Assembly (NCBI RefSeq): GCF_009914755.1
Contig: NC_060925.1
DNA: 64,000 nucleotides
DNA from: the human T2T-CHM13v2.0 reference genome, Homo sapiens
Reading direction: 5' to 3' (one strand)
Under the pieces are notes generated by a model. That model ran no database searches and was not told the origin of the DNA. It saw nothing but the letters and a program-made list of their open reading frames with translations. Of this stretch, positions 1 to 64,000 are shown in pieces. Numbering within the stretch: position 1 is the first letter of the stretch; every line of letters begins with the position of its first letter. Made by a program: the position numbers and the translations under genes.

Positions 1-944
1 AGGGTTTTGAACAAAGATTTACTGAGTAGCTACAGTACATACGGATCTTCTCCTTGTAATTGTAAAGATATGTACAATTTTCTCTAATTTATGCTTATTC
101 AATATAGGAACCTTAAATCTGGTATACTATTTACTAAACACAATATTTGTATTCTGAAAATTGCCTCTATGTTTCTATCATATGTCTCTGGAATCCCAGT
201 TACATGTTTGTTGGATCTTCTTGCTCTATCCTCCACATGAATAAAACATTCATTATTTATATTTCTCTACTGTGTTCTGTTTTCTTTTTACAGATTTTTT
301 CAATAAATTTTATGATAAATTATGTTAATTGGTTGTTTGACATGTTTCCAATTTCAATCATAATATGTTGTTTTCTTTTCTACAAGTACTATTTTGTTCT
401 TTTCCAAACAGTCAATTTCTTGTTCTTTAATCATACTTTCAATAGCAGTCTTTAAACATATTAAACATAATTATTAAATTATTACCTAATAACTTAAATA
501 CCTAGTTTGATGTTATTGCTGTCATTCAAGATGTGAGCTATTTACTTGTGGGTTTAGTGATTCTTAATCAGAAGTTCATGTTACTTTAAATTTATCTGCA
601 GGAACCATTGAGGCTTGAGTATAACATGTGTTCCTCCAGAAATGATTTCTATTACTTCTGTCAGGTACCTTGGGGATGATACCAACCCAGAATCCATATA
701 AGCAATAATTTTGACTTGGGGGTTTCTCAGGGCCACAATAGTCATAAGATTTAGGCTACATAGCTACATAAGTAGAAGTTTGAGGCTAAAAATCATCAGG
801 GGAAACTTTTTCTGTTCCTCTCAAACTAAGGCTGAGAGAATTATGCATATCATGGTTTCATTTTGTGGGGTCAGGTTTTTCTGTTTTGCTCTGAGAGAAT
901 GTTACCCTTTGGGAGGCCCTGTTTCAGTGTCATGAGGGTTGTCT

Positions 945-2635
945 CTTTTTTGGGGGGGGGGTTCTTTTTTATTATTATACTTTAAGTTCTAGGGTACATG
1001 TGCACAACATGCAGGTTTGATACATAGGTATGCATGTGCCATGTTGGTTTGCTGCACCTATCAACCCATCATATACATTATGTATTTCTCCTAATGCTAT
1101 CCCTCCCCCAGCCTCCCACCCCCCAACAGGCCCCGGTGTGTGATGTTCACCGCCTTGTGTCCAAGTGATCTCATTGTTCAATTCCCACCTATGAGTGAGA
1201 ACATGTGGTGTTTGGTTTTCTGTCCTTGTGATAGTTTGCTCAGAGTGATGGTTTCCAGCTTCATCCATGTCCCTGCAAAGGACATGAACTTATCCTTTTT
1301 GATGGCTGCATAGTATTCCATGGTATATATGTGCCACATTTTCTTTATCCAGTCTATCATGGATGGACATTTGGGTTGGTTCCAAGTCTTTGCTATTGTG
1401 AATAGTGCCACAGTAAACATATGTGTACATATGTCTTTATAGTAGCATGATTTGTAATCCTTTGGGTATATACCCAGTAATGGGATGGCTGGGTCAAATG
1501 GTAATTCTAGTTCTAGATCCTTGAGGAATCGCCACACTGTCTTCCACAATAGTTGAACTAATTTACAGTCCCACCAACAGTGTAAAAGTGTTCCTATTTC
1601 TCCACATCCTCTCCAGCACCTGTTGTTTCCTGACTTTTTAATGATTGCCGTTCCAAATGGCGTGAGATAGTATCTCATTGTGGTTTTGATTTGCATTTCT
1701 CTGATGACCAGTGATGATGAGCATTTTTTCATGTGTCTGTTGGCTGCATAAATGTCTTCTTTTGAGAAGTATGTGTTCATATCCTTTGCCCACTTTTTGA
1801 TGGAGTTGTTTGTTTTTTTTTCTTGTAAATTTGTTTCTTTGTAGCTTCTGGATATTAGCCCTTAGTCAGATGAGTAGATTGCAAAAATTTTCTCCCGTTC
1901 TGTAGGTTGCCTGTTCACTCTGATTGTAGTTTCTTTTGCCATGCAGAAGCTCTTTAGTTTAATTAGATCCCCTTTGTCTATTTTGGCTTTTGTTGCCATT
2001 GCTTTTGGTGTTTTAGTCATGAAGTCTTTGCCCGTGCCTATGTCCTGAAAGGTATTGCCTAGGTTTTCTTCAAGAGTTTTTATGGTTTTAGATCTAACAT
2101 TTAAGTCTTTAATCCATCTCGGATTAATTTTTGTATAAGGTGTAAGGAAGGGATCCAGTTTCAGCTTTCTACATGTGGCTAGCCAGTTTTCCCAGCACCG
2201 TTTATTGAATAGGGAATCCTTTCCCCATTTCTTGTTTTTGTCAGGTTTGTCAAAGATCAGATGGTTGCAGATGTGTGGTGTTATTTCTGAGGCCTCTGTT
2301 CTGTTCCATTGGTCTATATTTCTGTTTTGGTACCAGTACCATGCTGTTTTGGTTACTGTAGCCTTGTAGTATAATTTGAGGTCAGGTAGCGTCATGCCTC
2401 CAGCTTTGTTCTTTTTGCTTAGGATTGTCTTGGCTGTGTGGGCTCTTTTTTTGGTTCCATATGAACTTTGAAGTAGTTTTTCCAATTCTGTGAAGAAAGT
2501 CATTGGTAGCTTGATGGGGATGGCATTGAATCTATAAATTACTTTGGGCAGTATGGCCATTTTCCTGATACTGATTCTTCCTATCCATGAGCATGGAATA
2601 TTCTTCCATTTGTTTGTGTCCTCCATCTCCTTGAG
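945..2635 (-). mobile_element. 5'-truncated L1PA (older, roughly L1PA7/8-like): ORF2 C-terminus and 3'UTR
   Basis: ORFs 1178-1780 and 1862-2689 are L1 ORF2 C-terminal fragments. Poly(T) tail at ~945-975. Confidence 0.92.
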
Positions 2636-2913
2636 ATGGAGTCTAGCTCTGTCGCCCAGACTGCAATGCAGTGGTGCAATCTTGCTCACTGTAACCTCCG
2701 CCTCCCAGATTCAAGCTATTCTCCTGCCTCAGCCTCCAGAGTAGCTGGAAGTACAGGTGTGCGCCACCATACCTGGCTAATTTTTGTATCTTTAGTAGAG
2801 ATGGGGTTTCACCATATTGGCCAGGCTAGTCTTGAACTCCTGACCTCAAGTTATCCACCCGCCTTGGCCTCCCAAAGTGCTGGAATTACAAGCATGAGCT
2901 ACCGCGCCTAGCC
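2631..2913 (-). mobile_element. AluS lacking its poly(A) tail, abutting the L1
   Basis: Dimeric Alu sequence on the minus strand. Confidence 0.88.
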
Positions 2914-3725
2914 AAAAGTAGGGTCTTAAAGAGATATTTGTCCACCCGTGTGTATAGCAGCATTATTGACAATAGCTAAAAAATGGAAGCAACCCACTTG
3001 TTCATCAGCAGATAAATGAATAAACAAAATTTGTTATACACATACAGTGAATATTATTCAGCCTTGAACGAAATTCTGACACATTCTATAAAACATGGAT
3101 GACTCTTGAGGACATCATGTTAAGTGAAACAAACAGGTCAGAGAAGGATGAATATTGTACAACTCCGTTTACATGAGGTACCTATAGTAGTCAAAATTGG
3201 AAAGAAGGAAGTAGAATGATGGTTGCCAGGGAATAGGGGTTGGCAGGAATGGGGTTATCATTTAATGGGTATAGAGTTTCAGTTTTGCAAGATAAAAAGA
3301 ATTCTGGAGATGGTTGGTGGTGATGGTTGTACAACAGTATGAATGTATCCCAGGACCACTGAACTGTACACTTAAAAATGGTAGAGCCAAGCATGGTGGC
3401 ATATGCATGTTGTCCCAGCTACTTAGGAGGCTGAGGTGGGAGGACCATTTGAGGCCCGGAGTTTGAGGCTGTAGTGTGCCATAATTGTGCCTGTTAATAG
3501 CCACCGTACTTCAGCCTGGGCAACATAACAAGACCCCAGCTCTTAAAAAAGGTAGGCTTGGCGGTGTGCGCAATAGTCCCAGCTACTCTTGAGGGTGAGG
3601 TGAGAGGATCACTTGAGTTCAGGAATTTGAGTTCAGCCTGGGCAACAGAGTGAGACCTTGTCTCTTTCTAAACAAAAGTTAAGATTGTAAATTTTACATT
3701 ATGTGTATTTTACCACAATAAAAAA
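2914..3725 (+). mobile_element. Old L1M (L1MA/MB-like) 3' end, interrupted by Alu monomers at ~3386-3670
   Basis: Typical L1M 3' motifs (GGAAGCAACCC, GTTTCAGTTTTGCAAGAT, CTGAACTGTACACTTAAAAATGG). Confidence 0.7.
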
Positions 3726-3799
3726 TTGCTTCTCTCCTCCCCACAATTCCTTTGTGCTTGCCCTAGTCATCCCCTCTTCCCGTGTAACCACTGATCTTT

Positions 3800-4828
<1,029 letters not shown>

Positions 4829-4846
4829 TTACCTCAGTTAACTTTT

Positions 4847-5348
4847 TTTTTTATATTTATACTTTAAGTTCTAGGGTACATGTGCACAACATGCAGGTTT
4901 GTTACATAGGTATACATGTGCCATGTTGGTTTGCTGCACCCATCAACTTGTCATTTACATTAGATATTTCTCCTAACATTATTCCTCCCCTAACCCCCCA
5001 CCCCCCAACAGGCCCCAGTGTGTGATGTTCCCCTCCCTGTGTCCATGTGTTCTCATTGTTCAACTCCTACTTATGAGTGAGAGCATGCAGTGTTTGGTTT
5101 TCTGTCCTTGCGATAGTTTGCTGAGAATGATGGTTTCCAGCTTCATCCATGTCTCTGCAAAGGACATGAACTCATCCTTTTTCATGGCTGCATAGTATAT
5201 TCCATGGTGTATATGTGCCACATTATCTTTATCCAGTCTATTATTGATGGACATTTGGGTTGGTTTGAAGTCTTTGTTATTGTGAATAGTGCCGCAATAA
5301 ACATACGTGTGCATGTGTCTTTATAGTAGTATGATTTATAATCCTTTG
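4847..5348 (-). mobile_element. Short 5'-truncated L1PA 3' end with TSD
   Basis: TSD TTACCT(C/T)AGTTAACTTTT at 4829-4846 / 5349-5366 and a TTTT/AA endonuclease site. Confidence 0.9.
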
Positions 5349-5471
5349 TTACCTTAGTTAACTTTTAAGTATGAATGTTCACCATAAATTTCTGTGGTAG
5401 TATGTACTAGTAAACTATAAATAAAAACTAATATTGATGGCAGTGGTACTGTTTAAGAAAAGGAAAAATTG

Positions 5472-5745
5472 CCAGGCAGGAACTCAGGAGGCTGAGGCGG
5501 GAGGATCACTTGAGGCCAGGAGTTTGAGATCAGCCTGGGCAATATAGCAAGATCTTGTCTCTAAGAAAATAAAAATAAAAAAATTAGCCTGACATGGTGG
5601 TGCACACTTGTCGTTCCAGCTACTTGGGATCACTTGAGCCTGGGAATTCAAGGTTACAGTGAGCTATGATCATGTCACTGCACCACTGCAGTCTGGGCAA
5701 CAGAGTGAGACTCTGACTCTTAAAAGAAAAAAAGAAAAGGAAAAA
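5472..5745 (+). mobile_element. AluJ (degenerate)
   Basis: Alu dimer with deletions. Confidence 0.75.
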
Positions 5746-5884
5746 TGTAATTGTGGTGTTAAAGTACCATATTTGTCCTTGATATTCCTCCCTGAACTTG
5801 CCAGCCACTCTTTTATACTGAGATGTTTGGTTTTGGCATTAATTTAAGAAACTTAAAATCTAAGTGTGAATGTTAGCTATGCTC

Positions 5885-6185
5885 TCTTTTCTTTCTTTAT
5901 TTTTTTTTGAGATGGGTCTAGCTCTGTTGCCCAGGCTGGAGTATAGTGATGCTGTCATAGCACAGTAACCTCAAACTCCTGGGCTCAAGTGAGCATCCTA
6001 TCTTAGCCTCCAGAGTAGCTGGGACTACAGGTGTGTGCCACCAAGCCCAGCTAATTTTTTTGTGTGTGGATACAGGGTCTCTTTATGTTGCCCAAGCTGG
6101 TCTTAAACTCCTGGGCTCAAGCAGTCATTCTGCCTTGGCCTCCTAAAGTGCTGGGATTACAGGCATGAGCCATCACACTCAGCCT
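5885..6185 (-). mobile_element. AluJ
   Basis: Alu dimer on the minus strand. Confidence 0.8.
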
Positions 6186-6310
6186 TGTCTGTTACTTTTT
6201 AAAAGAAACTTTTCCACTAATTGGCTCTCCAGTTGGCTTGCTTCTCTTGTCTCTGACTATGGATGGGAGTCTTTGTTGTTGTATAAGTAGAAAGCTTTCT
6301 TATGTTGTTA

Positions 6311-6715
<405 letters not shown>

Positions 6716-6851
6716 TTAGTTTCTATAACTAAGATATTTTGGCTGTTCTTTGGTAATATCTAAGAAGAATAATTGCAATATTATTCTTTTTTAGTGATGC
6801 AAAATTACAAATACTGCAGTGGTACTTATTTACTCATTTATATTGTAGCTA

Positions 6852-7077
6852 CAAGTTGAGTGTTCCTTATCCAAAATGCTTAGGACCAGAAGATTTTAAT
6901 ATTTTGGATTATTTTTGGATTTTTTGGAATACTTTCATTTTATTTACTGGTTGAGCATTCCTAATCAGAAATGTTCATTGGAGCATTTCCTTTGAGCATC
7001 ATGCTGTCACTCAAAAACTTTTGGATTTTGGAATGTTTCAGATTTTGGAGCATTTCAGATTAGGGATGCTCAATCTG
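6852..7077. mobile_element. MER46/Tigger4-type non-autonomous DNA transposon
   Basis: Terminal inverted repeats CAAGTTGAG..CCTTATCC / GATTAGGGATGCTCAATCTG and internal GGATTTT repeats. Confidence 0.7.
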
Positions 7078-7166
7078 TGGAACGTTAGTTTATGTTAAAG
7101 CTACATTTTTGTTTTTATTTTGCTTAGTGTTTTGACTTAATCATCTATGTTAAGAACCTAATTCTT

Positions 7167-7565
<399 letters not shown>

Positions 7566-7769
7566 TTAGTCATTTGTTTTGTGTATTTTATACCTTTTAA
7601 ACATCAGCAACAACTTTTTATTTCAGTTGGCCTTTGGCTTGGAGAGTCTAATAATAACATTAATTTATGGGGGTGTTGGGTGGGCAGCAGTTTATAGTTT
7701 TTTAAGACTTCATTGATTATTGTGATTCTTGCCTGTCTGAGAAATGGTGCTGTTAATTAGCAGTACAGA

Positions 7770-7940
7770 AATCTGGACAATCATTAGAATCATGTAGAGA
7801 ATTTAAAGGCAGTAACAACCATACTCCCTAACCCTACTCTAATCTCTTGAATCAGATCTCTGGAATGAGGCCCAGAAATTTGTGTTTTTTGAAAACACTC
7901 CAAATGATTCTGACAGTACCAAGGTTTGAGAACCATTGGT
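7770..7940. mobile_element. MER5-like hAT MITE
   Basis: ATTAGAATCA...TGATTCTGA...AAGGTTTGAGAACCATTG. Confidence 0.55.
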
Positions 7941-8287
7941 TTATGTACTCTAAAATCTTTACTTAAGTCAGGGAATTAGAAATCTCCTTGTTCTTGGACT
8001 GAGTCATATTCCCTTTTTACTCCTATTAAATTGATTTCACGAATACTACTACTAATCTAATGATTTTTGAATACTTAAGCAGTGCATTTCACATTTTTGG
8101 GTTCAGAGAGATTAAGTATCTTGTCTAAAACTACTTCATAGTAAGTGGCAGAGTGATATAAATTCAGATATTTCTGTATCCAGAGCCCTTATTCTTTACC
8201 ATGAATATTATACTACCTTTTATTGAATTTTGTTGAGAAGGCAGCCATCAGTGTATGTGCAGAGAGATTATTAAAAAAAAAATCCTC

Positions 8288-8618
<331 letters not shown>

Positions 8619-9739
8619 TTACCATAAAGCTGTTAAGAATATTGCTGATTGCATTATCGTGCTATTCTCTGTGGGACTCATGGAAGAAATTACTCTTTAG
8701 CTTTTTTATAGTATAGAAACTGCGTTTTGTATGACTGTTTATGTTTCTCATTTTGCACTTGCTGCTAGAAAACTTAAAGTCAGATTTCTGGTTCACTGTT
8801 AGCAAATGTATAGGATTTTTTGTCTGCATTTTGTTTACAAATTTTATTCTTAGTATCATCTTAGATTTGTCTATTTCTTTTTTTCATCTCTTTTATAATT
8901 ATTGTATCTTGCTCTGTTATCTTTATGTTGCTTTAGATGGAAGTGTAAAGTAATTAACAAGTGATTTTGAACCATTTTATTTTATTCTGGTCAAAAATCT
9001 TTCTGAAAGATTTTTGAATTTGGGCAAGAAAGGATCTTATAATTTGGAACATTATCTGTGTGCCAAGCACTTTGCTAGATGTTCTTTTATTTTTTATTTT
9101 ACTTTCATGCCGGCTCTGCGAGATAAGTAGTGGTATTCCCATTTTACAGAAGGTGAAACTTAAGGTTAACTTTTGTCATGTAAAGCTAAACTCTGATCTA
9201 GATTTGTGTGACTCCAAAACTTTTTTTATATGCCTCTAATGGATGTAATTTACCTAGAGATTTATTAACCCTCTAGTGGGGGTCGTTTCCATCTTCAACA
9301 AGCATTTATAAAATACTTTATAGAAAGCACTGTGCCTAGTTCTGGGTATACATCCCCAACTGCCTTGTAGAAATTGCTACACTGGATAGGATGTCTTAAC
9401 TTGAGCTTAACGTGTATTTGAACAGACATTTGTATTAGTCTGTGGTCCTGGTAGGAAACAGTACTCAAAAGGCTTAACTGAGGAGTTTTAAATAAACTTT
9501 TTATAAAGGTGTGGGCCTGGTCTGTGGAGCCAGCAGTGGTGGATGGTGCATTACCCTAGAGCTAGTAACAGTTGGGAGCTGCTAGTAGTTGGGCCTTAAG
9601 GGCAAGGAGAGGCATTGGTTACTAGCCCCCTAAGCAGTAGCTGTAGGCAGAAAGGGCTGCGTGACGGGATCTATGGCCTTTAGTAGGGGAATATAGGAAA
9701 TTTACAGCAGAGTGGTGGAGGAATAAAAACTTGGATTTC

Positions 9740-10015
9740 TAATCCTAGTACTTTGGGAGGCCGAGGCTGGTGGATCACCTGAGGTCAGGAGTTCAAGACC
9801 AACCTGGCCAACATCGTGAAACGCCATCTCTACTAAAAATACAAAAATTAGCGGGTGTGGTGGTGCATGCCTGTAATTCTAGCTACTCAGGAGGTGGAGA
9901 CAGGAGAATTGCTTGAACCGGAAGGCGGAGGTTGCAGTGAGCTGAGATCACGCCACTGCACTCCAGCCTGGGTGACAAAGTGAGACTCCGTCTCAAAAAA
10001 AACAAAAACAAAAAC
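9740..10015 (+). mobile_element. AluS, 5'-truncated
   Basis: Alu sequence starting at TAATCCTAG. Confidence 0.8.
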
Positions 10016-11030
10016 TTTGACTTCACTTCCATCCTACTTCTTCAGGATGCCTCCAATCGACTGAACCGAAGGATAAGTTAGAGGGCAAGGGAAACCATTG
10101 ATAATAGTCTGTTGGGGCCCAGAGAAGTGTTGATGAAAGAAAGAGAGTGATTCTGGAGGAGGAAAGAGAGCACAGACAGGGCCCTTACTCCGAAGATAAG
10201 TATTGAGATAAGATAAGCAGGGAAGATAAGTATTGAGCAAATTACTACAAGTGTGATGAGAGCTGTGGAAACTTAGAATAGACGTGCGTAGCCTGAGAAG
10301 GCTTCTCTGTGGAATGTTCTTCACACATCCTGGTTCTTTTGAAACAAAACAGGCCCCTTCTACAGAGATTCTGATTTACTAGGTCTGGAGAGTATATATT
10401 TTAAAAATCCTACCCAGGTTATTTTGTCAATCATTTCTTAGAGTTAGAGAGAGGCCATAATGCTGGGGCTTAGAGGTTCAGGGAAAGAATGATGTGAGAT
10501 GAAGCTAGAGAGATGATGGCCAGAGCCTATAAGCCATTCTTGTTTTTTTGTTTTTAAGTTACCTTACTAAATAACTACATCCTAACTTCTTCTGCCTCTT
10601 TTCACTGTAGTTCTCATTCTCACACCTAGCTTCTTTTCTTTGATGTCTTGTTATGAACCTCCAATTCCTTAGTAGGAGATATATATATCAAGGAAACTGG
10701 AGAAATAAAAGTGATAACAGTAGCACTGTGTCATGATAACTGAATTCTAAAGCTTGTTCATTTCCAGTAGAGAACTAGAGCCAAGGTCATTTTGTATTTT
10801 TTTTTTAAGTGAACAGAATCTGAAGTGACTTCTTCTTTTTTGAGTTTTTCTTGATGTCTAGAATGATGATACACATACAACTAAAAAACTATGAGACATG
10901 CAAAATATATAGAGCTGCAGTTTGCAATGAAAGAAGTAAAATATACTCCTAACTTTTAGAAACTAAAGATTCAAGCTTTACATATTCTGAAAATATATAA
11001 TAAAAAATTTTATTATTTAAAATACATTTA

Positions 11031-11337
<307 letters not shown>

Positions 11338-14300
11338 TCAGTACACATCACATGCATGTAATAAAGAGATACTCTGAGCCAATCATCACATTTCATGAAA
11401 TATTTTGCATAAGTGTAAATGTTAGATAAATAAGCTGTAAACATAAAAATCAATTAACATAACTTGTAAAGGATAAAAACTGCTATTCATAAGAAATTAT
11501 GCATGAGAGTAGTTGTAAAATAATAACAAAATAATCATTATTAACAGCTTTAAGTATTTGAATTATTCTGTTTACTAAAAGGAAACATAAAGTAAGGTTG
11601 CCTGTTACTAACTTTACAGAGTTGTGAAATATAATTGTGAAATCAGAAATTCTTACTGGTAGTTTTATATATGAAAATGGCTGATTTCTACATATTCTGT
11701 GTTTTGTTACCCGACTCAATTTTGTTTTTTTAATAGTTTTTTGGCCAGTTTTCTTGAGTTTTTGAGATTTTGCAGGTACAAGGTCTGCAAGTAGCAATAT
11801 GTTTATATTTTCCTTTTGCAATGTTTATACCTCCAATTTCTTTCTCTTGTTTAATTTCATTGGTATGTTAGTGCATTAAAACATCATGTGAAATATTGGA
11901 CTGAACACCAACATTGCGATAGTAATGTACAAATGATATGTAACTGATTCTATGTTCAATTAAAGTATTTATTCAGCTCTTAGTAGACTGTAAACTCTTA
12001 AGTGTAGAATCTGCTTTTAATTCTTTGTATCTTCCATCTAGTCCAGTGTCATTTACTAGCTGGTAAACCCTGAGCCTTACTTTCCATGTTTGTATAATAA
12101 TAGGAGTAATTACGCCTACTCTCAAGGAGAGATTAAATGAGATAATATATAAAAGCACTCAACACAGTGCTTGGCACTGGTGGCAGTTATTATTATTCAT
12201 TTAATTCAACAAATAATTGAATGTTAACCTAAGGATAGGGATATTATGTGAACAAAAATATCCTTATGTTTTTGGTATGGTGGAAAGAGAGCTATTAATC
12301 AGATAGTTGCATAGAGGGGTAAGTAAGTAAAATTCTGTAAGATGATATCAGCATAAAAACATAACCCACCACTAAGTTCAGCAAGGGTGTCCTGTGGAAA
12401 AGATTGTAACAGAGATCTGAAAAATGGTTAGGAGATAATAGGTGTGTGTGAGTGGGCAGAGGGGGGGAGTTCAGAAAAAAGATGTAGCATGTGCAAATAC
12501 TCTTAAACAGGAGGGTGTCTTTCTCAATGAAAAATGAAACAAACAAAAAAAATCCATTGTAGCCAGAGCAAAACAGACACAGAGAAAGATGTGTTACTGA
12601 AGTTGATAAGGTGACCACCATTCACAGGACACTTACCATGTTAGTTCGTTTAATCCTTCCAGTCATTTAAGATACATAAATTGACATCTCTCCATTTTAC
12701 TAATGATGAAACAAGGCAGAGAAGTTAAATGGCTTGCCCAAGGTGACACAGCTAATAAATGGCAGAGTCTATATTTGAACACAGGCAGCCTAGATACAGA
12801 ATCAGTGCCCGTAATATTTGTACCATATTGCCTGACATGCTCACTTGCATTTTGAAAAGATCACTTTAACTACAATGTGAAAAATAGATTAGAGGATAAT
12901 TAGAAAGCACACTGAGAGATCAGTCAAGAGGCTATTGCAGTATTAAACAAATGGTAATTGTAGCTTGGAGTAGAATGATGGCAATAGAGATACAGAGTAG
13001 TAGATGGCTAATTATTACAAAGTGAGTGTATCCTGTGTGAATAAATGAAAAACGAATGAATGAGCTGAGACACATGTATAATATGGCAGTGTGCTGTCTT
13101 ACTGTACAGTGTTTATAAGCAACAACTGCTGAATTATCTGTTGGAATAAAAACGAGGTGAATGTAAACCTATTTAGATTTGTGTTACCACCAACTAAGGT
13201 TTTTGTCTTAAATAGATGGTAGAAAAATGTGTTAATCTATAAAATAGTAGCTTGTATATGTTCATTCTGCAAACTTTCGGGTGCACTTGATGCTGTAAAG
13301 CTCTTCTATTTCTCATTAGACCTTTAAATACTCTTCAGCACAAAAATGAATTGTAGTACAAAGCTATTACTGCTTCTCAGAAAATGAAGAATGCTCTAAA
13401 GATAAATATAAATGAATTAAAAGGAAGAGATTATTCACTCTAAAATTGAAAATCATAACCTTCCTGAACAGTAAAGGCAGATAAGCAGAATAAATACTTG
13501 AGTCTAATTTGAAAAATCCATATTTCTATTTCAGATGTCCTACTATAACCATACCCTGCATTAGTGCATTTTGTGGTTAAAACATTTTTATTCCAGAAAG
13601 CTAAAAGATGTAATAAGATACAATAATTGTTTTTAATTCTGCCTTTTCTGTTTCTTTAACAGTCCTCTTACTTTCTATAATTGTGAGTACCATCGATAGA
13701 CACAGACTAATTCTGTGTTAGAAATAAACTTTATTTTTTAAAATGTCTGGAACACACACAGATTCACTTTGGTTGTAGAATAAGCAAACTGTGAATAATT
13801 CACACTGTGAAAACTGTGTGAATTAAGAATCTTTCCAGTTAGGGATAAATGGGGAACTGATAGTTCAAGAATGTAAATCAGAATTTAAAGTGAATAGGAG
13901 GAACTTTCCCTTCTCTCTTTTACCCTCTGAGCAATTGAAGTGAGGCTCAGCATGGTTGATGTCTTTGGTGTTGGAAGCTGCGATGGTCTAGAGCAGGGTA
14001 TCAGAACCTGGGTCTTGAGGAGTGTAGGAGGTGGCCTGGAATGGTAAGTCAGAGCCTAAGCAGAGAGAGAGAGAGGACAGCCTCCATGTGAGAGGATGGC
14101 AGACTCAGTGTAGGGTATCAGAGCATGAATGGGATAAGGAGGATGACCATTTGGGAGAGTAGAAAGAGTGGCAGCTATAACCCATTGCAGTGTGTTGGAG
14201 CCTAAGTGGAATGATGAGGGCATCCTGTGCAGGAGGGCAGCCAGCCTCAGGATAGTAGAACCCAGGTGGAGAGGGGGGCAGTCCATGCAGACAGCAGCAC

Positions 14301-14781
14301 AGTGGCATCAGCTTGATGGAGAGTGTTAGAGTAGGGGGCAGCAGTGGCAGTCTAATAAGGTATGAAGCCTTGAGTACAGTAAAGAGGGTACCTGTATGTA
14401 GCCATGGTGGCAATGAGAGACTGATTACTACCTGCTGGAGATTGTTTTAAGTGAGTTAATATATTAAGGATAAAGGGAGCCAGGTTTTTTGACTGTTGGA
14501 GAAGGAAATTACAAATATTGAAAGGTGTTGGTGTTAGATTGGAATTGGAGATATTGGTGTAAACTCATGGTATAGATAGATGGATAGATGTAGAAATAAA
14601 GAGGTAAATGTTTGGTAAGTTTAATTCGGACTCAGGTCTTCTTTAATTCACACAGTCACATTGACAAGGAAGATACTTAATGATTTGACACATCCTGAGG
14701 TTTGCTTTCTAAAAGGCAGCCATTTAAACTTAAAGCAAAATTTGTACATCAAAATTTGTAACTCTTCTAAATCTTATCCCT

Positions 14782-15906
14782 TATTGGGGGAACCCACCCC
14801 AATATTTCAACGTAGGTTCTTTCTATTTTCCCTGTCGGCCGGTCTGAGAAATAGAAAGAGTACAAAGAGAGGAATTTTACAGCTGGGCCGCTGGGGGTGA
14901 CATCACATATCGGTAGGTCCATGATGCCTACCTGATCCACAAAACCAGCAGGTTTTTATTAAGGACTTCAAAAGGGGAGGGGGTGTACGAACAGGGAGTA
15001 AGTCACAAAGATCACATGCTTCAAAGGGCAAAAAGAGAACAAAGATCACATGCTTCTGAGGAAACAGGGCAAGGACAAAAGCAAAGATAACAAGGCAAAG
15101 GGCAAAATTAGAATTACTGATGAGGGTGTGTGTTCAGCTGTGCACGTATTATCTTGATAAATATCTTAAACAACAGAAAACAGCGTTCCAGAGCAGAGAA
15201 CTGGTCTGACCTCAAATTCACCAGGGTGGGGTTTTTCCCCACTCTAGTGAGCCTGAGGGTACTGCAGGAGACCAGGGCGTATTTCAGTCCTTATCTCAAC
15301 CACTAAGAAAGGCTCTAAGACAGGCACTCCCAGAGCAGCCGTTTATAGACCTCCCCCCAGGAATGCAATTCTTTTCCTTCCTAGGGTCTTAGTGTTATAT
15401 TCCTTGCTAGGAAAAGAATTTAGCGATATCTCTCCTACTTGCACATTGATTTATAGGTTCTCTGCAAGAAGAAAAATATGGCTCTATTCTGCCCAACCCC
15501 GCAGGCAGTCAGACCTTATGGTTGTCTTCCCTTGTTCCCTGAAAATCGCTGTTATTCTGTTCTTTTTCAAGGTGCACTGATTTCATATTGTTCAAACACA
15601 CGTTTTACAATCAGTTTGTACAATAGTGGTCCTGAGGTGACGTACATCCTCAGCTTACGAAGATAACAGGTTTAAGAGATTAAAGTAAGACAGGCATAAG
15701 AAATTATAAGAGTATTATTTGGGAACTGATAACTGTCCAGGAAATCTTCACAATTTATGTTCAGAGATTGAAGTAAAGACAGGCATAAGAAATTATGAGA
15801 GTATTATTAGGGAAGTGATAAATGTTCATGAAATCTTCACAATTTATGTTCCTCTGCCGCGGCTTCAGCTGGTCCCTCCGTTAGGGGTCCCTGACTTCCC
15901 ACAACA
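14782..15906 (-). mobile_element. MER11 (HERV-K11/HML-8) solo LTR
   Basis: Minus strand begins TGTTGTGGGAAGTCAGGGACCCC. 6-bp TSD ATCCCT at 14776-14781 / 15907-15912. Confidence 0.88.
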
Positions 15907-16343
15907 ATCCCTTTCCCCACAAAGCATGCAGTTCTTCATTTTATGATTTTACTGAACCTCAGAACAATTTAGTGAAGAGAACAATTTAACAAAGAGAAAT
16001 GAGTAAACCTCTAGTGGCCACTTGTTCCATCCGCATACCAACCTAAGTCTGAATACCTTGGACACATCAACAATGCTGTTGTCTTTTTCTTGCCATAGCG
16101 AGTGGAAAGACTCTCCAAAAATTTTAACTTTCACAAATGACTTAATCTTTTGAGAACCCATTCCTCTATCTATAAAACCACCAACTTCATAGGGTTGTTG
16201 TGGGTGAAGATTAAATGAGAAATGCATGGAAATTTTCTCTAGACATTGATGCATTGGAGTGTGCTTCCCTTCAAGTGTCTTCCTACTTTCTTGCTGATGA
16301 CTCTAGGGGTCCTGTAAGTTGGGTCTCTTAGAGTCTCTTAATT

Positions 16344-16616
16344 TTTTTTTTTTTAATTTTTTTTGAGAGGGACTCTGTCGCCCAGGCTGGAGTGCAGTGG
16401 CACAATCTTGGCTCACTGCAAGCTCCACCTCCTGGGTTCATGCCATTCTCCTGCCTAGAGGTGCCTGCCACCACGCCCGGCTAATTTTTTGTATTTTTAG
16501 TAGAGACGGGGTTTCACCGTGTTAGCCAGGATGGTTTCAATCTCCTGACCTCGTGATCCGCCTGCCTCGGCCTCCCAAAGTGCTGGGATTACAGGCGTGA
16601 GCCACTGTGCCTGGCT
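16344..16616 (-). mobile_element. AluY with internal deletions
   Basis: TSD GAGTCTCTTAATT at 16331-16343 / 16617-16629. Confidence 0.85.
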
Positions 16617-17601
16617 GAGTCTCTTAATTCTTAAGGAATCAATTTATTAAAATCTCTTCCACAGGTTTCTGTATTATAAAGTTGCCAGATTGTATCTCAC
16701 ATCTTCCAATTTGTGCAAGAGCAAATAATGGTTCGGGTAGAATTATGAAAAAAAAAATCATAATCCCAATCGCTTCCTCCAATGTATGATGTGATTAATC
16801 TTACTTGTGTTACCATAGACATTTTCCTGACAAATGCTCCAGCGGAAGAAGCACATAACCAATCAGCAGTTGAAACTTCCCCCCTTTTGATGTAGAGGTC
16901 CCTTTACAACACATAATCTCAGTGTTTCTATGTGTAGAACAAACTTCTTAATTTCTATATAAGCAGTTAGATAGGCCCCAGAGGTCCATGTGTGCTCCTT
17001 TTTTTTCCCTAAGGCTAAAAGTGTGAGGCAGCCATTTGTTGCATACTATTCCTTCAATATTTTAGTGAAAGCACACTTCATACCCAATCTTTATTATCAC
17101 TATCAGCCTGTCAGTAATCAAATATATAGCTACTAAATGAAGAGTTGTAACTACTTAGTATTAACACCATAAGAAAGGAAAACAATATTGATGTCTGACA
17201 TGTTTAAGGATGCTTAACAGGGAAAATTAAGGAGACTGGCCCATTAATTATGGGATAAAATAATAATAATCAAACATCTTAACTAGTTTATCAAGTCACA
17301 CTTACAAGCCTCTTACTAATTTACTCCTGTACTGAAATGAACATACGGTAAAATTCAAGAGAAACTGAGGTTCAAAATAAATTTTACTTCTGAGCTTGGA
17401 ATACAAGAGAGTAACAGACTGCTGTCCTAATTATAATACCTTTTTGACACATTGTTATAGTTCCTTGCCACCTCTGAATAAACTGTCCATTTCTACGTAA
17501 TTGTTGGTCATTCTTATCAATCCTTTTTGAAAGTAGATGAGAAATTTTTTAAAAATTGGGAAAAAAAGGAAAGTGTTGGTCTGTATTTAGGTAAAATTTC
17601 A

Positions 17602-17950
<349 letters not shown>

Positions 17951-18365
17951 TACCAAATAAACACAAGCACAACCCAAAAAATTTTTTTGTTTGCCTTATT
18001 TTCATTTCTTCTTAGCTGCTAAACTTCGTCTATGTGTGTACTTTTCTCCTAGTATATCTGTTAATTATTACTGTAAACATATGATTTATTTCACATTAGC
18101 AAAAAGAAATCATTCTTTTTCCATTTAGAGCCATTTTATGTAAATGTTAAAGGTCAAGTTAAGAATTTTAATAGTTTTTCTTTAAATTTTTTTATAAATA
18201 TGCTTGTAAGTACTTCATGTGCAGTATAAGGTTCGCTCTAGTGCTCTTTTAGGAGTAAAAATAAGAATCGTTCTTGAAATGAAGTTATTTTTAAAAGTCT
18301 GAAATTATGTATTCATTTACAATACTGTGCATGGTAATGATTTATTGAAATGAAAGCTAGTAGCA

Positions 18366-18970
<605 letters not shown>

Positions 18971-19693
18971 AAAGCTAGTAGCAACCACCCTACCGGGTCA
19001 CAGGCAAGTTTTCGATGTTGAATAAAGAATTATATAGAGTCAATATGAAAAGGACAAAATTTAATGTGCCACTAATGGTGCCTAGTTTATGTTGATGTGC
19101 AGGAGAATTCATTTACTTAATCATTTCCGTTTTACTCAGTGCCTCCCACCAGTATTACAGTCACAGTAAGTCATGAAAGAATAAACCACAGCCTAAATTA
19201 TTCATATATATGTTCAGAGTATTGCTGTTTTGGATCATGGAGACTTCTGATTAAATTATTATGCATCTATCTATTATATGAAATTGACTACATTAATCAT
19301 AATTTCTTAATCCTAAATATTAAGATTTTTCAATATTATGGATAAAAATGAACCATAAGAGTTCTGTCTAGATCAGTGTTGCTTCTTCCAAAATATAATA
19401 GACCATATATAGATAAAACTAAATTATCTCAATATTTAACCATAATTATATGCTAAGAATAGTATGAGGTCACTCTTTGGAGTTATTCCCATGAATATAC
19501 CAAGAACTAAGTATTCCTTCAGATTAGATTAGAGCCAGAAAGCCTATTTGCTTTCCAAATAATAAATAGTCTTAGAGAATTTACTTAAGTGAACTGATTT
19601 AAAGCATCAACACAAGGGAACAAAGCTAATTAAGTCAAGACATCTGCATCATTGATTTAGCTGTTTCTTAACTCTGTTACTTTGTGCAAATAG

Positions 19694-20004
<311 letters not shown>

Positions 20005-20605
20005 TCAGTTTCCTCATCTGTAAATAGAGACTGATCTTTGAAGTCTCTTCTAGCTGTAAAGGCCTATGATTAGATTTCATACTTAAACATTGCAGTCACC
20101 AAGTAGATTGAGTCTCAGAAAGGGAAAAGGGGAAAACAGACTAGAGTAAAATGGAAAGTGAGCCCAATGAGAAGCCAAGAAATCAGAGAGAGATGGTGCA
20201 AAGGGATGCTTAGCCCTGTTCTAGAGAATTTTCATGTTAAAAATATGAGTGCCTATACACAAAGACTAGTTCTGTTCTTGAATCCCCTGTTCGCTAATTA
20301 TGTTCTCTGATGTCAGGATAAAATGTCAGCACAGGGGGACCAAACTGTGTTGCTAATTGGTGTGAGGGTAGAGGAACTCCTGGCAGGAAGTAGTCTAGGT
20401 TGGTAGGTAGCAGGGATAACTATGGAAGCAAATGACTTGAGAATCTGAGCAAAGGCTAAACAGTATAACATAAAGAAAACTAGATTTAAAATAGTTAATC
20501 TTAAACTCTAGTTATGGTGTTAACCCTAACTACTGAATGACCCTGGGCTCAAGTTTGAGATGTTGGGAGGCAGAGCAGTGCTGAACAATAGAGAGGCTAA
20601 TGTCA

Positions 20606-20922
<317 letters not shown>

Positions 20923-21403
20923 GGAAAGAAAGGTAGTAGGATCTCCCACATTACAAAGAACTGTGAAATAAGATAGCTGTGTGGGAAGATGGGAAGATGG
21001 CTCATATACTACACAGATAGAGCTTACTTCACACAACAGATATGCTCTGATAGTTTGTAAATTTATTTTGGATTAATCAAATCATTTTAATTGTCCTAAG
21101 AACATATACTATTTTAAAGACCCCTATAGAGAACAATTATCCTGTAATTTAATTTTTTAATAAATACATTTATATATTGAGTTTGCTAGAAGACATAAAA
21201 CCTATGTATTGTATGAAGTTCAGTCATACAAAGCTGACCACTAAAAATTGTTAACAGTCATTACTGTATATAACATTCTGGAGGTCCTAGCTAGTGAAAT
21301 TAAAGACAAGTGATTATTTGATAACTCTCCTTTCCACTAAGTATATTTTTACTCACATCCCTAGTGCCAAGCTCAGCACTCATTTTTTTGTTGCATTAAA
21401 TGA

Positions 21404-21751
<348 letters not shown>

Positions 21752-22389
21752 ACATTATTTATATTTCATTTAATCTTTTCACTTTAGAATTGTGTAATTA
21801 CTCCAGTTTTACAGATGTGGAACAGGAAGCTCAGAGATCAAGTGCTAGTAAATGACACTGTGTTAGATGGCAGATGCAAAGAATTACAAATGGATTCTGT
21901 ACTTAGAGTTTTTAGTATACTAAAAGCTCTAAGTGAACATGGAAAATGTTAGCCTACTGTTCATGTGTAGTTATTACAGCATTGATGTTTGGTCTCATAT
22001 ACCTTTATTGCACGGATGTACCACTATTTTGGTGTAATACAGTTATTTTGGAATTAAAAAAAATCAGAATCACTTGCATGTTGAGATGTGCCCAGCTAGT
22101 TATTAGAGTTTCAGATGTAAAAATGTCACTCTTCTATAATTCCATAATTTTCAAGAAGATGAAGAAAATAATGGGTAAAATATGGCTCTGTAGCAGAATA
22201 CTTTTTTTTTTTTTAAAGTGCTTTACCATTTACCAGTCTTTCACATACATTCTCATTTGACCCTCACAACAACCCTGTAAGGTAGGCAGCATAGGTGTTC
22301 TCATTTGACAGTTGAGGAATGTGAATCTCAGAGCAGGTAACTGATAATAATAATTCTTAATTCAAAGACTTTCTGAATAAGTAAATCTC

Positions 22390-24000
22390 AACTATTGACC
22401 TTGCCTTCTGTTTTACTGAAAATAAACAGAAGCAATCGTAGGAGAATTTCCACGTGCTCCTACTACCACATCTACCAAGCTGTTTAGACCTATGCCCACT
22501 TACTTTGCCTTCTCTCCTGTTACTGTAATTGAACTGCTCATGCTCTTAGCAAAGGCTCAGTGCTCATTGCTCCAGCAATGAACACTGCTTCTACACTTAA
22601 GTGTTTTCTTTTCTTTCAGATCATTTCCATTAGCAAGAAAATCATATTATTTCTTTTATCTTAAAAACCACCCTCACTTGACCCCACTCTTCTCTTTAGC
22701 TATTTTTCATATCCTTTCTCTCCTTTCAAGCAAAATTCCTTAAAAGTGATGTCCATGCTTACTGTCTTCAACTTCTATCTAATCTTTTGGAACCCATTTC
22801 AGTCAGGCTCTTACCCTCATTATTTCAACAGAACTGCTCTTAAGACAGTCAATGATCTGCATGTTGCTAAAGTGGTCAGTTTTCAGTCTTTTTACTACTT
22901 TTAATAGCACCTGACAAAGTGGAACACTTTCTCCTCCTTGAAATAATACATTATTCATTTGGCTTCTTTTTTCTTCCCCCCAAATGTTGGCTTTTAATTT
23001 TGCTTGTTTTGTTTCATGTCTGTAACAGTGGGTACCTGGGATTTGATTTTGCCCATTCTTTACTCCCCTATCACTTTCTTTTCATCCAAGAAAGCCTGAT
23101 TTGGATAATCAGTGTAAGTCAAAGTGTTCAAACTGAGTGTATAGTTTGTCAAGTAAATTTCAACTCTTACAGTCTGAAATGTTACAAAGTTAGGCTGTAG
23201 TACATGTTTGGCATCTCATTTTTCATCATACTTAATTTGTCACTGCATTCGATAGAGGAAAGCAGAACAAATAAGTTTTCACTAACCAACCACATGACAG
23301 AGATTTTTGACTCCAGGCCTGGTGGAAATTCAGAAAAAGAGAAAATCATATAAGGGAATGAGGCTCCTTAGAAGACCTTGGAAGATCTTGTTAACAGGTC
23401 AACCTAACTAGCCATAAACGCCCTGAATTCAGGACTAAGATTTTCATCACTGTAGTGATCTTCATTTGTCTTCTTATAAATTATGCCACACTTTTCTAGT
23501 TTTACTTGTACCTCACTGGTCACTCCTCAGTGTCCTTTGCTGGTTCTTCATCAATTCCTTGACCTCTGAATATTGGTGTGCAACAAGGCATAATTGCAAT
23601 CATGTCCAGGGTAATTTTTTTATCGTGTATCTTCAGCAGGACCACTACTATTAATTCCAGACATACGTATTTAGTTGCCTACTCAACATGTCAACCTGGA
23701 TGTCTTAAGGACATCTCAAATTTAACTGTCTAAAGCCAAAACTTTTTTCTTCCCATTGCCCAAACTTGATCTCTTATTTTAGTTAAAAGCAGTTTCATCC
23801 TTCTAGTTCATGGGGCTCAAAATTGATGTTTGTTTTTCTTTTACAACCCATGCTCAAAATATTAGAAAATTTTGTTAACATTACCTTCGGAATATATCCA
23901 AAATCTTAACCACTTTTCACTACCCTGCTGCTTTTACTCTGGACCAAACTAGCTCATCTCTGGTCTGGATTATTGCAGTAGCCTCCTTAAAAGGTCTCTC
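22390..24000 (+). mobile_element. L2 fragments (RT region and 3' part)
   Basis: CAGTCAGGCT..AGAACTGCTCT..GTCAATGATCTGCATGTTGCTAAA and CTGGATTATTGCAGTAGCCTCCT motifs. Interrupted around 22960-23480. Confidence 0.6.
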
Positions 24001-24084
24001 TTGCTCTGAGTTCGGGGTGTGTGTGTGTATGTGTGTATTGTGTGTGCGTGTAATTTTTGTTTTGTTTGTCTTTTTTAAAAAGAA

Positions 24085-24206
24085 AAAGCCTGTAGCACCC
24101 AGTATACCCAAGCAGTCTCCCATCCAAATACTAACCAGGCCTGACCCTGCTTAGCTTCCAAGATCAGTCAAGATCAGATGTGTTCAGGGTTGGTGGGTCT
24201 GTGGAC
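24085..24206 (-). pseudogene. 5S rRNA retropseudogene
   Basis: Full-length match to the reverse complement of 5S rRNA (AAAGCC..GCACCC..CTCCCATCCAA..CTAACCAGGCC..CTGCTTAGCTTCC..GTTCAGGG..GAC) with heavy CpG decay and an A-rich tail. Confidence 0.92.
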
Positions 24207-26689
24207 CTTGAGCTAGTTTTTAATCAACATGGAAACTCCAGTGATCTATTTAAAAACTTGCATTGGGTCATGCCAGGTTTATTGGAGGTTATACCCTCCA
24301 ATGTATTTCCAACTCAGGGTTAAAGCCAAGGTCCTTATGGTGGAAGATGGGGCATATAAACTGGCATTCTGGCGCTCACACACTCCAATATCTACTACTC
24401 TCCCCTCTTGCTCGCTCAGCTGTGGCTTGCTTATTCAGCTTTTTGCTCTTCCTGGAATACATCAAACATATGTAGGCCCAGGGTTTTAACCATTTTAACA
24501 ACTGAACTTGTAACTGCACTAGTTCTCCAGGTAAGCAGAAGTATTAGGGTTATGGACAGTTTATCCGAAGTAATAACCAGGAATGCCTAATAAAAACATG
24601 CAGGTATTGTGGTAAAAAATAGAGTTGGTGAACAAGGAGTTACCTTCTGACTGTTTCTCTTTTAGTGAAGTAGGAGGCAAGGTTATTAGCTAAGAGTGAG
24701 ATGGTTAGGAGATGGTGTAAATTTAAAGGAAAAGAATAAGGTATGAGATAGTTGGCTAGGATAATGAAGTAGTGAATGGTTTTGAGCTAAGTAGTATTAA
24801 AGTCCCTTAGGTAATAGACATGAATTTCAAAGCACAACTAGCCAACCTGGTTCTTTCTTTTCTTTTTTCCAACTTTCTTCAGCAGCATGAGGAAGGGTTA
24901 GTAAAAATCTAACCATAAATCAGGGTTGAAATTTGGCAAAGCTAGAGAGGGGCAAGGACAGTGAGTATATTTGGAAGGAGTGATTATAATGACGGCTTAG
25001 GGAATCCAAGCTGTATAAAGGTGGATATGACGACAGGAGTGGGTGAAGGATAATAATAATGATGTGTTGGGAACAATGGGTTGTGGTCTCTGTGGGGCCA
25101 AAAAATTGTTGGACTTGGGGTATTTCAGGGAGTGACTTGACAGGGTAGCTGTCTGAGAAAGATATTCTTGAAATTTATTGCAGGGAAGTGGAGTGGGAGA
25201 AACAAGATTGACATTCTTCCTACTTCATAAGGCAGTTATTGCTATTGACAATGGAGATGACCATGGGAATGACTTACTAAGGTGGAGTGGAAGTGAAAAT
25301 CACAGAGAAGTTAAAAAAAAAATTGCAGTAGGGTATTGGAAAGATCGTTTGGGTAGATTTTGAAGTCACTACAACCTTAATTTAAATTTAAGAAAAAATT
25401 AAATGAAAAGACTTGGAGGAGTTTCCCAAATATGCGAGTTTTCCCCTATCTTTAAAAAAACAACACCATGAGAAACCAAAAATAACTAAATTGATTTTTT
25501 AAAAATTCTACAATATTTCTCAATTTTCTTTGAGGATAGACATGGTTGATCCTGAATGGAAGTTGGTGTTTTAGCTCTATGAGACTGAAACAAAAAGTTT
25601 CTGCAGTCCATAAGAGTTAAAGAGGGAGAAAAGTCAGTTGTGTTAGATCTTTAAAAACATTTTTGGTGGTAGTTTGGTATTCAGAAGTGCTGGAGGAACT
25701 TTGGCAGAAAGTCAGAGCCATAGAGCAAGTCCAAACTAGGACAGCAAAGTCATTATTCTGCTTTTTAGTGAAGAAAGTATTTTTAAAATGATGATGACAC
25801 TTGGTTTTTTACCAAAAAGTACTTTATTGGTACTTCATTTGGATGCAAGGCTGTATCAAAGTAATTGGGAAAACAAGGATTGAATATTAAATAGTGACTT
25901 CTAAAGTGATACATAAAATAGTTCTTTTAAATTAAATTACATTAAAGACATACAGATAAAAGCAAGAAGACTGAGTAAACATAATATTTATTGCCTCACA
26001 TTACTATACGGTAGAACCTTGTAGCAACATATAATTCGAGTTATACTACATAATGTGGACATTTATGTTGGTGCTGATGCCAGCTTTAATTTAGAATATT
26101 TTCCTTGTGTTTCCAAGTAAATACAGTAAAATAACTTTAAATATTTTACAAAATTAAAAAAGAATGCCCAAAGGAAACAGAAAATGAGCTTTCTTGAGTT
26201 TACATATAAGATGATAAGATTTAAATTAGAGCTCACCACTGATACAGAGATTCATTTCACACAAGCTATGGTAAGAATGAATGTGTTGGAAAAGGAAGTG
26301 AGAGGATATTTAAGACAAGGAAATGAGGAAGTTGAACTCTGAGTAAGTCCAACTAGCTGAAATTACTAACTAGTAATTTATTCCAGGTTCTATCTGGAAT
26401 AAATCCATAGGAATAAGAACAGTGCTAAAGGTAGAGAGAATAGGGAAGTGATGCCTCTTTGATGACTTAATATTCTTCTTTATTTCTAACTTACAGATGA
26501 TTTCAGAATACTGCTCACCTTCACTCCTTTAGTTTGTCATGATCTTTTCCCTTGACCTTTTCCATAGTCCCAAAGTATTTGCTGATGTGGAGCCAGGAGG
26601 ATGTATGATCTCAGGCTTTGAAACTAAAGAGGTTGGAAGATGTTACTTTTGATAATCTAAGACTTCATGACTTTGATTCTTACATTTTA

Positions 26690-26997
26690 TTATTTACTTA
26701 ATTATTTTTAAGAGATTGGGTTTTGTACTGTCACCCAGGCTGGAGTGCAGTGTGCGATCATGGCTCACTGCAGCCTCAACCTCCCAGGCTCAAGCAATCC
26801 TCCCACCTCAGCCTCCAGAGTAGCTGGGATTACAGGCATGGGCCATGATGCCTGGCTACTTTTTTTAAAAAATTATTTTTTTTAGAGATGGTCTTGCTGT
26901 GTTACCCAGGCTGGTCATGAACTCCTGGACTCAAGCAATCCTCCCACCTTGGCCTCCCAAGTGTTAGGATTACAGGCGTGAGCCACCATGCCTGGCT
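26690..26997 (-). mobile_element. AluJ
   Basis: TSD GATTCTTA(C/T)ATTTTA. Confidence 0.82.
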
Positions 26998-27139
26998 GAT
27001 TCTTATATTTTAATTTAAAAACTTTCTACTTTATATTGTGGTGATTAAAACCATTCCTTGCTTTCCAGCCTTCTTCTCTCATGTTTCTGGAATTGTTTGA
27101 TCACTAATAGTGTGACCACTAAAGAAAGGCTGAATGACT

Positions 27140-27385
27140 TTTTTTTTTTCCCACCCCAAAGAGACAGGGTCTTGCTCTGTCACCCAGGCTGGAGCACTGT
27201 GGCATGATCACAGCTCTCTGTAACTTTGAACTTCTAGGCTCAAGCTGTCCTCCCATCTCAGCCTCCCCGGTAGCTAGGACTACAGGCATGTGCCACCATA
27301 ACCTAGTATAAAAAAATTTTCGTTTGTTATCCTCCCACCTGGGCCTCCTAAAGTGCTGGAATGATAGGCATGAGCTACTGCCAGG
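27140..27385 (-). mobile_element. AluJ (degenerate)
   Basis: Alu with an internal deletion. Confidence 0.7.
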
Positions 27386-28317
27386 TCACAGTTGTTAAAA
27401 AGAAGAGAATTTGTTTCACTTGTAGCTAAACTTGTATTATATTTTACCTTTATGGTGCCTTTTAAAGCTGATTGCTATTTTTTGAAGTTGGCTTTTATTT
27501 ATTTTAAAAGTATAGTACAACCTTAAATATACTTAACACAATTATAGGCTTCTGTTATGTTTTCTACTTGTACAGTTCTATTTTGAGTTTTAAATCAACA
27601 TTAACAATTAAACATTGTATCCATATATCCAGTTTTTGTCAGTTATAAAATAAATTTAAAACTTTAAAAAATGGTATCTAAATAATTTTTATAATTTGTA
27701 ACTTATCAGTAACTGAAAAATGAAATTTGATTAACTTTCTCAATATTCTGATTAGCTGAGCTTTTAGACATTTGTTATGGTGACCAACTCTCAAAATACC
27801 TTTTGGAGAGAGCTAATACATAGATATAGTCTAAGGTTCTATCCAGTGGAATCACAGCACGCATGATTTTGAGTACTGGAGAAAATAAGAATGACATTTA
27901 GTTTTTAAAAACAATCTGATACAGGTCTTAGATATCTATTTTTTAGATGAAGTAATTTTTCTTTGAGAATCCTGAAAGAGCTTGAAAAGTGATAAATAGA
28001 AAATGAATTCTTTATGGGAACCAGTGGTGGAGGAGATAACAACAAGAAGAGAAAAGCCAGTAAAACCATATTAGTAGGGTAGGTAGGAAGGACTTGATAA
28101 AAATTAGATAAAGGATAATGCATTATTTAAATGCATGGGTCTTCAAAGAAGAGCACACAAGATGATCCACTGACATAAGGAGAAAAGAGCTTAGAACTTC
28201 TGTTTATATGTTATCTAAAAAATAAGAAATGGGATACTTTACTAGTATTTAAAATGTGAGTTGATACTGGTGTCTTGTCTTGGACTTAGAAAGTTTCCTA
28301 TAAAGAAACCATGGATT

Positions 28318-28565
28318 GGGCTGGGTGTGGTGGCTCACGCCTATAGTCCTGGTGCTTTGGGAGGCCCAAGTGGGAGAATTGCTTGAGACTGGGAGTTTGA
28401 GACCAGACGGAGCAACAAAGCAAGACCCCGTCTTTACAAAATATTTTTAAAAATTAGCTTAAGCCCAGGAGTTCGACGCTGCAGTGAGCTATGATGGTGC
28501 CACTACATTCCTGGGTGAAAGAGCCAGATCCCATCTCTTAAAAACCTAAAAAATAAAATATAAAA
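28318..28565 (+). mobile_element. AluJ with an internal deletion
   Basis: Alu sequence. Confidence 0.7.
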
Positions 28566-28766
28566 AAGAAACTGTGGATTAAATATAATATTTTAATGTG
28601 AATATAGGCAAACGATAAGAAATGGCCAGGTTGATGCTTCTTAATGTGTTTGAGAATAAAACGTAAACAATGTTTATTAACAAAGAAAGATATAATGTCT
28701 ATATAATCATATGGATTAGAGGTGACCTTCCCCCTCTAAGAAATTATTGAGAAGGTTATTTGAAAT

Positions 28767-29056
28767 GGCACTTTGGGAGGCCAAGGCAGGAGGATCGCTT
28801 GAACTCAGGGGTTTGAGACTAGCCTGGGCAACATGGCAAAACCGTGTCTCTACTAAAAATACAAAAATTAGCTGGGCTTGGTGATATGCGCCTATAGTCC
28901 CAGCTACTTGAGAAGCTGAGCTGGAAGGATCATTTAAGCTCAGGAGGTCGAGTCTGCAGTGAGCCATGGGGCATCTCTGTAGTCCTAGTTACTTGGGAGA
29001 CTGAGGCTGGAGGACGGCTTAAGCCCAGGATTTCGATGCTGCAGTGAGCTATGATG
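28767..29056 (+). mobile_element. Partial AluJ plus an extra right-arm fragment
   Basis: Two consecutive right-arm pieces. Confidence 0.65.
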
Positions 29057-29109
29057 GTGAATGCATAGGTGAACCACAGGAAATTTATTTTTGGTGGAGG
29101 GGTGAAGAT

Positions 29110-29570
29110 TTTTTTACTGTGTAAAATACATAATGTAAAATATACCATCTTAACCATTTTTAAATGTACAGTTTAGTGGCATTAAGTGCGTTGATACTGT
29201 TGTACAACCATCACCACCATAAATCTCCAGAATGATCTTCATCTTGCAACTCTACACTCATTAAATAACTCCCCATTCCTTCCTACCCCTGTTCCCTGTC
29301 AACTACCATTCTACTTCCTTCTCTCTGGTTTTGACTATTGTAAGTACCTCGTGTAGGTGGAATCATACAGTATTTGTCCTTTTCTGTCTTATTTTACTTA
29401 GCATGATGTCTTCGATATTTATCCATGTTTTGTAGCATGTGCCAGAATTTCCTTCCTTTTTAAGGCTGAATAATATTAATTGTATTTATATACCACATTT
29501 TATTTATTCACTTATTTGTTGATGGACAAGTGGGTTGCTTCCATAATGCTGCTATGATATGAATATGGGT
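29110..29570 (-). mobile_element. Old L1M 3' end
   Basis: Reverse complement of the same L1M 3' motifs as 2914-3725. Confidence 0.7.
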
Positions 29571-29619
29571 TACTGGAAAGTCTCTTGAAATTTTGAACTT
29601 AGTGGTGAAAGACGTACAC

Positions 29620-30450
29620 TATTAGAAATATTCTTGCTAAAAGGAAAAAGTGTTCCTTCTGACACCAAACACATGAGTTTTTTCCACTTGAACAACCAGT
29701 TTTTCAACTCCCTGGACACTAACTAGATGTCTTACAGTTCAATTTTGTCACTATCTGTCTGGAGTTGGTACAGATCCTACCGTTCAAGGGTTCAGTTCCA
29801 TAATACCGCCTGGACTTCAAGCATCAATTGCAGGTCCTGGACTTCTGGTACTTGACTGACTTGGCTACAAATCAGGGGTTCCTGTGACCCCCTCCTCCAG
29901 TTTGATAATTTGCTGTAATGGCTTACAGAACTCAGGGAAACACTTCATTTACTATTACTGGTTTATTACAAAGGATATTATAAAGGACACAGATGAACAG
30001 CTAGATGAAGAGGTACCTAGGGTAAGATTTGGAAAGACCCAGGGTGCATGATCTTCTGTTCCTGTGGAGTTGAGATGCACTGCAAGTGGATGTGTTCACC
30101 TACCCAGAAGGTTTCCAAATCCATGGTTTAGGGTTTTTATGGGGGCTCCATTACATAGGTATGATTGATTAAATCATTAATTATTGTTGATTAAATTCAG
30201 TCTCCATCCCTTCTCTCTTCCCAGGAGGTTTGGGGGTGGGGAGAACTGAAAGTTTCAACCCTCAGATCACATGGTTGGTTCCTCTCCAGCCAGCCCTTGT
30301 CCTTCAAAGTCACTGCATTAGCATAAATTTAGGTATGATTGAAAGGGGGTTATTATGAATAACAAAAGATGCTCCTCTTACCCCTGTGACTCAGGGAATA
30401 AGGGTTTTAGAATCAGGGGTGGAGACCAAATGTATATATTTCTTATTATG
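29620..30450. mobile_element. MER21-like LTR
   Basis: GGCTACAAATCAGGGGTTCC, ACAGAACTCAGGGAAACAC and GATGAACAGCTAGATGAAGAG motifs. Confidence 0.6.
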
Positions 30451-30454
30451 TAGC

Positions 30455-30820
30455 TGTATTAGTCTGTTCGCATACTGCTAATAAAGACATCCAAGACTGG
30501 ATAATTTATAAAGGAAAGAGGTTTAATTGACTCACAGTTAGTTCCACATGGCTGAGGAGGCCTCACAATCATGGCGGAAGACAAATGAGGAGCAAAGTCA
30601 CGTCTTACATGGGAGCAGGCAAGAGAGCATTGGCATTTGCAGGGGAACTCCCCTTTATAAAACCATCAGATCTCATGAGACTTATTCACTCTCATGAAAA
30701 CAGCAAGGGAAAAACCTGCCCCCATGATTCAGTTACCTCCCGTGAAGTCCATCCCATGACATGTGGGGATTATTACAATTTGAGGTGAGATTTGGGTGGG
30801 GACACAGCCAAACGGTATCA
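30455..30820 (-). mobile_element. THE1/MST (MaLR) solo LTR
   Basis: TGTATTAGTC..AATAAAGACAT..GGGACACAGCCAAAC..TATCA. Confidence 0.85.
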
Positions 30821-30829
30821 ATCATTAGC

Positions 30830-31680
30830 ACTAACTCTTCCTTTTATGGTGAAAATAGTGATATGTGTAAAATATGGCAATAAAATAAATTATCTCAGCA
30901 AATACTCTTAGGCCACATGGAAAAATAGAAATATTTTTTAGGAGAGATTTCACATGGAAAGTTTGTTGTACAGTTTCATTAAAGTACAGAAGTTTCCAAC
31001 ATTTCTCAGCTTATGTCTAGATTGTTTCAATAATGAATAATGTTTCAATAAAGTAGTTATATTTAAAACTGCCTTTTTGTGACCCACTAAAGGAAAGATG
31101 TGTTGAGAAAGATTTATTCTTAACAGTAAATGTATTAACCACTGATAAAGTAGTGTGTTGGCTGGAATTTTAAAAAGGAAATTGGAATAAGGTTGGAATT
31201 TATTCACTTCATTTGTAGGTATGCAAAGAAAACTAAAGCAGGAAGTCCACAGAATATTAAGTTATATTTTTATTATGGTTAGTTTTATAAAAACAATACC
31301 TTTAAGGCTATTTACAGTGTTTCCAAATGAAACAGGGAGAGACAATTGAAAAATCTTTGTTTAATACAGGTTGGCTATTTATCTTCTGGCTGTTTCAAAT
31401 TTGTTGACATTTTTCTTTAACTAGTATGCTTACCTACCAGGTATTTTTGAGAAAATTTAATCTGTCCCTTCAAGATAAAAGAGAAATTTTAATGGTGACT
31501 GAATATCTGCTTTTCCAAAGAAATTTGAGCTATATAGAAAGCATTTTGATGATGAATGTTTGGAAATGTATTCATTATATAATTTTGTTGCTGAAAATGA
31601 TCTGTGTCATGTGCAAATATTATTTTGTCTGTACACTTAAAATTCTTAGAAACAGAAATCTTTTACTTGTTGTAAAGTCA
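30830..31680 (+). mobile_element. Probable hAT-Charlie transposase remnant
   Basis: The degenerate ORF 31426-31689 contains a KFNLSLQ motif typical of Charlie transposases. Confidence 0.35.
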
Positions 31681-31684
31681 GTGT

Positions 31685-32700
31685 TTTAGAGACAGGTAAT
31701 CAACAGGATATATACATGTATAGAGAAAAATTTCTTTTAAGAAATTGACTCGTGATTGTGGAAGCTTGGGATCTGCAGGATAGGCCCAGGGAACAGTTGT
31801 AGTTTCAGACCAAAGTCAGTATTCTGGCAGAATTCTTTCTTGCTGGGGGAAGGCCAGTCTGTTCAATGAAAGCCTTCAACTGATTAGATGAGGCCCACCC
31901 ACCCCTTTTGGAGCATAATCTGCTTTACTTAAAACACACCTATTTAAATATTAATTTTTTCCTTCCCTCTTACCCTCTCCCCCTCCCCACCTCCCCCTTC
32001 CTTCTCCTCTTTTTCCTTCCTTTCCTGTGGACAGGATCTCACTGTCACCCAGGCTGGAGTGCAGTGACACAGTCACAGCTCACTGTAACTTGAATTCCTG
32101 GACTCAAGGGATCCTCCCACCTCCGCCTTTCACCTGGCTAATTTTATTTATTTATTTATTATTAATATTTATTTTTGAGATAGGGTCTTGCTCTCTTACC
32201 CTGGCTGAAGTGCAGTGATCACGGCTCACTGCAGTCATGACCTTCTGGGCTCAAACAATTCTTCCACTTCAGTCTCCCAGGTAGCTGGAACTACAAGCAT
32301 GTGCTAACATGCCTGGCTAATTTTTAAATTTTTTTTGTTAGAGATTGGGTCTTAACATGTTGCTAAGGCTGGTCTTGAACTCCTGAGCTCAAGAGATTCT
32401 CTTGCCTCGGCCTCCCAAAGTGCTAGGCTTACAGATGTGAGCCATCTAGCCTTTTTTATGTTTTGTAGAGACAGGGTCTTGCTGTGTTGCCCAGGCTGAT
32501 CTCGAACTCCTGGCCTCGAATGAGTCTCCCATCTGGGCCTTCCCAAGTGCTGGGATTATAGGCATGAGCCACTGTACCTGGCCTAAATGTTAATTTCATC
32601 TAAAAAACACCTTCACAGAAACATCCAGAATAATGTTCGACCAAGTAAACATTTGGGCACAGTGGCACAGCCCAGATGACACATAAAATTAATCATCACA
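31685..32700. mobile_element. MLT2-like LTR interrupted by minus-strand Alu pieces (~31955-32583)
   Basis: GCCTTCAACTGATTAGATGAGGCCCACCCAC..ACATCCAGAATAATGTT..GACACATAAAATTAATCATCACA. Confidence 0.65.
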
Positions 32701-32722
32701 ATTAGTTTCAGTGGGGTTTGAA

Positions 32723-33014
32723 CTTTTTTTTGAGACAGAGTCTCGCTCTGTCACCCAGGCTGGATTGCAGTGGCATGATCTCGGCTCACTGCAAGCTCTA
32801 CCTACTGGGTTCATGCCATTCCCTGCCTCAGCCTCCCAAATAGCTGGGACTACAGGCATCCGCCACCACGCCTGGCTAATTTTTTTTTGTATTTTTAGTA
32901 CAGACGGGGTTTCACCGTGTTAGCCAGGATGGTCTCGATCTCCTGAACTCGTGATCCGCCCACCTCGGCCTCCCAAAGTGCTGGGATTACAGGCGTGAGC
33001 CAGTGCACCTGGCC
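32723..33014 (-). mobile_element. AluY
   Basis: GTTAGCCAGGATGGTCTCGATCTC and GCAAGCTC. TGAACTT on both flanks. Confidence 0.85.
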
Positions 33015-33315
33015 TGAACTTATTTTTTAAAAATAAAAAGTTGTAATATTTTCTGATTTAGTTTAGTTTACAAAAATAACAAATTGGCATCAAATAAATT
33101 TATTGGCCAAATTTTAACATAAACCTTTGCATATTGGCAGGTGGGTTGAAAAATGAATTAGAAAATATAGCAACAGTAAATTTTTTGCATTGATGGTGTC
33201 TTTATATCTTTATGTGGTGTCTTTTGTTTCCCTAGCTATGGCAACAACTAGAAACTAGATATCATAGTTTAGAACCAATACCTTCAGATTACTTTACCAT
33301 TAAGTGTTCAACTAG

Positions 33316-33673
<358 letters not shown>

Positions 33674-35221
33674 TAATATTTTAAAAGTCATTGCTCAAAG
33701 GCTTTTGTTTGTCAAATATGTTAAAAAAAAAAAACTGTTTAAAAATAATGTTCATTTCATTTTCATCTCTTTTTAAAATTTCTATTGTGATTTCATAACT
33801 ACGTAATTCAATAGTATATCATTTAATATATAAATAACTACATATAATTGTTTTTGTTCAGGTTTTTTACTGATGGGGTTTGGAATTTAAAATTTGGAGA
33901 CTTAATCTAGAGGATAAAGAAGTGTAATATAAAATTTGGTGAAGAAGATTGTGGGAAGAGAAGCCTTTGAAGCAATTTAGAAAAATAAAGGAAGATTGTT
34001 TCAGCTTTGAAGTGTTGTTGTTTTTTTTGTTTGTTTGTTTTTGGAATTGTTTTTCATTGATTGTGTTTTAGTTTCAGTTTGATGAAAATTCTAATTTACA
34101 GTAGTTTATATTATGCAGATTGAGTTTACTGAGCAGTGCATTTTCTTGCTGTATTCAGATATATTTTGAAAACCAGATGATAATCAGAAAGTTTCGTGGA
34201 AGAATAGAGTGGTAACTTGCTTTTAGGAGTAGAATTTTTTTTGATGGTTTAAGGTAGAGAAAGAGATAAAAGGCAAAAGGAGATAATTTGTTTGTAAATA
34301 ACGTGACTAAACCACAAGTGATTTTAAAACAACCTGTAATTATGGAAAGGGATGATACTTGAATTTTTTTCAGCATTGCAGACTTGATATAAGAGGGGGA
34401 GACAGCACCAAGTTATTAGTCAATTTGGAGCTTGTTCTTAAAGCAAGGGAAATGATGGTTTCTGTGGCAGGAGGTGGCATCTTTGAGAACTGAAAGAGCC
34501 TTGTAGGACAGTGGTACTCTATTATATGTCATTATCATGTTTCCTGCATTGCAGAACATGTTTAATAACATCACCACAGTCCTATTTAGGTGGGTGATGG
34601 GACTTCCATTTTAAGATGGGAAAACATTCAAGGAGCCTTGTTAGCTTGCCCAGTTTCAAACATCTCGGAAATGGCAGATCCCAGAATTTGAACTCAGGTA
34701 TGTTTGATTTTGTCCAGCTAAATAATTCTTCACTGAGTACCTGCTATGGTGCCAAGCATGGTGCTTAGGCTGTGGGGGTTCAGAGTTGAATGACACATGA
34801 TTCTGGCCCTCAATATAGTATAGCAAATGAATAAGATAGTAATTTTAGGGAGGCTTGGGGACCTGGAGAAAGTCTGAGAGTTTAGGACCATTTTCTGGCA
34901 GACATAATGCCTGAACAGAATCTCAAAGGCCAGGATAGGGGGGATTTGGGGAAGAGTTGACTGCAAAAAGCTGATCAGGGGAGGGTGTTGCAACTGGGAG
35001 AGCCATGTTTGTAAAGACGTTCAGACATAAAGTAGCATGATTTATGCTTAGGGACGACCTATTTCTAGGTCTTAAAGGGTGAAGTGGGGGAGCTAGTAGA
35101 AGAGCCTGGGTTTTTCCTTTTATACCTCATTGCTTCTCTGTACAAATACCAGAAGCTGTTAAAAATATCTGTGGATAAAATTTTAGACTTTTGAAAATGC
35201 ATTTTTATCTTCCTTTTCCAG

Positions 35222-35337
35222 GATCAGTTCGACAGCTTAGACAAGCATACACAATGGGGAATTGACTTCTTGGAAAGATATGCCAAATTTGTTAAAGAGA
35301 GGATAGAAATTGAACAGAACTATGCGAAACAATTGAG
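35222..35337 (+). CDS. FNBP1L: FNBP1L coding exon (probably exon 2), F-BAR N-terminus [38 protein letters not shown](R)
   Basis: Acceptor ttccttttccAG and donor GTAAGT. 116 nt, phase 0 to 2. Translation recognised as the TOCA-1/FNBP1L FCH region. Confidence 0.96.
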
Positions 35338-37029
35338 GTAAGTTAATTTTTTTTTCAGTTTTTAGAATGAAATTACATGTTTAAACAGTTGAATATTAGA
35401 GGAATGTGATAGTCCAGAGGTTAAATTCTATGTTTTTCATCAGAATTAGATTGAATTAGGTAACCGGTTTGTTTTAATGATTAATTAAGTCATTGGCTAG
35501 TACAGTACCACAAGGAATATTGACTAGCTGGATCACAAATAGCTTTCATTCCAGAAAGACACTTAAAAATCTGAAAACTGGGGAGCAAAATGCCGGGAAA
35601 AAGAAATATCTGCGTGTTATTCTGTGTTTTATACTTTTATTCCTCTCTAACTTTTTGCTTTAGTCATCTTTTCAAAGTATTGAATATTTCTTCAGAGTTT
35701 TTTTCTTCAGAGTTTGTAAGACTTGGAAATAGAGTGTGTGCTGAGCTGAGTTTCTTTCTGTCAGTATTCAGTTACATATTATGAATGAATGTGATTTTAG
35801 AATATGTTTTGGAAGATAAAAGTTTTAAAGAGAAAATTTTAGTCTTAAAACTAATGGACTTTGTTGACAAGTAGTTGCTGGAACTTATTCAGTAAAAATG
35901 GTGCTTGAAGTCTGAAGACTAGACACCAGTATAAAGTTTTAGCTGTAGGGTTTAGGATAAAAAAGTGTCCTGAAGTGACAAAAAATCCAACCTAAACAGG
36001 CATACATGACTACAAAGTCCAGGCATATTTTGATTCAGGGGTCAAATAATCTTCAGGCCCCATTTCTTGGCTGTGCTCCCTCTTGTTCTTTTTATTCTCA
36101 GGTTCCATTCATACCATCCTCCGTGTTCGTTTAGCTCTAGGTTTTACATCTTCATACCCCCATATCCTGGAGAAGAATGATGGTCTTCTCTATTGTACCT
36201 TTGGGGAGAAAGGAAGGGAGGGAAAGAGGAAGTGGGGGAATGGAAGAAGAGGAAGAGGGATGGAAGTAAGGGAAAATGCAAGCCTGCACCAAGCTTCTTT
36301 TCTCCAGAAATACTAGCAGAGGGTCTCCTTTAGTCATACTGACTTTGGTTAGGTTATGTGTTTATCCTAAACAATTTACTAATACTGACTTATAGCTAAT
36401 GATGGGGGAAGGATAGTTACTTAAAATTAATTTAAACTAGTGGTCCCAGAAGGAAGGGGGAGTTACTTGAGTGCCTCATATATCCACATAATAGTGCATG
36501 TAACCAACTGACTGGATGTAGGGATGGAATAGACTAGAGTAATAAAAAGCTTGCTTATAATATTTTTATAATGATAAACACTATTATATTTACTGAATAA
36601 TGGCATTATGCTAATTTCCTAATCCGTTTCCCTCCTGTTTGTTTAAACAAGGTATTTTCCACATGAGAGTATAAACAGGGAGCCTATTAGTATATTAATA
36701 ATCACAGTGATGATGTTTCATCTGTCCAAAAGTTAATGATCTGGGAAACTTACCTCTCTAGAATCTAGGAGAGCATGAAATGGCCTCTGAGAGATTAAAA
36801 TAGCAGCTACCAGATGTATTCTTGTGTGGCAAATAAAAATTCTATTTAAATTTTAATTTGATCTCAATTTTAGCACATTAAATTCTCAGATTTCTATTGG
36901 AAAATTCTCAGTTTTTCCAATAGAAATGAGAAAAAGTGCTATAGGTAATACAGTGATGGCAGTGTGAAGGGACAAACAATAAAGGAAAAGGTTTAAAAAT
37001 TACAAAAATAGATGAAATTTACTGCAGGA

Positions 37030-37443
37030 GTGCCCTAGCTCATTTTATGTTGCCATAACAGAATGCCTAAGTCTGGGTAATTTATAAAGAAAAAAGGTTT
37101 ATTTAACTAATGGTTGTACAGGCTGGTAAGTTCAAAGGCATGCCCCCGGCTTCTGGCACAGGGTTTTGATGTGTCAAAGGGGAAGCGTGGATGTATGAAG
37201 AGAGAAAGAAAACCTGAAGGGAAACTGACTTTTTAAAAACCCACTCTCAAAAAGTGATCCAGTCTTATTAGAGTGAGAACGCAACTCACTACCAAAAATG
37301 ACACCAAACCACTATCCATGAGGGCGGATCCCTCATGACCCAGACACCTCCCATTAGGCCCTATCTCCCAACACCACCACTTTGGGAATCAAATTTCAAC
37401 ATGAGTTTTGGTTGGGGTCAAACAAACCATATCCAAACCATAG
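37030..37443 (-). mobile_element. MST-type MaLR LTR
   Basis: CTGGGTAATTTATAAAGAAAA..CCCTCATGACCCA..AAATTTCAACATGAG..ATCCAAACCATAG. Confidence 0.7.
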
Positions 37444-38844
37444 TGAGAAGTGAATCTACTTCTAGGGCCCCAAGAGAATCACTGTATTATACAGAGTGAA
37501 AAAGTAAATACTGGTAAGAATGATCCTGCACCTTCAAGAAAATAATCAGATTATTTTAAAGAAGGCAGAGAATATAACAGTGTTTCTCAAAATGTTTAAA
37601 AAGTCTAATCTGTCCTTTAATCTAGCATTTTCATTTCTAAACTTTCCTGCAGAAAAATACAAGTGAGCAAAGGTGTTTGCACAAAACTCTTCATTGCAGG
37701 AAAAAAAAAAAGTTTCTGGTTGTAAAAGTGCCTGTCAGTAGAAGAATGATGAAAAAGACTGTGGTAGATAAAGTTTTAAAAAAATCAGGTGTACCAGCAT
37801 TTTAAAATTTAAAAGCCTTATTCATCAGGTTGAATGATGAATGTGCAGTAAGAACTGAATGTACAGTAACATGATTTTATTGCTTACTTGTGTTTGTATA
37901 TACAGTTACATATAAAATTTGTATGTATTCTGAAGAGGTCTAGAAGAGTACACCCAGATTATGTTACAATGATTACCGTTGTGGAACCAGAGTAGGGAAT
38001 GATAAGGGAAGGAACTTTTTATTTCATACACTTTTGAATTGTAGTCTTTTCAATGATTGTGTATTACTTTTGTAATTTAAAACACTTGTTAAGAAGAGGA
38101 TATGCTTCAAAAGAGATTCCTATCACAAATTATAAAATAAAAATTGATAATTTATAAGATTAAAAAAAACTTCAGTAATGTGGAATATTTAACTGTCCAG
38201 GACAACTTAGACCTCAAAGCTTTTGAGATGGCCAGGGTTTTGCTAGTGTAACAGGACTCATCTAATCAAATGGCAGACTTGTTTGCCTTCTCTCTGTTCT
38301 GAGACTGATAATAACCATTAGAATTTTCACTTACTTGCAAAAAAGGGATTTGAGCTCCAGTTCATTGAAACAAGGGTGGCTAGAACCCACAACTTCATGA
38401 TATGAAAAGTAGAATTTTGTATTGAGAAAGTGGGTTTTATTATGTACTGATGCTTTACAAAGGTGATTTGAAGGAATGAAGCACACTTAAGGAATTTGGC
38501 ACATTTCCATTCTAAGGATGATTCTCAATAGCAGCGATTCTCAACAAGGGCAGAATTATTGGAGTGTTGAAGTATGAGGAGTAATGAAGAGTTGAGAGAA
38601 GGCATGTTTAATTTGAAATGATCTACATTGAGATTTGCTGCTTTGGATGACTACTTAGTAAATGATTGGATTATCAGCTGCTGTTTATAGTATGTCTTTT
38701 ATCCAAAGGGAAGAGGTTTGCCTTGTTTGTTTCCTCCTCTTTAATGGGAAAAATTCTTTTGGTTAACTCCCCTTATTTTTGCTAGTGCAGAGGATAATTT
38801 CTTTCATAGTGAGGCAGCACTTTTTTTTTTCTCCTAAATAATAT

Positions 38845-39183
38845 TATATTAGTCCATTCTCACGCTGCTAATAAAGACATACCTGAGACTGGGTAATTTA
38901 TAAGGGAAAGAGGTTTAATTGACTCACAGTTCAGCATGGCTGGGGAGGCCTCAGTAAACTTATAATCATGGTGGAAGGAGAAGAATAAGTGCCAAGCGAA
39001 GGGGGAATCCCACTGTAAAACCATCAGATCTCGTGAGAACTAACTCACTGTTGTGAGAACAAGATGGGGGAAACCGCCCCCATGATTCAGTTATCTCCAC
39101 CTGGTCCCTCCCATGACACATGGGGATTATGGGAACTGTAATTCAAGATGAGATTTGGGTAAGGACACAGCCAAATCATATCA
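38845..39183 (-). mobile_element. THE1/MSTA solo LTR
   Basis: ATTAGTCCATTCTCACGCTGCTAATAAAGACATACC..GACACAGCCAAATCATATCA. Confidence 0.85.
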
Positions 39184-40134
39184 ACTATATTCCTGATGTT
39201 AAGCAATTACATTTTAAATATATTACAAGATTAAAATTTCTTAATCTTTGGTAATTCCAGATTGTTTTAATCTTTTCTCCCTTTACTCTTCTGTTGTTGT
39301 GTTTTGATGGTGTTGGTTTAACTTTATTCTGGTGTTTGATATTGATTTTTGGTTTTGGTTTGAGGATGGGAATAAATAGAAAATAAAGCATCTAATTACA
39401 TTTGGAGACATAGTTATATGCAATTGAATCATGTCCATTTTGATTGATGGAAAATGGTTACTTCAGATCACTTGGTAGAGTGTTTTTTGTTTGCAAAGAT
39501 ATGCAACTGAAATCAGTCATTCTTTTAATAAACATTGTATTTGTATAACAGATTAAGATTTCTAAGTAAAAAAAGGAGCCATATATATGTGATAAGTTTG
39601 TATCATTTTAGTTTTTTCTAGTAAAAGTAATTGTATTAAGTTCTATCATAGAGATAGTGCTGTATGAAATTATATTCCCCAGCCTCCACCCCAGAGCATA
39701 CATAAATTTTTGGTTCAGATGTGGCAGTATGGTATAGTGGAAGAGAATTAGGCTGGAAGACAGGAAGTGCACAAACTACTCTTATTTTGGCAAGCAGACA
39801 TCTCTGAATTCCTTTGATCAGAGATTATATTATGTGCATTTCTCTACCCCATACCAAGCCTACCTGGTACCTCTGGAACTGGGTGATTAAATTTAAGTTG
39901 AATGAATAAATAATTAAATAATCTGTGTTTCAGTTTAGTTTAGAAATTAGGATTTCTGACCACATGCTGAACCTTTGACTACATAGCAGCTTTCTATTAA
40001 TACTGGAGTTTGGTGTCGTGTACATCATTGTGATGTGGTCATTAAGTTGGTGTTGTGTACATCATTGTGTCTGCTAAGAACAGTCCTAAATATTTCGGGT
40101 AGGCTTAGATACAGAGCAATCCAAATATAGCTAG

Positions 40135-40272
40135 TCTGTAAGAAGTGCCTTTCACCTCCCGCCATGAGTCTGAAGCCTCCCCAGCCACGTGGAACTATAA
40201 TTCCAATTAAACCTCTTTTTCCTCCCTGTCTCGGGTATGTCTTTATCAGCAGCGTGAAAACGAACTAATACA
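40135..40272 (+). mobile_element. THE1 LTR 3' fragment
   Basis: GCCTCCCCAGCCACGTGGAACT..CAATTAAACCTCTTT..GAACTAATACA. Confidence 0.7.
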
Positions 40273-40349
40273 TAGTCTCTATCTCATTTTACTTTTCTCA
40301 TACCTCTTTATCAGAATTTGGTTTCTGTGTCACTCTTTTGTCCGGCTGA

Positions 40350-40860
40350 AAGATTTTGCATTCTCACCAGCAATGCACAAAGCTTCCAGTTAGTCCACAT
40401 CCTTGTTGTTTTGCAAGTAGCCACCCTAATCGGTGTGAGTTGTTATCTCCCTGTGGTTCTGACTTGCATTTCCCTGACCATTTGTGTATCTTTGGAGAAA
40501 TGTCTATTCAAGTCAGTTTTTAAAATTGAGTTACTTGTTTTTTTGTTGTAGAGTTTTAGGAGTTCTTTGTATATTCTGGATATTAACCCCTTGCCAGATA
40601 TATGATTTGCACATTCTTTCTCCCATTCTATAGGTTGCCTTTTCATTCTCTTGATTGTGTCCTTCTATGCATTGAAGTTTTAAATTTTGATGTAGTTTAT
40701 CTATTTTTATTTTTTTTGCCTTTTTGTGTCATATCCAAGAAATCATTGCAAAATCCAGTATCACAAAGATTTTCTCCTATGTTTTCTTCTCAGTTTCATA
40801 GTTTTAGGTCTTTGATGCATCTTGAGTTAATATTTGTATGTGTTAAAAGGGTCCAGCTTC
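40350..40860 (-). mobile_element. Old L1M ORF2-end fragment
   Basis: The minus-strand ORF 40443-40646 ([26 protein letters not shown]) is L1 ORF2-like. Confidence 0.75.
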
Positions 40861-40863
40861 ATT

Positions 40864-41730
40864 CTTTTTTTTTTTTTTTTTTGAGACAGAGTCTCACTCT
40901 TGTCGCCCAGCCTGGAGTGCAGTGGCGCGATCTTGGCTCACTGCAACTTCCGTCTCCTGGGTTCAAGCTGTTTGAAATGTTTGTTCCTCGGAGCCGTAAA
41001 GAAATAGCACTTGAACATAAATTTATTTAGTAAGGCCATTTTTACTTCCTGCAGAAAGGGTACACTCGTGCCACAAGAGTACACCGAACAAAGGAGACAG
41101 GGTCATTTATAACCTGAGGCATCCACCCTACTGCTGTGTCCAGTTTCCATTGGCTGGAACGGGACCTCACCCCGATTGGCTAGCAACTTAGAACTTTGTA
41201 AAAAGAGGCCAAGGTAGAGGGGAACAAAGGAAGGAGGAAGTAACTTGTGGAATGTTGAGAAAGGTAAAAACACTTTTAAATAAGGAAGAGGAACAGGCTA
41301 TGACCTAATGCTTGCTTGGACCAGTATAAGCACGCTAGGGTAAATATTTAGGCTAAATTGTGGGAGCTAAGAGCATAAAGTAATGTTGATTTCCTTATTA
41401 CGGCTAGCAGATATTTAAGAATGTTAGCACAGGTCTTTAAATAAATTTTGCTTCTAAGAGAAGCTACTATTTATTCCTAATTAGATGGGGAGGAAAGTCT
41501 TTGAAGAGGAACCTCTACTTTACTTTTTACAAAATGATTCTCCTGCCTCAGCCTCCTGAGTAGCTGGCACTACAGGCACCTGCCACCACGCCCAGCTAAT
41601 TTTTGTATTTTTAGTAGAGACGGGGTTTTACCATATTGACCAGGCTGGTCTCGGACTCCTGACCTTGTGATCCACCCGTCTTGGCCTCCCAAAGTGCTTG
41701 GATTACAGGCGTGAGCCACCATGCCTGGCC
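40864..41730 (-). mobile_element. AluS split by an LTR insertion
   Basis: Alu halves at 40864-40968 and 41532-41730. CCAGCTTCATTCTTT on both flanks. Confidence 0.85.
40969..41531 (-). mobile_element. LTR10-family (LTR10C-like, ERV1) solo LTR
   Basis: Minus strand starts TGTAAAAAGTAAAGTAGAGGTTCCTCTTCAAAGAC and ends CAAACA. Two CCAAT boxes and TTATAAA. Confidence 0.75.
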
Positions 41731-42808
41731 CAGCTTCATTCTTTTGCAATGGATACCTTTTATGTTTAATTTTTTTACTATAAGAGAGAAGATTCGTGGC
41801 CGAAAGTGATGGAACTCCAGCTTGAGCTAATTTAAGTATAATGAGAAATTTATTTACAATATAAATTTATTGATTTATTGATTTTAATTTTTTATTGAGT
41901 TCAAGAAGTGGAATAGTCATACTGCTAGAAGGCTTGGTCTACAGCTAGGTCACAGAAAAAAATAAGGACAGTATCTGAAACACCGCCAAAGCCCTTTGTC
42001 TTTTCTTCTTCTTCTTCTTTTGGTGGGTTGGTGGCTTTATTCTTTTAGTGCAGACTGGCTTTCTCCATGTGGCAGGAAATACAGTCATCAACAGTGCCAG
42101 TTTTATGTCTTAGAGATTCAGCTCCCATACTGGCCTCAAAGCTGTGTCAGATCCAAAGTCTTACAACTTTCAGAAAGGGATCTCGTTGGCCCAGCTATTT
42201 TGTTTTCTATCGTTGGGTCACTTAACTGAGCCCACAAATTTGGGCCATATGTGTTAATCTGGCAGCTCTTAAGTAAGTTAAGAAAAGGGGTACAGTCAGT
42301 GAGTCTCAGGTCTCTAATATTACCCTTTGCTGGAAGAAATGGTATGATTTATATTCCATTTTATAAATAGGATATTGATCACCTCTTAAACAGTGATTAG
42401 AACTCAGCCTCTCAAATATTGAAAGGTTGAAAATGTATAGAGGTGATTCTCAGTCTTTTAAGATTTTTGAGATAGTTCACATTCTGGCACTTAGCTGCAA
42501 AATGTTTTAATAGAAGTGAATTAATATTTTGAGAAAGTATTTGGAATATTTTGTAATTTTTACTGAAACTCAAAAGTAAATATAAACATGACAAAACTAG
42601 AATGGATAAAAAGATTAGAATCAACAACTTAAATATATATTAAAAAGGGTGATATATTTAATATCACATATATAACTAATATGTATAGACTACTATAATC
42701 TTTAGAGATGCCCACTAAATTTAGAAGCCTTCTCTGACAACTGAAGGAACAACATTAATTTCTTTTGTATCCAGAGTGCATGAAGCCAAAGTACATAGAA
42801 AAACATGG

Positions 42809-42810
<2 letters not shown>

Positions 42811-42894
<84 letters not shown>
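42811..42894. repeat. Compound microsatellite (CA)20(CT)22
   Basis: Counted directly. Confidence 0.95.
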
Positions 42895-42901
<7 letters not shown>

Positions 42902-43379
42902 CGTCCCTCCCTCCCCCACCCCCCCAAACAATGTATCAGCATATCTATGGAATCTATTATAATTTCTGTAATATGTACTGTGTGTATAAAACTTTGTGTT
43001 TCAGTTAGCTCCTGATTTATGACAACATACTAAAAACATGTCTTACACATAAACTGCTATCATAATTGGTGGAAAACCTGGATTTAGAGAGGGGTGAACA
43101 GAAAAAGAGCCTAGGGGAAGTAACATTAAGGGCAGATTTCTTAAACTAGATGAATTGTCTAAAATATTTTTAGTTTAGGAACAACCTGAATGCTTTGCAC
43201 TTACCTATTAAAATTTATTTGAGCTAATAAGCATATTGTGTTAAAACTGCAAAGCAGGGATTTGCGGGACTTACTTAACCATTCATGCCTTTGTATGACT
43301 TTTTGTTGACTTTAGACTGTTTTTTCAGAAGGCCCAAATGAGATCAGCTGCTTCGGAAGAATAAATTCTTATTGTATAT

Positions 43380-43692
43380 TTTTATTATTAGTTTTATTTA
43401 TTTATTTATGAGACGGAGTTTCACGCTTTCTCCCAGGCTGGAGTGAAGTGGTGCGATCTTGGCTCAGTGCAACCTCCGCTGCCCAGGTTCAAGCGATTCT
43501 CCTGCCTCAGCCTCCCTAGTAGCGGGGATTATAGGTGTACACCACCGCATCTGGCTAATTTTTGTATTTTTAGTAGAGACGGAGTTTTGCCATGTTGGCC
43601 TGGCTGGTCTTGAACTCCTGACCTCAGGTGATCCACCTGCCTCGGCCTCCCAAAGTGCTAGGATTACAGGTGTGAGCCACCACCCCTGGCCT
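43380..43692 (-). mobile_element. AluS
   Basis: Alu dimer with a (TTTA)n tail. Confidence 0.85.
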
Positions 43693-43808
43693 AGTTTTTT
43701 TTTTTTTTTTAAATTATGAAAGCATTATATGATCATTATAACATTTAAATTCAAGTCCCTTCCCAGTTCCTCTCCTGAGAAGTGAGTACTATTAATAATT
43801 TGGTGTGT

Positions 43809-44102
43809 TAGCCGGGGCGGTGGCTAACCCCCATAATCCCAGCATTTTGGGAGGTGGAGGCAGGTGGATCGCTTGAGTCCAGGAGTTTAAGACCAGCCTG
43901 GCCAACATGGTGAAACCCCATATCTATTAAAAAGACAAAAAAATTAGCCAGGCACGGTGACATGTGCCTGCAGTCCCAGCTACCTGGGAGGCTGAGGTGG
44001 GAGGATTGCTTGACCCAGGAGGTGGAGGTTTTAGTGAGCCAAGATTGTGCCACTGTACTCCAGCCTGGGTGACAGAGTGAGACCCTGTCTCAAAATAATA
44101 AA
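43809..44102 (+). mobile_element. Alu (J/S)
   Basis: Alu dimer. Confidence 0.82.
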
Positions 44103-45343
44103 TTGATGTGTCTTCTTTCAGAGCATATGTTTTCCTAGAAATTTGGATTTGGTGGAAAATGAGAAGAACTTTGTGGACAGTGCTGTAGTTTTTCAGGTTG
44201 CAGGGTTGGCTTGAATGGAGTCTTTAGTGACCTGTGTATGGCATCTGAGGGCTCAGGATATTGGGGTTTGGGATGAGTCACCTATAGATGTGTGAGTTTT
44301 ACATACAGGGAGGCAAGAGGAATTTATTTTTAAAATTGCTTAGGACTACCCTGCATGTTCAAAATACAGTTATTTTCTTCCTCTTCCCCTTACCTCTTGT
44401 GTTACATGTGCTCTTCCTCCCAGAAGCTAGAGTTCAAATTAGTGTTATTTATGTGATGTTTAAGCTATTAAAGACTTCTATGGTTACCCTCTGTAGTACT
44501 CATAATTCTTCCAAGTATCAGAAGCCTAACTCAGATTGGTTTAAACAAAGAAAGGAATTTACTGGCTTATTTGAGGGAAAAATTTAGGGATCCAGGTACT
44601 TAGAGAAGTGTTTAGGATCTTTCTTCTTGGCTTTGCTTTTCTCTGTGTTGGTTTAATTTCCCAGTAGGCTCTTTTTCCGTGGCTTTAAGATTATGTCCTA
44701 TCAATTTAACAGCTTCAGCAGAAAGAGAGCATGCCTTCCTAAGAATTACAACAGAAATTTTAGGATTGACTTTCATTGGCCTAGATTAATGGACCTGGAT
44801 CAAATAAATACTCCTGGACCTTAATATGTGGTCACCGTGACCACAGGTTCATAGGCATGACAGTGGAGGAGCTGTATTTTAGGATATGTTAGGCTATACT
44901 AGAATGATAAATTCCAAATCCCAGGGACTAAACATAACTAAACATTTATTAACACTCTTAATCATGCAAAGTCAGCTACAAGTTCAGACAGTCCATGTGG
45001 TAACTCGAGGATCCATACTGTTCTTATCTTCATCTCATCATTCAACCTCCACAGTTGCTTCAGCAGAGAATGAGGGAGCCCAGAGGGTTGTACACAAGCT
45101 CTAAATGCTTCAGCCTGTACTTACACAGAGCTCATAGCCCCATGCAGAATTGGCCACGTCGTTCTACCAAACTGTTAGGGGGCTGGAAAGTGTGTGAAAT
45201 AACATGGCTTTTTGATGAACAGAAATGCATTTCCACAAGCTGTTACAAAAGAAGGGTAGTGATACAGGTAGGTAAAACGTGTCCCCTACAGACTGGGACC
45301 CTAAACAATGTTTAAAATGTTGATATATAAAATGTAGTCAATC

Positions 45344-46243
45344 GGAGGAGCCAAGATGGCCGAATAGGAACAGCTCCGGTCTACAGCTCCCAGCGTGAGC
45401 GACGCAGAAGACGGGTGATTTCTGCATTTCCATCTGAGGTACCGGGTTCATCTCACTAGGGAGTGCCAGACAGTGGGCGCAGGTCAGTGGGTGCACGCAC
45501 CGTGCACGAGCCCTGCTTGGGCGAGGCATTGCCTCACTCGGGAAGCGCAAGGGGTCAGGGAGTTCCCTTTCCTAGTCAAAGAAAGGGGAGACAGACGGCA
45601 TCTGGAAAATTGGGTCACTCCCACCCGAATACTGCGCTTTTCCGACAGGCTTAAAAAATGGCGCACCAGGAGATTATATCCCGCACATGGCTCGGAGGGT
45701 CCTACGCCCACGGAGTCTTGCTGATTGCTAGCACAGCAGTCTGAGATCAAACTGCAAGGTGGCAGCCAGGCTGGGGGAGGGGCGCCCGCCATTGCCCAGG
45801 CTTGCTTAGGTAAACAAAGCAGCCAGGAAGCTCAAACTGGGTGGAGCCCACCACAGCTCAAGGAGGCCTGCCTGCCTCTGTAGGCTCCACCTCTGGGGGC
45901 AGGGCACAGACAAACAAAAAGCAGTAACCTCTGCAGACTTAAAAGTCCCTGTCTGACAGCTTTGAAGAGAACAGTGGTTCTCCCAGCACACAGCTGGAGA
46001 TCTGAGAACGGGCAGACTGCCTCCTCAAGTGGGTCCCTGACCCCTGACCCCCAAGCAGCCTAACTGGGAGGCACCCCCCAGCAGGGGCAGACTGACACCT
46101 CACACGGCTGGGTACTCCAACAGACCTGCAGCCGAGGGTCCTGTCTGTTAGAAGGAAAACTAACAAACAGAAAGGACATCCACACCAAAAACCCATCTGT
46201 ACATCACCATCATCAAAGACCAAAAGTAGATAAAACCACAAAG
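45344..46243 (+). promoter_or_regulatory. L1 5'UTR with internal sense promoter (YY1 site near the 5' end) and antisense promoter
   Basis: CAAGATGGCCG YY1 motif is intact and the region is relatively CpG-rich. Confidence 0.75.
45484..45792 (-). CDS. L1 ORF0-like antisense ORF (102 aa)
   Basis: MAGAPPPAWLPPCSLISDCCASNQQDSVGVGPSEP... matches the N-terminus of primate L1 ORF0. Expression is unknown. Confidence 0.55.
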   Translation of the reverse strand: MAGAPPPAWLPPCSLISDCCASNQQDSVGVGPSEPCAGYNLLVRHFLSLSEKRSIRVGVTQFSRCRLSPLSLTRKGNSLTPCASRVRQCLAQAGLVHGACTH

Positions 46244-47257
46244 ATGGGGAAAAAACAGAGCAGAAAAACTGGAAACTCTAAAAAGCAGAGCGCCTCTCCT
46301 CCTCCAAAGGAACACAGTTCCTCACCAGCAACGGAACAAAGCTGGACGGAGAATGACTTTGATGAGCTGAGAGAAGGCTTCAGATGATGAAATTACTCCA
46401 AGCTACAGGAGGACATTCAAACCAAAGGCAAAGAAGTTGAAAACTTTGAAAAAAATTTAGAAGAATGTATAACTAGAATAACCGGTACAGAGAAGTGCTT
46501 AAAGGAGCTGATGGAGCTGAAAACCAAGGCTCAAGAACTACGTGAAGAATGCAGAAGCCTCAGGAGCCGATGGGATCAACTGGAAGAAAGGGTATCAGCG
46601 ATGGAAGATGAAATGAATGAAACGAAGCGAGAAGGGAAGTTTAGAGAAAATAGAATAAAAAGAAACGAACAAAGCCTCGAAGAAATATGGGACTATGTGA
46701 AAAGACCAAATCTATGTCTGATTGGTGTACCTGAAAGTGACGGGGAGAATGGAACCAAGTTGGAAAACACTCTGCAGGATATTATCCAGGAGAACTTCCC
46801 CAATCTAGCAAGGCAGGCCAACATTCAGATTCAGGAAATAAAGAGAATGCCACAAAGATACTTCTCGAGAAGAGCAACTCCAAGACATATAATTGTCAGA
46901 TTCACCAAAGTTGAAATGAAGGAAAAAATGTTAAGGGCAGCCAGAGAGAAAGGTCGGGTTACCCTCAAAGGTAAGCCCATCAGACTAACAGCTGATCTCT
47001 CAGCAGAAACTCTACAAGCCAGAAGAGAGTGGGGGACAATATTCAACATTCTTAAAGAAAAGAATTTTCAACCCAGAATTTCATATCCAGCCAAACTAAG
47101 CTTCATAAGTGAAGGAGAAATAAAATCCTTTACAGACAAGCAAATGCTGAGAGATTTTGTCACCACCAGGCCTGCCCTAAAAGAGCTCCTGAAGGAAGCA
47201 ATAAACATGGAAAGGAACAACCAGTACCAGCTGCTGCAAAATCATGGCAAAATGTAA
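46244..47257 (+). pseudogene. L1 ORF1 (p40), disrupted
   Basis: ATG GGG AAA AAA CAG at 46244 with in-frame TGA TGA at 46385-46390. The downstream part is the 248-aa ORF 46511-47257. Confidence 0.9.
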
Positions 47258-47320
47258 AGAACATCAAGACTAGGAAGAAACTGCATCAACTAATGAGCAA
47301 AATAACCAGCTAACATCATA

Positions 47321-51446
<4,126 letters not shown>

Positions 51447-51999
51447 ACAATGAGAACACATGGACACAGGAAGGGGAACATCACACTCTGGGGACTGTTG
51501 TGGGGTGGGGGGAGGGGGAGGTATAGCATTGGGAGATATACGTAATGCTAGATGACGAGTTAGTGAGTGCAGCCCACCAGCATGGCACATGTATACATAT
51601 GTAGCTAACTTGCACATTGTGCACATGTACCCTAAAACTTAAGGTATAATAATAATAATAAAAAGAGATTTTAAAAATTACCATAATAATTGACCTATTA
51701 TCCTCTATGAGTCTCATCATCTGATAAAGATTTATTCTCAATTATATAAAAATCATCAGTTATTGTTAAATCAGAAACTCAGTATATGTAGACTCCTCCA
51801 GTCTCTTGGATTTACATATATAGTTTTAATTGTACAATATTATTGTAAAAGTTAATAGCCTTTCAGTGTATCTGATTTAAAATTACCACAGAGCATTGTG
51901 GGATTAAAGGAGTACTGTGTCAAGGGGGAAAAAAAAAAGTTTTCTCATCTTTTCTGTTGACACTGTGGCTGGCAGTATCTACTTTAAAATGGAAGTGAG

Positions 52000-52003
52000 A
52001 AAA
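52000..52003 (-). terminator. Pol III terminator (T4) of the tRNA-Cys gene
   Basis: TTTT on the minus strand, 9 nt after the discriminator base. Confidence 0.6.
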
Positions 52004-52012
52004 CATCCTGGA

Positions 52013-52085
52013 AGGGGGCACCCGGATTTGAACCGGGGACCTCTTGATCTGCAGTCAAATGCTCTACCACCTGAGCTATACCCCC
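52013..52085 (-). tRNA. TRC-GCA7-1: tRNA-Cys (anticodon GCA), 73 nt, intact cloverleaf
   Basis: Reverse complement GGGGGTA TA GCTC AGGTGGTA GAGC A TTTGA CTGCAGA TCAAG AGGTC CCCGG TTCAAAT CCGGG TGCCCCC T. All stems pair and the A and B boxes are intact. The locus symbol is from memory and less certain than the tRNA call. Confidence 0.95.
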
Positions 52086-52269
52086 TTTACCTGTTAAAAG
52101 CTCCCTCCTTGTCCACTTACGGTGACTCAATACATTCAAGTTCCACCCACAGGAGTTCTGGCAAGCTTTGTGTTCTAAAGCCCCACCTTCTTAATTGTCC
52201 ATCATCTGCTTTGGCTTGTCCCTTGACCACTAATAAACTGAAAGGGAACACTTGAAAAATGACATCCTG

Positions 52270-52452
52270 GGCTGGGCACGATGGCTCACGCTTGTGATCC
52301 CAGCGCTTTGGGAGGCTAAGGTGAGGTCAGGAGTTTGAGATCGGCCTGACTGACATGGTGAAACCCCGTCTCCGCTAAAAATACAAAAAAAATTAGCTGG
52401 GCGTGGTGGTGGGCACCTGTAATCCCAGCTACTAGGGAGGCTGAGGCAGGAG
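52270..52452 (+). mobile_element. AluS, 3'-truncated at GGCAGGAG, small internal deletion in the left arm
   Basis: Left arm, A-rich linker and partial right arm, then an abrupt A-tract. Confidence 0.85.
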
Positions 52453-52769
52453 AAAAAAAAAAAGTAGTCAATCTTTGAAACTACTCACTCTATGAAATGC
52501 TTTTTGCTTAAATTTGACTTGTTTAATGCAGTTCATGAGTTTGTGCTTCAAAACCATTGAACTTAAAAGTAATTTCTAGAAAACAACCCCATTTGTAGGT
52601 GGGAGACTGTGCCTGTCATAACCACACCGTTAAATCACCTGGTAATTGCTAAATTCCATGGATATTTTAGGTACCTGTTTTATTATCTTTGATGATAATA
52701 GACTGTTTCTGTCTTAGAACAACTTCTTCTTCACCCTGTTCTTCCTCTTCCTCCTCCTCTTTTCTTCTT

Positions 52770-53226
52770 TTCCTCTTCCTTTTTTTTTTTTTTGAGACAG
52801 AGCCTTGCTCTGTCGCCCAGGTTGGAGTGCAGTGGCACAATCTCAGCTCACTGCATGCAACCTCCGCTTTCCGGATTCAAGCAGTTCTCATACCTCACCC
52901 TCCCGAGTAGCTGAGACTACAGGAGTGCGCCACCATGCCTGGCTAATTTTTTTGTATTTTTGGTAGAGACAGGTTTTCAGCATGTTGGTCAGGCTGGTCT
53001 CAAACTCTGACCTCAAATGATCTGTCTGCCTTGGCCTCCCAAAATGTCTTAAGTGTCTTCTTTTTTTTCTTTTTTTTAAGAGACAGGGTCTCACTCTCTT
53101 TCCCAGGCTGGAGTGCAGTGGCAACGATCATAGCTCACTGCATCCTCGAACTCCTGGCCCCAAGGGATCCTCCCACTTTGGCCTCCCAAAGCACTGAGAT
53201 TGCAGGCGTGAGACACCTCACCTGGC
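52770..53226 (-). mobile_element. AluS (~52770-53045) followed by an Alu monomer/fragment (~53060-53226)
   Basis: Two adjacent minus-strand Alu sequences. Confidence 0.75.
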
Positions 53227-55390
53227 TTGTCTGAGAACATCTTTTAAAAAAATCCCTTCTCTTGGGTTTTCTGTTACCCATATGTCTACTCAATTTGGTT
53301 GTCTCAGCTTTGTTGTTGTAATGCAAAAGCAGCCATAGACAATACATGCATGAATGAGTGTAGTGCATTCCAATAAAATTTTGTTTTAAAAATAGGTAGT
53401 GGGACATAGTTTGTTTACCTGTAATCTTCCTAGCTTAGTTCATCCTTACTGTTCTTCTGAAGCAACTCTTCTTCCTTCCCTGTTAAATTTGTGTTTGTAG
53501 ATGGTCTTTAGCTACCTTTCATTTCATACTTCTTCAGTAGCCTCATTCACATTCATTATTTTAACCATCTCTGGTGTTGGCATCAGATTTGAGGAAGGTT
53601 TTGGCTTTGTCACTTACTGGCTGTTTGACTGTGGGCAAGTCACTTAATGTGTCTGAGTCCTGTAAAGTCAGGCTAATAATATCTGCTTGCAGTTGTTGTA
53701 AGCATAAGATTATATATAAAGAGTTTAGCATTAAGATTGGCAAGTAATACATGGATGACAAATGGTAATGTCAAGTAATACATGTATGACAAATGGTAAC
53801 TCCTTGTTTCTGTTATTGTCTTTACAAATGTTTACCCTCATATCTGCATCGTGATCCCAGAAGTTTCTTTAGAGTTCTAGTTTTTACTATATATCTCTAC
53901 TGGGCATTTTTATTTAACTCTTCTATAGTGTCAGTTAAGAAGCATTCAGCTTCACGTAATAGAGTCATTTTATACAACAAATTTGGAAACGGCATTCTAG
54001 AGCTCAGTGATGAAGTTAGGGCATTTTCGTACATCTCTTGGTCTTTCCCCTTATGGTTTCAAGATATTACGGTAGCTTCCAGCAGCCTGTCCTCCCACAT
54101 CTGTATACAAAACAATTTTATAAAGTAGTCACAAGACAGGGCTTCTCTTTGTGTATTTTTTCCTTTTTATTATAAAAATTATTGTTTTTAACAAAGTTAA
54201 TTAGGAAATAGAATCTGTAGGGATTGAACATGTTAAGGTGGGAGAAAGTGTAGGATGATTGTCAAATTTTTGGCTTAAATGTCTAAATTCTAGATGGATG
54301 GTAGTGCCACTAATGTAAGAAAAGAGGTATGTAAAAGAAGATTAAAAAGTAGATAAATTTCATTTTAGACTTGTTGAATAGAGGTACCTGGGGCAGATGG
54401 ACTGCCTATGCAACTGCCACTCCTCCTCCTATAGAAGCTTTATTGAGGTATAATTCATATGCCATAAGATTCATTTGCTAAAGTCTACACTTGAGTGTTC
54501 TTTTAGTGTATTTACAGAGTTGTGCAACCATAACCACAATTGAATTTTAGAATATTTTCATCATCCCAAAAAGAAAACCCTGTACCCATTAGCAGTCATT
54601 TCCTCCTCCTCCATGTGCTAGCAACTGTTATCTATTTTCTGTATCTGAATTTGCCTATTCTAGTGAATTATTCTGTTGATCATGTTTTCCCCTTCTTCCT
54701 TTTTGAGTTCTTTTGTAGAAAGGACTGTAGGTCATGCCCAATTACTAGTTTGCTAACCATGACTCGTCCCATTCTTTCTGTCAGTCTAGTATCTGAAATA
54801 ATTAATTTATAGCAGATAGTAGCTTTGCTGATATTTGGGTGAATTAGTAAATCATTCATAACAGTGAGTTTTGTTAGTGTTTGGGTAACCAGGATTAATA
54901 ACCACTGGTCAAGAGTATTTATTCAGAGTTCCTTCATATGACTTTAGAAGGGTCTCTGCTTCGTTCCCCTCTTACTTTTCACCTTACTACTTGCAATTCT
55001 CTAGCTCATATTTGATGTTCCAGCAACATTGAACCCACTTACAGTTCTTAAATGCTCTGTTTTTCCCCACTTCTTTGTCTTTGCTCATTAGATCTTCTCT
55101 AATGAGCAGAATCCTCCCCCAGGGGTTTCCAGTTGCCCAATTCCTGTTTATCTCTTTAGGCTTAGTCAGCAAATCAGAAATTTTAGCTTTTTACCCCTGG
55201 GGAACCCTCTTTACAGAGCCCTCTATTGTTCTTACCATATTATGTTATGTAAGAGTGTCTATATATTTGATTTCTCTAGACCAGAGATCTCTGAACTTTT
55301 TATTGCTCACCTGTAAAAAATGTTTGAGCATATGACTGCACAGTTTGTAAATTATGTACATGTATTAGTGTAGTGACATATTAAATATCA

Positions 55391-55650
<260 letters not shown>

Positions 55651-56505
55651 AGAGTGAGTGAAGTGCTAATGCTTTCATCTTGTCCCTAACTTTATAATCA
55701 GTGGCAACTATGGGTTTCTTGATGGTAGGAACTCAATACATGTTGATCTGAACTCTTTTCTCAGTGTCTTGCCTGTTCTTTTTCCACCCCTCACTGGGTG
55801 TTAGGTCTTCCTTTTCTTTGTGTATCTTTATCATAGCACTTACCATGCAGTATATTACAATTATTGGTATATACTTGTCTCCTTTCAATAGAGTATAAGT
55901 CTCCTGCTCATGGGTCCTCTTTTATTTATGATGCTCCTAGTAGTTTGCATGGTGCTTAGCACATAATAGACAATTTGTAGAATGAATAAATTGATTCAAG
56001 TGGCATTAATTGATACTAATCTGAGAATAATTAAGACAGTGATTCTTTTATAGTATTGAAAGATAGTATGGCCACTTACTTTAAAACTGCTTATAGTTTT
56101 AAGCAGTGCATCTCAAATTGTTTGCGATGATGGACCAGTTTTAGTTTCCAATCCATTGTGTACTGATGCTTTTGTAAACAATAAAAATTAAATACTAGAA
56201 ACATGACATAAAAGAGACATAGAAAATATAGGCCCTAATTTTTAATTATTAGATTCAAAAGAAATACAATTATTCCCAACTTCTGTACTTATCTCATTGT
56301 AGATTATTACCAAAGAGTCTATGGACCCTTGCTGGACCCAGGTTGACCATACTTTGAGACTCAGGGTATAAAGCACTTTATATCATTTATTTCTCGTAAC
56401 TGTATGGGGTAGGTACTGTTTGCACCATTTATAGGAAATGAGGGGACAGAGAAGTTAGGCAAATTGTCCAAGGTCACATAGGTACTACATAAAAGCCAGG
56501 ATTCA

Positions 56506-56825
56506 GGTTGGGCATGGTGGCTCATCCCAGCACTTTGGGAGGCTGAGGCAGGTGGATCACCTGAGGTCAGGGGTCGAGACCAGCCTGGCCAATGTGGTGA
56601 AACCCTATCTCTACTAAAAATACAAAAATCAGCTGGGTGTGGTGGCATGCACCTGTAATCCCAGCTATTTAGGAGGCTGAGGCTGGAGAATCGCCTGAAC
56701 CCCGGAGGCAGAGGTTTCAGTGGGCTGAGATCGCCCCACTGCACTCCAGCCTGGGCGACACAGTGAGACTCCATCTCAATAAACCAACCAACCAACGAAC
56801 CAACCAACCAACCAACAAACCAGCC
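56506..56825 (+). mobile_element. AluS with an (AACC)n tail
   Basis: CCAGGATTCA on both flanks. Confidence 0.85.
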
Positions 56826-57199
56826 AACCAGGATTCAAACAAAGGTAGTCCATTCTGGCTCCAAAGTCCATATGCTAGTCTCTTTCTGATTTTGAAAAGA
56901 TGAAATAAGGTAGCATTCTACTATAAGAATGTTAAGAACAGACATGGATGAAGGCAAAAAACAGTTACAAGTCAGAATATAATTCATTTGTCTAGAAAAG
57001 AGAAGGGTAAGGAGTCACATAATGATTTGCATGTAAAAGTGGAGTTATGGAGATGGTGACAAACTGTTCTTTTATTCCTTGAGTCAGCATCTGCTTACAT
57101 TTTACCTTAGTATTAAAGTCCTCAATTTGTGAAAAAAAAGCGATGGTATTTCTTTGAAATGTTTCTTTTTGCCCTGACTCAGTTTCACATACTGAGTGT

Positions 57200-57508
57200 A
57201 ATTGTTCCTGAGGGGGATTGGTTCCCAGACCCATGAATACCAAAATCCAAAGATGCTCTCAGTCCCTCATATAAAATAGCATAACATTTGCCTATAACCT
57301 ACCCACATCCTCCCCATACTTTAAATCATCTCTAGATTATTTAGAATGCCTAATACAGTGTAAATGCTATGTAAATACTTGTTAGGCTCTATTGGTTTTT
57401 TAATTTGTATTACTTTTTATAGCTCCATTGTTATTTACTTACTTGAATATTTTTGACCCGTCGTTGAATCTGTGGTTGTGGAACCCTGGAATACAGAGGG
57501 CCAATTGT
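57200..57508. mobile_element. MER2-like (Tigger-family) DNA transposon
   Basis: GGGGGATTGGTTCC..ATACCAAAATCC..CTTTAAATCATCTCTAGATTA..ATACAGAGGGCCAATTG. Confidence 0.75.
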
Positions 57509-57813
57509 ACTTTGTTTCTTCTATTCTTCCTCTTAACTATTTTCTTATTTGATAGTAACATCAACCAAATTGTTGTGATTCCATTCATATGAAAATACAG
57601 AAATAACCTTTCTTTCTCCAGGTATCAGTATTTTAAGAACAAATTGTAAGTAATGATTACATATTATGATGCTAATGGAGTAGAGATCATATTGCTGTCT
57701 TAATTGTTTTATATCATAAAATTCATGATTGAATGAAATTGAAAACTTAGACTATTTCAATTGTAACAATAGTTGAAATTTTTAATAAACTTTAAAAAAT
57801 CTTCTTCCTATAG

Positions 57814-57867
57814 AAATCTGGTTAAGAAGTACTGCCCCAAACGTTCATCCAAAGATGAAGAGCCACG
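57814..57867 (+). CDS. FNBP1L: FNBP1L coding exon (probably exon 3), (R)NLVKKYCPKRSSKDEEP(R)
   Basis: Acceptor cttcttcctatAG and donor GTAAAT. 54 nt, phase 2 to 2, in frame with the previous exon. Confidence 0.95.
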
Positions 57868-59076
57868 GTAAATTACATACCTGTTCATTAATGCATATTA
57901 AAAAATTTAAAAATACTTATATTTTTATTATTTAGTAAGATATATTCTTAGCTTTTTATAAAGATTTTATAAAGTTTAATTTAAAAATTAATGTTTATGA
58001 AAGAAGGAACTACTGTTTATCTTTTATGAGGATAAATACTGTAGTGGGCTTGATCAACAGTTTTCTAGAATAGTCAAATACAGATTTTCAATTAAAATGT
58101 AGACTAGGACTCCACTTGAATGATTTAGTCTGCAGAAGAAAAGGATATTTTTCATACTTGGTTGTGTAGTTGTTGGCTTCGTAGATTCTTGCTTTTACTC
58201 TTATAGATAGTAAAACAATTTGACTGATTGGTATAAAGGGATGTTGAAAAGCACTGAGAGTTTTTGCATTAGAAATAAATTAAAAGGTTAGAAATCACTT
58301 ATGAGTTTTTTTTGTGGTCTTAAAGAGGAATATGTGGATGACTGTTTAGATGGAGAAACAAGAGGAGACTCGACTTAAACAAACAACTCTGTATATAATT
58401 GTCAGTTGTTAGGATTCTCAGGTTTAGTGTTAATGGAGTCCTATCTGAGCTGTTAATCTTCATCTGTAAGAGAGTGTTCCGCAGTATGTTCAAAGTAGAT
58501 ATATACATTAATACAGTGATTCTCTTTGTTTCTCTCCTTCCCTCACACACGTTTTTACCCTTATTTTTGACCCTTTACCCGCTTTGGTGTCAACTATAAT
58601 GGCACTTCACTTCCATTCAGGATATGGGCAGGCATACAGGCAGCTGTGTCCAGAGCTGATAGCAAAATTGTTCTGTAGATCAGCCATCGAGATGCATTTG
58701 GCAAGCACATCATCTCTGCAACAGGTTCAGCTACCAAGCCTAGGAATCCAACCAAGTTCATTCCCAAGCTCAGGCCAGTCAGTTGGCAACTTAAGAGATT
58801 CCAGTATGCCAAAAGAGCCTGCAGGTAGTATTCTTATTATTTTTTGACCCCAAATATCCCTTTACTAATAAATGAAAGACTACTTGAAGATATACAAACA
58901 TGTATGACTTGAGCTTAATGCAGGATTTTTTTCCATATGAAGTTAATTTAGAACTAGTAGCTGAGATTTAGGTTGAATATGCTAAAATTTGCGAAATGTT
59001 AGATTCAGTCCATACCTCACCAACATTTGTAATGAAAATAAAAGTAAGTCTCACCATTTTGAAATGTTTTTGCCAG

Positions 59077-59224
59077 GTTTACCTCGTGTGTAGCCTTTTT
59101 TAATATCCTTAATGAGTTAAATGACTATGCAGGACAGCGAGAAGTTGTAGCAGAAGAAATGGCGCACAGAGTGTATGGTGAATTAATGAGATATGCTCAT
59201 GATCTGAAAACTGAAAGAAAAATG
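59077..59224 (+). CDS. FNBP1L: FNBP1L coding exon (probably exon 4), (R)FTSCVAFFNILNELNDYAGQREVVAEEMAHRVYGELMRYAHDLKTERKM
   Basis: Acceptor tttttgccAG and donor GTAATT. 148 nt, phase 2 to 0. Contains the F-BAR motif NELNDYAGQRE. Confidence 0.96.
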
Positions 59225-59397
59225 GTAATTCTTACAATTTTCATCCAATTGCAATAGTATATGAAATAGTCACACAGAAACACTTTGTTTTCTTTAAAAT
59301 GTGTGTTCAGCATAAACTGGTTTTTCTATTTCACTACATTTCTTCTAGCTAAAAATTATCACAAAATACTCTTGCTAATTTATGATCCTTTTGGATT

Positions 59398-59720
59398 TAA
59401 GTTTGGCAAACTACAGCCTATGGGCCAGACCCAACCAACTGCTTGGTTTTGTTTGCTAGTTGCCACAGGCTAAGAATGATTTTTATATTTTTAGATGGTT
59501 GAAAAAAGAATAATATTTCATGACATTGACAATTATATGAAATTTTATTTTTAATGTCCATACATAAAATTTTATTGGAACAGACCCACATTCATTGACT
59601 TTTATATTGCCTGTGGCTGCTTTTGCATCACACTAGCAGAGTTGAGTGTCACAGAGACTGTGTGGCTTAAAAAGCCTGCAATATTTATCTGACCTTGTAT
59701 AAAAAATGTTTGTCATCTAC
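59398..59720 (+). mobile_element. MER58-like hAT MITE
   Basis: TTGGCAAACTACAGCC..AAAATTTTATTGGAACA..GCAGAGTTGAGT. Confidence 0.65.
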
Positions 59721-59993
59721 TATTCAAGACAATCATTATTTTTCTGGAAATTGTATCTGTTTTCAAGGTTATATGTAAAGTGTTAAGACAATATCCTATA
59801 AAATGCATTTTTAGGAAGTTTTGCATTACTTTCTTCCTAAGTCTTGGTAAAGTTATATAATTAGTACCTTGAAAAAAATAAAGTGAAAAGCCTTTTGGGG
59901 ACTTTAGACTTTAGTGTTTAAATGTAATTATTTTTATTTGTTTTTGTTTTATTTTTTATTTTTATTTTTTTTGGCCGTGGTTATAATCTTCAG

Positions 59994-60056
59994 CATCTGC
60001 AAGAAGGACGAAAAGCTCAACAATATCTTGACATGTGCTGGAAACAGATGGATAAT
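59994..60056 (+). CDS. FNBP1L: FNBP1L coding exon (probably exon 5), HLQEGRKAQQYLDMCWKQMDN
   Basis: T-rich tract, acceptor tcttcAG and donor GTGAGT. 63 nt, phase 0 to 0, continues the frame. Confidence 0.95.
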
Positions 60057-63000
60057 GTGAGTTATGACATTTTCATGGTTAACATAAAATCTTGTAGACT
60101 AGATTAGCCCTAAATACTTTTATGCTTCATATCTATTTGAGTTTAATGTTTCTCAGTGTATTATTAATAATTTGACATTGGTATTATTGTATAATAGTCA
60201 ATAAAGTGTAAATGGAGGATGTGAGGTCATTTTGTCATTTTTCTTGTTGTCCTTTATAACTCTATACTTAAGAACTCTGTAATCTTCAATCATTGTGAAC
60301 ATTTAAGGAGATTCTTTTTTTTTTTTTTTTTTTTACTTTAAAGTAGTTACTATAAAGTATTAATAGAGGATAGAAGTAAGAGGGAAAAGGAGATATATCT
60401 TAGAAGACTATTTCCTGAGGACTGAGAATAATCAAGGTTCTTTTTCTACCTTTAACTTAACACTTGATGTCTCTTGACTTCATTTTTAGCATGTGAAAAA
60501 TGAAAAGAGTGAACGAGATGATATGAAATGTTTCTTCCAGTTCAGTCATTGTATAATTTTGTAAATGCTCCTGATATTGGCCTGCTAATAGAAACCTTCC
60601 CATTGTAGGAAATAAAGTACTTTGTAGGGCAAAATCATAAAGGCATAATAATTATTTACTTAAAAATTTCCCCAAGGCACTTGCTCATGTGGTTTTTCTT
60701 AAATGCTCTCGTATATAATTTGTAAAACAAGATGTTCACGTAGAACACTGCAGTTGCCTTTACATAAAATGCTCTATAATCTGTGTCATGGGATTAGAGT
60801 CAAAAAAAAAAAAAGCTCTATTAAATGATATTCTGTAGTATAAGATACTCTTTTTGGACCCTCAAGTTATCGAACAGTTTACTCTTTACTAGCATATTTC
60901 TCTGGTGGACACTGCGTATTCCTTGAAAATTATGCCGAAGGGAGTTTTTCCATGTTAAATTAATCAGTTTAGCCTGTGCTTGTTAGAAAAAGTACTTTGA
61001 GATTAAAAATCTCATGTATATACTTCCATTGCTTTCAGCCTGTTTTCTTTCCCTTTTAAAAATGCATTTTCAAAACTTTGATTACATTTCTACTATGTAA
61101 CTACCATTGATGTGATATTCTAATCACCAGTGCTGATTGAGAGTTCTTAGGTATATTAATAATGTTTTCATTTTCATTTTGATTTTCTAATTGGTTTCAG
61201 CAAGACTTCACCAAGTATTTATGTTGATTAAGTTTTAAATTGCCTTAACTATCATCCTTAGTATCTGCCACCTAATGAGTGTGTGTGTGTTTTCATTTGC
61301 ACAAAATAACATACTCCTACATTCATGAGTCATTGGTTCCTTTAAAAATTGGTGTTGGCACAAATTATTCTTAATAGGTGCCAACTTGCCTTTAGAACAA
61401 TTGACCGTTGTTAAGCAAAAGTTTTAGAGGTCATAAGAAAGAAAGAAGCATCAAAAATGTAGGAGAGATTTCTTTAAGGCATTAACAATGCTATAAAAAA
61501 AGGTGAGTTCAGCTCTACTTGTGTTTATTGAAAAGTATCCTTGACATGTACTCTGGAGGTACAAAAGTAAGTATGACATGGTTCTTGTTTTTGTAGCACT
61601 TGCAGTCTAGTGAGGGAAACTAACCAATATAATTTCTGTTTAATATGTAGAAACAAGTGTAGGATTCTATTTCCTAGTTCCATGTCTTCCTCTTTAGTCA
61701 AGAAAATGAAATTGTAGAATTCCTAACACGTTTGAAATAATTGCGAGGTGATGTAAAGAACTGGTGGACAGGTTGAATTAGTGACAGGGTATTAAAAATT
61801 GAGGAAAAAAATTAAAAGACAGTTATTAACCTTGGGATGAATAAAGTAGGCAGTACTGGCATTTAAGATCAGGACAGAAGAGCCTGTAAAGGAGGTATTA
61901 AAGGAATGGTCAGAGATTAAGAAGATAGAAGCATCAGAGATGCGAGGTCCATCAGTTACAAGGCTCCAAGTAACAGAGCATACAGTTTTATAAGAGCAGA
62001 GCTCAGAAATGGAGCAGTTCCATAGTTAGTCAGTAGCCCACGGTTGTCACCAGGCTCCATCTCCTTTTCATCTGTCTACTTTGCCATCTTGACCAGGTGC
62101 TCTTTTCCTCAGCCATGTCTCCTTAAGGTCAGCAGTAGGCTTAAAGAGCTAAACACGATATCCTCATTCAGTTTCATCCAGAGGTGGGAAAAAGGCAGCA
62201 TTTCACTTCCAACTATCCCATTTTATCAGGGAAGGAAAACTTTCCCAGAAAGTCCCCAACAAATTTCCTCTGGATGCCTTTGACAGAATTAGATTACTTA
62301 CCTCTGCCCTGGCTGTGGGGAGTCTAGGAGAGCAAGTATTAGCTGTTTTCTGCCTCTGTACTGGGCGGGGCAGGCTCTGCTAAGCAAGAGTAGGGGAGTA
62401 GAAGTGGCTGTACTTCGTCTGCCACACCAAGGATGAAGGGAAAAACAATCTTTTCTGGAGTATATTTCTGTCTTGTATAATGTTATATTATCTTTCAGGG
62501 AAGGAGCATTTTTAATATTATTGTACTACTAGTTCTTTTGCTTTTGCAAGGAATTATTAGGTAGGTGTTTTCCCACAAATAAGATACCAAATATAAAAAT
62601 ACTTTTGTACATAAGTAGCCTCAGTTTGTACCAGAATTAGTAGCCTATAGTTACTTGATTGGAAAACACAGCTCTGAACTCAGTTTCAGAGAATGAAATG
62701 TGGAAGCTTAATTTTCATAGCAAAGTGATTTTATGTATGAGTATTTAAATATTTTAGGGGCTTTGAGTAAATTACAAGTGCCTCATTTGGTGTCTCATAC
62801 TAATCAAAATACCTGTACAAAATAAAGCCTACATTTAAATAAATTTGAAAAAATCCTGGAGCGCATTTATTTGATGTAAGTTATAGGCCTATCTGGTTGT
62901 AACTGTATTACAAACTGAACTACGAAACCTCTTGGCTACAAATGGCTTGATATAACAGCTATTGTAGTTTTAAATTGTATTTTAAACTCTTAGTTACTTG

Positions 63001-63549
63001 AAAGAAAGGGAAATTGCTAACTGCTAGGGAACTATGGGTAAACAAATCCAGAGCAGTAGGTGTCTGAGCTGATAAGTGGCATTTGGAAAAATGGGGACAG
63101 GGTGTTTGAGGTATAATGGTTTCCTGGACCTGGTACTTGCTAAGGGCTTGGATTTCCAGGGTAAGAAATTAACATTGTAACTGGTTCGATAAAGGAGGTT
63201 AGGTAAATACAAAATATTGAGATCCCCTGTTTGCTTCTTCTGAGGAATTCTCAGAGCACAGGTTGCAAGGTGCGTATTTTCCAGGCAAGAAATTGGAAGT
63301 CTTTCGGGGTAATCTAATCATTTAGGGAGAAAAAGCTTATAAAAACTGCTGCCAGGTTTTTCCAAGGAAACAAACTCCCTGGCCATGTCACCCTAGAGGA
63401 AAATATCATAATCCGTAAAGCCCGATCGGTGGAGCTTTCAATGGCTTTTTAAATAAGAGCAGATATCCAAGGATCCCAGGATATTTAAAGAAGACATCTA
63501 ATGTGCACATGAGGGACCAGAACTAATATGCAGGAAAGAAGGCAATGTG

Positions 63550-64000
63550 ACTATGAAAGGAAATGAAAATTAAAATGCAAAAACAAACAAGGAAAATACT
63601 TACAGCTGTTAGCTAATATTCTCAAAGGGAATAGAGAAAATTTTACATCCATGAAATAAGGTATTATTTTAAAAGAAACATATAAAGAACAAAAAATAAC
63701 TCTATGATAGTAGAAAAAAAAGCCCACTAGAAAAAAAATGAAAGATAAAGTTCAATAAATACCCCAGTAGAGCAAAATGACAGACATTGAAAATATGGAA
63801 AATTAGGAGACTCATCCAGTAGGTTCATTTCCAAAATAGTAAACATACTAGAAAAGAGAAAACATAGAAAAGGAACAAAACATAGAAAAGGACAAAAATA
63901 ACTCAAGAAAGTTTTCCCAGAACTGAAAGACATGAATTTCCAGATGGAAAGGATATCCCATGTGCTCAGCACAGTGGGTCCACATCTCTTGAAATTTCGA
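63550..64000 (+). mobile_element. Ancient L1/HAL1 ORF1-like remnant
   Basis: A-rich purine strand with CAAGAAAGTTTTCCCAGAACTGAAAGACATGAATTTCCAGAT (QENFPELKD-like). Confidence 0.5.

What the first reader, a model, noticed from the sequence alone, without database searches (positions are those of the whole stretch)
51665..51940. Internal poly(A) signal and A-tract suggest two serial transduction rounds
Seen: inside the transduced segment, ATTAAA (51903-51908) lies 20 nt upstream of an A10 tract (51929-51938), the usual spacing between signal and cleavage site. Inference: round 1 carried ~265 bp (51665-51928) from a first locus and inserted ~75 bp downstream of a tRNA-Cys gene. Round 2 read through that tail and captured the tRNA plus part of an Alu. 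The element would then record a three-locus L1 pedigree.
Basis: partly seen in the sequence, partly recalled or inferred. Interest (0 to 1): 0.75.

Follow-up and report, generated by a model that had tools for sequence, protein, structure and literature searches.

The report
Two-step L1 transduction carrying tRNA-Cys
A full-length L1 retrotransposon on chromosome 1 drags behind it two pieces of foreign DNA picked up in two successive jumps (chr13 to chr15 to chr1), and the second piece delivered an intact copy of a tRNA-Cys gene that is now annotated as a human tRNA gene.

Summary
ATTAAA (51903-51908) lies 20 nt before A10 (51929-51938), inside a 787-bp non-L1 stretch. That stretch sits between a full-length L1 (45345-51665) and a terminal A11, and the whole unit is flanked by the duplication GTAGTCAATC.

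Searching the window's own genome recovers the pedigree:
- **Tag 1 (51666-51928):** five copies. One, on chr13, is plain genomic DNA with no L1 and no A-tract.
- **chr15 intermediate:** a full-length L1 carries tag 1 plus A19 between its own 11-12-bp duplications. It sits 75 bp from a tRNA-Cys gene that is followed by a complete Alu.
- **Empty sites:** L1-free paralogues on chr14 and chr17 run straight across the chr15 insertion point.
- **Window copy:** it reproduces the chr15 arrangement, including the start of the chr15 duplication, and ends inside the Alu.
- **Siblings on chr3:** one dead copy carries tag 1 only. Another carries tag 1 plus a shorter tag 2 ending after AATAAA.

Serial 3' transduction is a known process, so this is a new member of a known kind. 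The less ordinary point is that the annotated gene TRC-GCA7-1 is an L1-transduced, structurally intact tRNA gene copy. The chr13 source L1 is absent from this assembly, and outgroup primates could not be examined.

The parts
45335..45344 (+). 5' target-site duplication GTAGTCAATC of the chr1 insertion (preceded by AAAAT)
   Evidence: D16
45345..51665 (+). Full-length L1 body from 5' UTR start to short A-rich tail. It is 4.0% diverged from the chr15 parent, and its ORFs are now fragmented.
47428..47729 (+). Later Alu insertion with A21 tail inside the L1, flanked by its own duplication (A)AAGAGTCAAGACCC. It is absent from the chr15 L1.
   Evidence: (D1, D4, D6)
51666..51928 (+). Tag 1: first transduced block, derived from chr13:33006322-33006580
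51903..51908 (+). ATTAAA poly(A) signal used in round 1. It is present at the chr13 source and in all 4 retrocopies.
51929..51938 (+). Internal A10: remnant of the round-1 poly(A) tail (A19 on chr15, A14 on chr3b). Its last A's merge with the start of the chr15 target-site duplication.
51936..51946 (+). Carried-along copy of the 3' target-site duplication of the chr15 insertion (AAAGTTTTCTC)
51939..52452 (+). Tag 2: second transduced block, derived from the 3' flank of the chr15 L1
52013..52085 (-). tRNA-Cys(GCA), annotated TRC-GCA7-1. It is full-length, scores 68.7 bits against Rfam tRNA, and has a T4 run 10-13 nt downstream on its own strand.
52232..52237 (+). AATAAA that was read through in this copy but used by the chr3:17.70 Mb sibling
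52269..52452 (+). First ~184 nt of an Alu that is complete at the chr15, chr14 and chr17 loci
52453..52463 (+). Terminal A11 tail of the round-2 retrotransposition
52464..52473 (+). 3' target-site duplication GTAGTCAATC
   Evidence: D16

Best explanation
The 787 bp behind the L1 record two successive 3' transductions.

**Round 1 (inferred source, shown products).** An L1 sat at chr13:33.006 Mb, directly upstream of ...(A)GAAGAGATTT.... It was transcribed past its own weak poly(A) site. The transcript was cleaved about 16-20 nt after the ATTAAA in the chr13 flank. One such RNA inserted as a full-length L1 on chr15, 75 bp beyond the 3' end of a tRNA-Cys gene and in the opposite orientation. That insertion made an 11-12-bp target-site duplication.

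**Round 2 (shown).** The chr15 element was transcribed through tag 1, its A-tail and its 3' duplication. Transcription continued across the antisense tRNA-Cys gene, past an AATAAA, and into a neighbouring Alu. This RNA inserted in an FNBP1L intron on chr1, which is the window. The target site was of the TTTT/A type and gave the duplication GTAGTCAATC.

**Consequences.** The internal ATTAAA-20 nt-A10 is the fossil poly(A) site of round 1. As a by-product, chr1 received a complete tRNA-Cys transcription unit: 183 bp of 5' flank, the gene, and 74 bp of 3' flank with a T4 terminator. Both full-length L1s are now inactive, with fragmented ORFs.
For: **The window unit is one retrotransposition event.** It reads L1, 787 bp, A11, bracketed by GTAGTCAATC.

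**Tag 1 has exactly 5 genomic copies**, 5 of 5 candidates scored.
- chr13 is L1-free and has no A-tract. No young L1 lies within 4.8 kb on either side.
- The 4 retrocopies all join the L1 tail to the same chr13 base, and all switch to A's at the same point after ATTAAA.

**chr15 is the intermediate.**
- The L1 aligns to the window L1 over its full length.
- (G)AAAGTTTTCTC lies on both sides of L1 + tag 1 + A19.
- chr14 positions 1-1492 align with the chr15 5' flank, and positions 1501-2077 with the chr15 3' flank.
- chr17 reads ...GTTGAAAGTTGCTTCATC... without interruption across the site.

**Direction of copying.** The Alu is complete on chr15, chr14 and chr17, but is cut at about nt 184 and followed by A11 in the window.

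**Quartet test over 503 columns of tag 2.** 11 sites group chr1 with chr15, 0 group chr1 with chr14, and 2 group chr1 with chr17.

**Siblings have their own duplications.**
- chr3:73.96 Mb carries tag 1 only, has a 5'-inverted and truncated L1, and the duplication AGAAC[A/T]TCTGGTTTCTC.
- chr3:17.70 Mb is 5'-truncated, carries tag 1 + A14 + tag 2 ending about 25 nt after AATAAA, and has the duplication AATACCACA.

**Divergence is mutually consistent.**
- L1 bodies, chr1 vs chr15: 239 of 5996 sites, 4.0%.
- Tag 2 private changes: 13 on chr1 and 12 on chr15 in 503 columns.
Against: - **No source L1 on chr13.** The L1 that the model places there is not in this assembly. Round 1 therefore rests on the junction structure, not on an observed source element.
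- **GGG versus GAG.** All four retrocopies read CAAGGG before the A's, whereas chr13 reads CAAGAG. This needs one substitution, on chr13 or on the source allele.
- **No canonical signal at the terminal poly(A) site.** Only AATACA was found in the 80 nt upstream of 52452, with 67 nt between it and the site. How the round-2 RNA ended there is unexplained.
- **Parentage of the tag-1-only copy is ambiguous.**
  - One polarised site groups chr15, chr1 and chr3b (AAAGAG) against chr13 and chr3a (GAAGAG).
  - A T/A homopolymer boundary instead groups chr3a with chr3b.
- **The empty-site evidence for chr15 comes from human paralogues**, which are 80-92% identical. It does not come from an orthologous empty site in another primate.
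Confidence: 0.92

Rival explanations
1. Single transduction. Both blocks and the A-run were already contiguous at one source locus, and the A10 is an ordinary genomic A-run that happens to follow an ATTAAA.
For: A-runs are not rare: the + strand of the window has 14 runs of A10 or more. ATTAAA is at chance frequency.
Against: The only locus where the blocks are contiguous outside the retrocopies is chr15. There, tag 1 + A19 is part of an L1 insertion bounded by target-site duplications. The paralogous chr14 and chr17 segments lack L1, tag 1 and the A-tract. On chr13, tag 1 runs on into unrelated sequence with no A-run.
Confidence: 0.01
2. Round 1 was not a read-through from an L1 on chr13. It was a chimeric retrocopy. 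Reverse transcription began on a polyadenylated chr13 transcript that ended after ATTAAA. It copied about 262 nt and then switched template to the 3' end of an L1 RNA. This created L1 + tag 1 directly on chr15, and round 2 then proceeded as in the best explanation.
For: No L1 is present at or near the chr13 site in this assembly. L1 chimeras with other RNAs are documented (10.1101/2025.02.02.635956; passages read). If the chr3:73.96 Mb copy is a daughter of chr15, this model needs no lost element.
Against: The junction lies exactly at the natural end of the L1 with its short A-rich tail. The chr13 sequence starts at a pyrimidine-run/purine step (bottom strand ...TTCT/G) of the kind an L1 endonuclease site would give (the endonuclease preference is recalled, not tested). 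The polarised site at the start of tag 1 suggests chr3a is a sister of chr15, not a daughter, so two independent events share the same junction. From recalled general knowledge, read-through transduction is common and most source insertions never reach fixation.
Confidence: 0.06
3. The chr1 copy arose from chr15 by DNA-level duplication or gene conversion rather than through RNA.
For: The tRNA-Cys segment belongs to a family of DNA-level paralogues on chr14, chr15 and chr17.
Against: Homology to chr15 starts exactly at the L1 5' end and stops inside the Alu, where an A11 tail follows. The unit is flanked by a 10-bp duplication at an A-rich target. The chr1 flank 52464-52735 is single-copy.
Confidence: 0.01

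Closest known systems
L1 3' transduction (read-through of the L1 poly(A) site and co-mobilisation of 3' flank). First described around 1999-2000 (recalled); summarised in the abstract of PMC9311842, seen in the search listing.
   Same: The L1 3' end is followed by unique non-L1 DNA, a downstream poly(A) signal, an A-tail, and target-site duplications around the whole unit. The tag matches the 3' flank of another L1.
   Different: Two tags lie in series here. The terminal cleavage site lacks a canonical hexamer.
Multigenerational L1 transduction cascades and transduction families (PMC13009371, passage read; PMC6425141, passages read)
   Same: A daughter keeps the tag of the grandparent locus and adds a second tag from the intermediate insertion. 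Siblings share tags, which allows a pedigree to be built.
   Different: The published cases read here are young L1 copies: polymorphic, germline or somatic in tumours and cell lines. This one is an old, fixed lineage with about 4% parent-daughter divergence. Its intermediate is still present, and its founder site is empty in the assembly.
Gene duplication by retrotransposon-mediated transduction (SVA-mediated duplication of a whole gene in primates; recalled, not read here)
   Same: A complete functional unit located 3' of the element is copied to a new locus.
   Different: Here the cargo is a Pol III tRNA gene carried in antisense within a Pol II L1 read-through RNA. No splicing or promoter capture is needed, because the tRNA promoter is internal.
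tRNA/LINE-1 chimeric insertions (10.1101/2025.02.02.635956, passages read)
   Same: A tRNA sequence lies in antisense orientation inside the same TSD-bounded insertion as an L1.
   Different: Those chimeras mostly hold tRNA halves thought to come from tRNA molecules. Here the full gene comes with 183 bp and 74 bp of its chr15 genomic flanks, so it came from genomic read-through, not from a tRNA molecule.

Membership tests
L1 3' transduction | Non-L1 sequence lies between the L1 3' end and the terminal poly(A), all inside one pair of target-site duplications | tested here: met
   L1 ends at 51665, 787 bp follow, then A11. GTAGTCAATC lies at 45335-45344 and 52464-52473.
L1 3' transduction | The transduced sequence is identical by descent to the 3' flank of a source L1 elsewhere | tested here: met
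   Round 2: the chr15 full-length L1 is followed by the same sequence. 11 of 13 informative quartet sites group chr1 with chr15. Round 1: the chr13 flank matches at 98%, but no L1 is present there.
L1 3' transduction | A poly(A) signal lies 10-30 nt upstream of each acquired tail | tested here: inconclusive
   Round 1: ATTAAA lies 20 nt before the A-tract. chr3b sibling: AATAAA lies about 25 nt before its tail. Window terminal tail: only AATACA, with 67 nt between it and the site.
Serial (multigenerational) transduction | An internal poly(A) remnant separates two tags that map to different loci | tested here: met
   A10 in the window, A19 on chr15, A14 on chr3b. Tag 1 maps to chr13 and tag 2 to chr15.
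Serial (multigenerational) transduction | An intermediate element carries tag 1, its tail and its own target-site duplication, immediately followed in the genome by tag 2 | tested here: met
   On chr15, (G)AAAGTTTTCTC flanks L1 + tag 1 + A19. The 3' copy of that duplication is carried into the window at 51936-51946.
Serial (multigenerational) transduction | An empty site exists for the intermediate insertion | tested here: met
   Shown by the paralogues chr14 and chr17, which are continuous across the site. An orthologous empty site in outgroup primates is not testable with these tools.
Functional tRNA gene (for TRC-GCA7-1) | Full cloverleaf with anticodon GCA, and a Pol III terminator downstream | tested here: met
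   ARAGORN calls tRNA-Cys. Rfam tRNA model positions 1-71 of 71 match at 68.7 bits, against 72.4 for the chr15 parent. TTTT lies 10-13 nt downstream.
Functional tRNA gene (for TRC-GCA7-1) | Locus-specific expression and aminoacylation | not testable with these tools
   The only human paper found that names it uses it as a drawing template for fragments shared by many tRNA-Cys genes (PMC9681550, figure legend read).

The most novel reading that the evidence does not exclude
L1 3' transduction acted here as a birth mechanism for a working tRNA gene. TRC-GCA7-1 on chr1 would be a retro-dispersed, still transcribed daughter of a chr15 tRNA-Cys gene. It was carried in antisense inside a Pol II L1 read-through RNA and is functional on arrival because tRNA promoters are internal. 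If this is general, some 'orphan' tRNA genes outside the big clusters would owe their position to L1 transduction.
Probability: 0.35. Interest if true: 0.55.

Novelty: new member of a known kind. Interest (0 to 1): 0.4.

Why it matters
The locus is a clean, fully resolved example of a three-locus L1 pedigree from an old, fixed lineage. The founder site, the intermediate, the final copy and two dead siblings can all be read in one genome.

It shows that internal signal-plus-A-tract fossils can be used to split composite tags. It also shows that source elements can vanish while their tags survive.

The wider point is that a RefSeq-annotated human tRNA gene owes its existence and location to L1 transduction. 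My four literature searches turned up no paper describing this route of Pol III gene dispersal. The searched library does not cover most subscription journals.

Tried and rejected
- **Third round.** The chr1 3' flank 52464-52735 is single-copy in the genome. The window element therefore left no tagged offspring.
- **chr3 copies as possible parents of the window copy.** Rejected. chr3b is 5'-truncated and lacks the Alu part. chr3a is 5'-inverted and truncated and lacks tag 2.
- **Raised mutation rate around the transduced tRNA, as a sign of germline transcription.** Against chr15 and chr3b, chr1 has 11 private substitutions in about 316 bp of non-Alu tag 2, compared with 6 and 7 for the other two. 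In the 4-way count over 503 columns, chr1 (13) and chr15 (12) are equal. There is no usable signal.
- **Selection on the tRNA.** There is 1 private change in 73 nt on chr1 and 1 on chr15, both in the D-loop. This has no statistical power.
- **L1 subfamily (L1PA3).** Not tested, because no reference consensus was available from a tool.
- **Cys-GCA-7-1 in the tTEscanR preprint.** The passage read lists it beside gene names such as Cys-GCA-4-29. I suspect these are from another species' gene set, so I did not use it as expression evidence.

Full report
**1. What is in the window**

One search shows the L1 3' end (...CTTAAGGTATAATAATAATAATAAAAA) stopping at 51665. After it come 787 bp of non-L1 DNA (51666-52452), an A11 run (52453-52463) and then GTAGTCAATC.

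One search shows the same GTAGTCAATC at 45335-45344, directly before the L1 5' end (GGAGGAGCCAAGATGGCC...). One search reports the pair as family D16. The pre-insertion site would read ...TATATAAAATGTAGTCAATCTTTG.... That is an A-rich start of the kind L1 endonuclease targets give (this preference is recalled, not tested).

So L1 + 787 bp + A11 is one retrotransposition unit, that is, a 3' transduction. Inside it:
- tRNA-Cys(GCA) on the minus strand at about 52013-52085.
- AATAAA at 52232-52237.
- The first ~184 nt of an Alu at 52269-52452.

The hexamer alone is at chance level: 117 found against a shuffle mean of 103. A signal followed at 10-30 nt by A8 or more occurs only 3 times on the + strand and 0 times on the - strand of the window.

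**2. The genome-wide copies**

The window's own assembly could be searched. The whole 787 bp, tag 1 alone (5 matches, 5 of 5 candidates scored) and the non-Alu part of tag 2 alone (40 of 66 candidates scored) gave the following. The remaining tag 2 hits were short tRNA-Cys gene matches.

| Locus | Content |
|---|---|
| chr1 (the window) | L1 + tag 1 + A10 + tag 2 with truncated Alu |
| chr15:77.607-77.614 Mb | Both tags, 93% over all 787 nt |
| chr3:17.70 Mb ('chr3b') | Query positions 1-599, 92% |
| chr3:73.96 Mb ('chr3a') | Tag 1 only, 98% |
| chr13:33.006 Mb | Tag 1 only, 98% |
| chr14:67.17 Mb | Tag 2 only, 90% |
| chr17:39.70 Mb | Tag 2 only, 88-89% |

**3. The founder site, chr13**

On chr13 tag 1 is ordinary contiguous DNA...ACTCACAAGATATGACAGAAGAGATTTAAAAAATTACC...GGGATTAAAGGAGTACTGTGTCAAGAGAACACTGAATTTT....
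- No L1 3' end lies upstream and no A-tract lies downstream.
- Within 4.8 kb on either side there are only L1 fragments of 68-70% identity and one Alu.

In all four retrocopies the L1 tail is joined to the same chr13 position, (A)GAAGAGATTT or AAAGAGATTT. The sequence turns into A's at the same point, CAAGGG + A(n), 16-20 nt after ATTAAA. This is what read-through from an L1 once sitting at that chr13 position would give.

The L1 itself is not in this assembly. The simplest reading (inference) is that the founder insertion never became fixed.

**4. The intermediate, chr15**

Oriented like the window, chr15 reads ...CAAGAGCAAGTTGAAAGTTTTCTC | GGGGAGGAGCCAAGTTGGCC..., which is the L1 5' end. About 6 kb of L1 follow and align to the window L1 over its full length, apart from the window's later Alu insert.

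After the L1 come tag 1, then ...GTGTCTAGGG-A19-GG-AAAGTTTTCTC-ATCTTTTCTGGTGAC..., the tRNA-Cys gene, and a complete Alu that continues ...GAGGCAAGAGAATTGCTTGAACCCTGGGAGGCGGAGG... to its end.
- L1 + tag 1 + A19 is therefore bracketed by an 11-12-bp duplication, (G)AAAGTTTTCTC.
- chr14 and chr17 are paralogues of the surrounding segment without any insertion.
  - chr14 positions 1-1492 align to the chr15 5' flank at 86.7%. Positions 1501-2077 align to the chr15 3' flank at 92.3%. 6.3 kb of chr15 lie in between.
  - chr17 reads ...GCAAGTTGAAAGTTGCTTCATCTTTTCAGG... straight across the site.
- These paralogues serve as empty sites.

The window copy carries the chr15 3' duplication along (AAAGTTTTCTC at 51936-51946). 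It stops in the middle of the Alu that is whole on chr15. This fixes the direction as chr15 to chr1.

In 503 aligned columns of tag 2, 11 sites group chr1 with chr15, 0 group chr1 with chr14, and 2 group chr1 with chr17.

**5. The siblings on chr3**
- **chr3a** has the last ~650 bp of L1 in direct orientation, preceded by an inverted 1.45-kb L1 segment. This is the form usually ascribed to twin priming (recalled). It carries tag 1, a long interrupted A-tail and the duplication AGAAC[A/T]TCTGGTTTCTC.
- **chr3b** is a 5'-truncated L1 (about 1.6 kb) with tag 1, A14, and tag 2 up to ...AATAAACTGAAAGGGAACACTTGAAAAATGACA, followed by an A-tail. It has the duplication AATACCACA and sits inside an older L1. 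It used the AATAAA that the window copy read through.

Neither can be a parent of the window copy.

Whether chr3a descends from the chr13 founder or from chr15 is open.
- The first base of tag 1 groups chr3a with chr13 (GAAGAG) against chr15, chr1 and chr3b (AAAGAG).
- A T/A homopolymer boundary groups chr3a with chr3b.
- All other differences in tag 1 are private to one copy.

**6. Age and state**
- The chr1 and chr15 L1 bodies differ at 239 of 5996 aligned sites, 4.0%. Leaving out CpG sites gives 172 of 5790, 3.0%.
- Tag 2 has 13 (chr1) and 12 (chr15) private changes in 503 columns.
- This is about 2-2.6% per lineage. With commonly quoted primate rates (recalled) that is of the order of 10-20 million years. 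I did not calibrate it, and I did not test the label L1PA3.
- Both full-length elements now have only fragmented ORFs. The longest is 342 aa in the window and 314 aa on chr15.
- The window L1 was also hit later by an Alu (47428-47729) with its own duplication. That Alu is absent from chr15.
- The chr1 3' flank is single-copy, so there was no tagged third round.

**7. The tRNA cargo**

The annotated gene TRC-GCA7-1 is therefore a transduced copy of the chr15 tRNA-Cys gene. It was carried in antisense with 183 bp of its 5' flank and 74 bp of its 3' flank.

| Copy | Rfam tRNA score | Note |
|---|---|---|
| chr15 (parent) | 72.4 bits | full model |
| chr14 | 69.5 bits | full model |
| chr1 (window) | 68.7 bits | full model, positions 1-71 of 71 |
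| chr17 | 42.8 bits | full model |
| chr3b | 38.4 bits | model positions 5-66 only |

- The window copy keeps TTTT 10-13 nt downstream.
- The chr3b copy has lost the 3' side of its acceptor stem, and ARAGORN no longer calls it.
- chr1 and chr15 each have one private D-loop change.
- I found no locus-specific expression evidence.

**8. What stays unexplained**
- The terminal cleavage at 52452 has no canonical signal. In the 80 nt upstream, the only hexamer from my recalled list is AATACA, with 67 nt between it and the site.
- If the duplication is read as the 15-mer AAAA[T/A]GTAGTCAATC, the untemplated tail is only about 4-6 A's.
- All retrocopies read CAAGGG where chr13 reads CAAGAG.

**9. Comparison with what is known**

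Read-through 3' transduction and multigenerational cascades with two tags are established.
- PMC13009371 describes a reference L1 giving a germline insertion, which in turn gave a somatic insertion keeping the first tag and adding a second (passage read).
- PMC6425141 reconstructs a 14-member transduction family (passages read).

This locus is a new, old and fixed member of that kind.

My searches found no paper on tRNA genes moved by L1 transduction. A preprint on tRNA/LINE-1 chimeras describes mostly antisense tRNA halves derived from tRNA molecules.

**10. Verdict**

Confidence in the two-round pedigree chr13 to chr15 to chr1 is 0.92. The main residual doubt concerns how round 1 joined L1 to the chr13 sequence: a lost source L1 (favoured) or template switching. 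Interest is moderate (0.4).

Noticed in passing
window 47413-47741: An Alu with an A21 tail (about 47428-47729) sits inside the L1 and is flanked by (A)AAGAGTCAAGACCC. It is absent from the chr15 parent L1, so it inserted after the chr1 copy was made. By recalled diagnostic stretches it looks like a young (Y-type) Alu.
   Followed up: partly
L004 (chr14:67.17 Mb), L005 (chr17:39.70 Mb), L009 (chr15:77.61 Mb): A tRNA-Cys gene, about 1.5 kb of upstream flank, an Alu and a downstream microsatellite form a DNA-level paralogous segment present on at least three chromosomes at 80-92% identity. The chr17 copy's tRNA scores only 42.8 bits.
   Followed up: partly
window 52452-52463: The terminal poly(A) addition site lies inside the Alu right half with no canonical hexamer upstream. 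The nearest variant is AATACA, with 67 nt between it and the site.
   Followed up: partly
window 52066-52071 and the equivalent chr15/chr3b positions: The chr15-lineage tRNA-Cys copies carry one extra D-loop base relative to chr14 and chr17. chr1 and chr15 each changed a different base of what was probably a run of five identical bases, which chr3b still shows.
   Followed up: no
window 38136-38170 and 57112-57140: These are the two other places where AATAAA or ATTAAA is followed at 10-30 nt by A8. They may be tails of old retrocopies or chance. The second lies about 700 bp upstream of FNBP1L exon 57814-57867.
   Followed up: no
L012 (chr3:17.70 Mb) about 6671-8915: The chr3b sibling inserted into an older L1 (about 90% identical to the window L1) and splits it at about L1 position 5000.
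   Followed up: partly
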